From Candidatus Bathyarchaeota archaeon (GTDB taxonomy: Archaea > Thermoproteota > Bathyarchaeia > 40CM-2-53-6): a stretch of 64,000 bases of DNA. Of the stretch, positions 1 through 64,000 are shown piece after piece; positions within the stretch are counted from its first letter, which is position 1, and each line of letters starts with the position of its first letter. The stretch is taken from assembly GCA_963833125.1 (NCBI GenBank), contig CAWHWX010000034.1, forward strand, positions 43,840 through 107,839, in the 5' to 3' direction. The notes beneath the pieces were generated by a model. That model made no database searches, was not told the DNA's origin, and worked only from the letters and a program-made list of their open reading frames with translations. A program made the translations under genes and the position numbers.

Positions 1-4
1 TAAA

Positions 5-814
5 TTGTTCACCTTGGCCCAACAAGGTCTACCTCAACTTGCAATTTACAATGTAGCTATAGTTGCTGCCAGCTTCTCAGGATTCGCCCCCTACGCATTG
101 ACAACCGTTCTATTGCCAGCATTGTCGTCTCTGCACGCGGCCAATGAAGTGCAGGAGATCAGGCGTATGGTGCGACATTACAGTAGATTCGTCGCAATCA
201 TAGTTCTCCCAGTCGCTGTCGGTTTTGCGTCAATCACCGATGTGGCTCTCAGGATCTTTGGTCCCACGTACACGAGCGGTTTGGTACCTTCGGTAATCGT
301 ATCCTTAACAACTGGGTTGACGGCGGTGGGTGCAGTATATGCGGCGGTACTGTTAGCCGTGGGTAAGTTGAGGTGGTATACTGGGGCTAACGTTTTAGGT
401 CTTGTTAGTTTAGCAGTTGTCGCCTACGTAGCCACACCCGTCCTGGGTTTATCGGGACCTGCCTTAGGCCGTGCAAGCCTAATGATTCTCGCGGCTCTGG
501 TCTATGGTTACGCGACCATGAGAAGTGGATTCTTCGAGCTAGATGTCAAAGCGTTTGTCTGTGCTGCTGCTAGTTCCTTGCTCATGGGGGCGGTCATATT
601 TTTCGGGCTGTGGGTATTCCACACGTTCCTCACAAAACTCTTAATGATCCCCGTTTTCGTTGCGGTTGGAGCTTTGGTCTACCTTGGATGCTTGCGTGTG
701 TTTAGGCTTCTTCAGAAGGATGATCTGGACTTCATACGAGATCTCGTTCCAGAAAGACTTCATCCGCTAGTCGCAATTGTCGCGAGGATAACGAACGTAT
801 CGAGCAATAATTAG
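5..814 (+). CDS. Oligosaccharide flippase / polysaccharide biosynthesis membrane protein (Wzx/MATE-like), 5' end truncated by the window
   Basis: Polytopic hydrophobic ORF with 'LAIYNVA...LLPALS' and a C-terminal 'YLGCLRVFRLLQKDDLDFI' tail typical of archaeal Wzx-like flippases. Confidence 0.65.
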   Translation: MFTLAQQGLPQLAIYNVAIVAASFSGFAPYALTTVLLPALSSLHAANEVQEIRRMVRHYSRFVAIIVLPVAVGFASITDVALRIFGPTYTSGLVPSVIVSLTTGLTAVGAVYAAVLLAVGKLRWYTGANVLGLVSLAVVAYVATPVLGLSGPALGRASLMILAALVYGYATMRSGFFELDVKAFVCAAASSLLMGAVIFFGLWVFHTFLTKLLMIPVFVAVGALVYLGCLRVFRLLQKDDLDFIRDLVPERLHPLVAIVARITNVSSNN

Positions 815-818
815 ACTA

Positions 819-1148
819 TTAATTTGTGGGTAGTGGGAGTCCCTTACAACCGACCTTTCCACGTACCCTACGGTTGAAATTCGGACATGTGAAACACTCC
901 ACAAATGAGACTTTCTTCAGCTTCACAGGACAATCCACCGCTTCCTTCTTCATCCGCGCAAGCATCTTGCCCTTGACTGCGCCTTTGATGGCCTCCAACG
1001 ACTCCTTTGGGCTTGGTATAGCCTTAGGCGGAGCGAAGATGTCGACCAGGTACTTGTCGTCGGCTCCCAGCTGAACGGCAGGCGCCTTGGTTTCGTCCGC
1101 GGAAGAGGGTGTGCTCATTGCGACCTCAAGCCTCAGGAAGGGCTCCAT
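819..1148 (-). CDS. Small hypothetical protein with C-terminal Cys4 metal-binding motif (true start possibly 1118)
   Basis: DCPVKLKKVSFVECFTCPNFNRRVRGKVGC motif; GAGGT upstream of the ATG at 1118. Confidence 0.6.
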   Translation of the reverse strand: MEPFLRLEVAMSTPSSADETKAPAVQLGADDKYLVDIFAPPKAIPSPKESLEAIKGAVKGKMLARMKKEAVDCPVKLKKVSFVECFTCPNFNRRVRGKVGCKGLPLPTN

Positions 1149-1288
1149 TTGAATCCATAAAGACCTTTCTCATGGTGTTCGTGTTGGTTTTCGGGGTATC
1201 GCTGTCAAGAGTGCCCTTCTGACGACTTCTTGAGGAAGCAGTCGGGTAGGTTTCTACGATTATTGATATTCGGCTGATTCTACTGGAT

Positions 1289-2053
1289 TTAGCGGAATAG
1301 ATCAAGTCTTCTACCTAGGAGGAGTTTTCTTGATAGGTTCCCATCCGAGCTTCGTTTCATTCGATAGAGCCCTCTTATTATGGCCACTGGGGTTCGTTCT
1401 CTTCCTTGCCCCATGACTAGTTCAGCGGCCGCAGCCACCTCATCCGCCATAGCCACATACTTGTACCTTAGACTGTAACCGAACATGTCATCCAGCCCTC
1501 GGTAGTCAACGATCGGCTCCATGCCTGCTACGCCTATCGCGAATTCCACTTGCCCTACGCGCAGGGGGCGACTGTAAGTATCAGCTATTATCACGGCAAG
1601 TTGTTTTCCGGAGAGTTGTTCGAGGCGGGTGAGAATTTCATTAGCCGCAACGTCGGAGTTTGGGGGCAGGCGGCTGTAAATGAATCGGCCTTCAACATTT
1701 GATTTGTCTACGCCTGCGTTCAGGCAGACTAACCCGTCTTTCCTACGAACCACAAACGCCTGCGAGTCAGCGCGCAGAACGCTCGCCGAGTCTTGAAGTA
1801 TTAGTTCAATGACCCGAGAATCTTTCTTCGTCCGCTTTGACAAGGCCTTAGCTTTTTGCCCGGGCTTGATTACTGACGTGTCGACCAACAGTCCATTAGC
1901 CTTGGACACAATTTTCTGGGAGATTACGACCAAATCGCCGTCATCAAGGATAATGCCTTCCTCTTTCGCCCTTTCGAAGATCAGTTGCGCGACGTTGTCA
2001 CCAGGCCTAATCGATCCAAGCTTCTCCAATCCGAATATTGTCAACGTCCGCAA
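1289..2053 (-). CDS. cofE: Coenzyme F420-0:L-glutamate ligase
   Basis: GDLVVISQKIVSKA, NAGVDKSNV, IIADTYSRPLR, ADEVAAAAELVMGQ, PVAIIRG motifs. Confidence 0.9.
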   Translation of the reverse strand: MRTLTIFGLEKLGSIRPGDNVAQLIFERAKEEGIILDDGDLVVISQKIVSKANGLLVDTSVIKPGQKAKALSKRTKKDSRVIELILQDSASVLRADSQAFVVRRKDGLVCLNAGVDKSNVEGRFIYSRLPPNSDVAANEILTRLEQLSGKQLAVIIADTYSRPLRVGQVEFAIGVAGMEPIVDYRGLDDMFGYSLRYKYVAMADEVAAAAELVMGQGRERTPVAIIRGLYRMKRSSDGNLSRKLLLGRRLDLFR

Positions 2054-2362
2054 TTACGACCCTTCCTCAACATATTTGATTCCCGGCGCGCCTCTACCAA
2101 TTTACGCTTAAATAAGATGCGACATGCCGTCTGTCATTTTGTGTCAGCAACAGAATCTCACCTATCTCGCATATTTCACCTCAGGCTGATTATGCTCTCG
2201 CAGGCTGAGAGTAATATGAAGTTGAGAGGAAGCAAACCCCTAACGATAAAACATGAGTAACTAAATCGCACGGTTCACGTATTCGTAGTCTGAAGGTGGA
2301 CGTTTCACTTAAATAACGATTCGCATTCCTACGCAGAGTTCGCATTCAAAGAGATGTAACGA

Positions 2363-4434
2363 TTGACAATCGAATACGTATTCGCGGCGAGCTTCGTATC
2401 CCTTGTTGTCGCAGGAATCTTGGTCAACTGGATCTTGAAACAGGATACGGGAACCGACCGAATGAGAGAGATTTCCAGCGCGATCAAAACGGGAGCAGAA
2501 GCCTATCTAGCTCGTCAATATCGAACCATCAGCATAATTGCCGTGGTGACCACTGTTCTTCTAGCCGTGGCTATCCGCGACGCTTCAAACCCCTGGCTGG
2601 GCGTTGACACCGCCGCCGGCTTCATGTTGGGTGCGCTTGCTTCTAATTTGGCTGGGTACATTGCCATGTTCGTCTCAGTGAGAACTAACGTTCGTGCAGC
2701 GAAGGGAGCAATGACAAGCCTAGACCGAGCGTTGAAAATAGCGTTCCGAGGTGGGGTCGTCTTCGGCTTGGCCGTTGTCTCCTTGAGCTTACTTGGGATC
2801 TCGTCGTTGTTCTTAGTGTTTCATGGTGATCCTCGACTTATGGTTGGATTCGGTTTCGGCGCAAGTTTCGCCGCTTTGTTTGCGCAACTTGGTGGCGGAA
2901 TTTACACAAAAGCAGCCGACATGTCTGCCGACTTGGTTGGTAAAGTCGAGGCTGGAATACCTGAGGACGACCCGCGGAACCCCGCGGTAATCGCCGACCT
3001 GGTGGGTGACAATGTTGGTGATATTGCCGGACGTGGTGCAGATCTCTTCGAATCCATAACCGCCGAAAACATTGGCGCAATGATTCTCGGGATCGCACCC
3101 GCCGTTTACGTGTTGTTTGGAGTGAACGGGCTGATCTTTCCGCTGATGGCTCGTGCCTTTGGTCTGATTGGAACTATGGTCGGAGCGTTATTCGTTTACC
3201 ACCGCAAGAACGAAAATCCGTTCACTTCCTTGATACGGGGGCTCGTGAGTCACAGGCGTAATCAGCGCCGTAGGGTTTTACGTGCTTACGATGGTCCTCC
3301 TGAACGGGGATTTAGACTACTTCTTCGCTTCGCTCGTGGGCATAGTCGCAGCGTTGGCCGTTGCACTGATCACAGATTATTATACGTCATACAGAAGAAG
3401 CCCGACCTTGGGAATTGCGAAGGCGGCTGAGACTGGCGCTGCTCCCGGCCTCGTTAGTGGCCTAGCGGTCGGTATGGCGTCTACCGCTCTGTTCATCATC
3501 GTGATAGGAGCGGCGATTCTACTTGCGTTCTGGTTGGGTAACGGATTTGCTTCTCTGGGTGGCAATTTGGATCTTACCGATCCGGCGTTCCAAAAGGGCC
3601 TGTATGGAACTGCGATTGCGACGATGGGAATGCTTTCAGTAACTCCGATGGTGCTAGCCATGGACGGGTTTGGGCCGATCACTGACAACAGCGGGTGGAA
3701 TACTGGAAATGTCCGGTGTACCTGCAAAGGCTCGGGCCGTCTCGGACGAGTTAGATTCGGTCGGAAATACCACTAAAGCCTTGACGAAGGGTTACGGTGT
3801 CGCTTCCGCTGCGCTTTCGGCATTCCTGCTTTTCAGCGCGTTCCTGGAGGTGGCGGGTCTGAAGGGCGTGGACTTATCGAGGCCGGGGGTTTTCGTAGGT
3901 GCTTTCATTGGGGCGATGCTGATCTTCTTCTTCAGTTCATTGGCAATCAAGGCGGTAGGAAATACGTCGGCAGTAATGATTCGTGAGATCAGGCGGCAAT
4001 TCAAGGCAATCCCTGGCATTATGAAGGGCACTGCAAAGCCGGACTATTCGCGTTGCATAGACATTAGCACAAAGGCCGCTTTGAAGAACATGGTCTATCC
4101 AAGCTTACTTGTTGTGGCGGGCCCGATCCTAGTCGGGGTGTTGTTGGGGGCTGAGGCTGCTGGAGGGTTACTTATGGTTGGGACGGTGGTCGGTGTGCTT
4201 ATGGCGCTCTTTATGAACAATGTTGGAGCTGCACTAGACAATGCGAAGAAGTACGTTGAAGCAGGACACTTGGGAGGAAAAGGATCACCCGTTCACGCTG
4301 CGACCGTTATAGGCGACACGTTTGGGGATCCGCTTAAAGACACAGCCGGTCCATCGTTACATGTCGTCGTTAAACTACTGAACACGATAACCCTAGCGCT
4401 TGCACCACTATTCATCTACGCGTTACTTCATTAA
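2363..4434 (+). CDS. hppA: Membrane H+-translocating pyrophosphatase, K+-independent type (split over three frames by two single-base insertions)
   Basis: GGGIYTKAADMSADLVGKVEAGIPEDDPRNP, DNVGD, GNTTKA (Lys marks K+-independent type), GDTFGDPLKDTAGPS; frame breaks near 3250 and 3690. Confidence 0.92.
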
Positions 4435-4590
4435 AGCCCGAAATACGCTGGATCAAGAAACCTATCCTCAAAGTCACACCATCTAACCCTCGACGACTCC
4501 ATCCCGCCATCGTAGCCAAGGCCCCTTTTCCGTTTATTCTCAAGAAGGAACGCTAATAATCGGGCGATGGGGTAGCAGCGCTAGGTCGAA

Positions 4591-5802
4591 ATGCTACAGG
4601 AAACCGTAAGGCCCTCGAGGAGGGCTGAAGGCGTAGAGTACGCTATTCGTGACATTATCTCCAAGGCTGAGGAAGTGAGGCGTAAAGGAAAGAGGATCAT
4701 CCCTCTGAACATCGGGGATCCAGTCAAATATGGATTCGACACACCTGCACACATCAAAGAGGCAGTAAAGAAAGCGATTGATAACGGCGAAAATTATTAC
4801 TCAGCTTCTGAAGGGTTGAAAGGAGCTCCGAGAGGCGGTAGCGGAGAAGGAGAACATAGTCAATCATGCCCAAATTGAACCAAGCAATGTCGTCATCACC
4901 CAAGGCATCTCCGAAGCAATCATGTTCTTAACGGGTGCCTTGGTAAACCCGGGTGACGAGGTGCTAATGCCCGGTCCATGCTACTCGCCATACATTACCT
5001 ACACGAAATTCTTCGAAGGCAAACCAGTCACTTATAGGACGATGGAAGAGAACGACTGGGCACCTGACCTGTCCGATCTCGAAAAGAAAGTCACCGATCG
5101 GACACGGCTTATCATTATCATTAACCCTAGTAACCCGACAGGCTCAGTCTACTCGGAAAAGGCCCTGTTAGGGATTCTGGAAATAGCAGCCGCGCACAAC
5201 ATTCCCGTTGCAGCGGACGAGATATACGATAGAATAATTTTCGACGGCAAATTCACCTCCATAACCTCGATCGCCAAAGACGTCCCTATCCTTTGCCTGA
5301 ACGGATTCTCTAAGGCTTACCTAATGACCGGGTGGCGGTTGGGCTACATTTACACTCAGGACCCAACCGAGAGACTGAAGGATGTTTGGGAGGCGATTGA
5401 GAAGCTGTCGCGGGTTCGCCTTTGCGCCAGCACGCCCGCGCAATATGGGGGAATAGCGGCTCTGACGGGCCCGCAAGGACACATCACGCAAATGGTCTCA
5501 ACCCTAAAACGGCGACGTGACTTCGCGTGGAAACGATTGACTGAGATCGAGGGATTGACGGTGACGAAACCGCAGGGTGCCTTCTACCTTTTTCCAAAGG
5601 TAACTTTGCAAGGGACAAATGGAAGAACGACAAAGAGTTCGTAACTGAACTATTGGAGGAAACGGGTGTACTTGTGGTTCACGGTTCCGGCTTCGACCCA
5701 GTATATGGTAACGGCCATTTTAGATCCGTCTTCCTTCCCGAGGAGGCAATGATGTCCGAGGCGTTCGACGCGATCGAAGGCTTCATGAAACGTCACTCAT
5801 GA
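4591..5802 (+). CDS. Class I/II PLP aminotransferase (alanine/aspartate aminotransferase-like), two frameshifts
   Basis: YAIRD, LNIGDP, INPSNPTG, DEIY, GFSKAYLMTGWRLG; C-terminus (GVLVVHGSGF...HFRSVFLP) continues in another frame to TGA at 5800-5802. Confidence 0.85.
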
Positions 5803-5836
5803 TTGAATTGTAAAGGTTTAATTCAAGCTGGAACAC

Positions 5837-6034
5837 GTGGTTTCGTGGTTCATGTCGATGTCTGAAGATACCAGCGAGCAGCCAGCAGGCATAATGTACG
5901 AGTGCATAAGCTGCGGTCAGCACCTAACCGCTGATCAACTGTCCATGACACCAGAAATCAAATGCCCATACTGCGGTTATCGGGTTCTAAGAAAGGCGCG
6001 TCCTCCGATCGTAAAACGAGTTAAAGCACGATAG
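5837..6034 (+). CDS. rpoP: DNA-directed RNA polymerase subunit P (Rpo12)
   Basis: YECISCG...IKCPYCGYRVLRKARPPIVKRVKAR; real start probably near 5858. Confidence 0.9.
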   Translation: MVSWFMSMSEDTSEQPAGIMYECISCGQHLTADQLSMTPEIKCPYCGYRVLRKARPPIVKRVKAR

Positions 6035-6207
6035 ATTCCTAAATCCTTGATTTACCACTTGCTGGAGAAGACATCTACGTAGGTAAGCAGTTTTCCACCC
6101 AACCTACACTTACCAAATACTTACATTCTCTCTCGTAGATAGCACCTGTTCTATCGGCGCCCTCTTTCCCATTTGATTTTTCTCTAGGGCAAAACTTGGC
6201 GGATGTT

Positions 6208-6609
6208 TCAAGAAACACTGGGACCCGTCTCTTGCTTTTTTGTGGTTAGATCGGTTATTTCCGTTGCGAGTTCCTGTTTCGTCTTTCCTAAGGTATTTAT
6301 GCCCAGACTCTTCGCGGCAATTATGATTGGGTCTTGAGGAGGAGGGGTTGTTGCTTGCTGGCTAATCTTTGGCGTGCTCGTTGGAGAGTTGACGATAGTT
6401 TTGTTAATGGAATCTGTGATAGGGTTTGTGATGGCCTGCAGATCCACAACCGATGTAACCTCTTTGGCTGCTTTATCGAATTCTCTTTTTGCTTGGCCTA
6501 TTACTCTGGCCATCTCGGGAACTTTCGATGGCCCCCAGAGGAAGAGTACTATGAGTATCGCGACTATAACTAGTCCGTCAAGTCCAAAGAGTGGCAATTC
6601 TTTCCACAA
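6208..6609 (-). CDS. tatA: Twin-arginine translocase TatA/E family subunit
   Basis: N-terminal TM helix, LWGPSKVPEMARVIGQAKREF amphipathic helix. Confidence 0.8.
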   Translation of the reverse strand: MWKELPLFGLDGLVIVAILIVLFLWGPSKVPEMARVIGQAKREFDKAAKEVTSVVDLQAITNPITDSINKTIVNSPTSTPKISQQATTPPPQDPIIIAAKSLGINTLGKTKQELATEITDLTTKKQETGPSVS

Positions 6610-6774
6610 TCATGGGCAGCGTTGGGCTCCCTATAAGAATGCTGAATTCCATACTGTGTCTGGAAAATGAGATCCATGATTCCGTCACCTTGATCTTCGG
6701 TTGATTACCCCATTAGATGAATGAATCAAGATCCTGGGGTTCAGAGCAGGTACGCCCTTAGAGGCATGTCGTGT

Positions 6775-7668
6775 CTAGATTTGTGATTTTCCGCATGATG
6801 CACAAAACGACGAGGAGACGTTGCTGCCACAGAACCTGCATGCCATCGTAGCCAACTGGGTCTTTGGTGAGGCAGAGGTATCCCTTGGGCGATTTCTCTC
6901 AATTCTTCTCGCCGCATATGCAGCTATTTCAAAGATCCCAGCGAAGGGAATCATTATGATTGTAGCAGTAATTGGAGTTGGATCGGGACCGAAGGTCCAG
7001 ATAATCATCTCCAATGCAATATAAATTGCAATTTTCGTCTTGCCGGATAGAACTTTTGCCGAGATGATTCCGAACTGCACCAGAAGCACGATGAATACTG
7101 GGATGGTATAGAAAATGCCTGATGCCAGAAGAAGCGTGAAGACCCAATTGTAGAAGTCCTTTATGCCAATGAACGGAACTGCTCCGCCATTAGTTATGAA
7201 CCAGACAAGAATTTGAAATGTAATCGGTATTATCACGAGGTAGGCCATCGCAAGTCCGAGAGTGAAGAGTCCGACAAATGCCCCCACGAACCACATGAGG
7301 TATTTCCGTTCGTTCGGATAGAGAGCGGGCTTGACGTAGGCATAAATCTCATACGCGATAGCTGGTGAACCCAGCACTACGCCAATGAGCACGGTAAGGT
7401 ACATGTAAACAAAAAGAGTGTCCACAAGACCTGATGCTATGAGGGTGGCACCGGTGGGTAGAAAATCATGTTTCATTTTCTGCATCAGTATCGATACTAG
7501 TGGCTTGTATTGGTGCATTGGATCCGAGTATCCCTGAAGGTCGGATGGCAAGAATCCGATACTGCAGGTCACCGCAAGCACGATAATTATGATCTTCAGG
7601 CGTTTGGTTAACTCCGACAAGTGTTCCCAGATCGTTCCTGCCTTCCCGTCATCCTGTTTCTCGGACAA
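6775..7668 (-). CDS. tatC: Twin-arginine translocase TatC with C-terminal zinc ribbon
   Basis: IWEHLSELTKRL, YVKPALYPNERK, PDPT; ends CRFCG...CASCG. Confidence 0.9.
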   Translation of the reverse strand: MSEKQDDGKAGTIWEHLSELTKRLKIIIIVLAVTCSIGFLPSDLQGYSDPMHQYKPLVSILMQKMKHDFLPTGATLIASGLVDTLFVYMYLTVLIGVVLGSPAIAYEIYAYVKPALYPNERKYLMWFVGAFVGLFTLGLAMAYLVIIPITFQILVWFITNGGAVPFIGIKDFYNWVFTLLLASGIFYTIPVFIVLLVQFGIISAKVLSGKTKIAIYIALEMIIWTFGPDPTPITATIIMIPFAGIFEIAAYAARRIERNRPRDTSASPKTQLATMACRFCGSNVSSSFCASCGKSQI

Positions 7669-7854
7669 AATTCACGCCACAAGTACAATGGATTTGCGTG
7701 TGAGCCTAATCACAAACCAGGAATTCGCAAAGTATTGCCGTATTGTAAAGAAAGCATTTGTGATTGACGCCTTATCGGCAATAGTCATCGTTTAAGCGGG
7801 TTCACCTGATTCGGAGGGAGAGCTAAGCGGCGCATCTAATCAGGATAATCGATT

Positions 7855-8160
7855 TCATTTAGGCGAGGTCTTGTCGGCTATCTCTCTTGCGATCTCTTCT
7901 TTCGTCTTACCCTCTGTGCTGATGCCCAGATTCTTCGCTGCGACGATCAATGGGTCAGTTGCAGGCTGCGCAGTTGGCGTGCCATTGGTAGGAGATGATA
8001 CTTCCTTTGCTGTTCTTTCAAATTCCTTCTTGGCGAGCCCTATCGATCTTGCCAGTTCGGGTAACTTCTGCGGGCCCCATAAGAATACGACCAGTAAGAT
8101 TCCTAGCACAATTAGCCATTCATATCCGACTAGTGCCAAGATTAACACCGAGAAAGGCAT
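7855..8160 (-). CDS. tatA: Twin-arginine translocase TatA/E family subunit
   Basis: GYEWLIVLGILLVVFLWGPQKLPELARSIGLAKKEF; start set at the internal ATG (MPFSVL). Confidence 0.85.
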   Translation of the reverse strand: MPFSVLILALVGYEWLIVLGILLVVFLWGPQKLPELARSIGLAKKEFERTAKEVSSPTNGTPTAQPATDPLIVAAKNLGISTEGKTKEEIAREIADKTSPK

Positions 8161-8329
8161 GCATCCCGTTTGATATAAGAGTGATGAGCAGATTCTTAGA
8201 ATTTCCCAGGGACAACCATCAAATGCATTTAAGCTTAGACTATTTTTCCTGCCTAGATTCTGCTGAATCCCATCGGAAAGGCGTATATCGTCTACGCGGT
8301 TTCCGAGACTAGATCGGGTGACTCTCCCA

Positions 8330-9132
8330 GTGACCACAAACGCGGTGCTCAACGAGGTTCCAGCGCATCACGCTCAGGCTGAATTGGCTTGTGAGGATCT
8401 AGGATTCGCGCATACGGTCAAAAATTCATCTTCAAAAACGTGAGCTTAGCCGCCTTCAAAGACGAACTTGTCGCAATTATAGGTCCAACCGGAACGGGGA
8501 AATCAACCCTCCTTCGAACTCTCGCATATCTAATTCCTCCGACAACCGGCCACGTATTTCTTGAAGGAAAACAGATAACCCGACCGTCTTCCACAATCTC
8601 ATTGATTCATCAATCCATTGCAACCTTTCCTTGGATGACGGCCTTAGACAATGTCAAACTCGCGCTAATCTGCAAGCGAACACCCAATGATGAAGCGGTT
8701 CAAATCTCCAAGAAGATGTTAGATCTAGTGGGCTTGAAGGCGGATGAGAATGACTATCCGAAAGAAATGAGCGGAGGGATGAGACAGAGAGTCGCAATTG
8801 CGAGAGCGCTAGCCGCGTCACCTGCAGTTTTATTGATGGATGAACCGTTCGTACACTTAGACGAGTTAACCGCCGACGGTCTGAGAAGAGAGATCTATTC
8901 CTTGGTCTTCAACCCCGAGACCAGTCTAAAATCCGCAATTCTCGTATCGCATAACCTGCATGAAGTCGTGCAGCTCGCTGACAGAGTTTACGTAATGAAC
9001 GGATCACCTGCCGTGATTGTCGATGAAATTAGAATCGACTTACCGCGGCCAAGGACCGAGCGAAATCCTAGGTTCCTAGACTATATTGATCGGCTATACG
9101 ATGAGTTGTCCTTAAAGTCGGCAAGGGTCTGA
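8330..9132 (+). CDS. NitT/TauT-type ABC transporter ATP-binding protein (N-terminal frameshift near 8410)
   Basis: GPTGTGKST, MSGGMRQRVAIARAL, LLMDEPF, VSH; upstream frame gives LACEDLGFA/YGQKFIFKNVSL; GGTGA before GTG 8330. Confidence 0.85.
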
Positions 9133-9135
9133 TAA

Positions 9136-10810
9136 GTGGATCTTGACGTTCTAATTCCATTGGCTACGCTTGCTACAATCGGCAGAATATTCGCACTCAT
9201 TGCTCTTGCGATCATAACTGGATGGCTGCTCGCGTACGCATCAATCAAGAGCAGAAGATTCGAGAACGTATACATTCCATTGACCAACGTACTCGAGTCG
9301 ATACCTGTCATAGGCTTCCTCCCATTAGTTTTGGTCGCATTCGTTCTCGCTATTCCTGGCGCGATAGGAGTGGAGGCGGCTGTGGACTTTCTTGTTTTCG
9401 ATGCTGTCGCATGGAATGTCTGGATTGGCGTATACCAAGCATTCAAAACCGTACCCGAACACTTGCTTGAGGTCTCGGAAAACTACAACTTTGGTTTTCT
9501 TAGAAGAATGAGGTACCTATTCATCCCTCACTCCATCCCAAGAATAACGTCAAACATTTTCTCAAGTTTCGCCGACGCATTCTTCTATATTTCCGTTAGC
9601 GAAGTGTTTACCGCCGGAGCCGCAACGGCAAGCGTATGTCAAGGAGGCGTTTGTTCAACTTTCGGTATCGGAACACTAATCACCAGGTTTTTAGTGGAGG
9701 GGAATTATGTCGGCGTATTCTATTCCCTCGTCTCGATCGCCGTCGCAGTAATCATAGTTACATTAGCACTCTCATGGCTAAGTAGGTGGGCTGTAGCCAA
9801 GTACGGGGTAGATACACCGGGGATTATCAAACGCCATGCGGGTAGGTGGCGAGGGCGCATCGCTTATCCTTGGCGAAAATGGCGAGCACATAATGCCTTT
9901 CGCGGCCAAACCTTGCCATTCTCGAGGTACGCGGCGAGAATGAGACCGCATTGGCGCAATCACCATGTGCAGAGTGATCGTTTTGATCAAGCAAAGGTGC
10001 TGAGATATGTCAGCACCTTCGTTGTCACGGCTGTCCTTGCCTATCTTGCCTACGCCTCTTTCAGGCTGATAATTTCTGTTCCCATTGCCACATGGTACGG
10101 TTTCCTGTACGAAACGCCACAACTTCTCGAATACGTAGGAGCGGATTACATTCGAGTGAGCGTAATAACCCTCGCCTCATTGGGTTTAGCGATTTTCGCA
10201 GGGTACTTCCTCGCCACCCATCACAGGTTGGGCGATGTTATCTTCCCTGCAATCCAGGCGTTTGCAGCCTTTCCAGCGCCGACCTACTTTCCCTTGCTCT
10301 TCATCGTAACCATTCCCTTCGTCGAGAATGCGTTTCCATTCTTCTATACGGAGGTTTACATATTCTTGCTAGGTTTCCTAAGTTGTTTCTACTACGTCTT
10401 TTTCGATTTTTGGATAGGCGTTCAGGCCATCCCGTCGGAATTTCTCGATGTAGTGCGGAACCATGAGATACCCTTCTGGGCTAGGATGAGACACGATAAT
10501 ACTGCCTGCAAGCCTACCCTATCTCATTACAGGCCTCTCTAGTACAATTAACAGTGCGTGGGCGGGTATGGCAATTGGCGAGTTCTGGCCTGACATTGCC
10601 CCGAAGATCTCTCCTCACGGGCTTCAAGCTCCATTCGGAATGATGTATTACATCACATCAAACATGGCGAATGGAGCGATAGGGCGCACTGCCTACGTTT
10701 CATTGCTGTTTGCCGTTGTCGTTGCCATCTATGGAATATTCTTCACAAGGAACCTTATGGACTTGGCTCGGAGAAAGTATGTGGTAGAGGAAGGCATTTT
10801 CGCAGCATAA
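9136..10810 (+). CDS. NitT/TauT-type ABC transporter permease with two fused permease domains (frameshift near 10495)
   Basis: LESIPVIGFLP, AWNVWIGVYQAFKTVP and a second QAFAAFPAP...GVQAIPSE repeat; C-terminal part in ORF 10568-10810. Confidence 0.8.
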
Positions 10811-10830
10811 AACCGAGTCAATGGAATCAG

Positions 10831-11868
10831 CTAAGTATGAAGGGCTCCCTTGCTTAACAATTTGAAGCCATAATGATATGCTGCTACACCAGTTATGGGA
10901 AGTTCTAACCAAACAGTTACGAGTCTAGACAATATAGCAGCCGAAGCAGCAATAGAAACCGGGACGCCAAATAACGCTAGAACAGTAGTTACGGCAGTTT
11001 CGTAGACTCCTATCATGCCTGGAATCGCGACAGGCGTCATCTGTATCATCTTACCTATCGAAATTGTTATCATAGCCACCCAGAGCGACGCGTTTGTATC
11101 CAGTGAGACGAGTACGATCCAGAGTATTGCAACTGAGCAAATCCAATCGCCTAGGCTCGCCAGAAATGATAGTAACAAGTGCAGTTTTGACGATATCATC
11201 TCCCTGAATCCTATGTTGTACTCCGTTAGAAATTGTTCAGCCTTGCCTTCTACGACGGCTTCTTTCTGTATCAACTTAATGATCGGCCGCGCAAGCTTGA
11301 GGACGCGGTTTAGGATAGGCGCGATCTTCCTTGGGTCGAAAGAGAGATAGAGTAGCACCGCCAGCCCAGCTATTGTCAAAAAGGGGATCGAAGCTAGTTC
11401 GATTAGACCGATGGATGTCATGCCCTGGCTTAGGAGGGCGAATAGTGCGAATGCAGTCGTGGCTAGGAAGCCGAGCACGTACAGAATCCTATGAAGAACG
11501 ACTGTAGAAGTGGATTCACCCAGTTTCATGCCTGTCTCCTTGGAGCCTAGGATGCACCTCGCAGCCTCCATGAAGACCCCGCTCGGCATCGTGTATACCA
11601 CAAAAATGCTTGCGAGGCTTATTCCTAGACATGTTAGGAAACGCATGCGGTAACCAGCAGCTTCTATCAAGAAGTACCACGCCGTTGCATAGAATCCAAA
11701 GCCTAGCAATTGGAGTCCTACCATTAGAAGTATGACGACCGGATTGACGCTCAGAATGATTCTAACTAAGGAATCGATTCCGACATAAAACAAGAAACCG
11801 AGGAGAACCCCAAATCCAATCGCGAAACCAGCGAGGCGACTGATCGTTTCTCTTCTCATAATTCGCAT
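10831..11868 (-). CDS. Lysylphosphatidylglycerol synthase TM / UPF0104 flippase-like membrane protein
   Basis: TMPSG...EAAR, PGMIGVYETA, AAILSRLVTVWL motifs. Confidence 0.75.
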   Translation of the reverse strand: MRIMRRETISRLAGFAIGFGVLLGFLFYVGIDSLVRIILSVNPVVILLMVGLQLLGFGFYATAWYFLIEAAGYRMRFLTCLGISLASIFVVYTMPSGVFMEAARCILGSKETGMKLGESTSTVVLHRILYVLGFLATTAFALFALLSQGMTSIGLIELASIPFLTIAGLAVLLYLSFDPRKIAPILNRVLKLARPIIKLIQKEAVVEGKAEQFLTEYNIGFREMISSKLHLLLSFLASLGDWICSVAILWIVLVSLDTNASLWVAMITISIGKMIQMTPVAIPGMIGVYETAVTTVLALFGVPVSIAASAAILSRLVTVWLELPITGVAAYHYGFKLLSKGALHT

Positions 11869-11977
11869 CTCCAGTGAATTTTCGGAAGCGCCTCGAATAT
11901 GACCCGGTACTCATTCACACTTATATGCATCGACCATCGCGAATGCCAAGAGACGAGAAAGTTAGAGGTCGAGTGGC

Positions 11978-13693
11978 GTGAGTGAAACGCTGACATTCGA
12001 CGTCGTAATTGTTGGCTCCGGATTAGCAGGTCTCCGCGCTGCCATTGAGGCGGCACGGGTGTCAGATGGCAAAACCAGCATCGCTGTGGTAACAAAAGTT
12101 CAGGCTATGAGGTCACATTCCGTATCAGCCGAAGGTGGTACCGCCGCAGTTCTGTACCCTGACAAGGGTGACACGTTCGAATCCCATATCTACGACACGG
12201 TCAAAGGTAGCGATTTTCTTGCCGATCAGGACGCCGTCGATTTCTTCGTACGAGCTATGCCCGCGGAGATATACCAACTTGAGCATTGGGGAATGCCTTG
12301 GTCCAGAACAGAAGACGGTAGGATAGCACAACGCAACTTCGGAGGTTACAATTTTCCACGAGCAACGTTTGCAGCCGATCGGGTTGGATTCTTCGAGATG
12401 CAGACGCTTTACGACACTACTCGCAAGTTCGAGAACATCCAGTTCCTCCAAGAATGGTTTGTTACGTCGCTGATCGTGGACCATGGCACGTTTAGAGGCT
12501 TGACAGCGATAGATATGAAGACTGGAGACTTTCATCCCTTTAACGCTAAGGCAGGGATAATTGCCACGGGCGGAGCTGGAAGGCTTTACAGATTCGCAAC
12601 TTTCGGATACTCGTCGACTCCGGATGGGCTGTCATTAGCCTACCGTGCGGGAGCGCCGATAATGGACATGGAGTTCGTGCAATTTCATCCCACCGGACTG
12701 ATTCCTTCGGGAATTCTGATTACCGAAGGAGCGTGCGGAGACGGGGCAGTATTGATCAATAAGGATGGCGAGAGGTTCATGAAGAAGTACGCACCGCAGA
12801 AGTTGGACCTCGCCTCACGTGACGTCGTATCAAGAGCAATCATAACGGAGATTCAGGAAGGCAGGGGGCTGAAGGATTCTGTGAGCGGGATGGATTATAT
12901 GCTGCTCGACCTTCGGCAGTTAGGCGCTGAAAAAATCAATGAAAGACTCTCTGGGATAAGGGAGATAGCGCTAAAGTTCAAGGGAATCGATCCGATTAAC
13001 GAACCTTTGCCGATAAGACCAGTGTGCCATTACATGATGGGGGGTGTCAAAACAAACATGAACGCCGAAACGCCCATAGCCGGGCTTTGGGCCGCAGGCG
13101 AAGCCGCCTGCGTTAGCATAAACGGAGCCAACCGCCTCGGCGCAAACTCGACAGCCGAGTGCCTTGTGTTTGGCGCACAGAGCGGGGCAGGAGCAGCGAA
13201 ATACGCGATGGCCCGAGAAACCAGAAGTTTAGACATGCAGTCGGTAGAACAAGATGAAAAACGAATCTTCGATGAAATTTTACATGGAAGCGGCTCCGAG
13301 AACCCTTACGAGATCCGTAACCAAGCCCAAACAATCATGGACAAGTACGCATACGTCTACCGAAGTGGGACCGGGCTCGAACAAGGTTTGCGAGAGTTAC
13401 GCGCTCTCCACAAGAGAGCGTTTAGGCATGTCGAGGATCAAGCGAAGGAGTATAATAGCAACTTCATTAATGTGCTCGAGCTAGAATCGATGTTCGAAAT
13501 ATCCGAAATCATTTTGGCGGGCGGCCTCAACCGAAGAGAATCGCGGGGCGCCCATTCGCGCATCGACTACCCAAAGAGGGACGATGAGCATTGGCTGAAG
13601 CACACTCTAGCCTACTACACAGGTGACGAGCCGCGGCTTGACTACGGGCCGGTGACAATCACGAACTACCAACCTGCCGAGCGTCATTATTGA
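11978..13693 (+). CDS. sdhA: Succinate dehydrogenase/fumarate reductase flavoprotein subunit
   Basis: GSGLAG, RSHSVSAEGG (FAD-attachment His), QFHPTG, HYMMGG, GANRLGANS, ESRGAHSR. Confidence 0.95.
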   Translation: MSETLTFDVVIVGSGLAGLRAAIEAARVSDGKTSIAVVTKVQAMRSHSVSAEGGTAAVLYPDKGDTFESHIYDTVKGSDFLADQDAVDFFVRAMPAEIYQLEHWGMPWSRTEDGRIAQRNFGGYNFPRATFAADRVGFFEMQTLYDTTRKFENIQFLQEWFVTSLIVDHGTFRGLTAIDMKTGDFHPFNAKAGIIATGGAGRLYRFATFGYSSTPDGLSLAYRAGAPIMDMEFVQFHPTGLIPSGILITEGACGDGAVLINKDGERFMKKYAPQKLDLASRDVVSRAIITEIQEGRGLKDSVSGMDYMLLDLRQLGAEKINERLSGIREIALKFKGIDPINEPLPIRPVCHYMMGGVKTNMNAETPIAGLWAAGEAACVSINGANRLGANSTAECLVFGAQSGAGAAKYAMARETRSLDMQSVEQDEKRIFDEILHGSGSENPYEIRNQAQTIMDKYAYVYRSGTGLEQGLRELRALHKRAFRHVEDQAKEYNSNFINVLELESMFEISEIILAGGLNRRESRGAHSRIDYPKRDDEHWLKHTLAYYTGDEPRLDYGPVTITNYQPAERHY

Positions 13694-13703
13694 GGGATCG
13701 ATT

Positions 13704-14474
13704 TTGCGGGTCGGAGAAACATTCAAGCTGAGAGTTCGGCGCGAGAACCCAGCGACTAAGACGGGGCCAACTTTTCAGGAGTTCGATATTCCGTACGAAG
13801 AAGGCCTGACTGTTTTGGAGGCATTGCTCCGCGCAAAGGAACATTTTGATCATTCGATTGCGATTCGATTCTCGTGCAGAATGGCGTCCTGCGGTTCATG
13901 TGGAATGCTCATCAACGGCAAACCAGGGCTTGCTTGCTATACGCAAATCAATGAAGTCTCTGCGAAGTCAATCACAGTAGCGCCGCTTGACCACTATCCG
14001 CTCGTGCGTGATCTGGTGACTGACTTTCATGGATTCTTTGACAAGCACAAGTCTGTGTCGCCGTTCCTTCTACGGCGGAACGTTGCTGAACAGGAGACTT
14101 CAAAGTCAGAATATTATCAGAGCAGCGAAGAGCTTGACAGTTTTCTCCAATTCTCATATTGCATAAAATGTGGGCTATGCAATGCCGCATGTCCCACGAT
14201 GGCCAACGATTCTAAATTCATAGGGCCTCAAGCCCTCGGACAAGCCTACCGCTACGTCGCTGATTCAAGAGACGAGGGTGCCTTACAACGCCTAAAGGCC
14301 GTAGATCGGGAGCATGGCATTTGGCGGTGCCACTTTGCGGGGTCGTGCAGTTTCGTCTGCCCAAAGGGTGTTGACCCAGCATTGGCAATTCAGAAGCTCA
14401 GAGGATTGACCCTTTCTAAGGGTCGGGCAAACAGAACCGGCACTTTGCTTATGCCTGTGAAGACTGCTAACTAA
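13704..14474 (+). CDS. sdhB: Succinate dehydrogenase iron-sulfur subunit
   Basis: SCRMASCGSCG..C [2Fe-2S], CIKCGLCNAACP [4Fe-4S], CHFAGSCSFVCP [3Fe-4S]. Confidence 0.95.
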   Translation: MRVGETFKLRVRRENPATKTGPTFQEFDIPYEEGLTVLEALLRAKEHFDHSIAIRFSCRMASCGSCGMLINGKPGLACYTQINEVSAKSITVAPLDHYPLVRDLVTDFHGFFDKHKSVSPFLLRRNVAEQETSKSEYYQSSEELDSFLQFSYCIKCGLCNAACPTMANDSKFIGPQALGQAYRYVADSRDEGALQRLKAVDREHGIWRCHFAGSCSFVCPKGVDPALAIQKLRGLTLSKGRANRTGTLLMPVKTAN

Positions 14475-14486
14475 GGCTGACACACG

Positions 14487-14666
14487 ATGGGTGTTGATTC
14501 AGCCTTCTTGAAGAAGGGTAACAAGCTAGACTCGATGATCGTCAAATGTGCAGTGTGCGGCAATAAGATTGATGTATACATTAACGCGATTTCTTCAGCT
14601 GGCGAGGTTTGGCCTTTCTGCGAAACCTGCAAATCATACGTAGATGTTGTCCCATCTGACCAGTGA
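14487..14666 (+). CDS. 59-aa zinc-ribbon microprotein (not in ORF track)
   Basis: Translated by hand: MGVDSAFLKKGNKLDSMIVKCAVCGNKIDVYINAISSAGEVWPFCETCKSYVDVVPSDQ; two CxxC pairs; fills the sdhB-glyS gap. Confidence 0.6.
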   Translation: MGVDSAFLKKGNKLDSMIVKCAVCGNKIDVYINAISSAGEVWPFCETCKSYVDVVPSDQ

Positions 14667-14712
14667 AATTGGATTGTTCTAATTCACGAATTGAAGAAAA
14701 GATGATTTTGCC

Positions 14713-16476
14713 TTGGCGGGAATAGACAAATACGAATTGCTCTCGGACTTGGCAAAACGTCGAGGGTTCTTCTGGCCATCCTTTGAAATCTACGGAGGGA
14801 TAAGTGGCTACCTTGACCTCGGGCCTTTAGGCTGGAAACTGAGACGACGAATAGAGGACAAATGGCTCCAACTGTTCGCATACCGGCATGGGTATGCAGC
14901 CATATCGACTCCAGTCATTACTCCCGAGAAAGTCTTCAAGGCGTCCGGTCATGTTGAACACTTCAAGGACTTAATGGTAAATTGCCTGCAATGTAAGAGA
15001 CATTTCCGAGCCGACTACGTGATAACCGAAGCGATGCCCGCCCGAACCAACATCGCTGCAGAAGCCATGACGGCCGCAGAAATCGACGCGTTCATCACAG
15101 AAAATCTCATCCGTTGTCCAGAGTGCGGCGGCACTCTAAGCAAAGCAGAGTTCTATTCGACCATGTTCAAGACGAACATTGGCCCCTATGGCGACGTGAC
15201 GGGATATGGTCGACCCGAAGCTGCGCAAGGAATATTCGTCGACTTCAAACGCGTCTATGAAGCGAGCCGCGAAAGACTCCCGCTCGGCATCGCGCAAGTC
15301 GGCACAGTCATGAGAAACGAGATCTCCCCGAGACAGGGACCGATTAGATTGAGAGAATTTACCATAATGGAGATGGAATTGTTCTTCGATCCGAACGAGC
15401 CTCGCTGCCCGTTCTTGGATCAAGTCAAGGAAACCGAACTGCCAATTCTCCTTGCAAGCGAGCGGGAACGGAAGAGCTCGCAGATCACACATGTCTCACC
15501 ACAGGAGGCGGTGACTAAGGGCATTGTTCTTACAGAATGGATGGCTTACTTCATGGCACTTTCAATAGAGTTCGTGAAGAGCCTCGGTATACCTACTGAC
15601 AAGCAAAGATTCGAAGAGAAAATGATCACAGAAAGGTCGCACTACTCCAGCCAAACTTTCGACCATCAGATTTGGCTCGACCGTTGGGGTTGGGTGGAAA
15701 TAGCCGGTCATGCCTACCGCACGGACTTCGATTTAACCGCGCACATAAAATCCTCAGGCGCTGACCTTTCGGTCTTCAAACCATATGACAACCCTATATC
15801 ACGGAAAGTAAAGAGCATTGTACCCCTCGACTCCGTTCTAGGTCCATTGTTGAGGGAAAGAAGCAAGCTAGTAATCGACGCGCTAAAGTCGAGTAATCCG
15901 GACGAAGTTACGAAGGCTTTCGAGAAATTTGGTTTCTTCGAAGTTCAAGGATTCAAGATTCTTCCGACACACGTTCGTTTCGAAGAACAAACCATACGGG
16001 AGGCGGGTCGACGAGTCGTTCCGTATGTGGTGGAACCTAGCTTCGGCGCTGAGAGATTAGTGTATTCAGCGTTAGAACACGCATACACACGCTCTAAAGA
16101 TCGGGTTGTGTTAAGACTTCCCAAGAGTCTAGTTCCAATTCAAGTCATGGTCTTTCCCCTAATGGGAAAAGACGGACTTCCCGAACTAGCATCCAAGATT
16201 CAAACGCGGCTGTCGGAGAGTGGACTTGAAGTAGAATACGACGAATCAGGAACAATTGGAAGGCGCTATGCGCGAGCCGACGAAGTAGGGGTTCCACTAT
16301 CGGTTACCGTCGATTACAAGTCTAAGGAGGACAAGACGGTAACAATCCGGGACCGAGATACGTGGAAGCAGGTTCGGGGAGATTGGGAAAAACTCCCGGA
16401 AACAGTGTTACGGTTCTTCCGGGGAGAGATTGAATTCGAGGCACTCGGTAAAGCGGTTGACACCTCTTATGAGTAG
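14713..16476 (+). CDS. glyS: Glycine--tRNA ligase (archaeal/eukaryotic type)
   Basis: KRRGFFWPSFEIYGG, SGHVEHF, RPEAAQG, RNEISPRQGPIRLREF, VEPSFG, IGRRYARADE. Confidence 0.95.
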   Translation: MAGIDKYELLSDLAKRRGFFWPSFEIYGGISGYLDLGPLGWKLRRRIEDKWLQLFAYRHGYAAISTPVITPEKVFKASGHVEHFKDLMVNCLQCKRHFRADYVITEAMPARTNIAAEAMTAAEIDAFITENLIRCPECGGTLSKAEFYSTMFKTNIGPYGDVTGYGRPEAAQGIFVDFKRVYEASRERLPLGIAQVGTVMRNEISPRQGPIRLREFTIMEMELFFDPNEPRCPFLDQVKETELPILLASERERKSSQITHVSPQEAVTKGIVLTEWMAYFMALSIEFVKSLGIPTDKQRFEEKMITERSHYSSQTFDHQIWLDRWGWVEIAGHAYRTDFDLTAHIKSSGADLSVFKPYDNPISRKVKSIVPLDSVLGPLLRERSKLVIDALKSSNPDEVTKAFEKFGFFEVQGFKILPTHVRFEEQTIREAGRRVVPYVVEPSFGAERLVYSALEHAYTRSKDRVVLRLPKSLVPIQVMVFPLMGKDGLPELASKIQTRLSESGLEVEYDESGTIGRRYARADEVGVPLSVTVDYKSKEDKTVTIRDRDTWKQVRGDWEKLPETVLRFFRGEIEFEALGKAVDTSYE

Positions 16477-16553
16477 TGGGAACCGGTAATCTGGGCCATG
16501 GTTTAAGTTCTGATTCACACTAGTATACTTGAAAGAAACTGCGGTGCACCCAT

Positions 16554-17213
16554 GTGGCATTTCCAATAGAGACAGAAGCAAACATACGTCGTAGGATGCT
16601 GGATCTCTGTCAGACGCACGCTAGAAATGTCGTCGAGATAACCAGGCAGCTTGTGGTTCTCATGGACAATATCGCCGAGAAGAAGACGAAGCTCGCTAAG
16701 GAAAACTATGAGGCCATGCTCAAAGCCCTTGAAGAGAACGACAAGAACAAGGCAACCTTTCTGGCAGAAGTTGCCTCAGTCGGCACGTTGCTAGTCAGCA
16801 GGGAGGATTTCCTGCGTCTGCTCTTTCGGCTTGGTGAGGTGGCTGAATATTGCGAGGCGATGGGTTTCAGACTCATGTGCGTTGTCGATTTGAAATGGAA
16901 ATTGGACACGAAGAGATTAGAAGAGGTTTCGCATCTTATGGGCTCAGTCCTGAAAGAGATATCGAAAGTAAGAGAAACCCTTCACTCACTCTCCTTCGAT
17001 GCCGATAAGGCTGTCGAGATTGCGAAAACCGTCGAGGGATTAGAACGCGAAATCGACGCTGAATCTCGCAAATTAGACTTAGAACTCATGGCAAGCAAGA
17101 TGCCTATCTCATCCGTGCTATTCTTCCGAGACCTAGTCGATAGAGCAGAAAGGATCGCAGATATCGGCGTTGACGTTGTGGATCACATCCGAGTACTCGC
17201 TCTGACTGCTTAG
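16554..17213 (+). CDS. DUF47 / PhoU-like helical protein
   Basis: REDFLRL, VEGLEREIDAESR, AERIAD pattern. Confidence 0.7.
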   Translation: MAFPIETEANIRRRMLDLCQTHARNVVEITRQLVVLMDNIAEKKTKLAKENYEAMLKALEENDKNKATFLAEVASVGTLLVSREDFLRLLFRLGEVAEYCEAMGFRLMCVVDLKWKLDTKRLEEVSHLMGSVLKEISKVRETLHSLSFDADKAVEIAKTVEGLEREIDAESRKLDLELMASKMPISSVLFFRDLVDRAERIADIGVDVVDHIRVLALTA

Positions 17214-17225
17214 GTAGTCTCACGA

Positions 17226-17783
17226 ATGGCAGACGTTGCGTCAGCCGAACTAATCGGCACTAGGCTGGTCGTCTGGGACTTCGCTGAAGCAGTGCGGCTC
17301 TACCGTATGGGCTTCTTCGGGAAACCAGTCGGAATTCCCAAACCTAAACCCGAGCAGGAATTCAAAGCCCCGCTAATACTCGACCTCATGGAAGGCCTGT
17401 ACCTTCTTGACCGGAAGATCATCAAAGTTACAGACGCAACGACGAATAAGTTAGTGAGCAGGGCTAAGCTGCTGAAACTGGCCAACCGCACTTACAAACA
17501 ATTCAACCTAGGATATGCCGCCTACGAGAACCTCCGCGAGAAGGGGCTCATTGTGACGCCGGGGATTAGGTTCGGATCTGATTTTGCGATCTACGAACAT
17601 GGCCCCGGCATCGACCACGCGCCCTTCATCGTGACTGTGAAGAAGGAGCAGGAAACAATGGGCCCCTTCGAGGTCGTTCTTGCAGGACGACTTGCAACAA
17701 CGGTCCGAAAACAATTCACCATAGCGGTACCAAATCGACGCAACAACGTGGATTACCTAGTTTTCCGATGGTTCAAAGCGTAA
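17226..17783 (+). CDS. endA: tRNA splicing endonuclease, catalytic alpha subunit
   Basis: LDLMEGLYL, GIRFGSDFAIY..GPGIDHAP, GRLATTVRK (Tyr-His-Lys triad); GFFGKPVGIPKPK loop. Confidence 0.92.
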   Translation: MADVASAELIGTRLVVWDFAEAVRLYRMGFFGKPVGIPKPKPEQEFKAPLILDLMEGLYLLDRKIIKVTDATTNKLVSRAKLLKLANRTYKQFNLGYAAYENLREKGLIVTPGIRFGSDFAIYEHGPGIDHAPFIVTVKKEQETMGPFEVVLAGRLATTVRKQFTIAVPNRRNNVDYLVFRWFKA

Positions 17784-17808
17784 GACATGCCCACCATTAA
17801 GCCGTGAG

Positions 17809-18673
17809 CTAAGTTCGCGCAGTCAGCTGCACTAGCTCCCTGTCCTTTACAAACCCCATCTTGTCTAGAAGACGCTTCATTACCTCATTGGTCGCTGGAC
17901 TCCAGACGGTCAGCTTTGTTACCCCTTTTCCTTCCTTGACTAACCTATTCATCGCAGATGCTATCTCCGTGGTTGCTAACCCCGCCGCTCTGTAAAGGGG
18001 ATGAGTAAAGACCTGTGCAACATTAGCTTCAACCGGAGATACTCTCGTAACGAGACATGCGCTCACCAGGTTCGGAAAAGCACCACTCGCAAAAGAGGCG
18101 CCTGAAACGTAGTCCCCAAGCTTCCCTGACATTACGTTTCTTATTACATTCTCGGTTGATTGAGCGTCGGAGTACGCGCCCTTCGGGTACGCCTCGTACA
18201 TTAGGTTTGATAATGTGGGAATCTCTTTGTCGGTTGGATTCATGAGAGGAAGAATCGGCATCATTCTCGTTTCTAATGGAGCGCGTGAAAATCTGATCAA
18301 GGGTGTCACGCTTCTCGAAACCATTAGATAGGAATGAATCCGCTTGGTCGGCCTGGGCGTTTACTTGGAGGTTTGTGATTCTCTGCATATCTTCACGTAG
18401 GGGTGCGATAACGGATTCTAACGACGTGCTTCTATCATAGCATAATCGGGATATGTTCGCTGTGGGCTCCGAAATTTCTGCTGAGAACAACGCGACTGGC
18501 CGGTCTGATGTGAGGACGTACCACGAATTTCCCAGCGAAGCTATAGCCTTGCCTACAGCTTCGGTGCTCGTCGTGTGTGCAAATGTCTGTTCCATGAAAT
18601 CGTGGTCTTGGCAGACAAAACGCGCAACTGATTGTAGGACATTCGGGGAACATTTTCCGACTTTGGTGATCAT
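17809..18673 (-). CDS. GNAT family acetyltransferase, two-domain (frameshift near 18300)
   Basis: VAQVFTHPLYRAAGLA, N..MKRLLDKMGF; N-terminal half in ORF 18029-18673. Confidence 0.65.
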
Positions 18674-18735
18674 GTTTCATCAGATACCTTGGAAAAACCC
18701 ATATTCCTCAGTATAATCAATCCGGTCCGATTCTC

Positions 18736-19014
18736 ATGTACAGAGGGCTAGTTGTTTCCGGGGCCATCCTCGCTGTATTCGGGGGCTTCCTAGTCTTCAC
18801 TGACTTCTACGTTCCGCTTGGGGTTTCCCTTTTCGGTTTGCCTATTTCGGTTGTGGGAGGAATCATGTTTGCTCTGGGTTTATTGTGCGCAGAACCTAAG
18901 CCTCTGGAGCCTGAACCAGGTAAGAAGTTCTGCTGGTACTGTATGAAGCAAATTCCTGCGAATGCTGCAGATTGCCCCGAATGTAGTCTACCACAGCATG
19001 ACCCAAGTGATTGA
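18736..19014 (+). CDS. Small two-TM membrane protein with C-terminal zinc ribbon
   Basis: Two hydrophobic helices then CWYC...CPEC. Confidence 0.7.
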   Translation: MYRGLVVSGAILAVFGGFLVFTDFYVPLGVSLFGLPISVVGGIMFALGLLCAEPKPLEPEPGKKFCWYCMKQIPANAADCPECSLPQHDPSD

Positions 19015-19033
19015 TGCGGTTATCCAGTGAACA

Positions 19034-19378
19034 CTAAGTAGACTGATTCTCTTTCTTTTCAACTGGGGAAGCTTCGTTCGGCTCTTCGCGTAGCTGGATA
19101 TGCGCTTGCCCTTCCATGATTTTCCTTTGTAGAGCAGTAATCAATTCATCAATGCCGGCATCGTCTAGACCCAATTTCCTCAACTCTGCAAGGATCTCTT
19201 CTGAAAGAGTCGCATTGATATTTGGGCCGCCATAGCCCTCCATGCCAATCGCACCAAACTTCAGGCGATTGCTTTTGTATTCAAAATATCCGGAAATGTA
19301 AGTGACTCTACCTTGCTCGTCTAAGATGTCGATATAGACCTCGAGATCATCTGGCAGTTCTGGTCGGCTCATCAGCAA
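19034..19378 (-). CDS. Hypothetical protein
   Basis: Non-overlapping 114-aa ORF with globular composition. Confidence 0.55.
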   Translation of the reverse strand: MLMSRPELPDDLEVYIDILDEQGRVTYISGYFEYKSNRLKFGAIGMEGYGGPNINATLSEEILAELRKLGLDDAGIDELITALQRKIMEGQAHIQLREEPNEASPVEKKENQST

Positions 19379-19451
19379 TCAACCTAGCTGTACATTCATT
19401 CGTGGGACACACGAATATAGTTGTCTCGCTTATGCAAAACTGTGCAAGAGT

Positions 19452-20354
19452 TTGCTAAGGAAAATTGACGATCATGTTTCAATTATCGACACTGTGGCTT
19501 TAGGAAATCCTTGCGTCGTCGCGGCTTATCTTGTGTCAGGAAAAGAAAGAGCGCTAATCGATATGGGCTACAGGTCCTCAGCTGAGGGCGTCATCAGTGA
19601 TCTCGAGGAGAATGGATTAGGAACTGACAGCATCGACTACCTTCTGCCTACTCATGTGCACCTGGATCATTCCGGAGGATGCGGCACCCTTGCCGAGAAA
19701 TACCTTAACGCCTCAATCCGAGTCCATCCAAAAGGTCTGCCTCACTTAGCAAATCCGACCAGGCTGTGGGCGGGGGCGGGAGAGCTATTCGGACCACAAC
19801 TTATGGAAAGATTTGGCAAGCCTCGACCGATCGAGGGGAATCGTTTGCAAGAGATTGGTGATAATGAAGAAATTGCGCTCGGCGGAGGTTTAACCCTACG
19901 GTCCCTTTGGACTCCAGGCCATGCGCCACATCACCTAAGTTACGAACTGGAAGGAACTGGCAGTGTCGTGACAGGGGATGTGGTAGGCACAATCTATCCG
20001 AGCGTTCCAATCCTGGTCCCGACAACACCTCCGCCAAGTTTCGATCTTCAACTAGCGGTAAGATCCCTGGAACTGGTCAGAGGCACACAACCCGCAAGAA
20101 TCCTGACTCCTCATTATGGCATCATGGTCGACGCGAGAAATTTGATCGTGGATAACATCCGAGTGCTGAAGGAATGGGAGTTGAAGATCAGTGGGTTGCT
20201 CAAGGATGGGGCATCTCCTGCGTGGATTACGAGAATTCTTACGGACGAAACCGCCCGTCGTGCCGGCCAATTACCAGGGATGATGCCAGACTACCTCTCT
20301 ATGTCGATAAAGAACAGCGTTCTCGGGTTTGCCCGCTACCTCGAGGCTAGATGA
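19452..20354 (+). CDS. MBL-fold metallo-hydrolase
   Basis: THVHLDHSGG, TPGHAPHH, TGD, PHYG. Confidence 0.9.
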   Translation: MLRKIDDHVSIIDTVALGNPCVVAAYLVSGKERALIDMGYRSSAEGVISDLEENGLGTDSIDYLLPTHVHLDHSGGCGTLAEKYLNASIRVHPKGLPHLANPTRLWAGAGELFGPQLMERFGKPRPIEGNRLQEIGDNEEIALGGGLTLRSLWTPGHAPHHLSYELEGTGSVVTGDVVGTIYPSVPILVPTTPPPSFDLQLAVRSLELVRGTQPARILTPHYGIMVDARNLIVDNIRVLKEWELKISGLLKDGASPAWITRILTDETARRAGQLPGMMPDYLSMSIKNSVLGFARYLEAR

Positions 20355-20637
20355 TAAGACGTAATGTATGCCGATGCTTGCCTCCAAAATGCTATGGGAA
20401 GGAGGTCGAAAACAAGCACGATGCAATTTCGTGCAAATAGAGGCCTATCTACGGGCCGAAATTGCGACAAACAAGTTGTGCTGTTCTAGCATGTTCGTGT
20501 TTACGCCATTGAGCCGTTAAATAGTGCGAAGTAAGGAATTGTGTTAAGTCTTAAGTAACCAATGGGCAGGTTAGCTTAGGAGTATTTCAGAAAACCGCAA
20601 ATCGATTGATAATGAAACCAAATGGAGGCACTGTTCG

Positions 20638-23067
20638 ATGAAACGATCTCGACAATTACTCCCGTGCCTCGTGATCTTTTTAGCCCTTATGATTCCCGCC
20701 ACTCAAATCGCATTCGCAATTCCGCCACTTGCAGCCGGCACATTTTCACCCGGTACAATTGTAGTTCCAATGGATGACAAGCAGGTCGATAGGATTCATG
20801 TTTACGGTTTCATTCACGAATTCCTGAGGAACAACCCAGGAAGCGTGGTCGCTCGTATTATCGAACCACCAAACGTGATTCTTCAAACAGACCTGACTCC
20901 AGCGGGAGTGCTCTATCAAGGAGGCCCGTTCCTCATCGATTCAAGCTTTACTTCCGCTGTAAACGCGATGTTAGCTAATGCGACCTTCTCAAAAGTAACG
21001 ACCACCCGTCTGTCAACCACGTTCACCTCGAACCGAGTCTTCTTCGTCCGGCAGCCTACTCGGATTCTTGTAATCAGTGACGGTTATTGGGGGAAGACCT
21101 TCCTGACGTTGGGCAGGATGGGTATCAGCTACACCCAGATCTCCACCGCTCAGGCTATGGCTAACCCATCAATCATCAATCAGTATACCTTGATCGTTCT
21201 GGACAGTCCGGGTTGGTACGGGAATCCGTCTGCCTATACGCCGTTGCACAGGTCGCAAATTACGGCTGTGTATAATACGATTCAGGCGCGAGTTTCGGCA
21301 GGAAATGAGGTCATGTTTACCGATGCCGCGATATTCGACCTGAATTCTACGTTTCCAGGATACGTCAAGTTGGGAAACCCTGGTGAGACTGGGTCATGGA
21401 AGAGCATGATGAACAATCCGACCAAGGGCGACTCTGGATTTGATGCCGAATTTCCAAGTCAATACTACAACCCAGGCCCCACTCCCAACGCAGTTACCAT
21501 ATTCACTGAGGAGGGTGTTGGAAATTGGGTTCCTAACGGGGTTCATCCAGGCCACACAGGCGACGTCAGGATTATAATGGATAGTACGAATTACGGAATC
21601 CCGAAACTTCCCTACTCGATCCTTGCCTTCTACTTCCCCTACGGGAACGGTATAGTTGAAGGGCTCGCGCTTCAACCCTACGAGCAGCTGTACCCAACCT
21701 ACGCGGATTACAACGGGTATTATGCTGTATACCAGATTTATGGAAACAAATTCGTCGAAGGGCTGTCAGCAGACTTCTCACTCACGGCCTCCCCGCCGTC
21801 CGTAACGGTACAGAAGACCCAAACCGCCACCTACCAAGTCACGATTTCTTCGATTAGTAGTTTCTCAGGAACGGTTAACCTTCAAGTAAGTGGCCTACCT
21901 CCTGGCGCCCAAGCAGTCTTCACCCCTTCGGGATCAGTCGCGCTCGGCCAAGGTCAGTCTGTGGCTGAGACACTCAGCGTCCTCACGACTCAGAGCACGC
22001 CTCTCGGCAGTTACAACCTAACAATAACAGGCAGCACGAGCCAACCACTGATAACTCATAACGTTGTTGTTGGCCTCGTTGTCACCACGCCACCCAGTGA
22101 CTTCGGCATCGCGATAGCACCCAATCGACTCTACGTGAATCAAGGCCAATGCGGAAACTTCACTATCACCGTGAATTCCATTGGAACCTTTAGCTCCGCG
22201 GTTAATCTCACACTAACCGGATTGCCCGCGCACGTATCTAGCCAATTCACAACGAACCCAATAACGCCGCCAGCGGGAGCTACTGTTCAGTCGCTTCTGA
22301 AGGTGTGCCCAGCGTCCACCGCGGCTCCAGGTAATTACACGATCGTAATCGGTGGGACGAGCGGGGTTACGGTTCATACCGTTAACGCTATTCTGAGCAT
22401 TCCGGGACCGACTGTCGTCACATATCCGTTTAACCCATTGATCTTCTGGCTCGTCATTGGCATGCTACTCCTCGCGCTGGGTTTAGCGCTACTTGCCTTC
22501 GCGCTTTCAGGGAAACGTAGGCGGGTAGCCCCTGCAGCCGTTCCGATGGTTGCAGTCGCGCCACCGCCTAGGCAGCTGATACGATATATTCTGCCCATGC
22601 CTACCGTTCGTTGCAGGTATTGCGGCAGAGTCATGCCTCTTAACACGGTCTATTGTCCCTTCTGCGGAAGACCACAAGTCGTTCTACCGCCTCCGGCGCC
22701 ACGACTTACCTCAGCTCGCCGACTAGGTGGAAAGAACATCATTGCAGTAATCCTATCGCTCTTATCAGGAATCTTAGTATTGCTGAATAGTGCTGCACTG
22801 CTTTCGCCTTCCTTCTTCGCTACATGGTCATCCATATTCTTCTGGCTACCGACCCTCGGACCGTCCTACGCCTTCATGCTTGGAGCAATAATCGGTCTAA
22901 CATTGATTCTCGGCGCGATCATAATGGCACTAAGTAACGGAGCTCTCGCTGATGTGATAATATTCCCATTCGCAATCTTCAGCTTAATCGTCGGAGGAGG
23001 ATTCATCGCAGGAATGATCCTAGGAATTCTGGGCGGAATCCTCGCGATTGCCCGACGCAACTCTTAA
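20638..23067 (+). CDS. Large surface protein: signal peptide, extracellular domain, two Ig-like repeats, TM helix, zinc ribbon, C-terminal TM bundle
   Basis: Signal peptide; two DF(S/G)L...VNL...GLP...GxYx(L/I) repeats; TM then KRRR; CRYC..CPFC; 3-4 Gly-rich TM helices. Confidence 0.75.
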   Translation: MKRSRQLLPCLVIFLALMIPATQIAFAIPPLAAGTFSPGTIVVPMDDKQVDRIHVYGFIHEFLRNNPGSVVARIIEPPNVILQTDLTPAGVLYQGGPFLIDSSFTSAVNAMLANATFSKVTTTRLSTTFTSNRVFFVRQPTRILVISDGYWGKTFLTLGRMGISYTQISTAQAMANPSIINQYTLIVLDSPGWYGNPSAYTPLHRSQITAVYNTIQARVSAGNEVMFTDAAIFDLNSTFPGYVKLGNPGETGSWKSMMNNPTKGDSGFDAEFPSQYYNPGPTPNAVTIFTEEGVGNWVPNGVHPGHTGDVRIIMDSTNYGIPKLPYSILAFYFPYGNGIVEGLALQPYEQLYPTYADYNGYYAVYQIYGNKFVEGLSADFSLTASPPSVTVQKTQTATYQVTISSISSFSGTVNLQVSGLPPGAQAVFTPSGSVALGQGQSVAETLSVLTTQSTPLGSYNLTITGSTSQPLITHNVVVGLVVTTPPSDFGIAIAPNRLYVNQGQCGNFTITVNSIGTFSSAVNLTLTGLPAHVSSQFTTNPITPPAGATVQSLLKVCPASTAAPGNYTIVIGGTSGVTVHTVNAILSIPGPTVVTYPFNPLIFWLVIGMLLLALGLALLAFALSGKRRRVAPAAVPMVAVAPPPRQLIRYILPMPTVRCRYCGRVMPLNTVYCPFCGRPQVVLPPPAPRLTSARRLGGKNIIAVILSLLSGILVLLNSAALLSPSFFATWSSIFFWLPTLGPSYAFMLGAIIGLTLILGAIIMALSNGALADVIIFPFAIFSLIVGGGFIAGMILGILGGILAIARRNS

Positions 23068-23499
23068 CGAAATTTCTCGATAGTTTTCAACAACTTTCTA
23101 GACCTAGTCCAGTGAAGCGCTTTCGGTATTGGACTTGCCTTTCTTACACCCGTAGTGTGCTCAGAATTCACTGAAACCTCTCAACGAGTTTTAGGATCAA
23201 ACTTCAACTTCGTGCAATTGTTTAGATCGATGTATCAAGCCGTACGCATTTAATCGACCAGGTTTGCTTGGAAGTTGCAATTTCGTGCTCTGATTATTGG
23301 CGTGAATGGCTGAAACCATTCCTCCTCGTACGGTGAAACTCCTAAGTGGCGAAACGATTAGAATTCTGTTTCAGGTGAGATAAATTGGAAATCATGGAAT
23401 ATTATCGTGATTCAAGCGGCTTCTGGAGAATCAAAAACTTCAGAAGGCGACGCCGCGCAAGAATCTAAGCTAACCGAGCTAAGTCGCTCTGAGTTACCG

Positions 23500-24675
23500 C
23501 TAAGTAGTGTGAATTTCCACAATGTCCTGATCGCCTAGCACATGCTCAGGGCCGACTCGTTCGCCCGCGAACTTGCTAGTGGAACCCCATATTCTTGAGT
23601 ACCGATACCTCTCTGCTAGGTTGGTGTGTATACTGTTGGCAAGCTCCTTGACAGTCGTCCCTGCGCGTACCACGAAGGGGTGGTCGGACGGCTTCGGATG
23701 GTTTGGCTCCTTGGTGTACACTCGGATGATTCCCAAAGATTCGAATAACTTGCCCCCTATCACGGTCAATCCTTGCCCGGTTAAGCACGATGTGAGTGTG
23801 GTTGGAAGGAAATCCGGAACGTAGCTTATGAATTTCGATGAGTTTTCTCTTCCAAAGTCAAGGTCAATTTTGTTGGCGACTAGGAGAGTTGGCTTGTACA
23901 GCGTCACATTCTCTAGTACAGCGTCTTCCACATCGCCGATGGACGCACTTCCGTAGATCCTTACTAGCGCGCTCCTGATGCCGTAGCCGTGCAATAATTC
24001 ACGAATCTGCTCGTGAGAAACCGAATCTTGCGTACTCGTCGTCGCAATCCGTATTTCTCCAGAACCTTTCGTTGGAACTATCTCAACTCGCGATATAGGT
24101 TTCTGAATCGATATGTCTGACTCCTCTAGACTCTCGGTGATTAGTTCAAGTTGACGGTGCGGTTCGTTTGTCAGATCTACAACGACGATTAACCCGTCGC
24201 AACGGTGAATTAGATCAATGGATTCGGGTTGAAATTGGTATCGTCCACTTCGCGCAAGTCGGGGTGCAGGGACTTCTACTAACTGTATCTGAATGTCTTG
24301 ATATTGCAGAATCCCGGGTATCGGGTGTTCTGTTGTGTATTCGTATGAGGCGACGGTAACCTGTGCATTTGTCAGTGACCTCAGGAGGCTGCTCTTGCCG
24401 GCATTCGTCGGGCCAAGTATCATGACTTGCGCGGCCCCCTCGCGCTCTATGAACCATGAAGACTTACCGCCAGCGTGTCTGCCGCGTAGGCTGATGATTT
24501 CTTGCTTAAGTTCTGCGATCTTCGTCTTGACTTGAGCTCTGAGTCTCTCGTTTCCCTTATGCTGCGGAATCGCGGCGAGAAACTCGGCGTATGCTTGAAG
24601 TTTTTCCTTAGGGTTCTTCGAGGTCTGAGCCAGTTGCCATTTAGCTTTGGCTTCGTCGGTAAGGTTTGCCGGCAG
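23500..24675 (-). CDS. DRG/OBG family GTPase with TGS domain, CTG start
   Basis: GPTNAGKS, YEYTT, NKID, IRVYTK, TGS domain; frame open 84 codons upstream of the ORF-track ATG to CTG-CCG-GCA-AAC-CTT (MPANL...IPQHKGNERLRAQVKTKIA). Confidence 0.88.
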   Translation of the reverse strand: MPANLTDEAKAKWQLAQTSKNPKEKLQAYAEFLAAIPQHKGNERLRAQVKTKIAELKQEIISLRGRHAGGKSSWFIEREGAAQVMILGPTNAGKSSLLRSLTNAQVTVASYEYTTEHPIPGILQYQDIQIQLVEVPAPRLARSGRYQFQPESIDLIHRCDGLIVVVDLTNEPHRQLELITESLEESDISIQKPISRVEIVPTKGSGEIRIATTSTQDSVSHEQIRELLHGYGIRSALVRIYGSASIGDVEDAVLENVTLYKPTLLVANKIDLDFGRENSSKFISYVPDFLPTTLTSCLTGQGLTVIGGKLFESLGIIRVYTKEPNHPKPSDHPFVVRAGTTVKELANSIHTNLAERYRYSRIWGSTSKFAGERVGPEHVLGDQDIVEIHTT

Positions 24676-24702
24676 CCGTTCTCACCGGTCATTATGGAAT
24701 TC

Positions 24703-25242
24703 TTAGTGGAAGAGAAATGGGGCGGGTGGAGGATTGATGTCCTTTTCAGGGACAGTGGTGACGATCGTTTTGGCAACCAAGTCACCCAACCTTTGTCTGT
24801 CATGGGTGAAGGCAATGATCACAACAGCGAGGATATACAGGGCGGGTAACCAGTCAACAAAACGCAAAATATTTCTCTTGAATGAGGCACCAAATGAACA
24901 GGGGTCGCCACTCTTTTCGACGACGCGCAATTTCAACAGAGTTTTGCCAACCGTCGAGGCGAAGAGCCCTTCCTGCAGAAAATAGTACGCGAACCCTATG
25001 CCACCAAGGTATACCTCACTGGCCGTCAACCTGATTGGGTACAACGCAGCAGTTTCACGTTGAAAACCAATCAGGGCAAACCAAACCGCAGCGATTATGA
25101 TCGAGTCAACGAGGCCGGCCAAAAGTCGCTTATTCACTGGGGCGGGGGGAATCTTTAGCGGCGGAGTTGAGAGAGTTTCAATCGAGACTTCATCATGGTC
25201 GTCGTGATTCTGATGACTATGAGGTTGAGACATTGCAATCAA
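24703..25242 (-). CDS. RDD family membrane protein
   Basis: KRLLAGLVD, TVGKTLLKLRVV, RNILRFVD, QRLGDLVAKTIV. Confidence 0.85.
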   Translation of the reverse strand: MIAMSQPHSHQNHDDHDEVSIETLSTPPLKIPPAPVNKRLLAGLVDSIIIAAVWFALIGFQRETAALYPIRLTASEVYLGGIGFAYYFLQEGLFASTVGKTLLKLRVVEKSGDPCSFGASFKRNILRFVDWLPALYILAVVIIAFTHDRQRLGDLVAKTIVTTVPEKDINPPPAPFLFH

Positions 25243-25360
25243 GTCGTTACTGGATTTCTATCTGGTAGGGGTGGGAGTTTCATGTGCCGAAATTCTGAGA
25301 GTTTAGACATAGGCTTAAATATTATTCGGGCCGGTAACGTGTTAACTAGAAAAGGAGCAT

Positions 25361-25681
25361 TTGACCCAAATAATGGCGGAAGTATGCCCAACTTGTGGGC
25401 TTCCAAAAGATTTGTGTGTCTGCGGAACCATCAGCATGGAACAGCAGCTTGTCAAGGTCCGCCTCGAAACCAGGAAATGGGGTAAGGCAACTACCATAAT
25501 CGAGGGCATCAACTCAAAGAGCGTTGATCTTGGGGATCTCGGCGCCAAGCTGAAGACTTACTGCGCCTGCGGTGGAACCTCAAAAGAGGGTCTGATAATG
25601 CTTCAGGGTGACCATCGCGGGAAAGTCAAAAAGTTGCTCGTGCAGTTTGGTTTTCCAGAAACCTCAATAGAAATCCATTGA
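25361..25681 (+). CDS. sui1: Translation initiation factor SUI1/aIF1
   Basis: CPTCGLPKDLCVC, LKTYCACGGT, LQGDHR. Confidence 0.93.
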   Translation: MTQIMAEVCPTCGLPKDLCVCGTISMEQQLVKVRLETRKWGKATTIIEGINSKSVDLGDLGAKLKTYCACGGTSKEGLIMLQGDHRGKVKKLLVQFGFPETSIEIH

Positions 25682-25702
25682 CCCTATTCCCGGGAATATC
25701 AC

Positions 25703-25912
25703 TTGAGTTCGTTTTTTGACGCACTGAAGAATCTGAAACATTCGGGGCCTGCACCTCAGGCTTGTCCCGTGTGTGGCAGTGTTAAGATCAGGCAACAGGG
25801 ATCCCTCTATGGCTGGCTACTGCCGGCTCTCTACGCGTGTGAACGCTGCGGTTACGTCGGCAGCCTGGTGTTAGAGCTGGACGAAGCAGCTGAAGACCAA
25901 GATCGAAAGTGA
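25703..25912 (+). CDS. Small zinc-ribbon protein
   Basis: CPVCGS...GWLLP..YACERCGYVG. Confidence 0.7.
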   Translation: MSSFFDALKNLKHSGPAPQACPVCGSVKIRQQGSLYGWLLPALYACERCGYVGSLVLELDEAAEDQDRK

Positions 25913-25926
25913 AACACTAATGTTCC

Positions 25927-26885
25927 ATGTTCGGAACATTAATATACGCCGCACTTCGACACAAGAAAATCGGTTCCATCAAGGAGACTACGGCCAAAGT
26001 GCGGACACATGGAAGACTGACCCTCGCACTGTACCTGCTGCTCATACTCATTCTACCTTTGCTGATGGCTGGCATTCAAGCCGCCAAGGCAGATCAACCA
26101 CTAGTCCGAACTGAATCCGTACAACTCAACGTCGGCGACACGCTTGTCATCCGGAGCGACCACCTAGCCATACAACAGGTCTTCGTCGAAGGCAATTTCT
26201 CAACCACCCAGCTCATCAAACCCAGTCAATACCCAACAAATGACTTCGAACTCCAAGCTGGATCAGCCGGCGGCTACGGGGTAAGGGTGATTTTCAGTCA
26301 GGCGACCGACTACAATGTCAACCTATTCGTTAGGCAGGATGGAACCAACGCGATTTGAAAACAGTACGAGCTACTACGTATCCGGGGGGACACTCGAACT
26401 CGACGTGAGCGCTTACTTCAACCCAAGACCCATTGACATTGCAGCCGTTGCACCCTTGATTTCCCCATGGGACAGCTTAGTGGATTGGTTTGGCAGCTTC
26501 GGTCAGGCGTTCCCGTTGTGGGTCAAAGCCCTATACCTATTGCTAGGAGTACAATTTCTCGCTGTTGGCGGTTTGTGGATTCGACGCGAGACCGCAAGCC
26601 GAGAAGGGACCGCCCAGCGCTTGGACGGCGGGGACAAAGCCTACCTCTGGCTAGACATCGTTTACAAATTCCTACTAGCCTCGTTTGTCGCCATCGTGGC
26701 GATTATGGGAGGTGAGCTGATTCTACTATTCGTGTTGCGCTTCATGTTCCTGGTCTCAATCAACCTCCTTTCGCTATGGGATCTTTTCGTGGTGGGCTTT
26801 GCCGCGGGTGCGGTCATCATAGTCGTACCTGATCCGTTTCACGCTCGAGAAAGGTTTCGACCTGAAACCTGTGGAAAGTGAGTAA
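25927..26885 (+). CDS. Membrane protein with N-terminal TM/signal, extracellular beta domain and 3-4 C-terminal TM helices (two frameshifts)
   Basis: ORFs 25927-26358 and 26315-26881 join near 26350; corrected C-terminus reads YLIRFTLEKGFDLKPVESE* ending at 26885, overlapping the next start. Confidence 0.65.
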
Positions 26886-29643
26886 TATGGAGGGCAAGCT
26901 TGACGATATTGAAGCCAGCCTACAAACCACGCTAGAAACTGAATCCGAGGAAACCTGGTGGAAGAAAACTGCGCCATTGAGGTGGGCGAACTATGTTCCA
27001 CTCCGCCTCGTAGATAGGGAGTTTGTCAGGTGGCGAAAGTCAAGGATTTCGCCAAGGAAGTTTCGGAAGATACAACAACGGCTAGACCGTTTATACCCTC
27101 CAACCAGATTCTCCGCTACGAAGCTAATCGGTCGCGATAAAGAATACAACTTGCTGCTGGATTCATTCAGACTGCACGTCCTTAAACACCCAATGCTCAG
27201 AAAATGGTTCAACAAGGACGAACTTCCAAAAGCGATTTGCCTGACCGGTGAAAGTGGCACCGGGAAAACATTCCTAACAATGGTTTCCTTGAAACAGATG
27301 CTGCTTGAGGCTCACAAGAACGGAATCTACCTATCCCCCATCATCATCAAGGGATCAGACGTATTCTCAGAATACTACGGTAGGAGTACCAAGCAGTTAG
27401 GGAAGCTTCTGGAACAAGCCGCCTCAGCCCCTTCAGTCGTCTACATTGATGAATTCCAAAGCTTCGGAAGAAAAGTACGTGGGGAAACAGGAACTGAACT
27501 GGAGGATACCCGAGTACAGGACGAGATAAACCGTTGGCTTGACAAAATCACAACCAACGAAGCAAGAACGCTCGTCATAGTCGCTACCAATTCTTACGAA
27601 CAAACTCGCGAAGACATCCGCCGTCGACTCACACGTGTGGATCTAGATTCAGGCGTGACGAGGGAAATGCTGCTCGCTATTGTGGACGACAGAGCTACGG
27701 CTGAGGGTTGGAGAGGAGTTTCGTCAACAGAGATACTTGAGGTCCTCGAACGAGAAGCCGCCCTGCGAAGACATGGTTCGATCACTCCCAACGACATACT
27801 AGGAGTCTTCATAGAGGTGAAACGGGCCAAGGAAGTGCCCTTACTCGAAACGATCAGACGTTCAATGCCCGGTCCACTTTCGAAATGGACTAAGCCGATA
27901 TACAAGGTAAGTTTGGAAGATTTTGCTCAAGCCGCGCATTCAATGAAGTTCTACGTAGAGCGCGAAAAATCACGAGAAATTACCGACGCCGTCTACCTAG
28001 TTACGCCCAAGGCTAGGAGAGATGACATTGGTGGTCTTCATGACATAAGAGACAAAGTGTTAAACCACATTTCACTCGCTTTCAGTCGAAAAATGTCCCA
28101 ACTCGGTTATGCGTCCAACTGCAGGTTTCTACTATTCGGTCCACCAGGGACGGGAAAGACATTGCTCGCAATGGTAGCGGCGGCCGAGAACAAAGTCGCT
28201 TTCATCAAAGTAAGAGGAGGAGAACTGATGAGCGGGGCAACCTACATAGGAGAACCTGAGAAACGTATCAAAGATCTATTCGCTCTCGCCAGACAACGAA
28301 CCCCCTGCATTCTTTTCCTCGACGAAGCCGACGCGATCTTCTGGGGCGCAGATCCCACTGGAAACAAAATCTTGGCACAAGTGAAAGCCGAGCTCAGCGA
28401 GATCAAGCCTGATGAAGGAATCGTGGTCATCGCCGCTTCGAACAAAGAAAACCTCATCGACCAAGCAACCAGAGACAGGTTTGAACCCAACGTCTACTAC
28501 GTCCACCCCCCGCTGAACGATCAAGAATGGCATGAAGTGGTAGGCATCCACCTACGAAGATTCGATCGGTTCATACATCCAGAAGTCGATGCAGCGAAAA
28601 TCACACGTTTGCTTAGAATGCAACGAATCCTCAGCCCCAGAGCCGCATCTGAAACTATTGCAGAAGCCCACAGGCTATGGGCGTCGGAAATAAGCGCGGT
28701 CAGTGAATTGCGTGCTTGCAAAGATAACGGGGATAGGGAGGCGGTTGAAAAGAAGTATTCGACGGACCTAAGCAGGCTGCGTTCTGCGCTTGACGGCTCA
28801 GAGCATCCGCAATTGTCAATTGAGCAAATCGACGAAAGCAACTATCCGATGCGCCTCTACCACTTTGAAAAAGCGATTCAGGCACTTGAATCGAACCAGG
28901 CTAGACAAAGGAGAGAGATGGAAGAAGCATTAATCCTTACAACACCCACACCAGGAGCTTCCTTCGGGCTCTACGCTACCGAAGACGGAACCGGGGGCAT
29001 AATCACGGTTCAATGCTCAGTCAGGCCTATGATATCCGGCGAACGCCAAGTCTCTGTGACTGGGAATGCAACTTCAGCCGTAATCGGTCAAAGCGTCGTC
29101 TCAGATGAGTCAGTGCTTCAAAGTGCGGAAAACGCCACAGAAGCAATCAGCTCACTTCTATGGGCCGCGTCTCAAGTGGACCTAAGTCGGTTACACATAC
29201 ACTTCCAGATCAGGAGTATTTTGGAGGGCGCGCCTGGGCAAGGAGTTTCAGGGCCAAGCGCCGGGTTAGCTATGGTCTTAGCTCTCCTCTCAGAGCTGGC
29301 TGGACTTCCAATCTCCCCCGCCACTGTCGCAACCGGAACCATAGGGGTAAAGCTCGACGTGGGGCCGGTAGGTGGGCTGGGTGGCTACGGGACCCAAACC
29401 GGAAAGATCGTCGGGATCCTGAAATCCCAAAAGATTCGCATTACCGACTTGGTCCTGCCAGCAGCTAACTTCGAAGCTGCAGGTGACGAAATGCGGATTC
29501 TGACCGAGGAAGGAGTGAACGTACGTCCTGTGTCGGACGTATCGGAGTGTTTGAAGACAATCTTCGGTAAGGATATGTACGAACTAGTGGCTGAAATAAA
29601 GAAAAGGTTTGAGACAGCTCGGTTGGTAGCTCAGTCGTATTAG
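26878..29643 (+). CDS. Tandem AAA+ (Cdc48/VAT-like) ATPase fused to a Lon-type S16 protease domain
   Basis: D1 GESGTGKT/VYIDE/ATN; D2 GPPGTGKT/FLDEAD/ASN..RDRF; C-terminal SGPSAGLAM...TGTI...PVGG...K...LPAAN. Confidence 0.85.
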   Translation: MSNMEGKLDDIEASLQTTLETESEETWWKKTAPLRWANYVPLRLVDREFVRWRKSRISPRKFRKIQQRLDRLYPPTRFSATKLIGRDKEYNLLLDSFRLHVLKHPMLRKWFNKDELPKAICLTGESGTGKTFLTMVSLKQMLLEAHKNGIYLSPIIIKGSDVFSEYYGRSTKQLGKLLEQAASAPSVVYIDEFQSFGRKVRGETGTELEDTRVQDEINRWLDKITTNEARTLVIVATNSYEQTREDIRRRLTRVDLDSGVTREMLLAIVDDRATAEGWRGVSSTEILEVLEREAALRRHGSITPNDILGVFIEVKRAKEVPLLETIRRSMPGPLSKWTKPIYKVSLEDFAQAAHSMKFYVEREKSREITDAVYLVTPKARRDDIGGLHDIRDKVLNHISLAFSRKMSQLGYASNCRFLLFGPPGTGKTLLAMVAAAENKVAFIKVRGGELMSGATYIGEPEKRIKDLFALARQRTPCILFLDEADAIFWGADPTGNKILAQVKAELSEIKPDEGIVVIAASNKENLIDQATRDRFEPNVYYVHPPLNDQEWHEVVGIHLRRFDRFIHPEVDAAKITRLLRMQRILSPRAASETIAEAHRLWASEISAVSELRACKDNGDREAVEKKYSTDLSRLRSALDGSEHPQLSIEQIDESNYPMRLYHFEKAIQALESNQARQRREMEEALILTTPTPGASFGLYATEDGTGGIITVQCSVRPMISGERQVSVTGNATSAVIGQSVVSDESVLQSAENATEAISSLLWAASQVDLSRLHIHFQIRSILEGAPGQGVSGPSAGLAMVLALLSELAGLPISPATVATGTIGVKLDVGPVGGLGGYGTQTGKIVGILKSQKIRITDLVLPAANFEAAGDEMRILTEEGVNVRPVSDVSECLKTIFGKDMYELVAEIKKRFETARLVAQSY

Positions 29644-30573
29644 ATATCGAGCTTGAGCGCTTCTTTTAATCCCTTGTACCGGTTTCTGACTGTTACCTCG
29701 GTAACGTTAGCTACTTCAGCTATCTCTTTCTGGGTTTTCTTTTCCCCTTCGAGGACACACGCCACGTAGAGCGATGCCGCGGCCAAGCCCATTGGGTCTT
29801 TGCCTGCGACTATGCCTTTTCGTTTCGCCTCGTTGATGATTCTGATTGCACGCTGCTGGGTTGGCATCGAGATTTCGACTTTGGTTGCTATCTTTGAGAT
29901 GCATTTCACTGGATCCTCGACTGGCATTCTAAGGTCGAGTTCCCTGACGAGGAGTCGGTAGCATCTTGCTACGTCCTTCTTGCGGATCCTGCTCGCTGCG
30001 GATACGTCTTTGAGGGTTCTTGGTGTTTCGGACATTCGGCATGCGGCGTAGAGTGAAGCGGCGGCTATGGCTGCGATTGACCGTCCTCTTACCAGGCCGT
30101 TGTCCAGAGCTTTGCGGTAAACGATTGCGGCCCGTTCTTTGATGGAAGCGGGTATGTGTAGCATGTCAGTTAAGCGATCGAGTTCGGCCATCGCTTGGGC
30201 TAGGTTTCTGTCGGCTGAGGAGTGGACTCGTGTTCGTATCTGCCATTTTCTCAGGCGGAGCATTTCAAGTCTGGTTGCCAGGGGCAGTTGGCGACCGTAC
30301 GCGTCCTCGGTTCACCCGATCAATTACAGTTGATAATCCTTTGTCGTGAATGGAGAATGATGTTGGGATACCTACGCAACCTCGTTCATCCTTCTCTTCT
30401 TTGGTGAAGGCGCGCCATTCTGGACCTGTGTTTAACGAGTGTTCACTTATGACTAGGCCACAGTTGTGGCAACTGATCTCGCCGACATCGTAATCTTCTA
30501 CTAGGTTTGTGCTGCCACATTCGGGGCAGTTAGTTAACTTTCCAACTTTCCTTGTGGTTGCGCTTGTACTCAT
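29640..30573 (-). CDS. tfb: Transcription initiation factor IIB (frameshift near 30305)
   Basis: CPECG..CHNCG zinc ribbon, GPEWRAF, HDKGLST, RLRKWQ, LVRGRS, GKDPMGLAAA, VTEVTVRNRYK. Confidence 0.95.
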
Positions 30574-30694
30574 TTCTTTTCACTTTTTTCGATGCTAGAC
30601 GCTCGGACCATCCATCCCTCCAGTAGAACGCCGGTCGTTCTGCTCGAGAAACACGTCATCCGGCCCGAAATCTATAATAACTACCCGAGGAACG

Positions 30695-30702
30695 TATAAA
30701 AA
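30695..30702 (-). promoter_or_regulatory. Candidate TATA box upstream of tfb
   Basis: TTTTTATA on the minus strand about 120 nt upstream of the tfb ATG. Confidence 0.35.
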
Positions 30703-30851
30703 GCTTGCGTCGAATTTTAGCATTTCCATCGTACAAGCGTCCCCAAGTGTGGGTGTTTTTCACATGTCGGCGTCTACCTCGCCGAAAGCCTTGAAGTGAG
30801 CCTAAACTTGACCTAGATGAGCCATATCGCCTTAGGTTGGGGGTTTCGGTG

Positions 30852-31151
30852 CTAGAATGCGTCCAGTTGTCGACGGAAGTACACGTTGCCTGATTCCCTT
30901 CTTACGAATCTTCCGTATCGGCCGCATTCGGACACGAGCATGGGTTGCTGGTCGTCGGGGGACGTGATCACTTCAATGTTGACCAGGCGGTATCGTGGCG
31001 GCTCCGGCTCCTGCCCGAACGTATGCCGGAAATCCTCAATCGTCATTTCCGGCGCCAATTGATCTTGCGTGTCGATGACGACGGAGATCGTTCGGATCGG
31101 GACCTTGATGACGATCTCAGCCGGCAAGGGGTCCGTTCTCCGATCTCCCAC
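30852..31151 (-). CDS. Hypothetical protein in the actin operon, with degenerate Cys motif
   Basis: Overlaps the 3' end of the upstream gene; C-terminus aligns without gaps to the Cys4 motif of ORF 819-1148. Confidence 0.6.
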   Translation of the reverse strand: MGDRRTDPLPAEIVIKVPIRTISVVIDTQDQLAPEMTIEDFRHTFGQEPEPPRYRLVNIEVITSPDDQQPMLVSECGRYGRFVRRESGNVYFRRQLDAF

Positions 31152-31791
31152 GCTTCGACAGAACCTCTAACCACGGGTTATTGCTGAAGTAAGAAGGAAG
31201 AGCTCCCAGGGACTCCCCCCTAGAGGGAGGGTCGGCTTGGTTGAAGTAACTGTGAAGTGCTTCGTCTTGGGCGATATTTGGGGCGAATACGGCGTTACGG
31301 GGGATCTCTTGGGGAGGCTGGGAAAGTTGAGGCGCCAACCCGCCAATCCGCGGGGTTTCGTGTGTGTTCTTGAGGTCGTCGCGTAGTTGGGTCAGGTTGC
31401 GTTCCATTTCAAAATACATCGACTTGAGCGTCGCAAGCTCGGTCACGAGTACTGGATCCTGTGGGAGCTGGTTTGTTTGTAACCGCGATGGTTGCAGTGG
31501 TTGCGGTGCTACCGCTTCGTCAATCCTTCGCTCATCGAAGAATAACAGCCCGATCCCATGAGCTCGGAAAATGGAGGCATCTATCGTTGCGCCCAAAAGC
31601 CGAGGCGCGGCGAGGTAGACGGTCTGATATGAATTCCTAAGCGAGGATAATTTCAGAACCGTGTCGATGATCGAATTTCGTTGAGCCAAATCCCGAGTCT
31701 TCAAAATCATGACATGAACGTTGTCTGCGCCGACGAGAAATGAGAGACCCGCCTGATTCGGATCTTGGTTGGGGGTATGCTGCACGCCCAT
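31117..31791 (-). CDS. Arcadin-2-like protein (putative actin-binding/depolymerising factor)
   Basis: Directly downstream of the actin gene; globular N-domain, coiled coil, low-complexity linker, terminal helix NNPWLEVLSKRG resembling the recalled arcadin-2 C-terminal NxWxxIL motif. Confidence 0.6.
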   Translation of the reverse strand: MGVQHTPNQDPNQAGLSFLVGADNVHVMILKTRDLAQRNSIIDTVLKLSSLRNSYQTVYLAAPRLLGATIDASIFRAHGIGLLFFDERRIDEAVAPQPLQPSRLQTNQLPQDPVLVTELATLKSMYFEMERNLTQLRDDLKNTHETPRIGGLAPQLSQPPQEIPRNAVFAPNIAQDEALHSYFNQADPPSRGESLGALPSYFSNNPWLEVLSKRGRSENGPLAG

Positions 31792-31831
31792 CGCGAGAAA
31801 GTAGTGGAGAATCCTTTCTTCAACCGGAAGG

Positions 31832-33105
31832 CTAGTTTGAAACCTTCATCCACCCCTCCAACCGTTGCCAATCCCAGTCATAGTTCTCTGGAACGGCGAA
31901 ACCGTAGATTATGCACCCATGCCAAACCGAGAACTGCGGTGAACTGGTCATCTTGACTGAAACATTCTTGATACCGCGATCCCGCAGCAGAAGACGCACC
32001 TTCGCGGGAGCGTCAACTGCGATCTCTTGTAACTTGGGCGGTACGGTCCAGCTGAAATTTCCACCCGACAAGAGGACTTCGCGATAGAGCATGGGTTGGA
32101 GTTCAACTGGGCAACGTTCAACCGAGGCGATTATCGCCTCACCGAAATCCAGCATACCCCTGAAGACCGTGTCGCCCATCTTGACGTCCTTCGGTCTCGG
32201 CATTCCGCAGGCTGAAGTAGCTCTCGAAAATCTCGTGGTTCGGATTGAACACATATTCACCGATAAGATATCTTGACCACGAGTCCTTCTCAAGGTCTAT
32301 CTCAACACGCATTTCCGGGGACTCTGTACTTTGCTCTGGATTTTCGCGGGAATTTCTTTGCGTCCGCGATTGCGCTGTCCAGGTTTCCGGGGACTAGGCC
32401 AATGTTTTCCTTGACCTTCCTTACTACCGCTTCCTCATTTGCCAGGTCGCCATAACCAGAATCCTTGAGGATCTCCGATGTTATCGCATTCGCGTCTCCG
32501 CCGCCCCGGTTCAACGCTACTTGTGCGGCTCGGATGGGATATTTCGAGATTGGGCACACTTGACTGTTTCCATGTCCGGACTCGATAACCACACAAGTAG
32601 TGACTCCATGGCCGATGGCGACGGCGAATGGTTGCGGGATGACGGTGACTGCTCTGATCCTTCCGTGGTTATTGTCTTGGAATAACCCAAGCAGTTTCTC
32701 GTACATATAGCGGGGGGAAACTGATGACAGGGACGCGACTACATAGTATCCTTGAAAGCCATTATTTGGTTCAGGTTTGAAGGCGTCTAAGCTGTAGGAG
32801 GATAGGCTGCTTACTCACCGCCAGGCTTGGTCGTCGCTTTTGTCGATCATGCCGTTGCGCATGGGATAGATCAGGCGACTTGACAGATCTTCGGCGGACT
32901 GCAAGTAAAGAGGCACGTCTTCCCCCACAATCACGTCGGATGTCGGTTCGAATGCCTTGTAGATGACGGAGCTTTTGTCGGGGAAATAGCCCCGGTTGTT
33001 TACGATTCTTGGATTTTCGCCAAGGGTTATTGGGCCAAATTTGAAGTCGCTTGTGCCGAAGTCCATAGCGAAGGTATAGTGGCTTCGATAGTTGTCGCCG
33101 CTCAT
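31832..33105 (-). CDS. Crenactin-type archaeal actin (split by several indels)
   Basis: YTFAMDFGTS..KFGPITL, YPMRNG, AVTVIPQPFAVAI, ESGHGNSQVCPIS, ALNRGGGDANAIT.EILKD, LSGGNFSW, PQFSVW.G.IIYG, EGW, collinear with crenactin. Confidence 0.88.
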
Positions 33106-33281
33106 ACCAATGCAGCTCCTTCAATCACGAGTTTCTTGCCATCAATCCGAACGACAACTTCCTGATCAGGGATGAATGGAAAGAGTGAGTCTTTGACAAC
33201 ATCTGCGGGTATGTACAGAATCCCCGTCTTGCTTCTGTCGCCTCGACTGGGGAGAATAATTTTCGCAAATCCTTCAAGCAA
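33102..33281 (-). CDS. 59-aa AbrB/SpoVT-like swapped-hairpin protein (not in ORF track), coupled to the actin gene
   Basis: MLEGFAKIILPSRGDRSKTGILYIPADVVKDSLFPFIPDQEVVVRIDGKKLVIEGAALV; GGTGA upstream of TTG; stop overlaps actin start (ATGA). Confidence 0.7.
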   Translation of the reverse strand: MLEGFAKIILPSRGDRSKTGILYIPADVVKDSLFPFIPDQEVVVRIDGKKLVIEGAALV

Positions 33282-33520
33282 CCGCTAATTCACCATTCAA
33301 ACTGCAATGCGAAGCAGCGTACGAAAATTGGCGATATAACCAAAACAGGGGATGTAGAGCGTCACGTGAGCTGGGTGAAACTAAAGGATTGAAAATTCGC
33401 ACTCGCAACGCAGAGCGCATCTATTCATTGATGACTGGAGTTTGACAGGCAAGTGTCGATAGAGAGTATCTCCTCAACCTAGTCCTCAAATATGCCTGGG
33501 AACTGTAATCTGGTTAGAAA

Positions 33521-33977
33521 TTGGTTCTAGTCATTCCCGCCGATCAACTTCAGTACACAATCAACCACGCAAGAAGCGCCTACCCCGAGGAATGTTGCGG
33601 ATTCCTAATTGGTTTGAACTCGGACGCAACGGCGAGTGCACCGCGCCTATGCAGCTCAGAATGTGGCTACGCCATCGAAACGTCGACGGTATAACATTGA
33701 CCCACTGGAGTTGGTTCGTGCCGATGAAGACGCGCGAAGATCTAACCTCGACTTAATCGGCGTCTACCATTCTCACCCCGACGCTCCAGTGGAGCCATCC
33801 CAAGTTGACCTGGAACATGCTTGGCCTAACTTCGCGTACCTGATATTATCACTCCAAAATGGAGAACCCCGCGATTTTGCAGCGTGGATACTATCCAAAG
33901 ACAGAACCGCGTTCGACCGAAACGAAATCCGGATTGCCGTAACGCTTCCAGGACTGAATGGATTCTCAAGGGAATGA
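33521..33977 (+). CDS. JAB/MPN+ (Mov34) metalloprotease (frameshift near 33628)
   Basis: HARSAYPEECCGFLIG in the upstream frame; GVYHSHPD...PSQVD. Confidence 0.85.
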
Positions 33978-34224
33978 GAGGGATTCTTCTGTTTCGACTG
34001 ATATCATGATTTGATTCCTTTCTGCCAATGGCTTGCAATGTTTCCTCTACCCTGGTCTTTTCAACCGTGGGTCCTTCGTATGTTGTTGAAAATTGTTTCC
34101 CAGGAACCAACACGGATCGAACTTGTTTCTTCAAACCAATTGCTTCCATCGCTAAGTCAACTTGCTGTAGCGCTTCCACCGGGAGAGTTGAACCACTAGC
34201 GGACAAATTCACGATTGCAAGCAA
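33966..34224 (-). CDS. Hypothetical protein of about 85 aa (probable frameshift near the 3' end)
   Basis: ORF-track frame runs deep into the JAB gene; the shifted frame ends NQIMISVETEESLSFP* at 33966. Confidence 0.45.
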
Positions 34225-34437
34225 TGATTTTCATCTAACTCACGCTTGGGGAAATGATAAAGACTCCTCCGCAACGGGTATTGCAAGCGGAAACGAATTC
34301 GTCAATCCGTTCCCGCCAAAAATCAGAACCCGACATCCTCACGCAACGATGAGGGGGTTAGTCGAATAGACTCGTGGGAAAGGAAAAGAGAAGAGGGTGG
34401 GTGAGGGTTCAGCTGAGTGGTCTATTGGGTTGCTGGT

Positions 34438-34551
34438 TTAGTAGTAATAGCCGTAGGCGTATGGCCACGGCCAAGCGTAAGCGTACGGGTAGGGGTAGTA
34501 CGGGTAGGCCATTGCTGGGTACTCAACCACAGGAACCTTAATGGTTCTCAT
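34438..34551 (-). CDS. 37-aa Tyr/Pro-rich peptide (not in ORF track)
   Basis: MRTIKVPVVEYPAMAYPYYPYPYAYAWPWPYAYGYYY; GAGGTGA RBS upstream; pyrimidine-rich terminator-like tract downstream. Confidence 0.65.
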   Translation of the reverse strand: MRTIKVPVVEYPAMAYPYYPYPYAYAWPWPYAYGYYY

Positions 34552-34807
34552 GGATCCAACTTCACCTCTCAAACTCAGAACCCATCATGGTCTAGTATAG
34601 CGGTTAGTGTAATTCTTCTACCCGCGGTAGAGAATTCTACTTTTTCCGTTAATCGGCAAGGCATAAACATCATAGCGTCATCATAGCAAGAGATGCCGTT
34701 CGAAGACATTGCAGCAATTCGCATCAAGTCATAAAATGGAAATGAAAGGGCGGGAGCATGCTGAACGCTGTCAGCAGGTTCCAATCTTGGCCGGTGAGGA
34801 GAGGTTG

Positions 34808-35101
34808 TTAAGGGAGTTTCTTTAGAGTCTGTTTTACTTGGTCTTCCGGAAATGCTCTGAGGCTCATGATCTTCACAGCGTCCGTTGAAAGTGAGCCGAG
34901 AAGTATGGCGAGTGCAGCATCGTCGTTTGGCACGTCGAGTATTTCCACAGCGTCGTACGGGCCAGCGGTAACGTAGCCAGTAAGCTTACCACCGGCTTGC
35001 TCGGCGGCTTTCTTGAATTGGTCGCGGGTCGCCGTGTATTCTTGCTTGAAGTTCCTCTTGCCTTTCTCCGTTAAGTTAACGAACAATACATATGTTGGCA
35101 T
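34808..35101 (-). CDS. GYD domain protein
   Basis: MPTYVLFVNLTEKG, TAGPYDAVEILDVPNDD, SLRAF. Confidence 0.85.
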   Translation of the reverse strand: MPTYVLFVNLTEKGKRNFKQEYTATRDQFKKAAEQAGGKLTGYVTAGPYDAVEILDVPNDDAALAILLGSLSTDAVKIMSLRAFPEDQVKQTLKKLP

Positions 35102-35160
35102 AACCCGTCTTACTCATTTAGCGCCTAAAAGCCTTTAGAAAGACTCACAGAAGAGTTGCG

Positions 35161-35438
35161 CTAGTCGGTCTGTGGGAAATCTCCCTGAAAGATCTCTTCA
35201 ATCGCTCTCCTGGGTGAAGGCGGTGATAGTTCTGTTGCATAGCCTAACGAAAACATCACGACGGGACGCATAGTCTTAATCTCCAAAACCTATTTTACTT
35301 TTCCTCATAGAATTCCCCGACCTAAACCGTGGCTAACCCGAGGTCCACAGCCCCCATCATAGCGAATGTCCCAGCAATTGTTGCGTCCTGCACGCTGTAA
35401 AGCTCTGCCCCTATCTTAACGTCGTTCTCTGCTGAACG
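35161..35438 (-). pseudogene. Decayed nitroreductase family gene (C-terminal half)
   Basis: Hand translation GAELYSVQDATIAGTFAMMGAVDLGLATV*VGEFYEEK / MRPVVMFSLGYATELSPPSPRRAIEEIF; TAG at the conserved Trp position; N-terminus unrecognisable. Confidence 0.7.
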
Positions 35439-35537
35439 GATTTACTTCAGGCCTGAATTAGCACTAAACGTGTAGCTCCTCAAGATTTGAGAATACGTTT
35501 CGAATTTTCGACGATCGCACAATTAAGCCCGGACAAA

Positions 35538-36292
35538 TTACGTGATTACGCGCAACGTCCATAGATCGAGAGCTAAGTCTTCGTCGAGAACGTAAGCGTA
35601 TGGAAGCGTGAAATATCCATTCATTCCCCACGAATCGCCCCACGAGTTTCTTACTATGAACCACTGCTTTGAGTCGTCATACCCGACCGCCAACACGGCG
35701 TGACCCCCTATCGGTTTATCTCCCTGCGCTGGCATCGATTCATGGCCAGTCTTCGCAACTTCTGGGCTTTGCAGGCTTTGATGTGCTTTGATTCCGAAGA
35801 TGAATGGGTATCCGGAAGCGAGACACCCCTTAAGTTGTTCGGCCTTACGGTTCAACCGCTTGTACTGCACTGCCCTATACTTCTTGGCTTGAGCATAGCA
35901 AAGTTCGGGAGGCTTTTCAGCGAATTTCGTATGGTTGTATGGCCACAGCGACTCAGGACAATCGCCTGCTTTTGCCACGGTCTTTATTCCATCACGGAGC
36001 GGAGCACCTGAATCCACATGCGCTGTCCCCGCCATGACCCGTTCATTGTAATATAGAAACAGTCGGGACGGCATGAAGCTCGGGAGCTTCTGTTTCATCA
36101 AATCAAATTGAACTGCCGCGGCAATCGCATTTGCGGTGCAGCTGTTGAGGTCACCTTGATCATAGACTGGGGGGCACTGCGGTCTGAGGTCAGTGGTTGG
36201 TGGTAGCGTGCTAGGATTTCGGGTGGCGCTTCATATGTGTGATCACGTGAGTCCGGATCATCTGGGATCCATCCATATTTCCTAATTGTCAT
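35538..36292 (-). CDS. C1A (papain family, xylellain-like) cysteine peptidase, frameshifted
   Basis: YGWIPD..D.RD, DLRPQCPPVYDQGDLNSCTANA, SRLFLYYNER, GGHAVLAVGYDD, RNSWGDSWG. Confidence 0.88.
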
Positions 36293-36358
36293 TTATTCAA
36301 GGTGCCCTCTTCGTTTCGTTACTTCGATCCAAATCCAGGTTCAGATGATGCCGCCTGG

Positions 36359-37793
36359 TTAGGCATTTGTTCGATCACCGCCGGTCTTCCTAACCAGTTC
36401 GTCGAACCTTGGGTCTGATGTGATGGTGTCGTAGAATGGTCCTTGTTTAACTTGAAATGGAGTAATTGAGCGAAGTTTGAAAGCCTTCTCGAGCCATTCA
36501 AAGGCGCGGTCCAAGTTGCCCAGCTTCGAATGAATGATTGCTAGTCGGTGAGGTTCTAGGCTATCACGGGTAGAGGACTCTTCACACTCTTTGAGGATTT
36601 GTTCGGCCTCCTTTGTCCTGCCAGAGATCGCGTAAACGAGTGCCAGCTCAACTCTCCAACGTATTGATTGGGGTGCTCGATGCATTACCCAATGCAACTC
36701 CGCAAGCGCCTCGTCAAACATCCCCTTAGCCAAGCAGGCATCAGATCGGTTTGCATGGGCTGGTACGAAATTCTGATCTAGCTCCAGTGATCGGTCAAGT
36801 TCTTTCATCGCATCGTCATAGCGCCGGGCGTAGATGAAGAGGCCGCCGGCGTAGGCGTGTATCATCGGCGACAGGGGATCCAAGTCCTCTGCGATCTTCA
36901 GTTGATCTATTGCCTCCTCTATTCGGCCCAGGCTTAGGAGATGGATGGAATACCAATGATGTGCCTTCGCGTAGCCAGGATTAGTTCTTATGGCTTCGGA
37001 AAATTCCTCTTCCGCCGCGGACCAGTTCCATTCGTTGCTAAGGATGTTTCCAAGTGAAGTATGGGCTTCGGCAAGAGCTCCGTCAAGGCTAAGCGCTTTC
37101 GTCAAAGCGTTCCTTGCTTTATCATAGCCATCTGTTGAAGTAATGTATCCGTGGTTTACAAGTACAACGTAACAGTCAGCCAGTCCAGAGTAGGCCCGTG
37201 CAAAGTCAGGGTCCTTCTTTATCGCATCTTCGAAGTACTTGACCGCTTTCATCAGCGAATCTCTAGACCGTTCGTTCCAACAGAATCTCCCTTTCAAGTA
37301 GAGCGTGTACGCGTCGAGGTCTCCTGTCAGTCTCTTGTCAAGGCGTTCTTTTTCTATCGGCAAGAGTTTGACTTTGAGTGCTGCCGCTACTTCCTTTGAG
37401 ATCTCGCTCTGAATTGCGAATATGTCTTTCATTTCTCTATCGAACGATTCTGACCATAGATGGTCACCGCTCTCGGAGTCTATCAGTTGAACGGTGATTC
37501 GTAGATTGTCCCCCGCTTTCCGTACGCTTCCCTCGATTACAGTTCCAACTGTAAGCTCTCTTGCGATTTGATCGATTTTCTTCTGGCCGCCCTTATAGCC
37601 CATGACGGAAGTCCTTGCAATCACCTTCAGCCCACCTATCTTTGTCATAGTCGAGATCATTTCCTCGGTCAGCCCGTCCGAAGTATTCGTCCTTAGCGTC
37701 AGGGCTGATGCTTTGCAAGGGCAAAACGGCAACTCTATGTTTGTCTAATGTTGACAGTGTTGAAGAGAATGCTGGAGGAACAAAGCTCTTCAT
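36359..37793 (-). CDS. TolB-like (Flg/CsgG-fold) plus TPR repeat protein lacking an N-terminal catalytic domain (frameshift near 37680)
   Basis: RVAVLPLQSISPDAKDEYF/DGLTEEMIST..KIGGLKVIARTS, EGSVRK, AYTLYLKGR, multiple TPRs; start at ATG 37793. Confidence 0.8.
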
Positions 37794-37846
37794 ACGATCC
37801 GGATCACTTGGCTGCAAGTGTTCTCGCCTAGTCTGGTTTGGTTTGT

Positions 37847-38007
37847 TGGTAGCCCGGGGGAGATTCGGGCAATTCGGGCGCTTTCGTGCCTCCCGTCGGC
37901 AGGTTTCTCCTCTGGTGAGGGGATCCAGAGCCATCTAGTGGCAGGTTTCTGGCGCCAATGCTATGCATAGTCCCATGTGCGTGGTTTGACCACTACACCA
38001 CCGGGCT
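37847..38007 (-). tRNA. tRNA-Gln (anticodon CUG) with four BHB introns and encoded CCA
   Basis: Spliced product AGCCCGG-TG-GTGT-AGTGGTCAA-GCAT-A-GCAGG-CTCTGGA-CCTGC-CGAC-GGGAG-TT(gcc)CGAAT-CTCCC-CCGGGCT-A-CCA; introns 37985-37967, 37958-37933, 37924-37905, 37889-37873; all four stems pair. Confidence 0.88.
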
Positions 38008-38034
38008 ACCGAATGCAAGCCAGCCCTCGGTAGG

Positions 38035-38049
38035 TATCTTAACGTTTCG
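38035..38049 (-). promoter_or_regulatory. BRE/TATA-like promoter of the tRNA-Gln gene
   Basis: CGAAACG-TTAAGATA about 28 nt upstream of tRNA position 1. Confidence 0.5.
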
Positions 38050-38139
38050 TTAGACCCGAGACTAGTTATTTCAGATCAAACCCAAACTGTACAGGACAAG
38101 ATTAGAATAGATCGTAGCTTCCCTTCATGCTGATTACGG

Positions 38140-38919
38140 TTGAAACGATCTGGGTCCCTCTCGCTGCGATTGACGTTGACTGCTGTGAATGCGGCTTTGT
38201 ACGCGGGGATTGGCGCCTTGTGGACAGTTTTTCCACTAATGATCTTCGGAGTTAGGTTTTGGCCACAAGTCTTCGCACCTGCCACCTTCGCCATATTGTT
38301 TGGGCCCTGGGTTGGAGGGATAGGAGCGGCAATTGGGATATTCCTTGCCGACGTCATCTACGGGCACCATGACGCGCTCCTGAGTCTCCTCGTAGGGGTG
38401 CCGTCTAATTTCATTGGATTCTTCGTTATTGGATGGCTCACGAACCATGAATGGAAGGGAGTGGCGAGGCGCATTTTGGTTGCGGTAAGCTTACTGATTC
38501 AACCACTCTACGCTATTGCCTTAGTTCTCGGATTGTATTTTCTGTTCGGCGTGGCCACGATTGGGTCTTCGACTTCCTACTTGGGACTTGCGGGATTAAT
38601 TGTCGTTCTCGCCATTGTCTTCCTCATAGTCGTTCGGAATAGATGGGCGGATTTTGAGGTTGCAGCTTCAATTGGCCTCGCGGTTGGAACGGGGATAATC
38701 GGCTTGGGGATTGTGGCTTACAGCGCGATTTTCGGCCTTCCGGTCGCGGTTGGTCTCGGCACTAAACCTTTGGCGGGGGCTTTTGTCTATCTGGTGGCGG
38801 CTTCAAGCTATTTCACCGAAATTCCGTTCATGGTTGTGTTGACTCCGCCTGTTGCCGCAGCCTGTCGAGCAGCCTTCCCTAGCCTCCGAGCAATCGACCA
38901 GAGAAGCAAGAAAAATTAG
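38140..38919 (+). CDS. ECF transporter S-component-like membrane protein
   Basis: AVNAALYA, GVRFWPQVFAP, LFGPWVGGIGAAIGIFLAD, GVPSNFIGF. Confidence 0.7.
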   Translation: MKRSGSLSLRLTLTAVNAALYAGIGALWTVFPLMIFGVRFWPQVFAPATFAILFGPWVGGIGAAIGIFLADVIYGHHDALLSLLVGVPSNFIGFFVIGWLTNHEWKGVARRILVAVSLLIQPLYAIALVLGLYFLFGVATIGSSTSYLGLAGLIVVLAIVFLIVVRNRWADFEVAASIGLAVGTGIIGLGIVAYSAIFGLPVAVGLGTKPLAGAFVYLVAASSYFTEIPFMVVLTPPVAAACRAAFPSLRAIDQRSKKN

Positions 38920-38936
38920 AGCAGCCGGCCGATCCG

Positions 38937-39869
38937 TTGCCAGTTTCGGAAGCATTTTGCCCGGCTGGGATCTCTAGCTTCTTCGAGGTCTGTAATGTAG
39001 ACTCCTCCGGCGATCCAATTAATGATCCAGCGAGAATCGGAGCACGGGGCGGTGGATTTGCCATTCCACGAGGTGCCACTTCACGCGCCATCGTCAGAAA
39101 AAGCGCCGAGACACGGATTAAGATTAAGATAAACTCAAAGCCAGCCCCAGAAGCACATACAACCCGTTCAGCAATCGAACAGCTTCTGAAAATGCAAGGG
39201 GTTACCCTCGACGTAGCGATTGAAGTGAGAGTGACATGTCCGATCGGTGCGGGCTTTGGAACAAGCGCCGCCGGGACCTTAGCCTCATGCCTAGCCGTAT
39301 CGGACGCCGCCGACCTACCAGTTACATTAAACGAACTTGGCAGGATCACGCACATCGCGGACGTGGTGAACCAAACGGGGCTTGGAACAGCTGCCGCGTT
39401 GCTCACGGGAGGGTTCGTATTGGTCACAGAGCCTGGAGCGCCGGGAATAGGAGTTGTCGATAGGCTTCTCTTTCCACGAGACCATTCCATAATCTCAGCT
39501 TACGTTGGACCTATGCCTACACGCACAACGCTGGCCGAAACTGATGTCGCAGTGAGAGTAAACGCCTCGGCAAAACGGACTATGGACGCGGTTCGTCAGA
39601 ACCCTACCCTCTCGACCTTCCTAGCAGAGTCCAGGAGATTCAGTCAAGAAGCAGGCTTTGAAACAACGAATGTTACAAGGCTGATTTCGGCTATGACTTC
39701 ATCCGGAGCCATGGGATCTGCACAGAACATGATTGGAGAAGCAGTTCACGGAGTCGCAAATGACCGGAAAGTGGGAAGGATCGTGAAGGCAGTAAAGAGA
39801 ACCTTTCCCTCGGCAAAGGTCTTCGCTACTCCTATTGACAACCAGGGCGTGCGACTTCTAGATAACTGA
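38937..39869 (+). CDS. pok: Pantoate kinase (GHMP kinase family)
   Basis: AFCPAGISSFF, IGARGGGF, PIGAGFGTSAA, AQNMIGEAV; adjacent to coaD. Confidence 0.8.
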   Translation: MPVSEAFCPAGISSFFEVCNVDSSGDPINDPARIGARGGGFAIPRGATSRAIVRKSAETRIKIKINSKPAPEAHTTRSAIEQLLKMQGVTLDVAIEVRVTCPIGAGFGTSAAGTLASCLAVSDAADLPVTLNELGRITHIADVVNQTGLGTAAALLTGGFVLVTEPGAPGIGVVDRLLFPRDHSIISAYVGPMPTRTTLAETDVAVRVNASAKRTMDAVRQNPTLSTFLAESRRFSQEAGFETTNVTRLISAMTSSGAMGSAQNMIGEAVHGVANDRKVGRIVKAVKRTFPSAKVFATPIDNQGVRLLDN

Positions 39870-39954
39870 AGCAAAGCACTAAATCTCTAAGGCCTAAACG
39901 TGCCCTGCACTCCAATCCGCGAGACACAGCAACTTGGAGAGGTAAGTAAGAATA

Positions 39955-40437
39955 ATGCCAGAATCCCGCAAGACGTACAAAGTTGTAGCGCTGGGCGGGA
40001 CTTTCGATTCGTTGCACCGTGGGCACAGAAAATTGTTGAGACAAGCCTTCGCCGTGGGACGTAAGGTCATGATCGGTATCACGAGCGACGACTTCGCCAG
40101 GTCGTTGCACAAACCCCACAAACTGGACCCATACAACAGAAGAAAGAAGGATCTGGAACGCCTTCTAGTATCCTGGGGAGTATTATCCCGAGCGAAGATC
40201 GTTCCACTTCACGACCGTTACGGGCCGACGGTGAAAGTGTCCGGGATCGACGCGCTCGTAGTTAGCAGACGAACCATTAAAACCGCGTATGAGATCAATG
40301 CGAAGAGAAGGGCCAACCGGCTGAAGCCCATCGCGATAAGCCCCATAGACCTCATCCTCGCTGACGACAGGAGGCCGATATCATCGACTCGAATCAGGCG
40401 CGGTAAGATCGACCGAGAGGGCAGACTCGTACACTAA
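39955..40437 (+). CDS. coaD: Phosphopantetheine adenylyltransferase (archaeal/eukaryotic type)
   Basis: GGTFDSLHRGH, DRYGPT, LVVS, ISSTRIRRGKIDREG. Confidence 0.88.
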   Translation: MPESRKTYKVVALGGTFDSLHRGHRKLLRQAFAVGRKVMIGITSDDFARSLHKPHKLDPYNRRKKDLERLLVSWGVLSRAKIVPLHDRYGPTVKVSGIDALVVSRRTIKTAYEINAKRRANRLKPIAISPIDLILADDRRPISSTRIRRGKIDREGRLVH

Positions 40438-40515
40438 TCGGAACATCGACTTTGACGCGAGGTTTATGTTAGCTTAAACTTCGTATCCTCCGATCGGAAG
40501 ACCATCTCGTGGGTC

Positions 40516-40845
40516 GTGTCCTTGGAAACGGAGAAACGCCGAATTAAGTTCCTGTACTGGGAAGAATGCCAGTCTCACAATGAAGCTCTCATCCGTCTAA
40601 AGAAAGTTCTGAGTGAAGCTCGTATCGACGCCGAAATTGAAGTAATTCGCGTACAATCGAACGAAGATGCGAAACGGCTTCGGTTCATAGGCTCCCCGAC
40701 AATCACGGTGGACGGAAGAGACATTCAACCGCCAACAAGCACCCATTATGCGTTGACTTGCAGGGCCTATCAGTTGGAGGATGGGCGTATCTCTCCTTTA
40801 CCCTCCGAGGCTACGATTTGCAGAGCACTAAAGCGAGAATCTTAA
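40516..40845 (+). CDS. Thioredoxin-like protein (DUF2703/alkylmercury-lyase-associated type)
   Basis: LYWEECQSH, FIGSPTITVDGRDI, TCRAY. Confidence 0.7.
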   Translation: MSLETEKRRIKFLYWEECQSHNEALIRLKKVLSEARIDAEIEVIRVQSNEDAKRLRFIGSPTITVDGRDIQPPTSTHYALTCRAYQLEDGRISPLPSEATICRALKRES

Positions 40846-40879
40846 GACTGCCAAGTCTTACCTGACATGTGATTTCGCA

Positions 40880-41404
40880 TTGGCAAACCTGAAGGTCGGC
40901 GATTTCACATTGACCGGCACAGACGGCTTGAAACATTCTCTGAATGACTATCGGGGCAAGTATGCTGTTGTGATTTTCAGCTGCAACCATTGTCCATATG
41001 TTCGCGCTTGGGAGGACCGTATGGTCGCGATTCAAAGGGACTATGCGGGGAAGGGTGTGCAACTGATCGCCATAAACTCCAATGACGCATCACAATACCC
41101 AGAAGACAACTTCGAAAATATGAAGGCGAGAGCGAAGGAGAAACATTTCAACTTCCCATACCTTCAGGACGGAGACCAGAAGATTGCCACATCATATGGT
41201 GCTCAACGAACTCCCGAAGTATTCGTCTTCGACACCGGATCCATCCTACGTTACCACGGGGCGATAGACGACAATTACGATGACCCCAAGGCGGTGAAGC
41301 GGCACTACCTACGCGATGCCCTCGATGCCCTTCTGGGCGGAACCAAGATACCCATCCCTGATACTCAGCCTATCGGATGTACGATCAAATGGAAATCTAG
41401 CTGA
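40880..41404 (+). CDS. AhpC/TSA-type thioredoxin family protein
   Basis: FSCNHCPYV, AINSND, YGAQRTPE, YHGAIDD, GCTIKWK. Confidence 0.88.
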   Translation: MANLKVGDFTLTGTDGLKHSLNDYRGKYAVVIFSCNHCPYVRAWEDRMVAIQRDYAGKGVQLIAINSNDASQYPEDNFENMKARAKEKHFNFPYLQDGDQKIATSYGAQRTPEVFVFDTGSILRYHGAIDDNYDDPKAVKRHYLRDALDALLGGTKIPIPDTQPIGCTIKWKSS

Positions 41405-41729
41405 ACTAGAGCTGCCTTGTAGGTAACGTCAGGTTAACGGTTGTTAAGAGATTCCCGATTGTTTTCTGTTCGGAATTAGGGGGTGGATCCACCCCTCGAA
41501 GGGTGGTGCCAAACGGTGCCAAACGAAGGTAACCCTCGCCCCATTCTACGCCCCGATCCCCCCATACGAAGCAGTTTGCAGCAGCTCCCGACAAGCGACG
41601 TTACCGTCTTGTAACCCATCCCAATTCAAGAATCTTTGAACAGTTGATAGCAGCGCAGAGAGCTGCCTCCCGCAGAAAACTGGCCTAGAACTTCATATAA
41701 TACACGTTTGGGTGGGCAGAAAGTCCGGA

Positions 41730-42101
41730 TCACACATAAGCCCACAGCTTGTACGCCGGTGTTTGCTTGCAAGTCTGGCTGCAGATGCAGAGCGGCTTAG
41801 GCGCGAATTCTGCGGGTACCCATGTCTCTAGAGAGAAGAGGGGGTCCTGTGAGCCACACTTCAAGCAGAAAACTCCTTCCATGGTCCAGGCGAACTTGTC
41901 GCTTCCGCAGATGCAAATTGGTTCTGCGTACTCGAAGTCTGCGGCGGAGAGTCGGCGGCTTCTGGCGATCACCTGCAGGTTCGAATATCTTCTTCTCTTC
42001 CACTCCAAATAGCAGGATTTGTTGCCGCACAGCTTCCGGGGTCGGCCGAAAATGTACTGCATTTCCTGGCTACAAATCACACACCGACTGGTTTTCTCCA
42101 A
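41730..42101 (-). CDS. Cys-rich hypothetical protein (multiple zinc-finger-like motifs)
   Basis: CVIC..GRPRKLCGNKSC, CICG..CLKCG, CICSQTC. Confidence 0.55.
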   Translation of the reverse strand: MEKTSRCVICSQEMQYIFGRPRKLCGNKSCYLEWKRRRYSNLQVIARSRRLSAADFEYAEPICICGSDKFAWTMEGVFCLKCGSQDPLFSLETWVPAEFAPKPLCICSQTCKQTPAYKLWAYV

Positions 42102-42709
42102 GCTATGCGACTCCTGACGAATTAGGCTCCTGAAATTTCTCGTGCCGCCTGTGACTCTGTAATGAGCCTTAGGTTCCTCCGTTCGGCGCTAATGAATAAC
42201 CCATGTAATATTCCCTTCTGGGACTCCCTTTCACAGGGGGTAGCAAAGTTGCTTAGCGGTCCGAAGAGCCTGGGACGGTGCACCGAAAGTACACCATCAC
42301 TCACCTAGAGCTATCACCCCGTATGCTCAAACGTCCCTCAGACAAGCGCCGGTTAGTCAAACAGGCGCTTCCTCTCGGTGACGCCGCTTGTCCAGCCGCA
42401 CGCTTTTCCCGCCCTCGGCGGCGGTTTTCGCCGGTTTTTCCTTTTTTTCTCATTTTCTTTCTTTACTCTCCTTTTTGTGCGCCCCGTTAGCGCACCTGGT
42501 GCTAATTCCGTCGGAAAATCGGGTTCTATTTGCACCCGAATTTCCGTCGGCACGAAAAAGACTAGGAAATGATCATTTCCAGGAATGTCGTCAACTCTGT
42601 GCGCTTCGATTTATTGGAGCGGTGGGGCCAACATTAGAGCAGTTTAGGCGCGGCTTCATGTATCGGGGCCAATATCTGCAGTCGCACTCGCCAATCGTCG
42701 TCGGGTCGG

Positions 42710-42952
42710 GTGAAAAAGGGAAAGCCCGTGAGAGTAATCGTTGAATGCTTTGGCAAAGACCAAGACGTATTCAATCGAGCGTACCGGCTCGTGGGCGAAA
42801 ACGGAATAACCGTCACCAACTTCACGACTCCGGGTGCCGTTGAGAAGTCGAGCGTAGGATCTTTCGTCGCGAATGGTCAGTACGCTACGGTTTCTTACGA
42901 TGGTGCCTTAGAAGCTTTGTTCTCTGTCAGAAACGTGAGTACGTATTTCTGA
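42710..42952 (+). CDS. Hypothetical protein
   Basis: 80-aa ORF ending 19 nt before the methyltransferase start. Confidence 0.4.
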   Translation: MKKGKPVRVIVECFGKDQDVFNRAYRLVGENGITVTNFTTPGAVEKSSVGSFVANGQYATVSYDGALEALFSVRNVSTYF

Positions 42953-42971
42953 TGTTAGACGGGTATCGGAT

Positions 42972-43724
42972 TTGGAGATAGATCCAAAGAAACGATTTTC
43001 GAGACGTGCTGGGTACTATTCGCGCTATCGACCCGGTTACCCGGAGTCTCTCCTTCGCTACATGGAACGGGAACTATCCTTCTCGCAAGATTCAGTTGTG
43101 GCTGATGTGGGTTCAGGGACGGGTATCCTATCTGAACTCATGCTGAAGAACGGGAATAGGGTATTCGGGGTTGAACCGAACGACGATATGCGGCGCATAG
43201 CGGAAGCGAATTTGGCGAAATACCTGAACCTCACGAGCATAAGTGGCTCGGCTGAATCAACAACGCTCGAGAATAGGAGCATAGACTTCATCGCCGCCGC
43301 ACAGGCGTTCCATTGGTTCGATCCGGAGAAGGCTAGGGCGGAATTCCGTCGCATTCTACGAGATGGAGGATGGGTGGTTTTGGTCTGGAACACCCGTAAG
43401 ACTTCGACAAGTTTCCTCGAGGCTTACGATGAGCTCGTAAGTTGGGTCTCAGATAAACGAAGAGTCCGGCATGAGGACGTGACCGATCAAACGCTGAAGA
43501 ATTTCCTAGGAGATTATCGGGCTGTCAAATTGGATAATTCGCAGAAATTGGATTACGAGGGACTGGTTGGTAGGTTGTTGTCATGGTCATACGCTCCGCA
43601 GCGAGGGGACGCATTGTTCGACGAGATGATTACCCGAGTATCCCAACTCTTCAACCTCCATCACGTAGATGGGGTTGTTACTCTCGAATATGAAACCGAA
43701 GTTTACGCCGGACAACTCGATTGA
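42972..43724 (+). CDS. Class I SAM-dependent methyltransferase
   Basis: YSRYRPGYP, VADVGSGTG, GVEPN, AAQAFHWFD. Confidence 0.9.
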   Translation: MEIDPKKRFSRRAGYYSRYRPGYPESLLRYMERELSFSQDSVVADVGSGTGILSELMLKNGNRVFGVEPNDDMRRIAEANLAKYLNLTSISGSAESTTLENRSIDFIAAAQAFHWFDPEKARAEFRRILRDGGWVVLVWNTRKTSTSFLEAYDELVSWVSDKRRVRHEDVTDQTLKNFLGDYRAVKLDNSQKLDYEGLVGRLLSWSYAPQRGDALFDEMITRVSQLFNLHHVDGVVTLEYETEVYAGQLD

Positions 43725-44100
43725 TGCGAGGATTATCAGGGAACCATCGACTCCTTCCGACGAGTGGTTCTGGAGCATGATTTCTACATCGGAAACCTAG
43801 GGGTTCACTAGTCGAAAGTTGTGAAACGATAACCACAAAATGTCCCTTATTCTGACTTGTTACAGAATTCATGACTTACTTTTCTTCTCTGATGGGAGAT
43901 GGGGCCCCTTTACCTCAGCGAGGTCTCAATTCTTAGATCAATCAGAGATTGGGGAGGTAGCCGTGAAAACACTGTTTCCCGATAGGTATCAGAATTGAAT
44001 TGTTTTCAGCAAATCCAACAATCGAAGTCGTGGAGTTCTGTCTGGCTTTGTGTTGTGAACCGCTTTCTTCTTCCGCAACTTCTTCAGGTGTGGAATCTAA

Positions 44101-44560
44101 ATGGCAAACAGACCTCGATCACTGACCGTACTTGACCGTCCCACGATAGGAAATATCCCGAGAGAAGATTACTATGCGGAGCGACAGAAGCGATGGGTGT
44201 GGGTTTTCCCAAAGATCGACAAGCACTCGACTCTAAATCAGATCGTAGACCTCGACAGTTTCTGCACTATTCTCTTCCCACATAGCATAAAGAAACAGGG
44301 AGTTGCGAAGGCAATAATCCAGATTCTCGTTGAAGAAAAGAGGCCGATGTACCTCCGAGATCTTCACCACAGGGTGGTTGAGAGAATCAAGGTAAGCGCC
44401 GCAAACCCTCAGCGACACCTACAAAGCGATGCTCCGAAGCGGGCTTCTAGAGAAAAAATACCGGAATGAGCCTACGAAGTTGAGTGTGCAGTTCGCGAAT
44501 CGGTTACGCGACCTGGCATCTTATTGGGACAATTACCTCGTTGCGAAGAAAGCTAGCTGA
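44101..44560 (+). CDS. Hypothetical winged-helix-like protein (frameshift near 44402)
   Basis: Shifted frame continues TLSDTYKAMLRSGLLEKKY...YWDNYLVAKKAS* to 44560. Confidence 0.55.
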
Positions 44561-44605
44561 CATCCAATTTATTGGAGTGTTAGCGAACCATCCACTTTTT
44601 TGGAC

Positions 44606-45031
44606 CTAGGCCGTATACCTCGAATCCGGCTTGGTTGCCGGAGTAGGTTGAGGTTGTTGTGGGATTGGTGGCAGCGGTGGCGGAACGTTCAGACTTCTGG
44701 AAATTAGAATCGCGTCAGCCATCGCAGCATTAGAAACGGCCTGCACGAGTTGAACGGGTGGAGCTTTCTGGGCCTTATGTTCCTCCAGAATTTTCTTCGT
44801 GTCCTCAGCATCGCCTGTAATCTTTGCCTTACCCTTGATGCTGATCTGCGCGATTGATGGCGTGAAATTTACCGTGAAGACGAAAGGTGCGTCGAGGCTT
44901 CCGTCGGATCTCTGATCAATGTCGAGCATGTTTATGTTCACTCCAATTTGGACTTGGGGCGGCATCGGGCGGTCAATTTCCCAGAATCTCTCGGCCGACA
45001 TACTGGTAACAAATATGTTCACATGAATCAT
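44606..45031 (-). CDS. Conserved archaeal hypothetical protein (SecB-like beta-sheet plus helix pattern)
   Basis: SAERF, FVFTVNFTPSIAQISIKG, LNVPPPLP. Confidence 0.6.
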   Translation of the reverse strand: MIHVNIFVTSMSAERFWEIDRPMPPQVQIGVNINMLDIDQRSDGSLDAPFVFTVNFTPSIAQISIKGKAKITGDAEDTKKILEEHKAQKAPPVQLVQAVSNAAMADAILISRSLNVPPPLPPIPQQPQPTPATKPDSRYTA

Positions 45032-45203
45032 GTCGCTTGTCTACTCAATTGCAGCCGACTTGTCATTTCCGCTTTAAACGTTATCGCATGGGCCGCTTAA
45101 ACGGGGTTCTTTGGTGCTGAAAATTGACTAGTTGATGGGTATAAGGACTAAACCCGTTTTCCGTCAGAATTAGGATAGGAATTTGAACCCGAAGTGGTAA
45201 GTA

Positions 45204-45458
45204 TTGAAAGAAGCCGTTGCTAGTTTTGTGGTAACGAAAAAGAGGATGCCGGACGGACGGGTGTACGAGTCGCCTCGAATTTACCTCCCGACCAAGCTTA
45301 CGACAGATTCAAACTTCCCTTTCACGAAGGAATCGTTGAGGCTGTACGTGAGAGTATCCGGAAAGAGGCTGATGGTGGAGCGAGCCGCCCCGACCGTGCT
45401 CAAGAGGTTCGGACGATTCAAGAGGAAAGTCCGTAAGGCTAGGTCGAGGAAACGCTAG
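45204..45458 (+). CDS. AbrB-like small DNA-binding protein
   Basis: RIYLPTKLTTDSNFPF...VRVSGKRLMVE; shares motif with 33102-33281. Confidence 0.6.
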   Translation: MKEAVASFVVTKKRMPDGRVYESPRIYLPTKLTTDSNFPFTKESLRLYVRVSGKRLMVERAAPTVLKRFGRFKRKVRKARSRKR

Positions 45459-46212
45459 GCCCCACTGCGAAGTGTAGACGAAACGCGTTATCGGGCATTT
45501 GTTCAGCCCTCACGATCGACACCTTCCCTACTTCAGACAGCGCTGAAACATGGGTTCCTCCGCAAGGAATGGGATTGCAACCTTTGATGCTAACAGTCCT
45601 GATTTCAGAAAGATCAGGAAGTCGTTCGTAGTTCGGGGCGTTCTGAAGAAGAGATTTTGCAGATTCAGGATTCAGAAACTCAATCTGTACCTCCCCGCCT
45701 CCAACTACCATTTGGTTGGCCAGGGCCTCGGCCTGTTGTAGAGTTTGTGCGTCAGGAGGTGCACCTGTGTATCCCACGTAACAAGGATCATCCAACCAAG
45801 AGTCTGTTGTCTGTACTCTGCTCGAGGTTATCTGTGCAAGGCAGTGATCGAGCAAATGCGCAGCCGTGTGCCTCCGCATAACCAAATGTCTGTACTCCCA
45901 ATCAATCTCGCACGTAGCCCCACCTACCGACGGTGTTCCCCGGGTTAGTTTCGCCCAGTGAATTACGACGCCGTTGTGGAAGATTGCTTTCTTCACAACT
46001 ACCTCATAACTGGCCGAACGAATCACTCCTCGATCGGAGGGCTGTCCTCCCCCTTTCGGATGGAAAATTGTTCGATCAAGAATCAGATATGCATGTGTCC
46101 GTTTTTCGGGAACAATCTTGAGAACCGTCGCTTGGTCCAGACGAGACGCCATTTCGCGCAGATATACCAAGTTGGTTCTTGGTTGTCCGGCTGCAATTGT
46201 TGCCAGTTCCAA
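45439..46212 (-). CDS. alaX: Alanyl-tRNA editing protein AlaX
   Basis: LDRTIFHPKGGGQPSDRG, HTAAHLL, CGGTHV; start estimated. Confidence 0.85.
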   Translation of the reverse strand: MELATIAAGQPRTNLVYLREMASRLDQATVLKIVPEKRTHAYLILDRTIFHPKGGGQPSDRGVIRSASYEVVVKKAIFHNGVVIHWAKLTRGTPSVGGATCEIDWEYRHLVMRRHTAAHLLDHCLAQITSSRVQTTDSWLDDPCYVGYTGAPPDAQTLQQAEALANQMVVGGGEVQIEFLNPESAKSLLQNAPNYERLPDLSEIRTVSIKGCNPIPCGGTHVSALSEVGKVSIVRAEQMPDNAFRLHFAVGPSVSST

Positions 46213-46291
46213 GACTCTACTTTCACTCCGGGATTTCCCCAGACAAGGATACTTATAAGAAAACGGTCGGTATAGGCCGCTCTGATTTACG

Positions 46292-46795
46292 GTGAATTCG
46301 AAGCAAGTCGTGGCAGCAATCTCAGCGGTAATCTTAGTAGTCATCCTAGTCTACCCTGCCGTATCGATGGGTACTGTCTCCGTTTCATTACGGTCAGCGG
46401 GTATAAGCAAAGCCGACCACGTTTACGTTACCGTTGATAGCGTCTGGGCACACCCAAAAGGCCAGGCGAGCGGAGGGGGATGGAGGTTGGTTTCCAACCA
46501 ATCGGTGAGTATAGATTTGATTTCTGTTGAAAATTCAACTCAATTACTTGGAGCTGGCCAAGTTCCTTCTGGCGATTATGACTCAATCCGGATAGAAGTC
46601 TCGAACGTAACCTGGGTCTTCAACAAAACGACCACACCGCTCGGGATTGCGTCTCCGGAGATCGACGGTACGCTGGATTTCACAATTGGCGCAGGCAAGA
46701 GTACAAACGTTTTGATCACTCTTAACTCTCAGCAGCAACTGATAGCAAATTCGGAATACTACACCGCCACTATGATTGCGACTGAATCCACCTAA
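46292..46795 (+). CDS. DUF4382-like secreted beta protein
   Basis: Signal/TM, HVYVTVDSVWAH, IDLISV, PSGDYDSIRIEV. Confidence 0.6.
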   Translation: MNSKQVVAAISAVILVVILVYPAVSMGTVSVSLRSAGISKADHVYVTVDSVWAHPKGQASGGGWRLVSNQSVSIDLISVENSTQLLGAGQVPSGDYDSIRIEVSNVTWVFNKTTTPLGIASPEIDGTLDFTIGAGKSTNVLITLNSQQQLIANSEYYTATMIATEST

Positions 46796-46855
46796 CTCGC
46801 GAAATGCGAACGCAGAAATACTAAACCGCCGGGTACCTGTTGGGGGATTGTTGTC

Positions 46856-47380
46856 ATGAGCGTTGCGGGAAAAGACCAAATCACTAAACTAATTCAAACC
46901 TACAAATGCGTATACCCGTTCGATTACGCGTTATTGGATGGTGATGGCTACGTTCTGACCGTCCGTGACGAGACGACCCTACACTATCTTGAACACCGGA
47001 ATGTCATATCCTATGAGGTTGTGTTTACGCCCCCTAACTACGTATCCCACCTCACCGCCAAGAGCAAGTACGGACGAATGGGACTATCATTCCTCAATGC
47101 CGCTAAGGTTCACAGCGGATTCGTGGGACGTCTGGCACTCGAACTCGTCAACCTGAACAATACCCGGCAACCTATCACCATCAAACGCGGGGATCCGCTA
47201 ATGCATATAGAGTACATCACTCGAGAGGGTGAACCGTCACCTTATCGAGGTGATTACATGTTCCAGTACATGAGCGACGATGAAGTCGCCCTCTACCTGG
47301 GCATTCTGAAGGAGCATTTCAAGGGGATCTTCGACATTGCCGAACTGGAGAAAGTCGCGAAAGAGAGGGTGCGCGGCTAA
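46856..47380 (+). CDS. dCTP deaminase/dUTPase superfamily protein
   Basis: AKSKYGRMGLS, VHSGFVGRLALELVN, PYRGDY. Confidence 0.75.
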   Translation: MSVAGKDQITKLIQTYKCVYPFDYALLDGDGYVLTVRDETTLHYLEHRNVISYEVVFTPPNYVSHLTAKSKYGRMGLSFLNAAKVHSGFVGRLALELVNLNNTRQPITIKRGDPLMHIEYITREGEPSPYRGDYMFQYMSDDEVALYLGILKEHFKGIFDIAELEKVAKERVRG

Positions 47381-47381
47381 T

Positions 47382-48308
47382 CTATCTTCGTTGAAACTTT
47401 CCGAACCTCTTCCTTCTATTCCTATACAAGACTTGGACGCTAACGGCTGCGAACACAGCCAAGATCACTAGCGCAGCCATAATCCATTCCATTCCGCCCG
47501 TCCCAACGCTGACAAGAATAGTGTTCCCTTGAGCCCGGCTCAAACCCGAGACAGAGATCATCGCGCTGTAGCCATAACTAGCTACGTAGTCCGCGGTCAC
47601 GTTCTTGCGCTGAATCCTCATATCGAAGTTGAAAAGTTGGGGAGGTGAGTATCGCCAAGTAGTTGTGTTGTTTGTAAGGGTGTAGGTTCGATTCCATTGA
47701 TTCAGCGTTGGACTAAGGTAGCCGAAGTCCAGCATCGTGAAGTTACCTACATAATCCTGAGCTTGCGTAGGGTTGAAGGATGTCCCGTTAACGAAGAAGG
47801 TCACTCCATTAATCGTCGCGTTAGGACTGCCGACCAAACGACTCGCATTCGCATAATATGCGACAGCCGGTCTAAAGTAGCGACTTCCTATCGTATTATA
47901 GCTGAAATTTTCAGCTCGCAGATCTGAGGTCACATTGAACGGCAACCACGTCATGTTGACGGAAACGATGTCCCCATTCCTCTGCGAAACACCGGTCACA
48001 TCCAATGTACATGTGAGATTAAGCGAAGCCTTCGTTGAAGTTATTCCAACACTCAGACCAGATGAGGCAGCGTTGGGGTTTGCGTGGCTTAGGGCTTGAT
48101 CGAAGGCCGTGGATAGGTTCGATTGCGAAGTAGAATCTACGGTTGTTGTAATGTTCGGTAGCGCGGTTATGTTTTGAACCAACGAAAGAGAAATCGATGT
48201 GTGCACCTGCTGTCCCTGAATGTTTACGGTGACGTTGGATGCTGAGGCGGGAACATAGAGTGTAGACATGAGGAATATGGCTAATGTTATGATTGCAATA
48301 GGGCGCAA
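47382..48308 (-). CDS. Secreted membrane-anchored protein
   Basis: Signal peptide, many NxS/T sequons, C-terminal TM followed by a basic tail. Confidence 0.7.
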   Translation of the reverse strand: MRPIAIITLAIFLMSTLYVPASASNVTVNIQGQQVHTSISLSLVQNITALPNITTTVDSTSQSNLSTAFDQALSHANPNAASSGLSVGITSTKASLNLTCTLDVTGVSQRNGDIVSVNMTWLPFNVTSDLRAENFSYNTIGSRYFRPAVAYYANASRLVGSPNATINGVTFFVNGTSFNPTQAQDYVGNFTMLDFGYLSPTLNQWNRTYTLTNNTTTWRYSPPQLFNFDMRIQRKNVTADYVASYGYSAMISVSGLSRAQGNTILVSVGTGGMEWIMAALVILAVFAAVSVQVLYRNRRKRFGKFQRR

Positions 48309-48389
48309 TGGTCGGCACTTTCCGTCTCATTTGGGCTTTTAGCGGAACCAGAACTACGTTTGGTATTTAAGAGTTGAAAAGAAAGTGGA

Positions 48390-49619
48390 CTATTGGCTCG
48401 CGATGAAGTCCTTACCTAGAAGTTCTCGTGCCACGATGATTTTCATGATCTCGGTTGATCCTTCTGCTAACATGTAGGATCGTACGCCTCGTAATCCCAT
48501 CTCAATCGGGCAATCGAGTGTGTACCCGTAGGCTCCGAACCATTGCAACACGTCATTTATCACTTCGAAGGCTGTTACCGGTGCCAACATTTTTGCCTCT
48601 GCGATAGATTTGGTGACCTCAAATCTGCCAAACGTTTTGTTTCTCTCTTCCTGATCGTACATCCAGAGCCCTCTGTATGCCAGAAGACGGGCGGCATCTA
48701 CACGGGTGTAGTCTTCTGCGAGCTTGAATTGAACACCCTCAAAACTTCCAATATAGTGACCGAACGCTTTGCGTTGTTTAATGTACTCCATTCCGGAATC
48801 CAATGCAGCCATTGCTGCACCACAACATACGAGTGCAATGATACCGCGAGCAAAGTCGAAGCCTTGCATAGCGTAGTAGAACCCCTTGTTCTCTTCGCCG
48901 AGTCTATTGCCAAGGGGCACGTGAACATTTTTCATTAGAAATCCGCCGGCAGACATGCCTCTTCGACCCATTTCCTCGAGGTAACTTGGAGTCAGACCGT
49001 CGGTATTTTTGAACGGCACGAAGAAGAGTGATATCCCCTTGGTCCCAGCCGAGGGATCAGTTTTGGCTAAGACCATGTATCCGCTACCATCAGACATCTG
49101 CTCGTTAGCTTCCCTGATGCCGCTGATGTACATTTTTTCACCATTCAATATGTACTCATCACCGACCCGTTTCGCAGTGGTGGACATGTTTCCGAGATCG
49201 GATCCTACTCCAGCCTCTGTTGCCGCGATTCCCAGGAAACCTTTGCCCTGAGCAATCTTCGGGAGTGTTTTCTTCTTCAGTTCAGGGGAGCCGAATTTGT
49301 TTAGCACGTGGCTCCACGCGACAGGTACAAGGTAGAGTACTGCTGTAGCGCAGCTTAGATCCGCCCTTCCGATCTCTTCACCCGCTATGCCCGCGGAGAT
49401 GGCATCTGCTGCTGATCCTGAATACTCGGTAGGAATCGATAAGCCGAACAATCCCATCTTGGCCAAGCCGTGAATTATCGAGTCGGGCATGCGTGCGTTT
49501 TGTTCCATTTCTCGTGAATGTGGACTGATTTCTTTGTTACAGAACTCTCTCACGATCTTGCGGAATAGTTCATGCTCTGGGCTGAAGTTGAAATCCACTT
49601 CTTCTGCCTCGCTCGGCAT
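48390..49619 (-). CDS. Acyl-CoA dehydrogenase
   Basis: TEAGVGSD, LNGEKMYIS, RKAFG, FGAYGY, AEGSTEIMK. Confidence 0.92.
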   Translation of the reverse strand: MPSEAEEVDFNFSPEHELFRKIVREFCNKEISPHSREMEQNARMPDSIIHGLAKMGLFGLSIPTEYSGSAADAISAGIAGEEIGRADLSCATAVLYLVPVAWSHVLNKFGSPELKKKTLPKIAQGKGFLGIAATEAGVGSDLGNMSTTAKRVGDEYILNGEKMYISGIREANEQMSDGSGYMVLAKTDPSAGTKGISLFFVPFKNTDGLTPSYLEEMGRRGMSAGGFLMKNVHVPLGNRLGEENKGFYYAMQGFDFARGIIALVCCGAAMAALDSGMEYIKQRKAFGHYIGSFEGVQFKLAEDYTRVDAARLLAYRGLWMYDQEERNKTFGRFEVTKSIAEAKMLAPVTAFEVINDVLQWFGAYGYTLDCPIEMGLRGVRSYMLAEGSTEIMKIIVARELLGKDFIASQ

Positions 49620-49703
49620 GGGCGAACGGCGGCGATATGGATGCTTTGTTCATAGAGTAGCTAGATTACAAACTATGTTGAAGCTTACTTTGCCTTGCCG
49701 AAT

Positions 49704-50027
49704 CTAACGAACTATGGTTCCAGGTGGGACCTCTTCCGCTACAGTCAACCAAACGGGTTTGCCTTGGTGATCTGCGGCTAGTAACATGACCTCGGACTGC
49801 ACTCCTGCAATCGTCTTCGGTTGCATGTTAGTCAAGACTACCACTTGCTTTCCGATGAAGCTGCTCGGCTCATAGAATTCTGCCCCGCCCGCGATTGCTT
49901 GTGCAGTCCTATCCCCAATGTCGACTTGAACCTTGAGAATTTTCTTCATGTTCGGAATCCTTTCGGCGCCAGTTATCTTACCCACTTTGAATGAAAGTTT
50001 TTGGAAGTCACTGAATGAGACGCTCAT
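49704..50027 (-). CDS. tRNA-binding OB-fold protein (Trbp111/CsaA/MetRS C-terminal type)
   Basis: FSDFQKL..KVGKI, NMQPKTIAGVQSEVMLLAA. Confidence 0.85.
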   Translation of the reverse strand: MSVSFSDFQKLSFKVGKITGAERIPNMKKILKVQVDIGDRTAQAIAGGAEFYEPSSFIGKQVVVLTNMQPKTIAGVQSEVMLLAADHQGKPVWLTVAEEVPPGTIVR

Positions 50028-50043
50028 AATCTCGGCCCCTAAG

Positions 50044-50979
50044 TTATTTCTTTAGTGTCCTTATGAGTTCCTCTGCCACCATCGTGCTCTCCAGCCGTTG
50101 GCATTCAATTGTCTGTGCGCCGATGTGCGATGTACACACCACGTTAGGTAGCGCAACTAGTTCCTTCTCCCAAGCGTCCTTAGGTGGTTCAGTGTGAAAC
50201 ACGTCAAGACCTGCGCCCGCCAGTTTGCCTGATTTGAGAGCTTGCAACAGCGCCTGCCCGTCAATAATGTCGCCCCTTGACGGGTTGACCACAACCGCCC
50301 CGTCCCGCATATTCGTGATTGTCTTTGAGTTGATGAGATAATGGGTCGATGGAAGATATGGGACATGGATTGTGACGATATCCGATCCGCCAAGGAGGTC
50401 CTCAACCTTCCCAACTGCACGAAACCCTAAGGTGCGCGCTTTCTCAGTAAGATCCAGAACATCATAACCGATCACTTTCGTTTCGAAACCCTGTAAGCAG
50501 ATTCTAGCCACTTCCAGGCCGATTCGGCCGGCTGCACCGACGACTCCTACAGTTTTGCCCTTGAGTTCCCTACCCATCAGCTCGGACTTCGCCCATTTGC
50601 CCTCTTTCATGGCTCGATCTGCAAATGATATCTTTCGAAGTACCGCCAAGACTAGCCCAACCGTTAATTCAGCTACGCTGGTCGTGGGTGCGGCGGGTGT
50701 TGAGATTATTTTAATTGTTTTCTTGCGGGCAGCTTCCAAGTCGATGTTATCCAGTCCAACCCCCGATCTGGCCACCGCCCGAAGCTTCACACCAGCATTG
50801 ATGATGGCGCTGGTCACCTTAGTGCGCCCGCGAACAACTAAAGCGTCGAAGTCGGGTATGACGTTCATTAATTGCTCTGGCGTGAGGTTAGATTCCACTC
50901 TAACCTCGAAGCCCGACGCTTTCATCGAAGCGATACCGTCTTCATGAATTGGGTCCGTGACAAGTATTTTGGCCGTCAT
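50044..50979 (-). CDS. D-2-hydroxyacid dehydrogenase (short SerA-like 3-phosphoglycerate dehydrogenase)
   Basis: RSGVGLDNID, SVAEL, ELKGKTVG, SRG, AGLDVF..EP, HIGAQT. Confidence 0.85.
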   Translation of the reverse strand: MTAKILVTDPIHEDGIASMKASGFEVRVESNLTPEQLMNVIPDFDALVVRGRTKVTSAIINAGVKLRAVARSGVGLDNIDLEAARKKTIKIISTPAAPTTSVAELTVGLVLAVLRKISFADRAMKEGKWAKSELMGRELKGKTVGVVGAAGRIGLEVARICLQGFETKVIGYDVLDLTEKARTLGFRAVGKVEDLLGGSDIVTIHVPYLPSTHYLINSKTITNMRDGAVVVNPSRGDIIDGQALLQALKSGKLAGAGLDVFHTEPPKDAWEKELVALPNVVCTSHIGAQTIECQRLESTMVAEELIRTLKK

Positions 50980-51086
50980 TTTGAAATCAAACCTGTGAGA
51001 GCTTTGCGAATACTAATATGAACTTCTGGTAGGTTTCAAAGGTGGATTAATCAAGAGCCGATTTACCCATCTACAGGAGGCTTAGT

Positions 51087-51524
51087 ATGTCTTCCAATCT
51101 TGACCGTGTAATTGAGAAAGTTCTCGGAATGAAAACTATTGCTGTGGTCGGCCTATCCAAAGACCCGGCGAAGCCAAGCCACGACGTGGCGAAGTTCTTG
51201 CAAAGCCACGGCTATCGCATCGTGCCAATCAACCCAACCGTTGATGAGGTGTTAGGCGAGAAGTCATATCCATCCTTACTCAATCTTCCAATCGAACTGC
51301 AGCGTGAGATCGAAGTTGTCGACATCTTTAGACGATCAGAAGACGTGCCACAGATAGTCACCGAAGCCGTACAGCTCCACAGCAACGTGGGACGACCGAA
51401 GGCTGTGTGGATGCAACTGGGAATAGTCAACGAGGATGCTGCAACTGCAGCAGCGAAAGCGGGAATGGACGTTGTTATGGATAGATGTATGAAGATCGAG
51501 CTTAGCCGGCGCCTCAAAACCTAA
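51087..51524 (+). CDS. CoA-binding protein
   Basis: IAVVGLS, VPINP, VVDIFR, WMQLGI, VVMDRCMKIE. Confidence 0.9.
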   Translation: MSSNLDRVIEKVLGMKTIAVVGLSKDPAKPSHDVAKFLQSHGYRIVPINPTVDEVLGEKSYPSLLNLPIELQREIEVVDIFRRSEDVPQIVTEAVQLHSNVGRPKAVWMQLGIVNEDAATAAAKAGMDVVMDRCMKIELSRRLKT

Positions 51525-51612
51525 CCCGTTTCCTGCCAGTGGTTTCCGCCGATTGTCCTTGGAAGGGAGCTTTTTTATTCATAGGGAGTAGAAAGCTACG
51601 TGTTGATTTTAG

Positions 51613-52401
51613 ATGCGGCCTACAAAAATGTCACCTTTCCTACTGAAAGGTAAGGGAATGTTGCTTGCTTATGATCAAGGGCTAGAGCACGGGCCGTCCA
51701 AGGATTTCAATCAGAAGAGTGTCGATCCCGAGTACATTCTCGATATTGCGTGGAAGGGCAATTTCACTGGACTCATCTTTCAGAAAGGGGTCGCAGAGAA
51801 ATATTACGATGGAAAAGTACCGCTCATTATCAAGGTCAACGGCAAGACAAGTCTGCCAAAAGGAGAACCGATAGCTAGTCAAATTTGCAGCGTAAAGCAA
51901 GCAAAAGCCCTGGGCGCCAGAGCCGTTGGGTACACGATCTACCTGGGCAGTGCCCACGAGAACCTCATGTTACAAGAATTTGGGAGAATTCAGGAAGAAG
52001 CACACGAGATGGGCCTAGCCGCTATCGCATGGATATACCCCAGAGGGGAAGCTGTGCCCAACGACACGACCCCCGAAATAATTGCCTATGCAGCGCGGGC
52101 TGGACTCGAAGCTGGCGCCGACGCGGTCAAGATCAAGTACACAGGCGACTCGGAGACTTTCAAATGGGCCGTAAAGTCTGCAGGGACCGTAAGAGTATTC
52201 ATGTCAGGAGGCCCGAAGGCCCCCACGGATGAAGCGTTCCTAACTCAAGTCAAAGGAGTCATGGACGCAGGAGCCACTGGGTTGGCAGTTGGGAGAAACG
52301 TTTGGCAACACGAACGCCCCCTAAGGATGGCCGCGGCGCTAAGAGAAATAATAATCAACGGCCAAACCGTCGAGACAGCACTCAAGAAACTCACCCGGTA
52401 A
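51613..52401 (+). CDS. fba: Class I fructose-bisphosphate aldolase (archaeal DhnA type)
   Basis: LAYDQGLEHGP, WIYPRG, AYAAR, ADAVKIKY, SGGPK, GLAVGRNVWQ. Confidence 0.9.
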   Translation: MRPTKMSPFLLKGKGMLLAYDQGLEHGPSKDFNQKSVDPEYILDIAWKGNFTGLIFQKGVAEKYYDGKVPLIIKVNGKTSLPKGEPIASQICSVKQAKALGARAVGYTIYLGSAHENLMLQEFGRIQEEAHEMGLAAIAWIYPRGEAVPNDTTPEIIAYAARAGLEAGADAVKIKYTGDSETFKWAVKSAGTVRVFMSGGPKAPTDEAFLTQVKGVMDAGATGLAVGRNVWQHERPLRMAAALREIIINGQTVETALKKLTR

Positions 52402-52417
52402 CAAACTATTGCCCGGA

Positions 52418-53502
52418 ATGAGCCTCGGCGAAATACTAAGGGAAGAGGACGAGAGTCTTCGAAAACTCATTCTCTTTCTCGCTGGTCAAAAGATGATGTA
52501 AGAATGGTCCAGTTCGAAGAAACAGTAATGGGGTTCTTGCTTGACCACCAGGAGAAGCATCATCGTACACATCACTTCCTCATATTGATGGATGCGTTGA
52601 TCAGTGCTGCCAAGCATATCGAACACTCCTACTTGACAGGAGCGTTGAAAGGGAACGTTGGATTGGCAGGCAACGTGAACGTTCAGGGTGAAGATGTTTT
52701 CCGTATGGATCAAATCGCCCAGGAGATTACGCTCCACCATCTACGGGCTTCCCGGCGCGTGATTCATGCAATCAGCGAAGAATCAGAGGAAATTGTTCAG
52801 ATCAATCCCGACGGACGCTATTTCGTCTATTTCGACCCTCTCGACGGTTCCTCAAACGTCCCACATGGTTTACCTGTCGGCTTCATGTTCGGCGTTGCAA
52901 AGAAGAATTTGGATGGTCCCGAAGACAACCATCTCCGGGCTGGAAGAAACTACATTGCTGCTGGTATGTTCGTTATCCCTACGGGTACCTTCACTCTCGC
53001 GCTCAAAGACGCTGGCGCTTGGCGGTTCCATATTGACGAGACGATGGAATTTGTGAGGCCAACCAGGATTGTTCTCCCTGAGGACAAGAAAGGTTGGGAA
53101 TTATCCTTCAACTCAGCAAATCGACACACTTACTCCAAAGGAGTTCAGAACTGGATCACGCATAATGAGACAAAGTATGCCTTCAGATACATTGGCGCTT
53201 TAGCCCCAGACTTTCACCGCACCCTCACGAATGGTGGTATGTTCATGTATCCCGCCATAGTCAATCATCCAGATCCTCAGAAGAACCGTCCGCAAGGAAA
53301 ACTTCGTCTGATGTATGAAGCAGCTGTTGTTGCTTTCATATGCTCTGAGGCAGGAGGAGCTGCTGTAGATGAGACGGGTACGTCTATCCTTGATGTGCAG
53401 CCAAAGGGCCCGCATCAACGGTCAGCCCTCTATGTCGGTTCAAAGCCACTCGTAGAGGACATTACCCGGTCATTAACACTAGCCAATCCGCCTGTCGCAT
53501 AA
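52418..53502 (+). CDS. fbp: Fructose-1,6-bisphosphatase class I (probable N-terminal frameshift; intact frame from 52504)
   Basis: NVQGE, ISEE, FDPLDGSSN, RYIG...DFHRTL..GG.F.YP, GKLRLMYEA. Confidence 0.85.
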
Positions 53503-53598
53503 TTCGACGTACCGCAAACCACTGAATTCGCGGTTAATAATCAGAGCACAGTAAAAGCGCAGATTGCATAGATCAAATACTGTTGGAGCGCCTAAGAA

Positions 53599-54622
53599 AT
53601 GAAGTTGGGAATCCTGAACGGAGGTGGAGACTGCGCGGGCCTGAACGCTGTCACTAGGGCTGTGGTAAGGAAGAGTGAGCAGTTTGGATACGATGTTATT
53701 GGAATAAAGCACGGATGGGCAGGGCTTCTGGAAATTGATACTATCCCACTAAAGTGGAGCGATGTCGCTCACATGGTCAATCTAGGCGGGACGATTCTCC
53801 ACACAACTCGGACTAATCCCTTCAGCAGAAAAGATGGACCTGAAACGGTTCTAGCCAATGTGAAGAAACTTGGGCTCGATGTTCGTCGTAGCTGTCGGCG
53901 GGGAGGATACTCTCAGCGTCGCCGCCAGGCTCGTTCCAATGGGATTGAAGGTGGTAGGTATACCAAAGACAATCGACAACGATATCGTGGGAACCGATAT
54001 GACATTCGGATTCGATTCGGCGGTCAACGTTACGGTCGAGGCGATTGACAGGATCCAGACAACAGGTTCTTCACATGACAGGATAATGGTTGTTGAGGTG
54101 ATGGGCCGGCACGCTGGATGGATCGCCGCCTACGCTGGTGTGGCAAGTGGAGCGAACCTCATACTAGTCCCCGAGGAACCATTCAATCTGGACGAAGTCG
54201 CAAACTTTCTCAAGATGAGACATGCGGCTGGAGCAAACGCCTCCGTCGTTGTTGTAGGCGAAGGCTGCAGCCTCAAGGGCTTACCAACAGGCGATACAGC
54301 CAAAGTGGATGAGTTTGGGCATCCCCGTTTAGGCGGAATTGGAGACCTGCTGGCTAAAGAGATTGAGAAACGTACGGGAATTGAAACGCGGGTCGTAGTC
54401 TTAGGCCATGTGGTTAGAGGTGGAGCACCTTCCGCTTACGACCGCATACTCGCTACCCGCCTCGCTGTCGCTGCAGTGCACGCGATAAAGAACGGAGAAT
54501 CTGGTGTCATGGTTTGTCTTCGCGGTAGTGCAATCACTCAAGTGCCATTAACCGAAATACTAGGCAAGACGAAGCAACTCGACAAGGAAACAATATCCTT
54601 AGCGAAGGACTTCTCTGTATGA
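53599..54622 (+). CDS. pfp: PfkA-family 6-phosphofructokinase, predicted PPi-dependent (frameshift near 53882)
   Basis: GGGDCAGLN, GGTIL, GGEDT, PKTIDND, EVMGRHAGW, LGHVVRGG. Confidence 0.85.
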
Positions 54623-54641
54623 GTCGAAGTGGAAGACCAAC

Positions 54642-55328
54642 ATGTCTCAGTCCGAACCATTCTTGCTGATTAACTTCAAAACTTACCTTGAGGCGACCGG
54701 GAAAAAAGCCGTTGAACTCGCCCGCAAAATGGAGAAGGTTAGCAAAGAGACGGGCGTCAGAGTGGGTGTGGCGCCGCAATTCTGTGACATAGCGCAAGTT
54801 GCAGCCAGCGTAGAGATTCCTGTCTTCGCCCAACACATAGATGCAATCACTCCAGGCGCCTTTACTGGCCACGTGTTGGCGGAATCGGTTAGTGCGGCGG
54901 GAGCGACGGGAACACTCATCAATCATTCTGAAAGGAACTTGAAACTCCCTGAATTGGAGAAGGCCGTCCAGCATGCTCGTGAAGTGAGGTTGACCACAGT
55001 GGTTTGTGCTGGAACAGCCCGTCTGGGAGCAGCGGTTGCCCTATGCGAGCCAGATATGGTCGCGATAGAGCCTCCAGACTTGATCGGCACGGGGCGCGCC
55101 GTTTCGAAGGAGAACCCGCAGATCTTGACTGACTCGGTAAGAAGAATTCGCAGCGTGAATTCAACGGTAACGATTCTTTGTGGAGCCGGCATCAGTACAG
55201 GCGAGGATGTATACGCCGCCCTCAAACTGGGAACCAATGGAGTGCTTGTAGCGAGTGGTGTGATTAAGTCTCCTAAACCAGAAGAAGTACTCATGGACTT
55301 TTGCAATGCCGTGAACAGATTTACCTAA
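54642..55328 (+). CDS. tpiA: Triosephosphate isomerase (archaeal short type)
   Basis: INFKTY, AQH, INHSE, AIEPPDLIGTG, CGAGI, GVLVASGV. Confidence 0.95.
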   Translation: MSQSEPFLLINFKTYLEATGKKAVELARKMEKVSKETGVRVGVAPQFCDIAQVAASVEIPVFAQHIDAITPGAFTGHVLAESVSAAGATGTLINHSERNLKLPELEKAVQHAREVRLTTVVCAGTARLGAAVALCEPDMVAIEPPDLIGTGRAVSKENPQILTDSVRRIRSVNSTVTILCGAGISTGEDVYAALKLGTNGVLVASGVIKSPKPEEVLMDFCNAVNRFT

Positions 55329-55466
55329 GCTGCGGTGTGCCTTAGATACAATTTATAATAGGTGAAACGTTTCAACGGCACAAAAGTAGACCGTGGCCAT
55401 TAATGAGCTGCATTCCAAAAACTACTCGAAGATAAGCGTGCGTTAGTTAACAAACGCATTGACGAT

Positions 55467-56324
55467 TTGCTTTCTACAGGCTTTGAACAGAGCGAGGCAA
55501 ACGAACTAGTAAAATACACATTCAGAACCGGGGGTAAACGGCTCCGCCCGATCTTAGTGCTCCTCGCTTGCGAGAGCGCCGGAGGTAAGTCAGATCATGC
55601 TTTGGATGCTGCTGCCGCCATGGAATTTGTACACGCAGCCTCCTTAATCTTCGACGACTTGATCGATAAGCATCGCATACGGAGAAGCCTCCCCACTACC
55701 CAACACGCGTTTGCGGACGATAAGGCAATCAGCGCAGGTCTCTTCCTAGCCTCCAAGGGTGTCCAGATACTTTCGGAGTACAAGGATCCGAGGATAACGA
55801 GGCTCGTAGGTTGGGGGCTAGTTGATCTCAGTAAAGGTGAGATATTGGATACCTTAACCGAACTCTCGATAGACATCGAACATTACCTGAATATAGCAGA
55901 TTTGAAAACAGCCTCCCTTTTCAGCGCCGCAGCTGGCATCGGCAGTATCCTCGGCGGAGCTAACGCTCACGACGTAAACTGCCTCTACAACTACGGCAGA
56001 GCCGTAGGAATTGCATTTCAGATCAAGGATGACATCCTAGATCAGTCAGCGGACCCGGTAAGGCAGGAGCGTGTCAACCTCGTCGTCATGCACTACCTCG
56101 ACGAAGCAACAAAGAGGGAACGGATCAGCAATCTTCTTGAGAATACTGAAAAATCCGATAAGCCGCAGATCGCAGAACTCTATGAGAAAGCGCTTCAGTT
56201 CGCCCTGAAGGTATCTAGGGAACATGTAGAGAAGGCGAAAGCAGAGTTGAAATCTTTGCAGGATCCGAATAAGAGCAAACTGTTAGAAGATTTCGCCGAT
56301 TACTCTCTGGAACGATCGTTTTAG
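55467..56324 (+). CDS. Polyprenyl diphosphate synthase (true start probably near 55400)
   Basis: GGKRLRP, DDLID..RR, KTASLF, AFQIKDDILD. Confidence 0.88.
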   Translation: MLSTGFEQSEANELVKYTFRTGGKRLRPILVLLACESAGGKSDHALDAAAAMEFVHAASLIFDDLIDKHRIRRSLPTTQHAFADDKAISAGLFLASKGVQILSEYKDPRITRLVGWGLVDLSKGEILDTLTELSIDIEHYLNIADLKTASLFSAAAGIGSILGGANAHDVNCLYNYGRAVGIAFQIKDDILDQSADPVRQERVNLVVMHYLDEATKRERISNLLENTEKSDKPQIAELYEKALQFALKVSREHVEKAKAELKSLQDPNKSKLLEDFADYSLERSF

Positions 56325-56330
56325 TCGCAG

Positions 56331-56483
56331 TTAGGCTTCCGTCGTGTAATCGGTTCCGCATGTGCTGCATTTCCATTTCCACAGCACCTTCCCCTCCTTG
56401 AACACGAGTTCGGACTCTGCTGGAACTTGTTTCTTGCATTTCGTACACCAGAAGTGAGTTGTACCAGCAGAGTGCCAAGCCAA
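56331..56483 (-). CDS. 50-aa zinc-ribbon microprotein (not in ORF track)
   Basis: MAWHSAGTTHFWCTKCKKQVPAESELVFKEGKVLWKWKCSTCGTDYTTEA; two CxxC pairs; GAGG upstream of TTG. Confidence 0.6.
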   Translation of the reverse strand: MAWHSAGTTHFWCTKCKKQVPAESELVFKEGKVLWKWKCSTCGTDYTTEA

Positions 56484-56685
56484 ATTCGTTCGCCTCAACG
56501 GGACCTTGCAGATGTTTCCTATTCTGTTCAGGGTCTTTAGCGAGCGCTAATATTTCTTGCTACTTAAGAGAATACCTGCAATGAGACCTAAATCCTCTAA
56601 TGAACCAGCCCATGATTCGCATGATTTATATTCGGTTGGTTTCAGTCACACGGCGATTCGTCTGAGTCCATTACAGTGACTGGTC

Positions 56686-57048
56686 TTGGCTCTCAACCCA
56701 TGGTTGCTAATCACAATCTGGGCAGTCATCATAATCATTCTCACGGGACCCCTGCTTACCCTGCCGATGTTCTGGTCTAGAAGAAAACCAGACCCGTTTC
56801 GCGATATGCCATTCGAATCGGGGCAAGTCCCGCAAGGCGAAGCCAGAACGCGACTCGTAATGCAATACTACCCATACCTCCTAATGTTCGTGGTTTTTGA
56901 CGTCGTTGGAATGTTCCTTTTCGCTTGGGGTATGAGTTTCAATCAAATATCATTCAACGACTCGATGTTAGTGGTGCTATTCCTAGTGCTCTTAGGAGCT
57001 CCCTTGGGTTATGCGCTGAAGTTAGCTCTTCGTCGGGAGAATTGGTAG
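56686..57048 (+). CDS. nuoA: Complex I-like subunit A
   Basis: PFESG, QYYPYLLMFVVFDV. Confidence 0.88.
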   Translation: MALNPWLLITIWAVIIIILTGPLLTLPMFWSRRKPDPFRDMPFESGQVPQGEARTRLVMQYYPYLLMFVVFDVVGMFLFAWGMSFNQISFNDSMLVVLFLVLLGAPLGYALKLALRRENW

Positions 57049-57049
57049 A

Positions 57050-58081
57050 TTGGTCAACCTTCCCACTACCCCGGCCGACATTCTCCCTTTCATTATCGCG
57101 GTCATAACCTCACATACCTTCATCACGGTCGTGATTTTTCCCGGTTTCATACATCTGATGATCGTGGTTATGTTTCTGACTTGGTACGAACGAAAACTTT
57201 TGGCAAGAATACAGTTGCGTATTGGGCCGTTGTACGCGGGAGGGCCGGGAGGAATACTGCAACCGATAGCTGATGGCGTCAAATTAATTTTCAAAGAAGT
57301 CATGATTCCGTACAAGGCGGATAAACCACTTTTCCTCGGCATTCCGCTTATGCTCGTCCTCTTGGGAGCCGTGCCTTTCGCCGTGATTCCCTTCGGTCAA
57401 CACTGGGTCATCGCGAACTTGGACGTTGGCTTAGTCTTCGTCTTCGCCATGACGTCCCTCTTCCCAAGCATGATACTCATCTTCGCGTGGGCAAGCAACA
57501 GCAAATACCCTTTCCTGGGAGGCCTCCGATCCCTGTTTCAGCAAGTAGCATACGAAATTCCAATGTGGATCTCGGCGTTGAGCATCGTGATGCTTGCCGG
57601 CTCCCTCAACCTCACAGACATCGTCAACGCTCAACACAAGATCTGGTTCATCATTCCAGCCTTTCTATCCTTCATCGTCTTCTTCATCGCAACTATGGCA
57701 GAGCTTGAGAGATTACCATTCGACCTCCCCGAGGCCGAGCCTGAACTTGTGGCAGGCTGGTTCACGGAATCGAGCGGGGCGATCTTTATGGTCATATTTC
57801 TAGCTCTCTACATGAAATTGTACCTGATGTCATCGCTAATTACCGTACTATTCTTGGGCGGATGGTGGGGGCCAGCCTTTCTACCGCAACCAGTCTGGTT
57901 CATAATGAAAACATTGGTCGTTGCAACTTTCATCATAATACCGCGTGGAGTTTATCCGCGGCTCCGAGTTGACCTCTTAATCAAGATAGGCTGGACAAGA
58001 TTGCTAGTTATCGCCATCGCGAATGTTTTCTTAACCGTCGTACTCCTTAACACCGGTGTCCTAGCAGCGTGGGGAATCTGA
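57050..58081 (+). CDS. nuoH: Complex I-like subunit H
   Basis: ERKLLARIQLRIGP, QPIADGVKL, ERLPFDLPEAEPELVAG, YPRLRVD. Confidence 0.93.
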   Translation: MVNLPTTPADILPFIIAVITSHTFITVVIFPGFIHLMIVVMFLTWYERKLLARIQLRIGPLYAGGPGGILQPIADGVKLIFKEVMIPYKADKPLFLGIPLMLVLLGAVPFAVIPFGQHWVIANLDVGLVFVFAMTSLFPSMILIFAWASNSKYPFLGGLRSLFQQVAYEIPMWISALSIVMLAGSLNLTDIVNAQHKIWFIIPAFLSFIVFFIATMAELERLPFDLPEAEPELVAGWFTESSGAIFMVIFLALYMKLYLMSSLITVLFLGGWWGPAFLPQPVWFIMKTLVVATFIIIPRGVYPRLRVDLLIKIGWTRLLVIAIANVFLTVVLLNTGVLAAWGI

Positions 58082-58082
58082 A

Positions 58083-58601
58083 TTGGTAGGCATCGCCTTA
58101 GAAATTCCTCCCGACGTAACATTTGTAATACTAACGACAATTACGCTGCTCGCGGCTATCCTCGCCTTACAGGCAAAGGAGCTCATCTATGGAGCCGTGG
58201 CGCTCGCAATCAGTTTCATAGGCATCGCTGGGTTCTTCGTTTTTCTCGACGCGCCCTATTTGGCGATGCTGCAGATAGCCGTGTATGTAGGCGCCGTGGT
58301 TGTTCTAATCCTCTTTACAATCATGCTTGTGCGGCGTGAGAAAGATGAACCGGTTGAGAAACCCGAAGCTGGACAAGGCGCCGTGGGGTTGTGGATTGCA
58401 GGTCTACTCGCAGTATCAATAGCGGGTGTGGCAGCATTAGCGGGACCGAACCTTCCTCAGTCGATACAACCGGCCGATTTGCCCGTATCACAACTTGGAC
58501 CAGTGCTCGCCGGGGATTATCCAGTGCCGCTCATCATACTCGCATTACTGCTCTCGGCTGCCTTGCTCGGCGCGCTTGTTCTCGCGAAGGTCGAAAGGTG
58601 A
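58083..58601 (+). CDS. nuoJ: Complex I-like subunit J
   Basis: LAMLQIAVYVGAVVVLILFTIML. Confidence 0.88.
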   Translation: MVGIALEIPPDVTFVILTTITLLAAILALQAKELIYGAVALAISFIGIAGFFVFLDAPYLAMLQIAVYVGAVVVLILFTIMLVRREKDEPVEKPEAGQGAVGLWIAGLLAVSIAGVAALAGPNLPQSIQPADLPVSQLGPVLAGDYPVPLIILALLLSAALLGALVLAKVER

Positions 58602-58607
58602 GAGACC

Positions 58608-58916
58608 ATGCCCACCCTAGTTAGCTTCATCATAGTCTCCGCTGCTCTACTAGGGATTGGAATCTACGGCCTCAGTGTAAAGCGAAGTGCAATTCGTATT
58701 CTTTTTGCCGTTGAACTCATCGTTAACGCCGCGAATCTCAACTTTGTTGCGTTCACCCGATACATGAACCCACCACAGGTTTCGGGACAGGTCATCGTAT
58801 TCTATTCGATTGCTGCAGCTGCAATGGAGGCCGCGGTAGGTTTGGCGCTCATTCTTGTGGCTTTCAGGCTCAATGCATCAATTGACGTCAGGAAATTAGA
58901 CAAACTGAAGGGATAG
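58608..58916 (+). CDS. nuoK: Complex I-like subunit K
   Basis: ELIVNAANLNFV, AAAMEAAVGLAL, LKG. Confidence 0.92.
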   Translation: MPTLVSFIIVSAALLGIGIYGLSVKRSAIRILFAVELIVNAANLNFVAFTRYMNPPQVSGQVIVFYSIAAAAMEAAVGLALILVAFRLNASIDVRKLDKLKG

Positions 58917-58922
58917 GCACCA

Positions 58923-60391
58923 TTGTTAATGCAGCTTCTTCAGATCTTACTAGTTCCGCTGGTTTTCGTTTTCATCACATACTTCGCAGGAGTCCGTTGG
59001 GGAGCTAAGGCTGGTTGGCTTGCTTTCGTTGCTCTGGGCTACTCTACATTTCTAACTTTGCTGGCTGGATCGCAAGGTGGTGTTCAGGAATTTTACAATT
59101 GGCAACCTATCGGACACTTTGGCCTCAACGCCGACGGGCTCAGTGTACCGATCCTGTTCACAATCGCCTTGCTCTGCACGCTCATTTCGATTTACTCGAT
59201 GCCTTACATGAATCACATCATTGGGGAGGATAAGCGACAGTTCGGTTTGTACTACGCTCTACTCTTGCTCTATTCAGTTGGAATGATGGGTGCAGTTCTA
59301 GCCACGAATCTGATCGAATTCTATCTCTTCTTCGAACTCATGTTGGTCCCCTCGTACTTTCTCATTGCCAAATGGGGGTATGGGGAGAGAGACCGGATTT
59401 CCTTCATGTATTTCATGTGGACTCACATAGGCGCCTTAGCTTTCTTGGTTGGAATCCTGTCAATTGGTTACCTTTCTGGAAGTTTTGACCTCGCTACGAT
59501 AATCACACAAACGATTCCAACTAACCTGCGAGCGCTAATCGTCATCTTGATGGTTGCCGGACTTCTGGTGAAGATGGCTGCGTTTGGATTGCATATATGG
59601 CTGCCAAATACTCATGCGGAAGCGCCCACACCAATCAGTGCCTTACTATCGCCGGCGATGATCGGGATAGGAGGCTACGCGATCGTCCGGCTCGTAATGT
59701 CAATCCTGCCTACTGCATTCTTTGCGATTTCGACTGCGCTCACCGTCTGGGCTGTGGTTACGATGTTTTACGGTGGGCTCATGGCGCTGATGCAAGACGA
59801 CATCAAACGACTGCTTGCATATTCGAGTATCAGTCAGATGGGGTACATTCTTCTGGGCATATCCTCAGTTCAGATGCTCGGAGTTTCTGGAGCCATGTTC
59901 CAGTACGTAACTCATGGCCTCGGGAAGGGGATCTTGTTCATGATGGCCGGAGCTATTATGCTGCAGGCTCATGGGCTTCGAAGCATTGGCAAGATGGGAG
60001 GATTAGCCTCCAAAATGCCAATCACAGCCACAGCCGCCCTCCTCGGTTTTCTAACCATCATGGGCATACCACCCACAACCGGGTTCTTCTCCGAATTCCT
60101 AATTTTCGAAGGAGCATTCAAAGAAGCCTTCGCTTTGACTTCGATGTTCAGATTCGCGTTGTCGTTCTTGGGCGTCGTCTCTACCGCGATTACCCGGGCT
60201 ATTGCCTCTGGGCCGTTAAGCGAATCTTCTTCGGTAAACTCCCGGATGAGCTGAGCAACGTGACTGAAGCCCCAGCGACGGTACTTGGCCCCATGATTGT
60301 CCTCGCAGTGATATCTCTCATATTGGGTATCTACCCCGATTTGGTAGAACGACTGCTTCTCCCAGCCGTGAAGATGATAGTTGGAGGTTGA
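58923..60391 (+). CDS. nuoM: Complex I-like antiporter subunit M, first copy (frameshift near 60193)
   Basis: DGLS, FYLFFELMLVP, HIWLPNTHAEAPTPIS, LLAYSSISQMG, GFFSEF. Confidence 0.85.
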
Positions 60392-62489
60392 ACTGATGTT
60401 CGAAATTTTCGGCTGGTTGACGTTCGGTTTTCCATTCATCGGCGCAGTTCTGACCCCACTCTTTGGGATGGTTCATCCTAAGCTGAGAGATTATGGCGCT
60501 GTGGCGTTCTCATTTCTCGGCGCCGTTTCTGCAGGGCTTTTGGCACCTCTGATTATGTCGGGCTCGACGCAGGATCTTCAGGTAAGTTGGATTGCGAGCC
60601 TAGGTATCAACGCAGGCGTTCTTCTGGACCCGCTTAGCATAATCATGGCCAACGTAGTTGCTTGGGTCAGTTTCCTGATAATGGTCTACAGCCTCGCCTA
60701 CATGCATGGGGAAGAGGGGTTGTCTCGTTACTGGTTTTTCATGAACTTCTTCATCGGGAGCATGCTCCTTCTTGTTATGTCCGATAACCTTCTCCAACTC
60801 TTCTTCGGTTGGGAGGGCGTCGGCCTCTGCTCATACGCCCTGATCGGGCATTGGTACAAGGACCCCTTAGACAAATGGGTTGGCACGATCGGCGATAAGT
60901 CGTTGGGTGTCCCGATGGCATACTCGCCCAGCCACGCGGGAATGAAAGCACTCATTGTAACCCGAATTGGCGATATCGGGCTACTGATCGCGATCTTCAT
61001 GATCTACGCGTACTCAGGCACTTTGAATTTCGTTCAACTTACACAGAACGTTTCATGGGCTCTTCCCTTAGCCCAAGCTGGGCTATTGGTTCCACTCGCT
61101 TTGCTCTTCTTCTGGGGACCGATCGGTAAGTCGGCGCAGTTTCCGCTTCACGAATGGCTGCCGGACGCGATGGCGGGTCCCACATCCGTTTCAGCGCTTA
61201 TTCATGCGGCAACAATGGTAACTGCAGGAGTATATCTTGCCGGTCGGGCTGGACCAATGTTCTACAACATTGTGATTCAGTATGCACAGCCGACTTTCTT
61301 CTTCGAGGCGATCGCTTGGGTTGGAGCCTTCACCTGTTTCATGGCAGCGACGCAGGCGGTGGTTTCGAAGGAACTCAAGAAACTTCTAGCCTACTCCACT
61401 ATATCCCAAATTGGCTACATGATGCTCGGAATCGGTGCCGGCGGATTAGCCTCACAGTTCGTCCTCGGCCTTACCGCAGGCATCTTCCACCTAGTAACAC
61501 ATGCACTCTTCAAAGCAGCCGCCTTCCTAGCGGCTGGGGCCATACTCCACGCCGTAGAGTCGAGATTCATGGGTGACATGGGCGGGCTTCGTCACTCTAT
61601 GAAAATTACCTTCGCCGCCATGATCATCTCCTTGCTTGCACTTTCAGGTGTGCCACCCCTGAGCGGTTTCTGGAGCAAAGATGCCGTAATCACCGCAACC
61701 GTCCTAACCGGACAATTACCACTCATGCTGTTGGCATGGGGAACTGTTGCATTGACGTTCCTCTACAGCCTCAAAGTAATTGGTTTGGTATTCTGGTCCA
61801 CGAAAAGTGAACACGTTAGGAAGCTGGAGGAAGAGGGACACCACATTCACGAGGCACCAGCCCTGATGTGGGTTCCATACGTTATCTTGGCTGTAGCAAC
61901 AGTTGCAATCGGTTTGATAGGCCCTTACGTTGAAGCATTCATCCGCAACGCACTCACAACGGCAACTCCACTTGCCGCCGCGGCCCCAGTGTTAAACCCG
62001 GCAGTTGAGCAAAGCGCGAGCCTAACAGCCACTATCGGCTCGTTGATCATGCTTGCCGTTGGCGGTTTCTTCGGCTACATGATTTACATCTCTGGCAAAT
62101 GGAAAACGACCTCGATCGTGGGAGAGCAGGGTTTAGGGCGATCAGTCTACAATTTTCTATGGCACCGATGGTACATGAACCCCGTCTACTACCGAACATT
62201 CGTCTACGGAACCCTATCTGTTGCTGGGGCGTTGAAGAGATGGGTGGAGCTTGGGTTCTTCGATAGAATCAGCGGCGCGGTTGCGATGGCCTCAATTGGC
62301 CTTTCAAAAGACGGTGAGAGGGTCGATCTGGGGATTGTGGATGGATGGATTAACGGCACGGCCAACTTGGGGAGGAAGTTTTCTTCAACCGTTAAGCGCA
62401 TTGAGACCGGGGTTCCGGAGGAGTACGTAATGGTTTTCGCTCTAGGTTTGTTCGCGCTAATCGTTGTCGTGCTTTTCTTCCTAACTTGA
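60381..62489 (+). CDS. nuoL: Complex I-like antiporter subunit L with extended lateral helix
   Basis: GWEGVGLCSYALIG, GKSAQFPLHEWLPDAMAGPTSVSALIHAATMV, HALFKA, GFWSKD. Confidence 0.93.
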   Translation: MEVELMFEIFGWLTFGFPFIGAVLTPLFGMVHPKLRDYGAVAFSFLGAVSAGLLAPLIMSGSTQDLQVSWIASLGINAGVLLDPLSIIMANVVAWVSFLIMVYSLAYMHGEEGLSRYWFFMNFFIGSMLLLVMSDNLLQLFFGWEGVGLCSYALIGHWYKDPLDKWVGTIGDKSLGVPMAYSPSHAGMKALIVTRIGDIGLLIAIFMIYAYSGTLNFVQLTQNVSWALPLAQAGLLVPLALLFFWGPIGKSAQFPLHEWLPDAMAGPTSVSALIHAATMVTAGVYLAGRAGPMFYNIVIQYAQPTFFFEAIAWVGAFTCFMAATQAVVSKELKKLLAYSTISQIGYMMLGIGAGGLASQFVLGLTAGIFHLVTHALFKAAAFLAAGAILHAVESRFMGDMGGLRHSMKITFAAMIISLLALSGVPPLSGFWSKDAVITATVLTGQLPLMLLAWGTVALTFLYSLKVIGLVFWSTKSEHVRKLEEEGHHIHEAPALMWVPYVILAVATVAIGLIGPYVEAFIRNALTTATPLAAAAPVLNPAVEQSASLTATIGSLIMLAVGGFFGYMIYISGKWKTTSIVGEQGLGRSVYNFLWHRWYMNPVYYRTFVYGTLSVAGALKRWVELGFFDRISGAVAMASIGLSKDGERVDLGIVDGWINGTANLGRKFSSTVKRIETGVPEEYVMVFALGLFALIVVVLFFLT

Positions 62490-62499
62490 GGTAACCAGA

Positions 62500-63945
62500 G
62501 TGCAACTGCTATCGTTTCTAATCTTCGGCCCAATCGGCGGGGCTTTCGTAGTCTACATCGCAGGATTCGCGGGCGATAAAGTATCGAAAGCGCTAACAAT
62601 CATAATTGCTGCCGTGACCGTCGGAATTACGGCATACATTCTTTTGGGTTTCAACTGGAGCACCCCGGGCTTTCAATTGGTCGAGAGCTACCCCTGGGCG
62701 AAAGATTTCGGCCTCACGTATGTTGTTGGGATTGACGGCATCAGCCTGCCACTGCTGATCATCTCAACGGTGCTTACCACTCTCTCCGCGGCTGGTTCAT
62801 GGGAACAGATCAATAGCAGAGTCAAGGAGTACAACGCATTGCTGCTACTTTTCGAAGGCGCAATCGTCGGCGTCTTCACGTCGCTAAACCTGATTGCATT
62901 CTACGTCTTCTGGGAACTTGTGCTCATTCCAATGTTCTTCTTGATTGGCGTCTGGGGAGGTCCACGAAAGAGATATGCCGCCATGAAGTTCCTAATCATG
63001 ACACACGTCGGCAGCATACTTCTCCTTCTCAGCTTCATCGCACTCTATGTCTTCTCAACCCCACATACTTTCAACTTCACTGACCTTACTAACATGCACT
63101 TCCCACTCCTCATCCAGATCCTGATCTCGCTCGGGTTCTTCATTGGGTTCGGAGTGAAACTCCCTATCTTCCCGTTCCATACTTGGCTGCCTGACGCTCA
63201 CGTTGAAGCACCCGCCCCGATTAGCGTGCTACTGGCTGGGTTGCTGCTGAAGATGGGCGGTTATGGTTTCATCAGGATGAACCTGTTTCTGATGCCGGAG
63301 GCATCGAGGTTGATGGCTCCGTTTTTCATTGGCGTTGCGATTTTCACTATGTTCTACGCAGCAATCGTAGCTATGAGAGCACAAGACTTCAAGCGAATGG
63401 TCGCGTTCACGAGCATCAACCACATGGGCTACGTTCTCCTCGGCGCATTCACGCTAACAACGATTGGTGTCAGCAATGCAGTTTTTCAAATGTTCAACCA
63501 CGCCCTAGCCATAGGCGCCCTCTTCCTAATGTCGGGAGTAATCCACGAACACATGGGCACCAGGAACATTCGGGAACTTTCAGGATTGGGAAGCGCAATG
63601 CCGAAACTCAGCTTCCTACTCGTCCTTGCATCCCTCGCTGCTATGGGCTTCCCTGGGTTCAGCAATTTCATCAGCGAATACTACATACTACAAGCAGGCA
63701 TATCCGTTAACACGCTTTACACAGTTGCGGTTCTCGTTCCTGGCATAACGGCCGGTTACTTCGTCTGGATGTTACGAAGGGTCATACTGGCGCCGCTGGC
63801 GAAACCATTGGCTTCCAGAGAAGCGCCCTGGTACACCCTGCTAACTCTGGCCCTCTTCCTCATCCCACTCATCATCCTTGGCCTATACCCCGCCCCCCTC
63901 TTGCAACAAGTAATCATACCTGCAGTTCAAACCATGCCGCACTGA
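62500..63945 (+). CDS. nuoM: Complex I-like antiporter subunit M, second copy
   Basis: GIDGISL, FYVFWELVLIPM, KLPIFPFHTWLPDAHVEAP, LLKMGGYG. Confidence 0.92.
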   Translation: MQLLSFLIFGPIGGAFVVYIAGFAGDKVSKALTIIIAAVTVGITAYILLGFNWSTPGFQLVESYPWAKDFGLTYVVGIDGISLPLLIISTVLTTLSAAGSWEQINSRVKEYNALLLLFEGAIVGVFTSLNLIAFYVFWELVLIPMFFLIGVWGGPRKRYAAMKFLIMTHVGSILLLLSFIALYVFSTPHTFNFTDLTNMHFPLLIQILISLGFFIGFGVKLPIFPFHTWLPDAHVEAPAPISVLLAGLLLKMGGYGFIRMNLFLMPEASRLMAPFFIGVAIFTMFYAAIVAMRAQDFKRMVAFTSINHMGYVLLGAFTLTTIGVSNAVFQMFNHALAIGALFLMSGVIHEHMGTRNIRELSGLGSAMPKLSFLLVLASLAAMGFPGFSNFISEYYILQAGISVNTLYTVAVLVPGITAGYFVWMLRRVILAPLAKPLASREAPWYTLLTLALFLIPLIILGLYPAPLLQQVIIPAVQTMPH

Positions 63946-64000
63946 CTCCATAACCAAGCGCTCCACCAAATTCCTCGATTCGATTCCCTGTGTCGCTCTC

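Follow-up and report, generated by a model that had tools for sequence, protein, structure and literature searches.

An archaeal AAA-AAA-Lon protein paired with a membrane protein is probably an undescribed class of membrane-tethered double-ring ATP-dependent protease

We identified, in a 64,000-nucleotide stretch of a Candidatus Bathyarchaeota contig (the window, meaning the whole stretch analyzed), a single open reading frame that joins two classical AAA modules to a C-terminal Lon-type domain and lies directly downstream of a membrane-protein gene. The family is real and probably an undescribed class of membrane-tethered double-ring ATP-dependent protease, and the reading that we favor, with some assurance, is that the gene pair encodes a two-subunit, membrane-tethered, ATP-dependent protease. 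Databases label the enzyme only "AAA family ATPase," and no named family for the architecture was present among NCBIfam and PADLOC models. As the preliminary description of this DNA had supposed, our literature search found no paper describing the AAA-AAA-Lon arrangement, although the arCOG supplement tables might name the family.

Architecture of the enzyme

The features of the enzyme gene are as follows.

26878..29643, forward strand: AAA-AAA-Lon open reading frame, single unbroken frame, 921 aa from GTG 26878
26878..27117, forward strand: N-terminal region, residues 1-80, acidic over residues 1-25, then a basic Trp-rich stretch
27130..27972, forward strand: D1, classical AAA module, about residues 85-365 (Pfam, NCBIfam, alignment to the genome's own Cdc48)
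27247-27270, forward strand: D1 Walker A, GESGTGKT (residue 124)
27367-27381, forward strand: D1 pore loop, SEYYG (residue 164)
27448-27453, forward strand: D1 Walker B, D191/E192 (YIDEF at 189)
28000..28902, forward strand: D2, classical AAA module, about residues 375-675, helical lid enlarged (best Pfam stretch 418-539)
28138-28161, forward strand: D2 Walker A, GPPGTGKT (residue 421)
28240-28254, forward strand: D2 pore loop, TYIGE (residue 455)
28318-28332, forward strand: D2 Walker B, LDEAD (residue 481)
28936..29565, forward strand: Lon S16 proteolytic domain, residues 687-896, with an A-type center (Pro before Ser; PF05362)
29257..29259, forward strand: codon of Ser794, the predicted catalytic serine (GPSAG at 792; alignment to solved Lons)
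29404..29406, forward strand: codon of Lys843, the predicted catalytic lysine, 49 residues past Ser794 (alignment to solved Lons)

The uninterrupted 921-aa frame, the two complete classical AAA modules with their motifs, and the Lon-type domain with GPSAG had all been proposed from the letters of the DNA, and each was recovered in its place. ATG 26887 is likely the true start, giving 918 aa, since the N-termini of close relatives align at its residue. The basic, Trp-rich N-terminus noted earlier corresponds to residues 26-80 (pI 11.9, 16 K/R, 4 W) and is preceded by an acidic segment (residues 1-25, pI 4.05); the basic segment carries a conserved WW...R...PL...YR.WR pattern, with W28 and L42 near-invariant across 65 sequences. 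A hydrophobicity scan found no TM helix in the enzyme, as had been stated, and its sole hydrophobic 19-mer (794-812), which begins at the catalytic Ser, falls inside the Lon domain.

The Pfam scan placed PF00004 AAA in two stretches of the enzyme (E 2.8e-49), and the best NCBIfam matches of both modules were CDC48, PAN, and FtsH. Residues 102-558 are collinear with D1-D2 of the same genome's Cdc48 (28% identity, E 2e-37), the enzyme aligns to positions 198-639 of the NCBIfam CDC48 model TIGR01243, and VAT D2 matches the D2 of the enzyme at E 1.8e-50. In both the 22- and the 65-sequence sets, G127, G129, and K130 of D1 are invariant and D191, E192, and R248-250 are conserved in at least 90%, while K427, D482, E483, N522, and R534 of D2 are invariant. 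The D1 Walker A motif is degenerate in 2 out of 21 distant members (P0136 and P0143).

The window does hold frameshifted genes, as would suit an assembly chimera or a frameshift that had joined separate AAA and Lon genes. However, a frame of about 910-930 aa with the same architecture was present in well over a hundred independent assemblies, which refutes such an artefact and leaves it next to no probability. A scan for promoters and terminators returned counts not above those of shuffles, with a bacterial consensus applied to an archaeal host. Among sequencing runs, the best share of the stretch was 0.17 and no RNA run containing it was listed; the runs are silent on expression.

Lon domain and the Ser-Lys pair

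PF05362 (Lon_C) matched residues 687-896 with E 1.3e-12 and 48.2 bits against a cut-off of 21.1. In HMMER alignments to the protease domain of A. fulgidus LonB, Ser794 and Lys843 fall on the catalytic pair, and LonB shows a 6-residue gap relative to the enzyme between PVGG (residue 830 here) and the Lys. The spacing in the preliminary description is thus confirmed, with Gly833 of PVGG at +39 from Ser794, Lys843 at +49, and a 6-residue insertion. A profile built from 29 family C-termini and searched against the PDB also found Lon protease domains (E 8.4e-23 and below; 8.4e-23 for that of A. fulgidus LonB), with the catalytic pair aligned. These alignments mark Ser794-Lys843 as the predicted catalytic dyad.

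The 29 sampled members span clades at 30-39% identity to the window enzyme. Ser794 is invariant in every set (22/22, 29/29, and 65/65 sequences), and Lys843 is invariant in all 29 and conserved in at least 90% of the 22- and 65-sequence sets. The interval between the two is +49 (48 residues between) in 5 of the 29, the window enzyme included, and +47 (46 between) in the other 24. According to the available part of PMC9569914, 42 residues between catalytic Ser and Lys (+43) are fixed in LonA and LonB, an exact interval from which the family departs by a 4-6-residue insertion.

This spacing, unlike that of every characterized Lon in the same portion of PMC9569914, would suit an enzyme that unfolds or extracts proteins and uses its Lon domain for structure and not for proteolysis, as a ring scaffold or substrate exit, with substrates passed to the proteasome or released; the presence of Cdc48, PAN, and a LonB-like gene in the same genome points the same way. 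LonC, which kept the Lon fold and lost ATPase activity, is a mirror case. We nevertheless regard a non-proteolytic role as improbable: Ser and Lys are invariant in 29/29 sequences across clades, which also retain the G-P-S-A/L-G and PVGG motifs, and a dead site would drift. Moreover, the C-terminus of the enzyme, QSY, is not an HbYX proteasome-docking tail of the kind outlined in the accessible text of PMC3493965.

The upstream membrane protein

The partner gene of the window comprises the following features.

25927..26885, forward strand: membrane-anchor (partner) gene, split over three frames (25927..26358; 26315..26881; a tail that ends with stop TAA 26883-26885)
26354, forward strand: first frameshift, a TTT run with one base more than in a 1054-nt related-strain contig (run X1)
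26825, forward strand: second frameshift, one extra base relative to a relative's single 156-nt contig, depth 3.81 (run X4)

The preliminary description had a membrane protein with an extracellular domain and 3-4 TM helices, the stop of which overlaps the enzyme start. The layout holds: a TM at the N-terminus leads into an extracellular domain with many N-x-S/T sites, and 3-4 further TMs toward the C-terminus are followed by an acidic tail in the cytoplasm. The window gene, however, is not one intact frame, and the overlapping stop is that of a tail read out of frame. Compared with intact relatives, the gene carries two single-base insertions that put it in three frames, the conserved C-terminal tail running in the third frame after 26825; these insertions are either assembly errors or real inactivation. 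Both main pieces match a single intact 330-aa relative (P0295), intact genes of about 300 aa occupy the same position in 10 close relatives (L037-L046), and the gene has about 318 codons in relatives. In the relatives' frame, the partner stop ends one base ahead of ATG 26887.

No Pfam or NCBIfam family matched the partner, nor did any PADLOC model. Assignments as Ig-like or secretin-N were set aside as uninformative, being weak look-alikes with TM below 0.5 in the ESM Atlas, where the remaining matches were unnamed Bathyarchaeota clusters.

The gene pair is conserved, as had been suggested for testing. A membrane ORF lies directly upstream of the enzyme in 53 out of 55 loci, both misses being contig ends, and the partner itself was found at 32 of 41 named loci and fused in frame to the enzyme at 3 more. 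Across loci, the partner stop and the enzyme start abut or overlap; in one lineage, the partner is encoded on the opposite strand. The fusions, identified in Promethearchaeota, Hodarchaeota, and Odinarchaeota MAGs, are ORFs of 1014-1019 aa with a short partner at the enzyme N-terminus, and a Pfam scan of 2 of the 3 found two AAA modules and Lon_C in both. In these Asgard proteins, the basic Trp-rich enzyme segment comes straight after the anchor's tail. The in-frame fusion in three Asgard genomes makes it most likely that the upstream protein is a membrane anchor; were it a mere substrate, a stable fusion would be odd.

Partner type follows the enzyme tree (8 changes vs 49.3 in shuffles), and pairwise identities of partner and enzyme correlate (r = 0.88, 1176 pairs), both figures being overstated by non-independence among kin. 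No third conserved gene was found: any flanking ORF family occurred in at most 6 of 38 loci, each set coming from closely related genomes.

Several properties of the partner would fit a signal-regulated protease, in which its extracellular domain senses the outside and the enzyme then destroys either the partner or one particular regulator in the cytoplasm or the membrane. Most partners have an extracellular domain of about 150 residues between the first TM and the TM bundle, which evolves fast (mean identity 0.21 for the partner vs 0.48 for the enzyme). The two partner families look unrelated, being only marginally alike (hhalign probability 77.5%, E 1.9e-5), and several genomes of the genus hold two paralogous pairs, each with a different partner, as specialized modules would show. 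We consider this reading unlikely: both the short partners (124-137 aa) and the fused Asgard forms are TM-only, which shows that an extracellular domain can be dispensed with, and no regulator gene is co-conserved.

Distribution of the family

We identified the enzyme in 58 out of 401 genomes sampled from the phylum, with 343 lacking a match at E <= 1e-40, and in 18 of 31 relatives; Asgard MAGs also carry it. This patchy distribution indicates that the gene pair is not essential, and broken enzyme genes occur in some relatives (many stops in G419, a split gene in G416). The architecture search proposed earlier found both AAA and Lon_C in 117 of the 120 closest homologues listed, and both PF00004 and PF05362 in 22/22 distant relatives. 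The profile search for related loci used a narrower alignment that reached clade B only, and the organism naming of clade C comes from one database name, Marsarchaeota. The top 120 matches of a database search with the Lon domain only were all from the same clade. An ESM Atlas search with the homologue P0002 found two archaeal AAA+Lon_C clusters; it also returned a 1140-aa bacterial cluster, a lead only.

A LonB-like gene was present in 43 of the 401 phylum genomes at E <= 1e-30. A complementary distribution of enzyme and LonB was considered and dropped, with both in 4 genomes against about 6 expected by chance in a set of non-independent kin.

AAA and Lon_C combinations are known in defense systems, and a PADLOC scan of the enzyme matched IetA, TRIP13, and others, which could suggest a role in defense or in a mobile element, comparable to that of BrxL, the Lon-like protein of BREX. 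We hold this to be very improbable. The PADLOC matches cover the generic AAA core only, with no BrxL or Lon-type defense model among them, the neighbors are housekeeping genes (SUI1, a DRG-type GTPase, and TFB), no defense gene is co-conserved, and the gene follows lineage as a single copy in each genome (16 of 17 genomes in family f20).

Comparison with known ATP-dependent proteases

The closest likeness of the protease domain among solved structures is A. fulgidus LonB, and LonB (MEROPS S16.005) is likewise an archaeal single-chain ATPase and S16 Ser-Lys protease at the membrane. As given in the available part of PMC9569914, LonB has one Lon-type AAA+ module, a TM anchor inserted in it, and an Asp before the catalytic Ser. 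In contrast, the enzyme has two classical AAA modules, no TM, a separate anchor subunit, and G-P-S rather than G-D-S at the catalytic Ser, and it scores 33.7 bits against TIGR00764 (cut-off 516.6), with a match to the protease part only. LonA shares the A-type G-P-S-A-G center, a soluble ATPase-protease chain, and the Lon_C fold, but differs in its long N-terminal LON domain, single AAA+ module, and Ser-Lys spacing; TIGR00763 gives 49.8 bits (cut-off 608) and covers the protease part 686-896 only. No LON substrate-binding domain was found among the best 25 of 27 Pfam matches, and only about 80 residues precede D1. The enzyme has the S16 proteolytic domain and, by sequence, the Ser-Lys dyad of Lon proteases (MEROPS S16), but its two PF00004 modules set it apart from LonA, LonB, LonC, and LonBA, which are defined by one Lon-type AAA+ module.

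FtsH resembles the pair in having a classical AAA motor at the membrane, N-terminal TMs flanking an extracytoplasmic domain, and a covalently attached protease, and the fused Asgard forms share its order of TM, AAA, and protease. FtsH, however, has one AAA module, an M41 zinc metalloprotease, and an anchor in the same chain, whereas the enzyme has two AAA modules and a serine-lysine protease, and its anchor is usually a separate polypeptide, same-chain only in the 3 fused Asgard relatives. FtsH models cover residues 383-577 only, under their cut-offs (TIGR01241, 110 bits vs 600, D2 AAA core only), and no M41 domain was found among the best 25 of 27 Pfam matches.

The Cdc48-like character given in the preliminary description extends to the tandem D1-D2 classical AAA core, which Cdc48, VAT, and p97 share, and no further. 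The N-terminal double-psi barrel domain of Cdc48 is lacking, with neither CDC48_N nor CDC48_2 among the best 25 of 27 Pfam matches, the TIGR01243 score is 168.5 bits (cut-off 802.65), and, unlike Cdc48/VAT, the enzyme has a Lon-type protease covalently attached. Cdc48/VAT with the 20S proteasome is functionally alike as a double-ring unfoldase coupled to a protease, and HbYX is the C-terminal motif for 20S docking (PMC3493965, available part); the enzyme lacks this tail, with Tyr last instead of penultimate. ClpAP and ClpCP similarly set a double-ring AAA+ unfoldase on a serine protease chamber (PMC11570520, in the portion available), but Clp ATPases are another AAA+ clade, ClpP is a separate 14-mer of another fold, and the enzyme holds everything but the anchor in one chain. 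The M. smithii "Lon-like" protease was rejected as a member of the family, since it has one ATPase domain only and a Tyr where the catalytic Ser would stand (accessible part of PMC4864567).

Proposed mechanism and implications

In the membrane-tethered protease that we favor, the 918/921-aa subunit would most likely assemble into a ring, presumably hexameric like those of other classical AAA and Lon enzymes. Two stacked AAA tiers, D1 and D2, both with ATPase and pore-loop motifs, would pass a polypeptide on to a chamber walled by the Lon-type domains at the C-terminus, for cleavage by Ser794 and Lys843. The upstream polytopic membrane protein would anchor the enzyme by direct binding, its cytoplasmic C-terminal end abutting the basic Trp-rich enzyme N-terminus, which we propose docks on the anchor or on the surface of the membrane; as in FtsH, this abutting would bring the entry pore of D1 up to the membrane surface. 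With low confidence, we suggest that the substrates are membrane or membrane-proximal proteins, in quality control.

We tentatively extend this, at a little short of even confidence, to an undescribed class of self-compartmentalizing ATP-dependent proteases in TACK and Asgard archaea, in which one chain would covalently combine a double AAA ring derived from Cdc48 with a modified Lon chamber, dock on a polytopic membrane subunit dedicated to it, and extract membrane proteins for degradation. Such an enzyme would be an archaeal counterpart of FtsH and a one-polypeptide "Cdc48 plus protease," and the variable extracellular domain of the partner may gate it from outside.

The textbook energy-dependent proteases are Lon, FtsH, Clp, HslUV, and the proteasome with PAN or Cdc48, and we know of none that joins a double classical-AAA ring to a protease in one chain. 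Membrane-protein clearance in these archaea is poorly understood, since FtsH is, to our knowledge, absent from archaea and LonB-like genes occur in so few genomes of the phylum; the conserved anchor-coupled AAA-AAA-Lon enzyme is a direct, testable candidate for this function. The family is also a natural experiment in how a Lon chamber is supplied by two AAA tiers and in whether a longer loop between Ser and Lys is compatible with the Lon dyad, and its fused form in Asgard genomes gives it relevance to the history of Cdc48-based extraction systems.

Enzyme and family

The window encodes a double-AAA Lon enzyme with a membrane protein, here called the partner, directly upstream:

25927..26885, forward strand: membrane-protein gene (partner)
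26878..29643, forward strand: AAA-AAA-Lon ORF, 921 codons from GTG in one open frame

Given its length and E-values, the enzyme ORF is not a chance reading. Classical AAA (PF00004) was matched by Pfam in two stretches (E 2.8e-49), and residues 687-896 were assigned to PF05362, the proteolytic domain of Lon, with 48.2 bits (gathering cut-off 21.1), bearing out the preliminary description of two AAA modules and a Lon domain in one uninterrupted 921-aa ORF, with each motif named there found at its position. The enzyme's nearest relatives in the database have 917-919 aa and start at the residue equivalent to ATG 26887; thus, the true product is probably 918 aa, from that ATG. No TM segment was identified in the enzyme, as previously described, and its sole hydrophobic 19-mer (794-812) begins at the predicted catalytic Ser inside the Lon domain. 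The N-terminus, described as basic and Trp-rich, is strongly so in residues 26-80, and residues 1-25 are acidic.

Searching 5.8 billion proteins through a word index listed 120 best matches at 61-93% identity, and HMMER, run exhaustively on 1.84 billion cluster representatives, identified more full-length relatives at 26-38% identity. PF00004 and PF05362 occurred together in all but 3 of the 120 best matches listed, those 3 being truncated, and AAA with Lon_C in 22/22 of a distant set (21 chosen distant relatives and the query). Where listed homologues had names at all, these were "AAA family ATPase", "SpoVK/Ycf46/Vps4 family", or "transitional endoplasmic reticulum ATPase".

Within the window's phylum, 58 of 401 evenly sampled genomes had a match at E <= 1e-40 (31 of 334 when good-quality genomes alone were counted), clustered in some genome families, such as f20 (16/17) and f27 (5/6). 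The enzyme gene was carried by 18 of 31 close relatives, the window's own genome included. Trees of the loci resolved 3 well-supported clades (A, which contains the window, B, and C) and 2 more clades known from database proteins only. Named clade B records came from Methanomethylicota, Nezhaarchaeota, Bathyarchaeia, and MAGs of Sulfolobales and Desulfurococcales, as well as from Asgard MAGs carrying the labels Promethearchaeota, Hodarchaeota, and Odinarchaeota, and clade C included 1 member labelled Marsarchaeota. Near-identical proteins with bacterial labels (Acidoferrales, Dormibacteraeota, Terriglobales, and Methylomirabilota; P0005, P0029, P0035, P0046, and locus L098) had 78-92% identity to the window's enzyme, and L098 was identical to the copy in an archaeal genome; these labels are likely binning errors or contamination.

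A second AAA-AAA-Lon paralogue of clade B, with ~37% identity, was identified in 3 genomes of the window's genus (loci L059-L061: G403:C3:88796-91483, G402:C38:6087-8786, and G405:C97:19384-22002), each paired with a short, TM-only partner (126-137 aa). The window's own genome, 87.8% complete, yielded no such paralogue. Some relatives had decayed or split enzyme copies (G419:C124, G419:C79, G404:C12, and G416:C3), with 6-14 internal stops in the G419 matches and a split at residue ~690 in the G416 copy. The distant member P0136 (1120 aa) had an additional C-terminal domain of ~200 residues with an H-E-x-x-H-like motif (alignment columns ~1300-1505), possibly a second, metallo-type peptidase domain.

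Protease site

When HMMER aligned the C-terminal 242 residues with the A. fulgidus LonB protease domain, whose structure is solved, Ser794 and Lys843 coincided with the catalytic Ser and Lys, respectively, with a six-residue gap in A. fulgidus LonB between PVGG and the Lys, in agreement with the earlier assignment of the GPSAG Ser and a Lys shifted by a 6-residue insertion. A profile built from 29 family members gave the same register (E 8.4e-23), the family consensus having four inserted residues. Ser794 was invariant in 22/22, 29/29, and 65/65 aligned sequences, and Lys843 in 29/29, with at least 90% conservation in the alignments of 22 and 65 sequences. The residue preceding Ser794 is Pro, that is, the A-type centre of LonA. 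Between Ser and Lys there are 48 residues in the window enzyme and all of clade A (5/29 sequences) and 46 in clades B and C (24/29), the extra residues forming a conserved loop (R-G-x-G-K or G-x-G-x-x-T-G-K). PMC9569914 gives a fixed 42 intervening residues for LonA and LonB and states that other variants of the Lon active centre are not known. With Ser and Lys conserved and the spacing and loop different, the predicted site is conserved yet distinct from those of known Lons.

ATPase modules

Residues 102-558 were collinear with D1-D2 of the genome's own Cdc48 (28% identity, E 2e-37), and the best solved-structure matches were VAT, Rix7, Afg2, and p97. The lysines of both Walker A motifs, the Walker B pair of D2, Asn522 of sensor 1, and Arg534 were invariant in the family alignments; conservation reached at least 90% for the Walker B pair of D1 (D191/E192) and for the RRR at 248-250, and both pore loops kept the aromatic-hydrophobic-Gly motif. 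Judging from these motifs, both AAA rings look competent. The enzyme nevertheless differs from Cdc48: the N-domain is absent, since only about 80 residues precede D1; the CDC48 model TIGR01243 aligned with the AAA tandem at 168.5 bits, far under its cut-off of 802.65; and the chain terminates in Q-S-Y, with no HbYX tail as that motif is defined in PMC3493965. The Lon and LonB equivalog models matched only the protease part. Lon's own ATPase and PF00004 proteins belong to different AAA+ clades, and the enzyme is unlike Lon in ATPase type and number as well as in Ser-Lys spacing. The best reading is an unfoldase core derived from a Cdc48-like tandem and a protease derived from Lon with an A-type centre.

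Membrane partner across the family

The gene pair proposed in the preliminary description proved conserved, with a membrane ORF immediately upstream of the enzyme in 53 of 55 loci and both misses at contig ends. Among 41 named loci, about 20 of which duplicate genomes already counted among the 55, 32 had a separate upstream partner, 3 were fused, 1 had too little flank, and in 5 the enzyme ORF was cut or undetected. BLAST separated 2 partner families, one at 37 loci with clades A and B and the other at 16 loci with clade C, linked weakly by hhalign (probability 77.5%, E 1.9e-5). A typical partner has one TM at its N-terminus, then an extracellular domain of ~150 residues and 2-4 more TMs; the short forms (124-137 aa) are a TM bundle only. 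In family f20, the partner is encoded on the opposite strand. No partner tested matched Pfam, NCBIfam, or PADLOC models, and no third conserved gene was found at the loci.

At 3 Asgard loci, a TM-only partner with a conserved acidic tail is in frame with the WW-basic N-terminus of the enzyme, giving ORFs of 1014-1019 aa; Pfam, run on 2 of these fused ORFs, gave Lon_C and two AAA modules in each. In the trees, the fused forms branch as sister of the short-partner clade (98-100% support). We regard the Asgard fusion as the decisive observation: it shows that partner and enzyme function as a unit, and it places the partner C-terminus and the enzyme N-terminus both on the cytoplasmic side. The enzyme is tied to a membrane subunit more strongly than the sequence-only preliminary description could know.

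Frameshifts in the window

A membrane protein is encoded upstream of the enzyme as described, but its gene is spread over three frames in the window rather than forming one intact frame. Both larger pieces match P0295, an intact relative of 330 aa (N-terminal piece 35%, TM piece 66% identity), and the 10 closest relatives examined (L037-L046) have a single intact ORF of about 285-315 aa at this place. Related-strain contigs in public runs have one base fewer at 26354, within a TTT run, and one at 26825, the latter depending on one 156-nt contig at depth 3.81; these two differences coincide exactly with the two frame changes. Omitting both bases gives a continuous reading with its stop one base ahead of ATG 26887; the stop described earlier as overlapping the enzyme start belongs to an out-of-frame tail. 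Several neighbouring genes are also broken or apparently so:

30265..30573, reverse strand: TFB gene, zinc-ribbon ORF (TFIIB zinc ribbon, E 1.8e-17)
29640..30263, reverse strand: TFB gene, cyclin-repeat ORF in another frame (two TFIIB cyclin repeats, E 5.5e-45)
31832-33105, reverse strand: three consecutive ORFs of 96, 134, and 153 aa, actin-like pieces
23500-24423, reverse strand: DRG/Obg-type GTPase ORF (MMR_HSR1 and TGS), beginning right at the G1 motif

The junction of the two TFB ORFs (29640-30573) spans no more than three bases and has the look of one more single-base indel. The three ORFs at 31832-33105 resemble fragments of a single actin-like (crenactin-type) gene, of which just the last gives a weak Actin match (E 5.2e-5, under the cut-off), and an additional frame error may have removed the N-terminal part of the GTPase. 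Because the TFB split and the apparent actin-like fragments lie in the same window, the partner frameshifts are likely assembly indels, with genuine gene decay as the less likely rival. Also in the window, at 20638-23067 (forward strand), is an 809-aa ORF whose N-terminus resembles a signal sequence and which has long repeats rich in Thr, Ser, and Pro and several TM segments towards its C-terminus; it had no Pfam match and may be a surface protein.

Relation to known proteases

In the full-text literature searched, no paper described a fusion of tandem classical AAA modules with Lon, or the partner; there is a small chance that the family has already been described elsewhere. The 2008 survey of serine-protease architectures (PMC2605481) includes LON-AAA-Lon_C, Sigma54_activat-AAA-Lon_C, Sigma54_activat-Lon_C, Mg_chelatase-Lon_C, Mg_chelat-Sigma54_activat-Lon_C, PDZ-Lon_C, and Lon_C alone, with AAA-AAA-Lon_C not among the architectures seen there. 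The 2022 LonBA paper (PMC9569914) describes Lon subfamilies A, B, C, and BA with one ATPase module each, and the archaeal AAA survey (PMC3493965) names the groups PAN, CDC48, AMA, and MBA. ESM Atlas holds automatic clusters with AAA and Lon_C, and the architecture is therefore present in databases, though unnamed. One, a bacterial cluster of 1140 aa (scored 0.98 by features), has 93 members, with PF00004 in 100% and Lon_C in 84%, and a phylum recorded for 2 (Thermodesulfobacteriota); this cluster is a possible bacterial counterpart of the double-AAA Lon architecture. Of the 401 phylum genomes, 43 matched TIGR00764, the model for archaeal LonB, at E <= 1e-30, never above cut-off and always from model position 154 or later, so that LonB is either rare or divergent in the phylum or split at its TM insert by the six-frame search.

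The double-AAA Lon finding is real, and comparative evidence supports its interpretation. On our best reading, enzyme and partner would form a membrane-tethered ATP-dependent protease, its oligomeric state, activity, and substrates all being inferred. The anchor would hold the ring to the membrane by its D1 face, and polypeptides would be threaded through D1, then D2, and cleaved in the Lon chamber. The fused Asgard forms share with FtsH the order of TM, AAA, and protease, although the protease is of another type, and the pair would work most like FtsH or LonB. The main rival to a quality-control role is a signal-gated one exerted through the partner's extracellular domain, a domain that typical partners have and the short TM-only forms lack. 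We rate the enzyme among the energy-dependent self-compartmentalising proteases, and our preferred guess is that the pair may serve in membrane-protein quality control.

Follow-up and report, generated by a model that had tools for sequence, protein, structure and literature searches.

The minus strand of the window (the whole 64,000-nucleotide stretch analysed here) carries at positions 30852-33281 four closely packed genes, p59, a crenactin-type actin, p224 and p99. We regard this unit, with good confidence, as the module for the crenactin cytoskeleton in a Bathyarchaeia genome, one that is most likely functional in the organism, the breaks in its actin gene being most likely errors of the assembly.

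Organization and recurrence of the unit

The close packing is evident from the gene borders (Table 1). The p59 stop and the actin ATG have 4 nt in common (33102-33105), the ATG of p224 lies 40 nt past the actin stop, the p224 and p99 ORFs overlap at 31117-31151, and the downstream tfb starts 278 nt after p99. A tightly packed four-gene unit placed ahead of tfb, as put forward in an initial sequence-only reading, is thus what the borders reveal. The position of tfb after the unit is retained within the genus only. An intact 310-aa orthologue aligns to this gene in two frames, a TTTTTATA element can be read from the sequence of the p99-tfb spacer, and tfb probably has its own promoter.

Table 1. 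Positions of the genes of the unit, of the actin interruptions and of neighbouring features in the window
Feature	Position	Strand	Basis
p59 (59 aa, TTG start), first gene of unit	33102..33281	-	ORF
Crenactin-type actin, about 423 codons, broken in assembly	31832..33105	-	Alignment to intact G019 orthologue
In-frame TGA within actin (relatives GTA, Val)	32815..32817	-	G019 alignment and related contigs
First 1-nt insertion in actin, exact base ambiguous	32312..32316	-	Alignment A1, column 797
Second 1-nt insertion in actin	32209	-	Alignment A1, column 902, and related contigs
p224, distant arcadin-2 homologue (by profile)	31117..31791	-	hhalign, alignment A7, profile search
In-frame extension 5′ of p224 ATG	31792..31845	-	Reading-frame inspection, codon-position differences
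p99 (99 aa), uncharacterised family, last gene of unit	30852..31151	-	ORF and locus comparison
tfb (transcription factor B), split by 1-nt insertion at 30306	29640..30573	-	Pfam Zn_Ribbon_TF and TFIIB

The sequence-only reading had also suggested that neighbourhoods be compared, and this comparison recovers p59, actin, p224 and p99 in identical order at five genus-level loci, and all four genes at 4/5 loci belonging to further families within the order, no p59 being seen at the fifth (L021). As the same order recurs across loci, the four-gene unit is no chance arrangement. At a wider scale, i.e. at 80 loci across Thermoproteota, an arcadin-2-like gene is located directly 3′ of the actin at 68, p99 comes next after the arcadin-2-like gene at 51, and a p59 orthologue is found 5′ of the actin at 36 (25 abutting and 11 ∼500 nt upstream). 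Nine loci that have room 3′ of the actin (Calditenuis, Methanodesulfokora and others) lack an arcadin-2-like gene, and the actin/arcadin-2 pairing is therefore not universal. Other bathyarchaeal families have a gene of ∼180 aa separating p59 from the actin; one protein query did not detect it in genome G000. In sum, p59, actin, p224 and p99 form a conserved, closely packed unit.

The actin gene and its interruptions

The closest relative, G019, possesses an intact 423-aa actin orthologue (L013:4670-5938) with which the window fragments are collinear, the first two being 94–97% identical and the third 83% identical over the BLAST span. The G019 protein matches the solved crenactin structure 4cj7 with an E value of 5.9e-108 (residues 3-419 against 5-428) and also matches 5ly3/5mw1. 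The motifs DFGTS, ESGHG and LSGGN, which we take to be the phosphate- and adenosine-binding motifs of the actin fold, occur in the window translations and are invariant in alignment A3. The three fragments had been proposed to join collinearly into a crenactin-like protein of ∼420 aa; the alignment to the G019 orthologue and the motifs corroborate this, and the window actin is a full-length crenactin homologue. On the NCBIfam crenactin model (NF053560) G019 scores 544.4 bits, below the 630-bit equivalog cut-off. A record titled Thermoproteales attains only 545.3 bits, the same level as G019, and the model is thus evidently tuned to Thermoproteaceae. Genome G000 contains a single actin copy, and in 30 other genomes the gene presents an open frame of 387-519 aa in 26 and is cut or split in 4. 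The actin tree (81 rows, quick method, midpoint root) covered the crenactin family.

Three lesions interrupt the window actin, an in-frame TGA at 32815-32817 and extra single bases at ∼32314 and 32209. The mapped positions of these breaks place the true middle fragment at 32302-32814 and a stretch in the third frame at 32209-32314. The TGA is a two-base change and not an indel; GTA is read at the same site in G019 and in related metagenome contigs, those from runs X1, X4 and X5 differing from the window at positions 32816 and 32817. A recoding of TGA was rejected in view of the GTA in relatives, as was a eukaryote-type splice donor (GGTGAGT at the TGA), since the frame runs straight on and the orthologues align collinearly. 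At 32209, contigs of 3/3 covering runs (again X1, X4 and X5) lack the extra base. At ∼32314 the frame changes between tblastn pieces, and no related contig from four runs, which represent relatives only, bridges this first frameshift site. All metagenome contigs compared derive from relatives that are 90–95% alike to the window, and in the search for source reads the best public run contains 0.09 of the sampled words.

Single-base frame shifts are not confined to the actin. They occur in 5 of ∼14 genes compared with orthologues (counted without antisense shadow ORFs), and each of the six shifts in those five genes consists of one extra base in the window, at 32209, ∼32314, 30306, 33629, 26825 and 44401. 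Four genes neighbouring the actin, tfb included, carry this same one-base insertion type. Split actin matches are also seen in the few-contig genus assemblies G016 and G017. With G019 as the closest orthologue, the actin exhibits a dN/dS of 0.045 at a dS of 0.56. Intact orthologues, one-base insertions in four neighbours and this low dN/dS together make assembly error likely, and an assembly prone to insertions most likely introduced the TGA and both frameshifts, although the TGA, as a two-base change, fits the insertion pattern less well. That the actin is instead a genuine pseudogene of the strain, with real lesions in a decaying module, would accommodate three disruptive lesions within 1.27 kb, the dinucleotide change at the TGA and the poor match of the best public read run. 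We consider this very unlikely, as the insertion type is shared with four neighbours including tfb, the dN/dS is 0.045 over a dS of 0.56, p224 and p99 downstream are intact, and most orthologues elsewhere maintain a full-length open frame. With the breaks most likely stemming from the assembly, the window is better not annotated as containing an actin pseudogene.

Identity of the partner genes

The sequence-only reading had singled out the 224-aa protein as the arcadin-2 equivalent, and profile comparison agrees. In hhalign, the p224 profile of the order (A2) aligns with the canonical arcadin-2 profile (A12) at a probability of 98% and an E value of 2.5e-13 over 169 columns that include the C-terminal helix. 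A p224 profile search returns 308 matches, of which 150 representatives were scanned and 73 are recognised by NCBIfam Rkd2 (NF053561; best E 2.3e-35). The Rkd2 model also matches p224 orthologues of the same-order genomes G039, G031 and G030 (E 3-5e-4), with matches running from model positions 22, 64 and 28, respectively, to 196. The window's own p224 has no Rkd2 match at E ≤ 0.001, and that of G019 scores 12.1 bits versus an equivalog cut-off of 290 bits, which is passed by 11/401 genomes of the phylum, all in one family (f30). Conversely, a p224 profile built from the order only recovers canonical arcadin-2 at loci L115-L117, where arcadin-2 is located directly 3′ of crenactin as p224 is in the window. 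In p224, a globular domain at the N-terminus is joined through a linker of coiled-coil and low-complexity character to a conserved helix at the C-terminus (LPSYFSNNPWLEVLSKRGR), the protein ending in NNPWLEVLSKRG. A conserved core, a variable linker and a conserved C-terminal helix make up the arcadin-2 architecture described in PMC5173319. The helix motif N-x-W-x3-L-x2-R is common to p224 and arcadin-2. Residues Y59, G79, G81, N205, W207 and L211 are invariant between p224 orthologues and canonical arcadin-2 (alignment A7), and R214 is nearly invariant across bathyarchaeal and canonical sequences (alignments A2 and A7). A PDB sequence-profile search with p224 gave coiled-coil noise only. On these sequence comparisons, p224 is judged a distant but true homologue of arcadin-2, i.e. 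a case of homology rather than analogy. A predicted complex of actin, p224 and p99, in which p99 was scored without controls, has a median of 0.23 relative to a mark of 0.32 and counts neither for nor against binding.

The 5′ end of p224 displays a further trait. The in-frame extension ahead of the ATG encodes the conserved first helix of p224 (SLPVEERILHYFLA), contains no ATG, GTG or TTG after the preceding TGA, and lies in the +1 frame relative to the actin, whose 3′ end it overlaps. The same startless first helix is present at five other genus loci (L023, L028, L029, L031 and L035), and differences in the extension among the six loci are distributed over codon positions 1/2/3 as 58/5/110, a pattern suggesting that this stretch, which spans the actin stop codon, continues to change in the manner of coding DNA. 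One might envisage from this that actin and arcadin-2 of the genus are linked at translation and constitute, with p99, a self-limiting module unlike that of Pyrobaculum, but we hold this to be improbable. For such a link, ribosomes would have to reinitiate at a codon that is not a start codon, or else shift by +1 on reaching the actin stop, the latter yielding some actin-arcadin-2 fusion protein of about 70 kDa, and a p224 peptide beginning at or before SLPVEERILHYF would indicate non-canonical initiation. A self-limiting actin module of this type may serve cell division in lineages without detected FtsZ.

The p99 family comprises 325 protein clusters. Among the 120 clusters listed, none contains a Pfam domain, and all are named ‘hypothetical protein’ except for one ‘phage-related protein’; Pfam likewise assigns no consistent family over all 50 p99 sequences, and a PDB sequence-profile search gave noise only. 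The p99 model has a pLDDT of 89.2 and a mixed beta/alpha topology for which Foldseek finds no match in the PDB (best E 0.34), and a VIA wide search returns 77 chains at Z ≥ 2 and none at Z ≥ 5 (best Z 2.7), which does not prove a new fold. A four-Cys motif is present in p99 of other lineages and has been lost in the genus of the window. The p59 protein is assigned with less certainty. PF04014 (MazE_antitoxin) is weakly matched by 15/37 family members (best E 0.0011), the window copy itself having no match to it at E ≤ 1, and the PDB sequence-profile search returned noise only. For a low-confidence monomer model (pLDDT 65), Foldseek ranks MazE, VapB and AbrB first, with TM values of 0.44-0.49 and E values of at least 0.24, whereas the solved arcadin-1 (5ly5) appears from the same pLDDT 65 model at rank 37 (E 6.8, TMq 0.38). 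Taken together, p59 appears weakly MazE/AbrB (SpoVT)-like.

Whether p59 and p99 belong functionally to the system may be judged from their distribution. Possibly only actin and arcadin-2 cooperate. In that case p59 would be a common small regulator of AbrB type or resemble an antitoxin, p99 would be a small protein that binds zinc and has no tie to the system, and the two would do no more than share a transcription unit with the pair. The window does contain a p59 paralogue elsewhere (45204-45458, E 5.5e-7) and a repeat of the C-terminal Cys module of p99 (819-1148), p59 occurs among the 80 loci in Bathyarchaeia-type loci only, and neither protein is similar to arcadin-1 or arcadin-3. We nonetheless find this reading rather unlikely: p99 follows the arcadin-2-like gene at 51/80 loci in records of four groups (titled Bathyarchaeia, Culexarchaeia, Methanomethylicia and Nitrososphaerota), usually with overlapping ORFs; with the A9 profile, its family is found elsewhere in these loci only as a partial copy that ends the contig of L032 and as one weak match in the window; and within the genus the p59 stop overlaps the actin start.

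A second question is whether the partners are arcadins in disguise. Comparison of p59 and p99 with arcadin-1 and arcadin-3 in hhalign gives probabilities of 0.03-2.1%, with values of 1.6-2.1% for p59 with arcadin-1, 0.3% for p99 with arcadin-1 and 0.7% for p99 with arcadin-3, and p99 has no match to the NCBIfam arcadin-3 model (NF053562, Rkd3) at E ≤ 1. The earlier remark that these two genes do not resemble arcadin-1 therefore holds at the sequence level (0.3-2.1%). Searched with the profiles of arcadin-1 and arcadin-3, the window yields no match at E ≤ 10. Over the 80 loci, the arcadin-1 profile has no match at E ≤ 10 outside Thermofilaceae and Thermoprotei-type loci, and the arcadin-3 profile matches Thermoproteaceae and Thermofilaceae loci and the unclassified Thermoproteota locus L102 but no bathyarchaeal locus. 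For arcadin-4, the Rkd4 model gives in G000 only generic SMC/Rad50-type N-terminal matches, located elsewhere than the unit. On such a view, p59 would represent arcadin-1 in truncated form and p99 a far-diverged arcadin-3, and the unit would amount to an ordinary Arcade cluster whose members are no longer recognisable and from which arcadin-4 has been lost. The order arcadin-1, crenactin, arcadin-2, arcadin-3 at L115 indeed parallels p59, actin, p224, p99, so that p99 occupies the slot held by arcadin-3 in Thermoproteaceae; p59 residues 16-35 align with arcadin-1 residues 15-34 at 35% identity (within the 1.6-2.1% alignment), and 5ly5 does figure in the p59 Foldseek list. The low hhalign probabilities, the empty profiles in the window and the mismatch in length between p99 (about 90 aa, mixed beta/alpha model) and arcadin-3 (56 aa) render this derivation highly improbable.

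Relation to known systems and proposed working

In Pyrobaculum and Thermoproteaceae, the Arcade cluster comprises arcadin-1, crenactin, arcadin-2, arcadin-3 and arcadin-4 (Izore et al. 2016, PMC5173319, which also cites Ettema et al. 2011). The window unit shares with it a crenactin-family actin followed by an arcadin-2 homologue of three-part architecture with the C-terminal motif. It differs in that homologues of arcadin-1, of arcadin-3 and of arcadin-4 are missing from the unit and p59 and p99 flank instead, and in that actin and arcadin-2 of the window type fall under the NCBIfam equivalog cut-offs. The hosts differ as well, the Arcade cluster being that of hyperthermophiles and the window stemming from a Bathyarchaeia MAG whose relatives' records derive from peat, soil and sediment metagenomes. 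At the Culexmicrobium loci L056 and L072, actin, p224-like and p99-like genes occur in a row, which matches the three-gene core of the window, but unlike in the window no p59 was found. An arCOG survey places arcadin-1, -2 and -4 outside Thermoproteales, in Culexarchaeia and Caldarchaeales (PMC9723716), and a 2015 report described crenactin from Bathyarchaeota (MCG; PMC4571567). Of the proposal of a variant cytoskeletal module with new accessory factors, the variant nature stands, whereas the novelty is smaller than implied, since bathyarchaeal crenactin and non-Thermoproteales arcadin-2 are already published (PMC4571567, PMC9723716).

By analogy with Pyrobaculum, the actin would form double-stranded filaments in an ATP-dependent polymerisation. 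The p224 protein would place its C-terminal helix (NNPWLEVLSKRG) in the hydrophobic groove of an actin monomer, expected between subdomains 1 and 3 as in 5ly3, where the helix would compete with the D-loop of the following subunit, leading to monomer sequestration and filament depolymerisation. In the position filled by arcadin-3 in Thermoproteaceae, p99 probably associates stoichiometrically with arcadin-2 or actin, and may be translationally coupled to p224 because its ORF overlaps the p224 end. A small, nucleic-acid binding MazE/AbrB-like dimer is the probable form of p59, which would then either autoregulate the operon or tie filaments to DNA. Plasmid segregation systems such as ParMRC and AlfAB combine an actin-like ATPase with a small DNA-binding adaptor, ParR being a ribbon-helix-helix protein. 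The window unit resembles these in having a small, possibly DNA-binding dimer (p59) encoded beside an actin-family ATPase, to which its translation may be coupled; the systems are unrelated in sequence, and p59 looks MazE/AbrB-like in contrast to the ribbon-helix-helix of ParR. The likeness might illustrate how the unit works and does not imply membership.

To our knowledge, crenactin and arcadin-2 are the sole non-Asgard archaeal actin-regulator pair with a solved mechanism, and they have been studied in hyperthermophiles. As the pair and its C-terminal helix motif are conserved across Thermoproteota, control by arcadin-2 is probably old and no speciality of Thermoproteales. The conserved, uncharacterised and small p59 and p99 are candidate new components of actin systems, p99 having a confident model without a PDB neighbour. 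Finally, no tubulin/FtsZ-family gene was detected in 17/22 genus genomes, several of which are 98–100% complete, and the actin module may for this reason matter for division or shape in a host lineage that is abundant in soil and peat.

An actin gene in three fragments

Four closely packed ORFs lie head to tail within 30852-33281 of the window, encoding p59 (59 aa), an actin, p224 (224 aa) and p99 (99 aa), and a spacer of 278 nt separates this unit from tfb, which is in two pieces. A 921-aa protein convergent with tfb is intact and kept beside it within the genus; by eye, its C-terminus looks like that of a Lon protease, and two AAA+-like ATP-binding motifs are present.

The sequence-only reading had joined three fragments into one protein collinear with crenactin, and this is borne out: in the register of the orthologue from G019, the closest relative, whose actin gene is intact (423 aa), there are 21 differences in 423 residues. 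Against solved Pyrobaculum crenactin (4cj7, 5ly3, 5mw1) the G019 protein gives E 5.9e-108 over residues 3-419, the next-best PDB matches being eukaryotic actins at ~1e-9; it also matches Pfam Actin, with 1.5e-14. Its 544 bits on the NCBIfam crenactin model fall below the cut-off of 630, as does a record titled Thermoproteales. In a quick-method, midpoint-rooted tree of 81 sequences, all from the crenactin family, G019 falls in a 16-row genus clade with support of 100 within the bathyarchaeal rows, and Thermoproteaceae and Thermofilaceae lie on the other side of the root. By record titles among 80 related loci, the close relatives of the window are Bathyarchaeia, and a few titles bear bacterial or Thermoplasmata labels. 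The bathyarchaeal actin unit occurs at 67-87% identity in L024, L031, L098 and L045, records titled Acidiferrales, Acidoferrum, Methylomirabilota and Thermoplasmata, and such records are probably mislabelled bins.

Three-frame translation reveals two breaks in the actin, the first a single in-frame stop and the second two successive frame changes with ~35 codons in a third frame. The gene is single copy in the window's genome and present in 31 of 41 related genomes searched; among the 30 others the frame is open (387-519 aa) in 26 and cut or split in four, and the actin match is likewise split in two more of the genus's assemblies that consist of few contigs. In the orthologue's register, dN/dS against G019 is 0.045 at dS 0.56, indicating strong purifying selection over essentially the whole divergence. 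Probing with orthologous proteins of three relatives, antisense shadow ORFs being dropped from the count, showed that, where the window is syntenic with them, 5 of ~14 genes are interrupted by single-base shifts. Each of the six shifts, two of them in the actin, is one extra base in the window, and with six one-base insertions in the ~20 kb compared the assembly (39 contigs, 87.8% completeness) looks insertion-prone. None of the public sequencing runs searched contains the window (best share of sampled words 0.09). Contigs from four runs represent relatives 90-95% alike to it, and in all three runs covering the sites they lack the second extra base and read GTA for the TGA stop; no contig from the four bridges the first shift site. 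On these sequence comparisons, assembly error is very probably the cause of the actin lesions. The host is a Bathyarchaeia genome, in an assembly with probable insertion errors.

Features of the window, with positions, strand and basis
Feature	Position	Strand	Basis
p59	33102-33281	-	ORF
Actin, three fragments	32815-33105, 32302-32706, 31832-32293	-	ORFs
p224	31117-31791	-	ORF
p99	30852-31151	-	ORF
In-frame stop in actin	32815-32817	-	CGG TGA GTA vs CGA GTA GTA in G019 (nucleotide alignment)
First extra base in actin	~32314	-	nucleotide alignment with G019
Second extra base in actin	32209	-	nucleotide alignment with G019
Extra base splitting JAB/MPN gene	33629		intact orthologues
Extra base splitting tfb	30306	-	intact orthologues
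Extra base splitting ~300-aa gene	26825		intact orthologues
Extra base splitting ~152-aa gene	44401		intact orthologues
Start-less helix segment	31792-31845	-	+1 frame relative to actin, across actin stop
921-aa protein	26878-29643	+	
p59 paralogue, 84 aa	45204-45458	+	
109-aa ORF	819-1148	-	

Homology of p224 to arcadin-2 and the start of its frame

Single-sequence searches with p224 yield almost nothing (G019 p224 against Rkd2, the NCBIfam arcadin-2 model: E 0.11), and it is profiles that support arcadin-2 homology. Searched against 1.84 billion proteins, a profile built from 11 orthologues at order level (A2) matched 308 representatives at E <= 0.001, and of 150 sequences scanned (the window's p224 and 149 of the listed matches), 73 matched Rkd2 at E <= 0.001, the best at 2.3e-35. 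The Rkd2 cut-off is passed in only 11 of 401 phylum genomes, all of one family; below it lies a graded series over the 401 that includes the p224 orthologues of the related genomes G039, G031 and G030 (E 3-5e-4, most of the model covered). The order-only p224 profile recovers the canonical arcadin-2 beside crenactin in L115-L117, and profile-profile alignment (hhalign) of p224 with canonical arcadin-2 gives 98.0%, E 2.5e-13 over 169 columns. Invariant residues common to both in their joint alignment (A7) are Y59, G79 and G81 in the N-domain and N205, W207 and L211 in the terminal helix, where R214 is nearly invariant and, for example, NNPWLEVLSKRGR aligns to ENEWVRILRSRGK. The proposal that p224 is the arcadin-2 equivalent is upheld by profile and residues alike. 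In plan it has a conserved core, a variable linker and a C-terminal helix that is again conserved, as Izore et al. (PMC5173319) describe for arcadin-2. They report filament depolymerisation by the final 17 residues, which bind in the hydrophobic groove; the C-terminal residues of the window's p224 would do likewise. Arcadin-2-like genes ending DNPWLxIL were also found in L118 (G226) and L119 (G098), with E ~1e-41 to a broad profile and no actin match within the 16-kb regions around them, so relatives of arcadin-2 can occur away from crenactin.

Ten of the 17 genus sequences open the arcadin-2 frame with a GTG or TTG start that lies 8-11 nt ahead of the actin stop, which gives a protein starting in a conserved helix, LPIEDRLLHYFLA, equivalent to the canonical arcadin-2 N-terminal helix. 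The window, L023, L028, L029, L031 and L035 have CAA, TTA, GCA or GTT in place of this codon, and from the preceding TGA up to the helix there is no ATG, GTG or TTG. Over 13 helix codons these six sequences differ 58/5/110 times at positions 1/2/3, with arginine encoded by AGG, AGA, CGT and CGG, which indicates that the segment is still evolving in the manner of a coding region. Initiation may occur at a non-canonical codon, or a +1 shift may take place at the actin stop; the start may instead be the conserved ATG 40 nt downstream, although this leaves the conservation of the helix segment unexplained.

The small proteins p59 and p99

The p59 monomer model is poor (pLDDT 65; order strand-strand-helix-strand-strand), and the best-ranked Foldseek rows are without exception MazE, VapB or AbrB, at TM ~0.48 and E of at least 0.24; PF04014 is matched weakly by 15 of 37 family members. 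As had been supposed, p59 does not resemble arcadin-1 at sequence level, the hhalign comparison being non-significant with a 20-residue stretch aligned at 35% identity. The window holds an 84-aa paralogue (E 5.5e-7 to the p59 profile, no Pfam match) whose strongly basic C-terminal tail would fit nucleic-acid binding.

The p99 family comprises 325 clusters at 90% identity. No Pfam domain appears among the 120 clusters listed, whose names shown are all 'hypothetical protein' except one 'phage-related protein', and 50 members give no consistent Pfam match. Four conserved cysteines (C-P-x-D ... E-C-x-x-C-P-x-F ... C) are present in most lineages (L039-L088 compared), whereas the window's genus retains one (TSPDD...ECGRY...YFR vs TCPED...ECGxCP...C). 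The AlphaFold model from 50 sequences is confident (pLDDT 89.2, pTM 0.71) and mixes strands and helices; Foldseek against PDB gave a best E of 0.34, and an all-against-representatives search a best Z of 2.7. A separate 109-aa ORF ends in C-P...E-C-x-x-C-P-x-F-x-R-R...C like the p99 Cys module (profile E 0.0027), which suggests a small metal-binding module common to both.

Distribution of the unit and its cytoskeletal setting

Crenactin in MCG/Bathyarchaeota single-cell genomes (PMC4571567) and arcadins outside Thermoproteales (PMC9723716) are already published, and the roles of arcadin-1, -3 and -4 are described as still unclear (PMC10936438). Among the papers listed by a literature search on arcadins in Bathyarchaeia, none names these in its title or abstract, and no description of such arcadins was found in PMC9723716 or PMC10936438, which were among them. 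In a survey of the window's genome and 40 relatives, all of them kin, the former gave no match to the tubulin/FtsZ Pfam family, which was found in only 5 of 22 genus genomes; several of the 17 without a match are 98-100% complete. The six actin-less relatives whose completeness is 81-96% all have it. The window's genome gives a weak Snf7 match and, in a search for arcadin-4, generic SMC/Rad50-type matches only.

Among 80 loci found with actin, which are kin so that counts are not independent, an arcadin-2-like gene lies directly downstream of actin in 68; the 12 without one comprise three at a contig edge and nine with room. p99 directly follows the arcadin-2-like gene in 51, and of 17 loci with arcadin-2 and no p99, four are at a contig edge and two have <250 nt left. 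p59 lies upstream of actin in 36, abutting in 25 and ~500 nt away in 11. Other bathyarchaeal families have a gene of ~180 aa between p59 and actin, overlapping both and without Pfam match, giving a five-gene unit (L047:4460-5014, L054:4445-4987); one protein query did not find it in the window's genome. The canonical order is seen in L115: arcadin-1 (identical to chain 5ly5_A), crenactin, arcadin-2 (320.9 bits), arcadin-3 (113 bits) and, where arcadin-4 would stand, a 794-aa ORF whose L101 counterpart scores 333 bits on the arcadin-4 model Rkd4. Arcadin-1 and arcadin-3 profiles match Thermoproteaceae, Thermofilaceae and two Thermoprotei-type loci, arcadin-3 also L102, an unclassified locus from Thermoproteota; none of these loci is matched by the p99 or p59 profile, and p99 and arcadin-3 never share a locus in the 80-locus sample. 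The crenactin-arcadin-2 module is real and conserved, with two lineage-specific small partners, p59 and p99.
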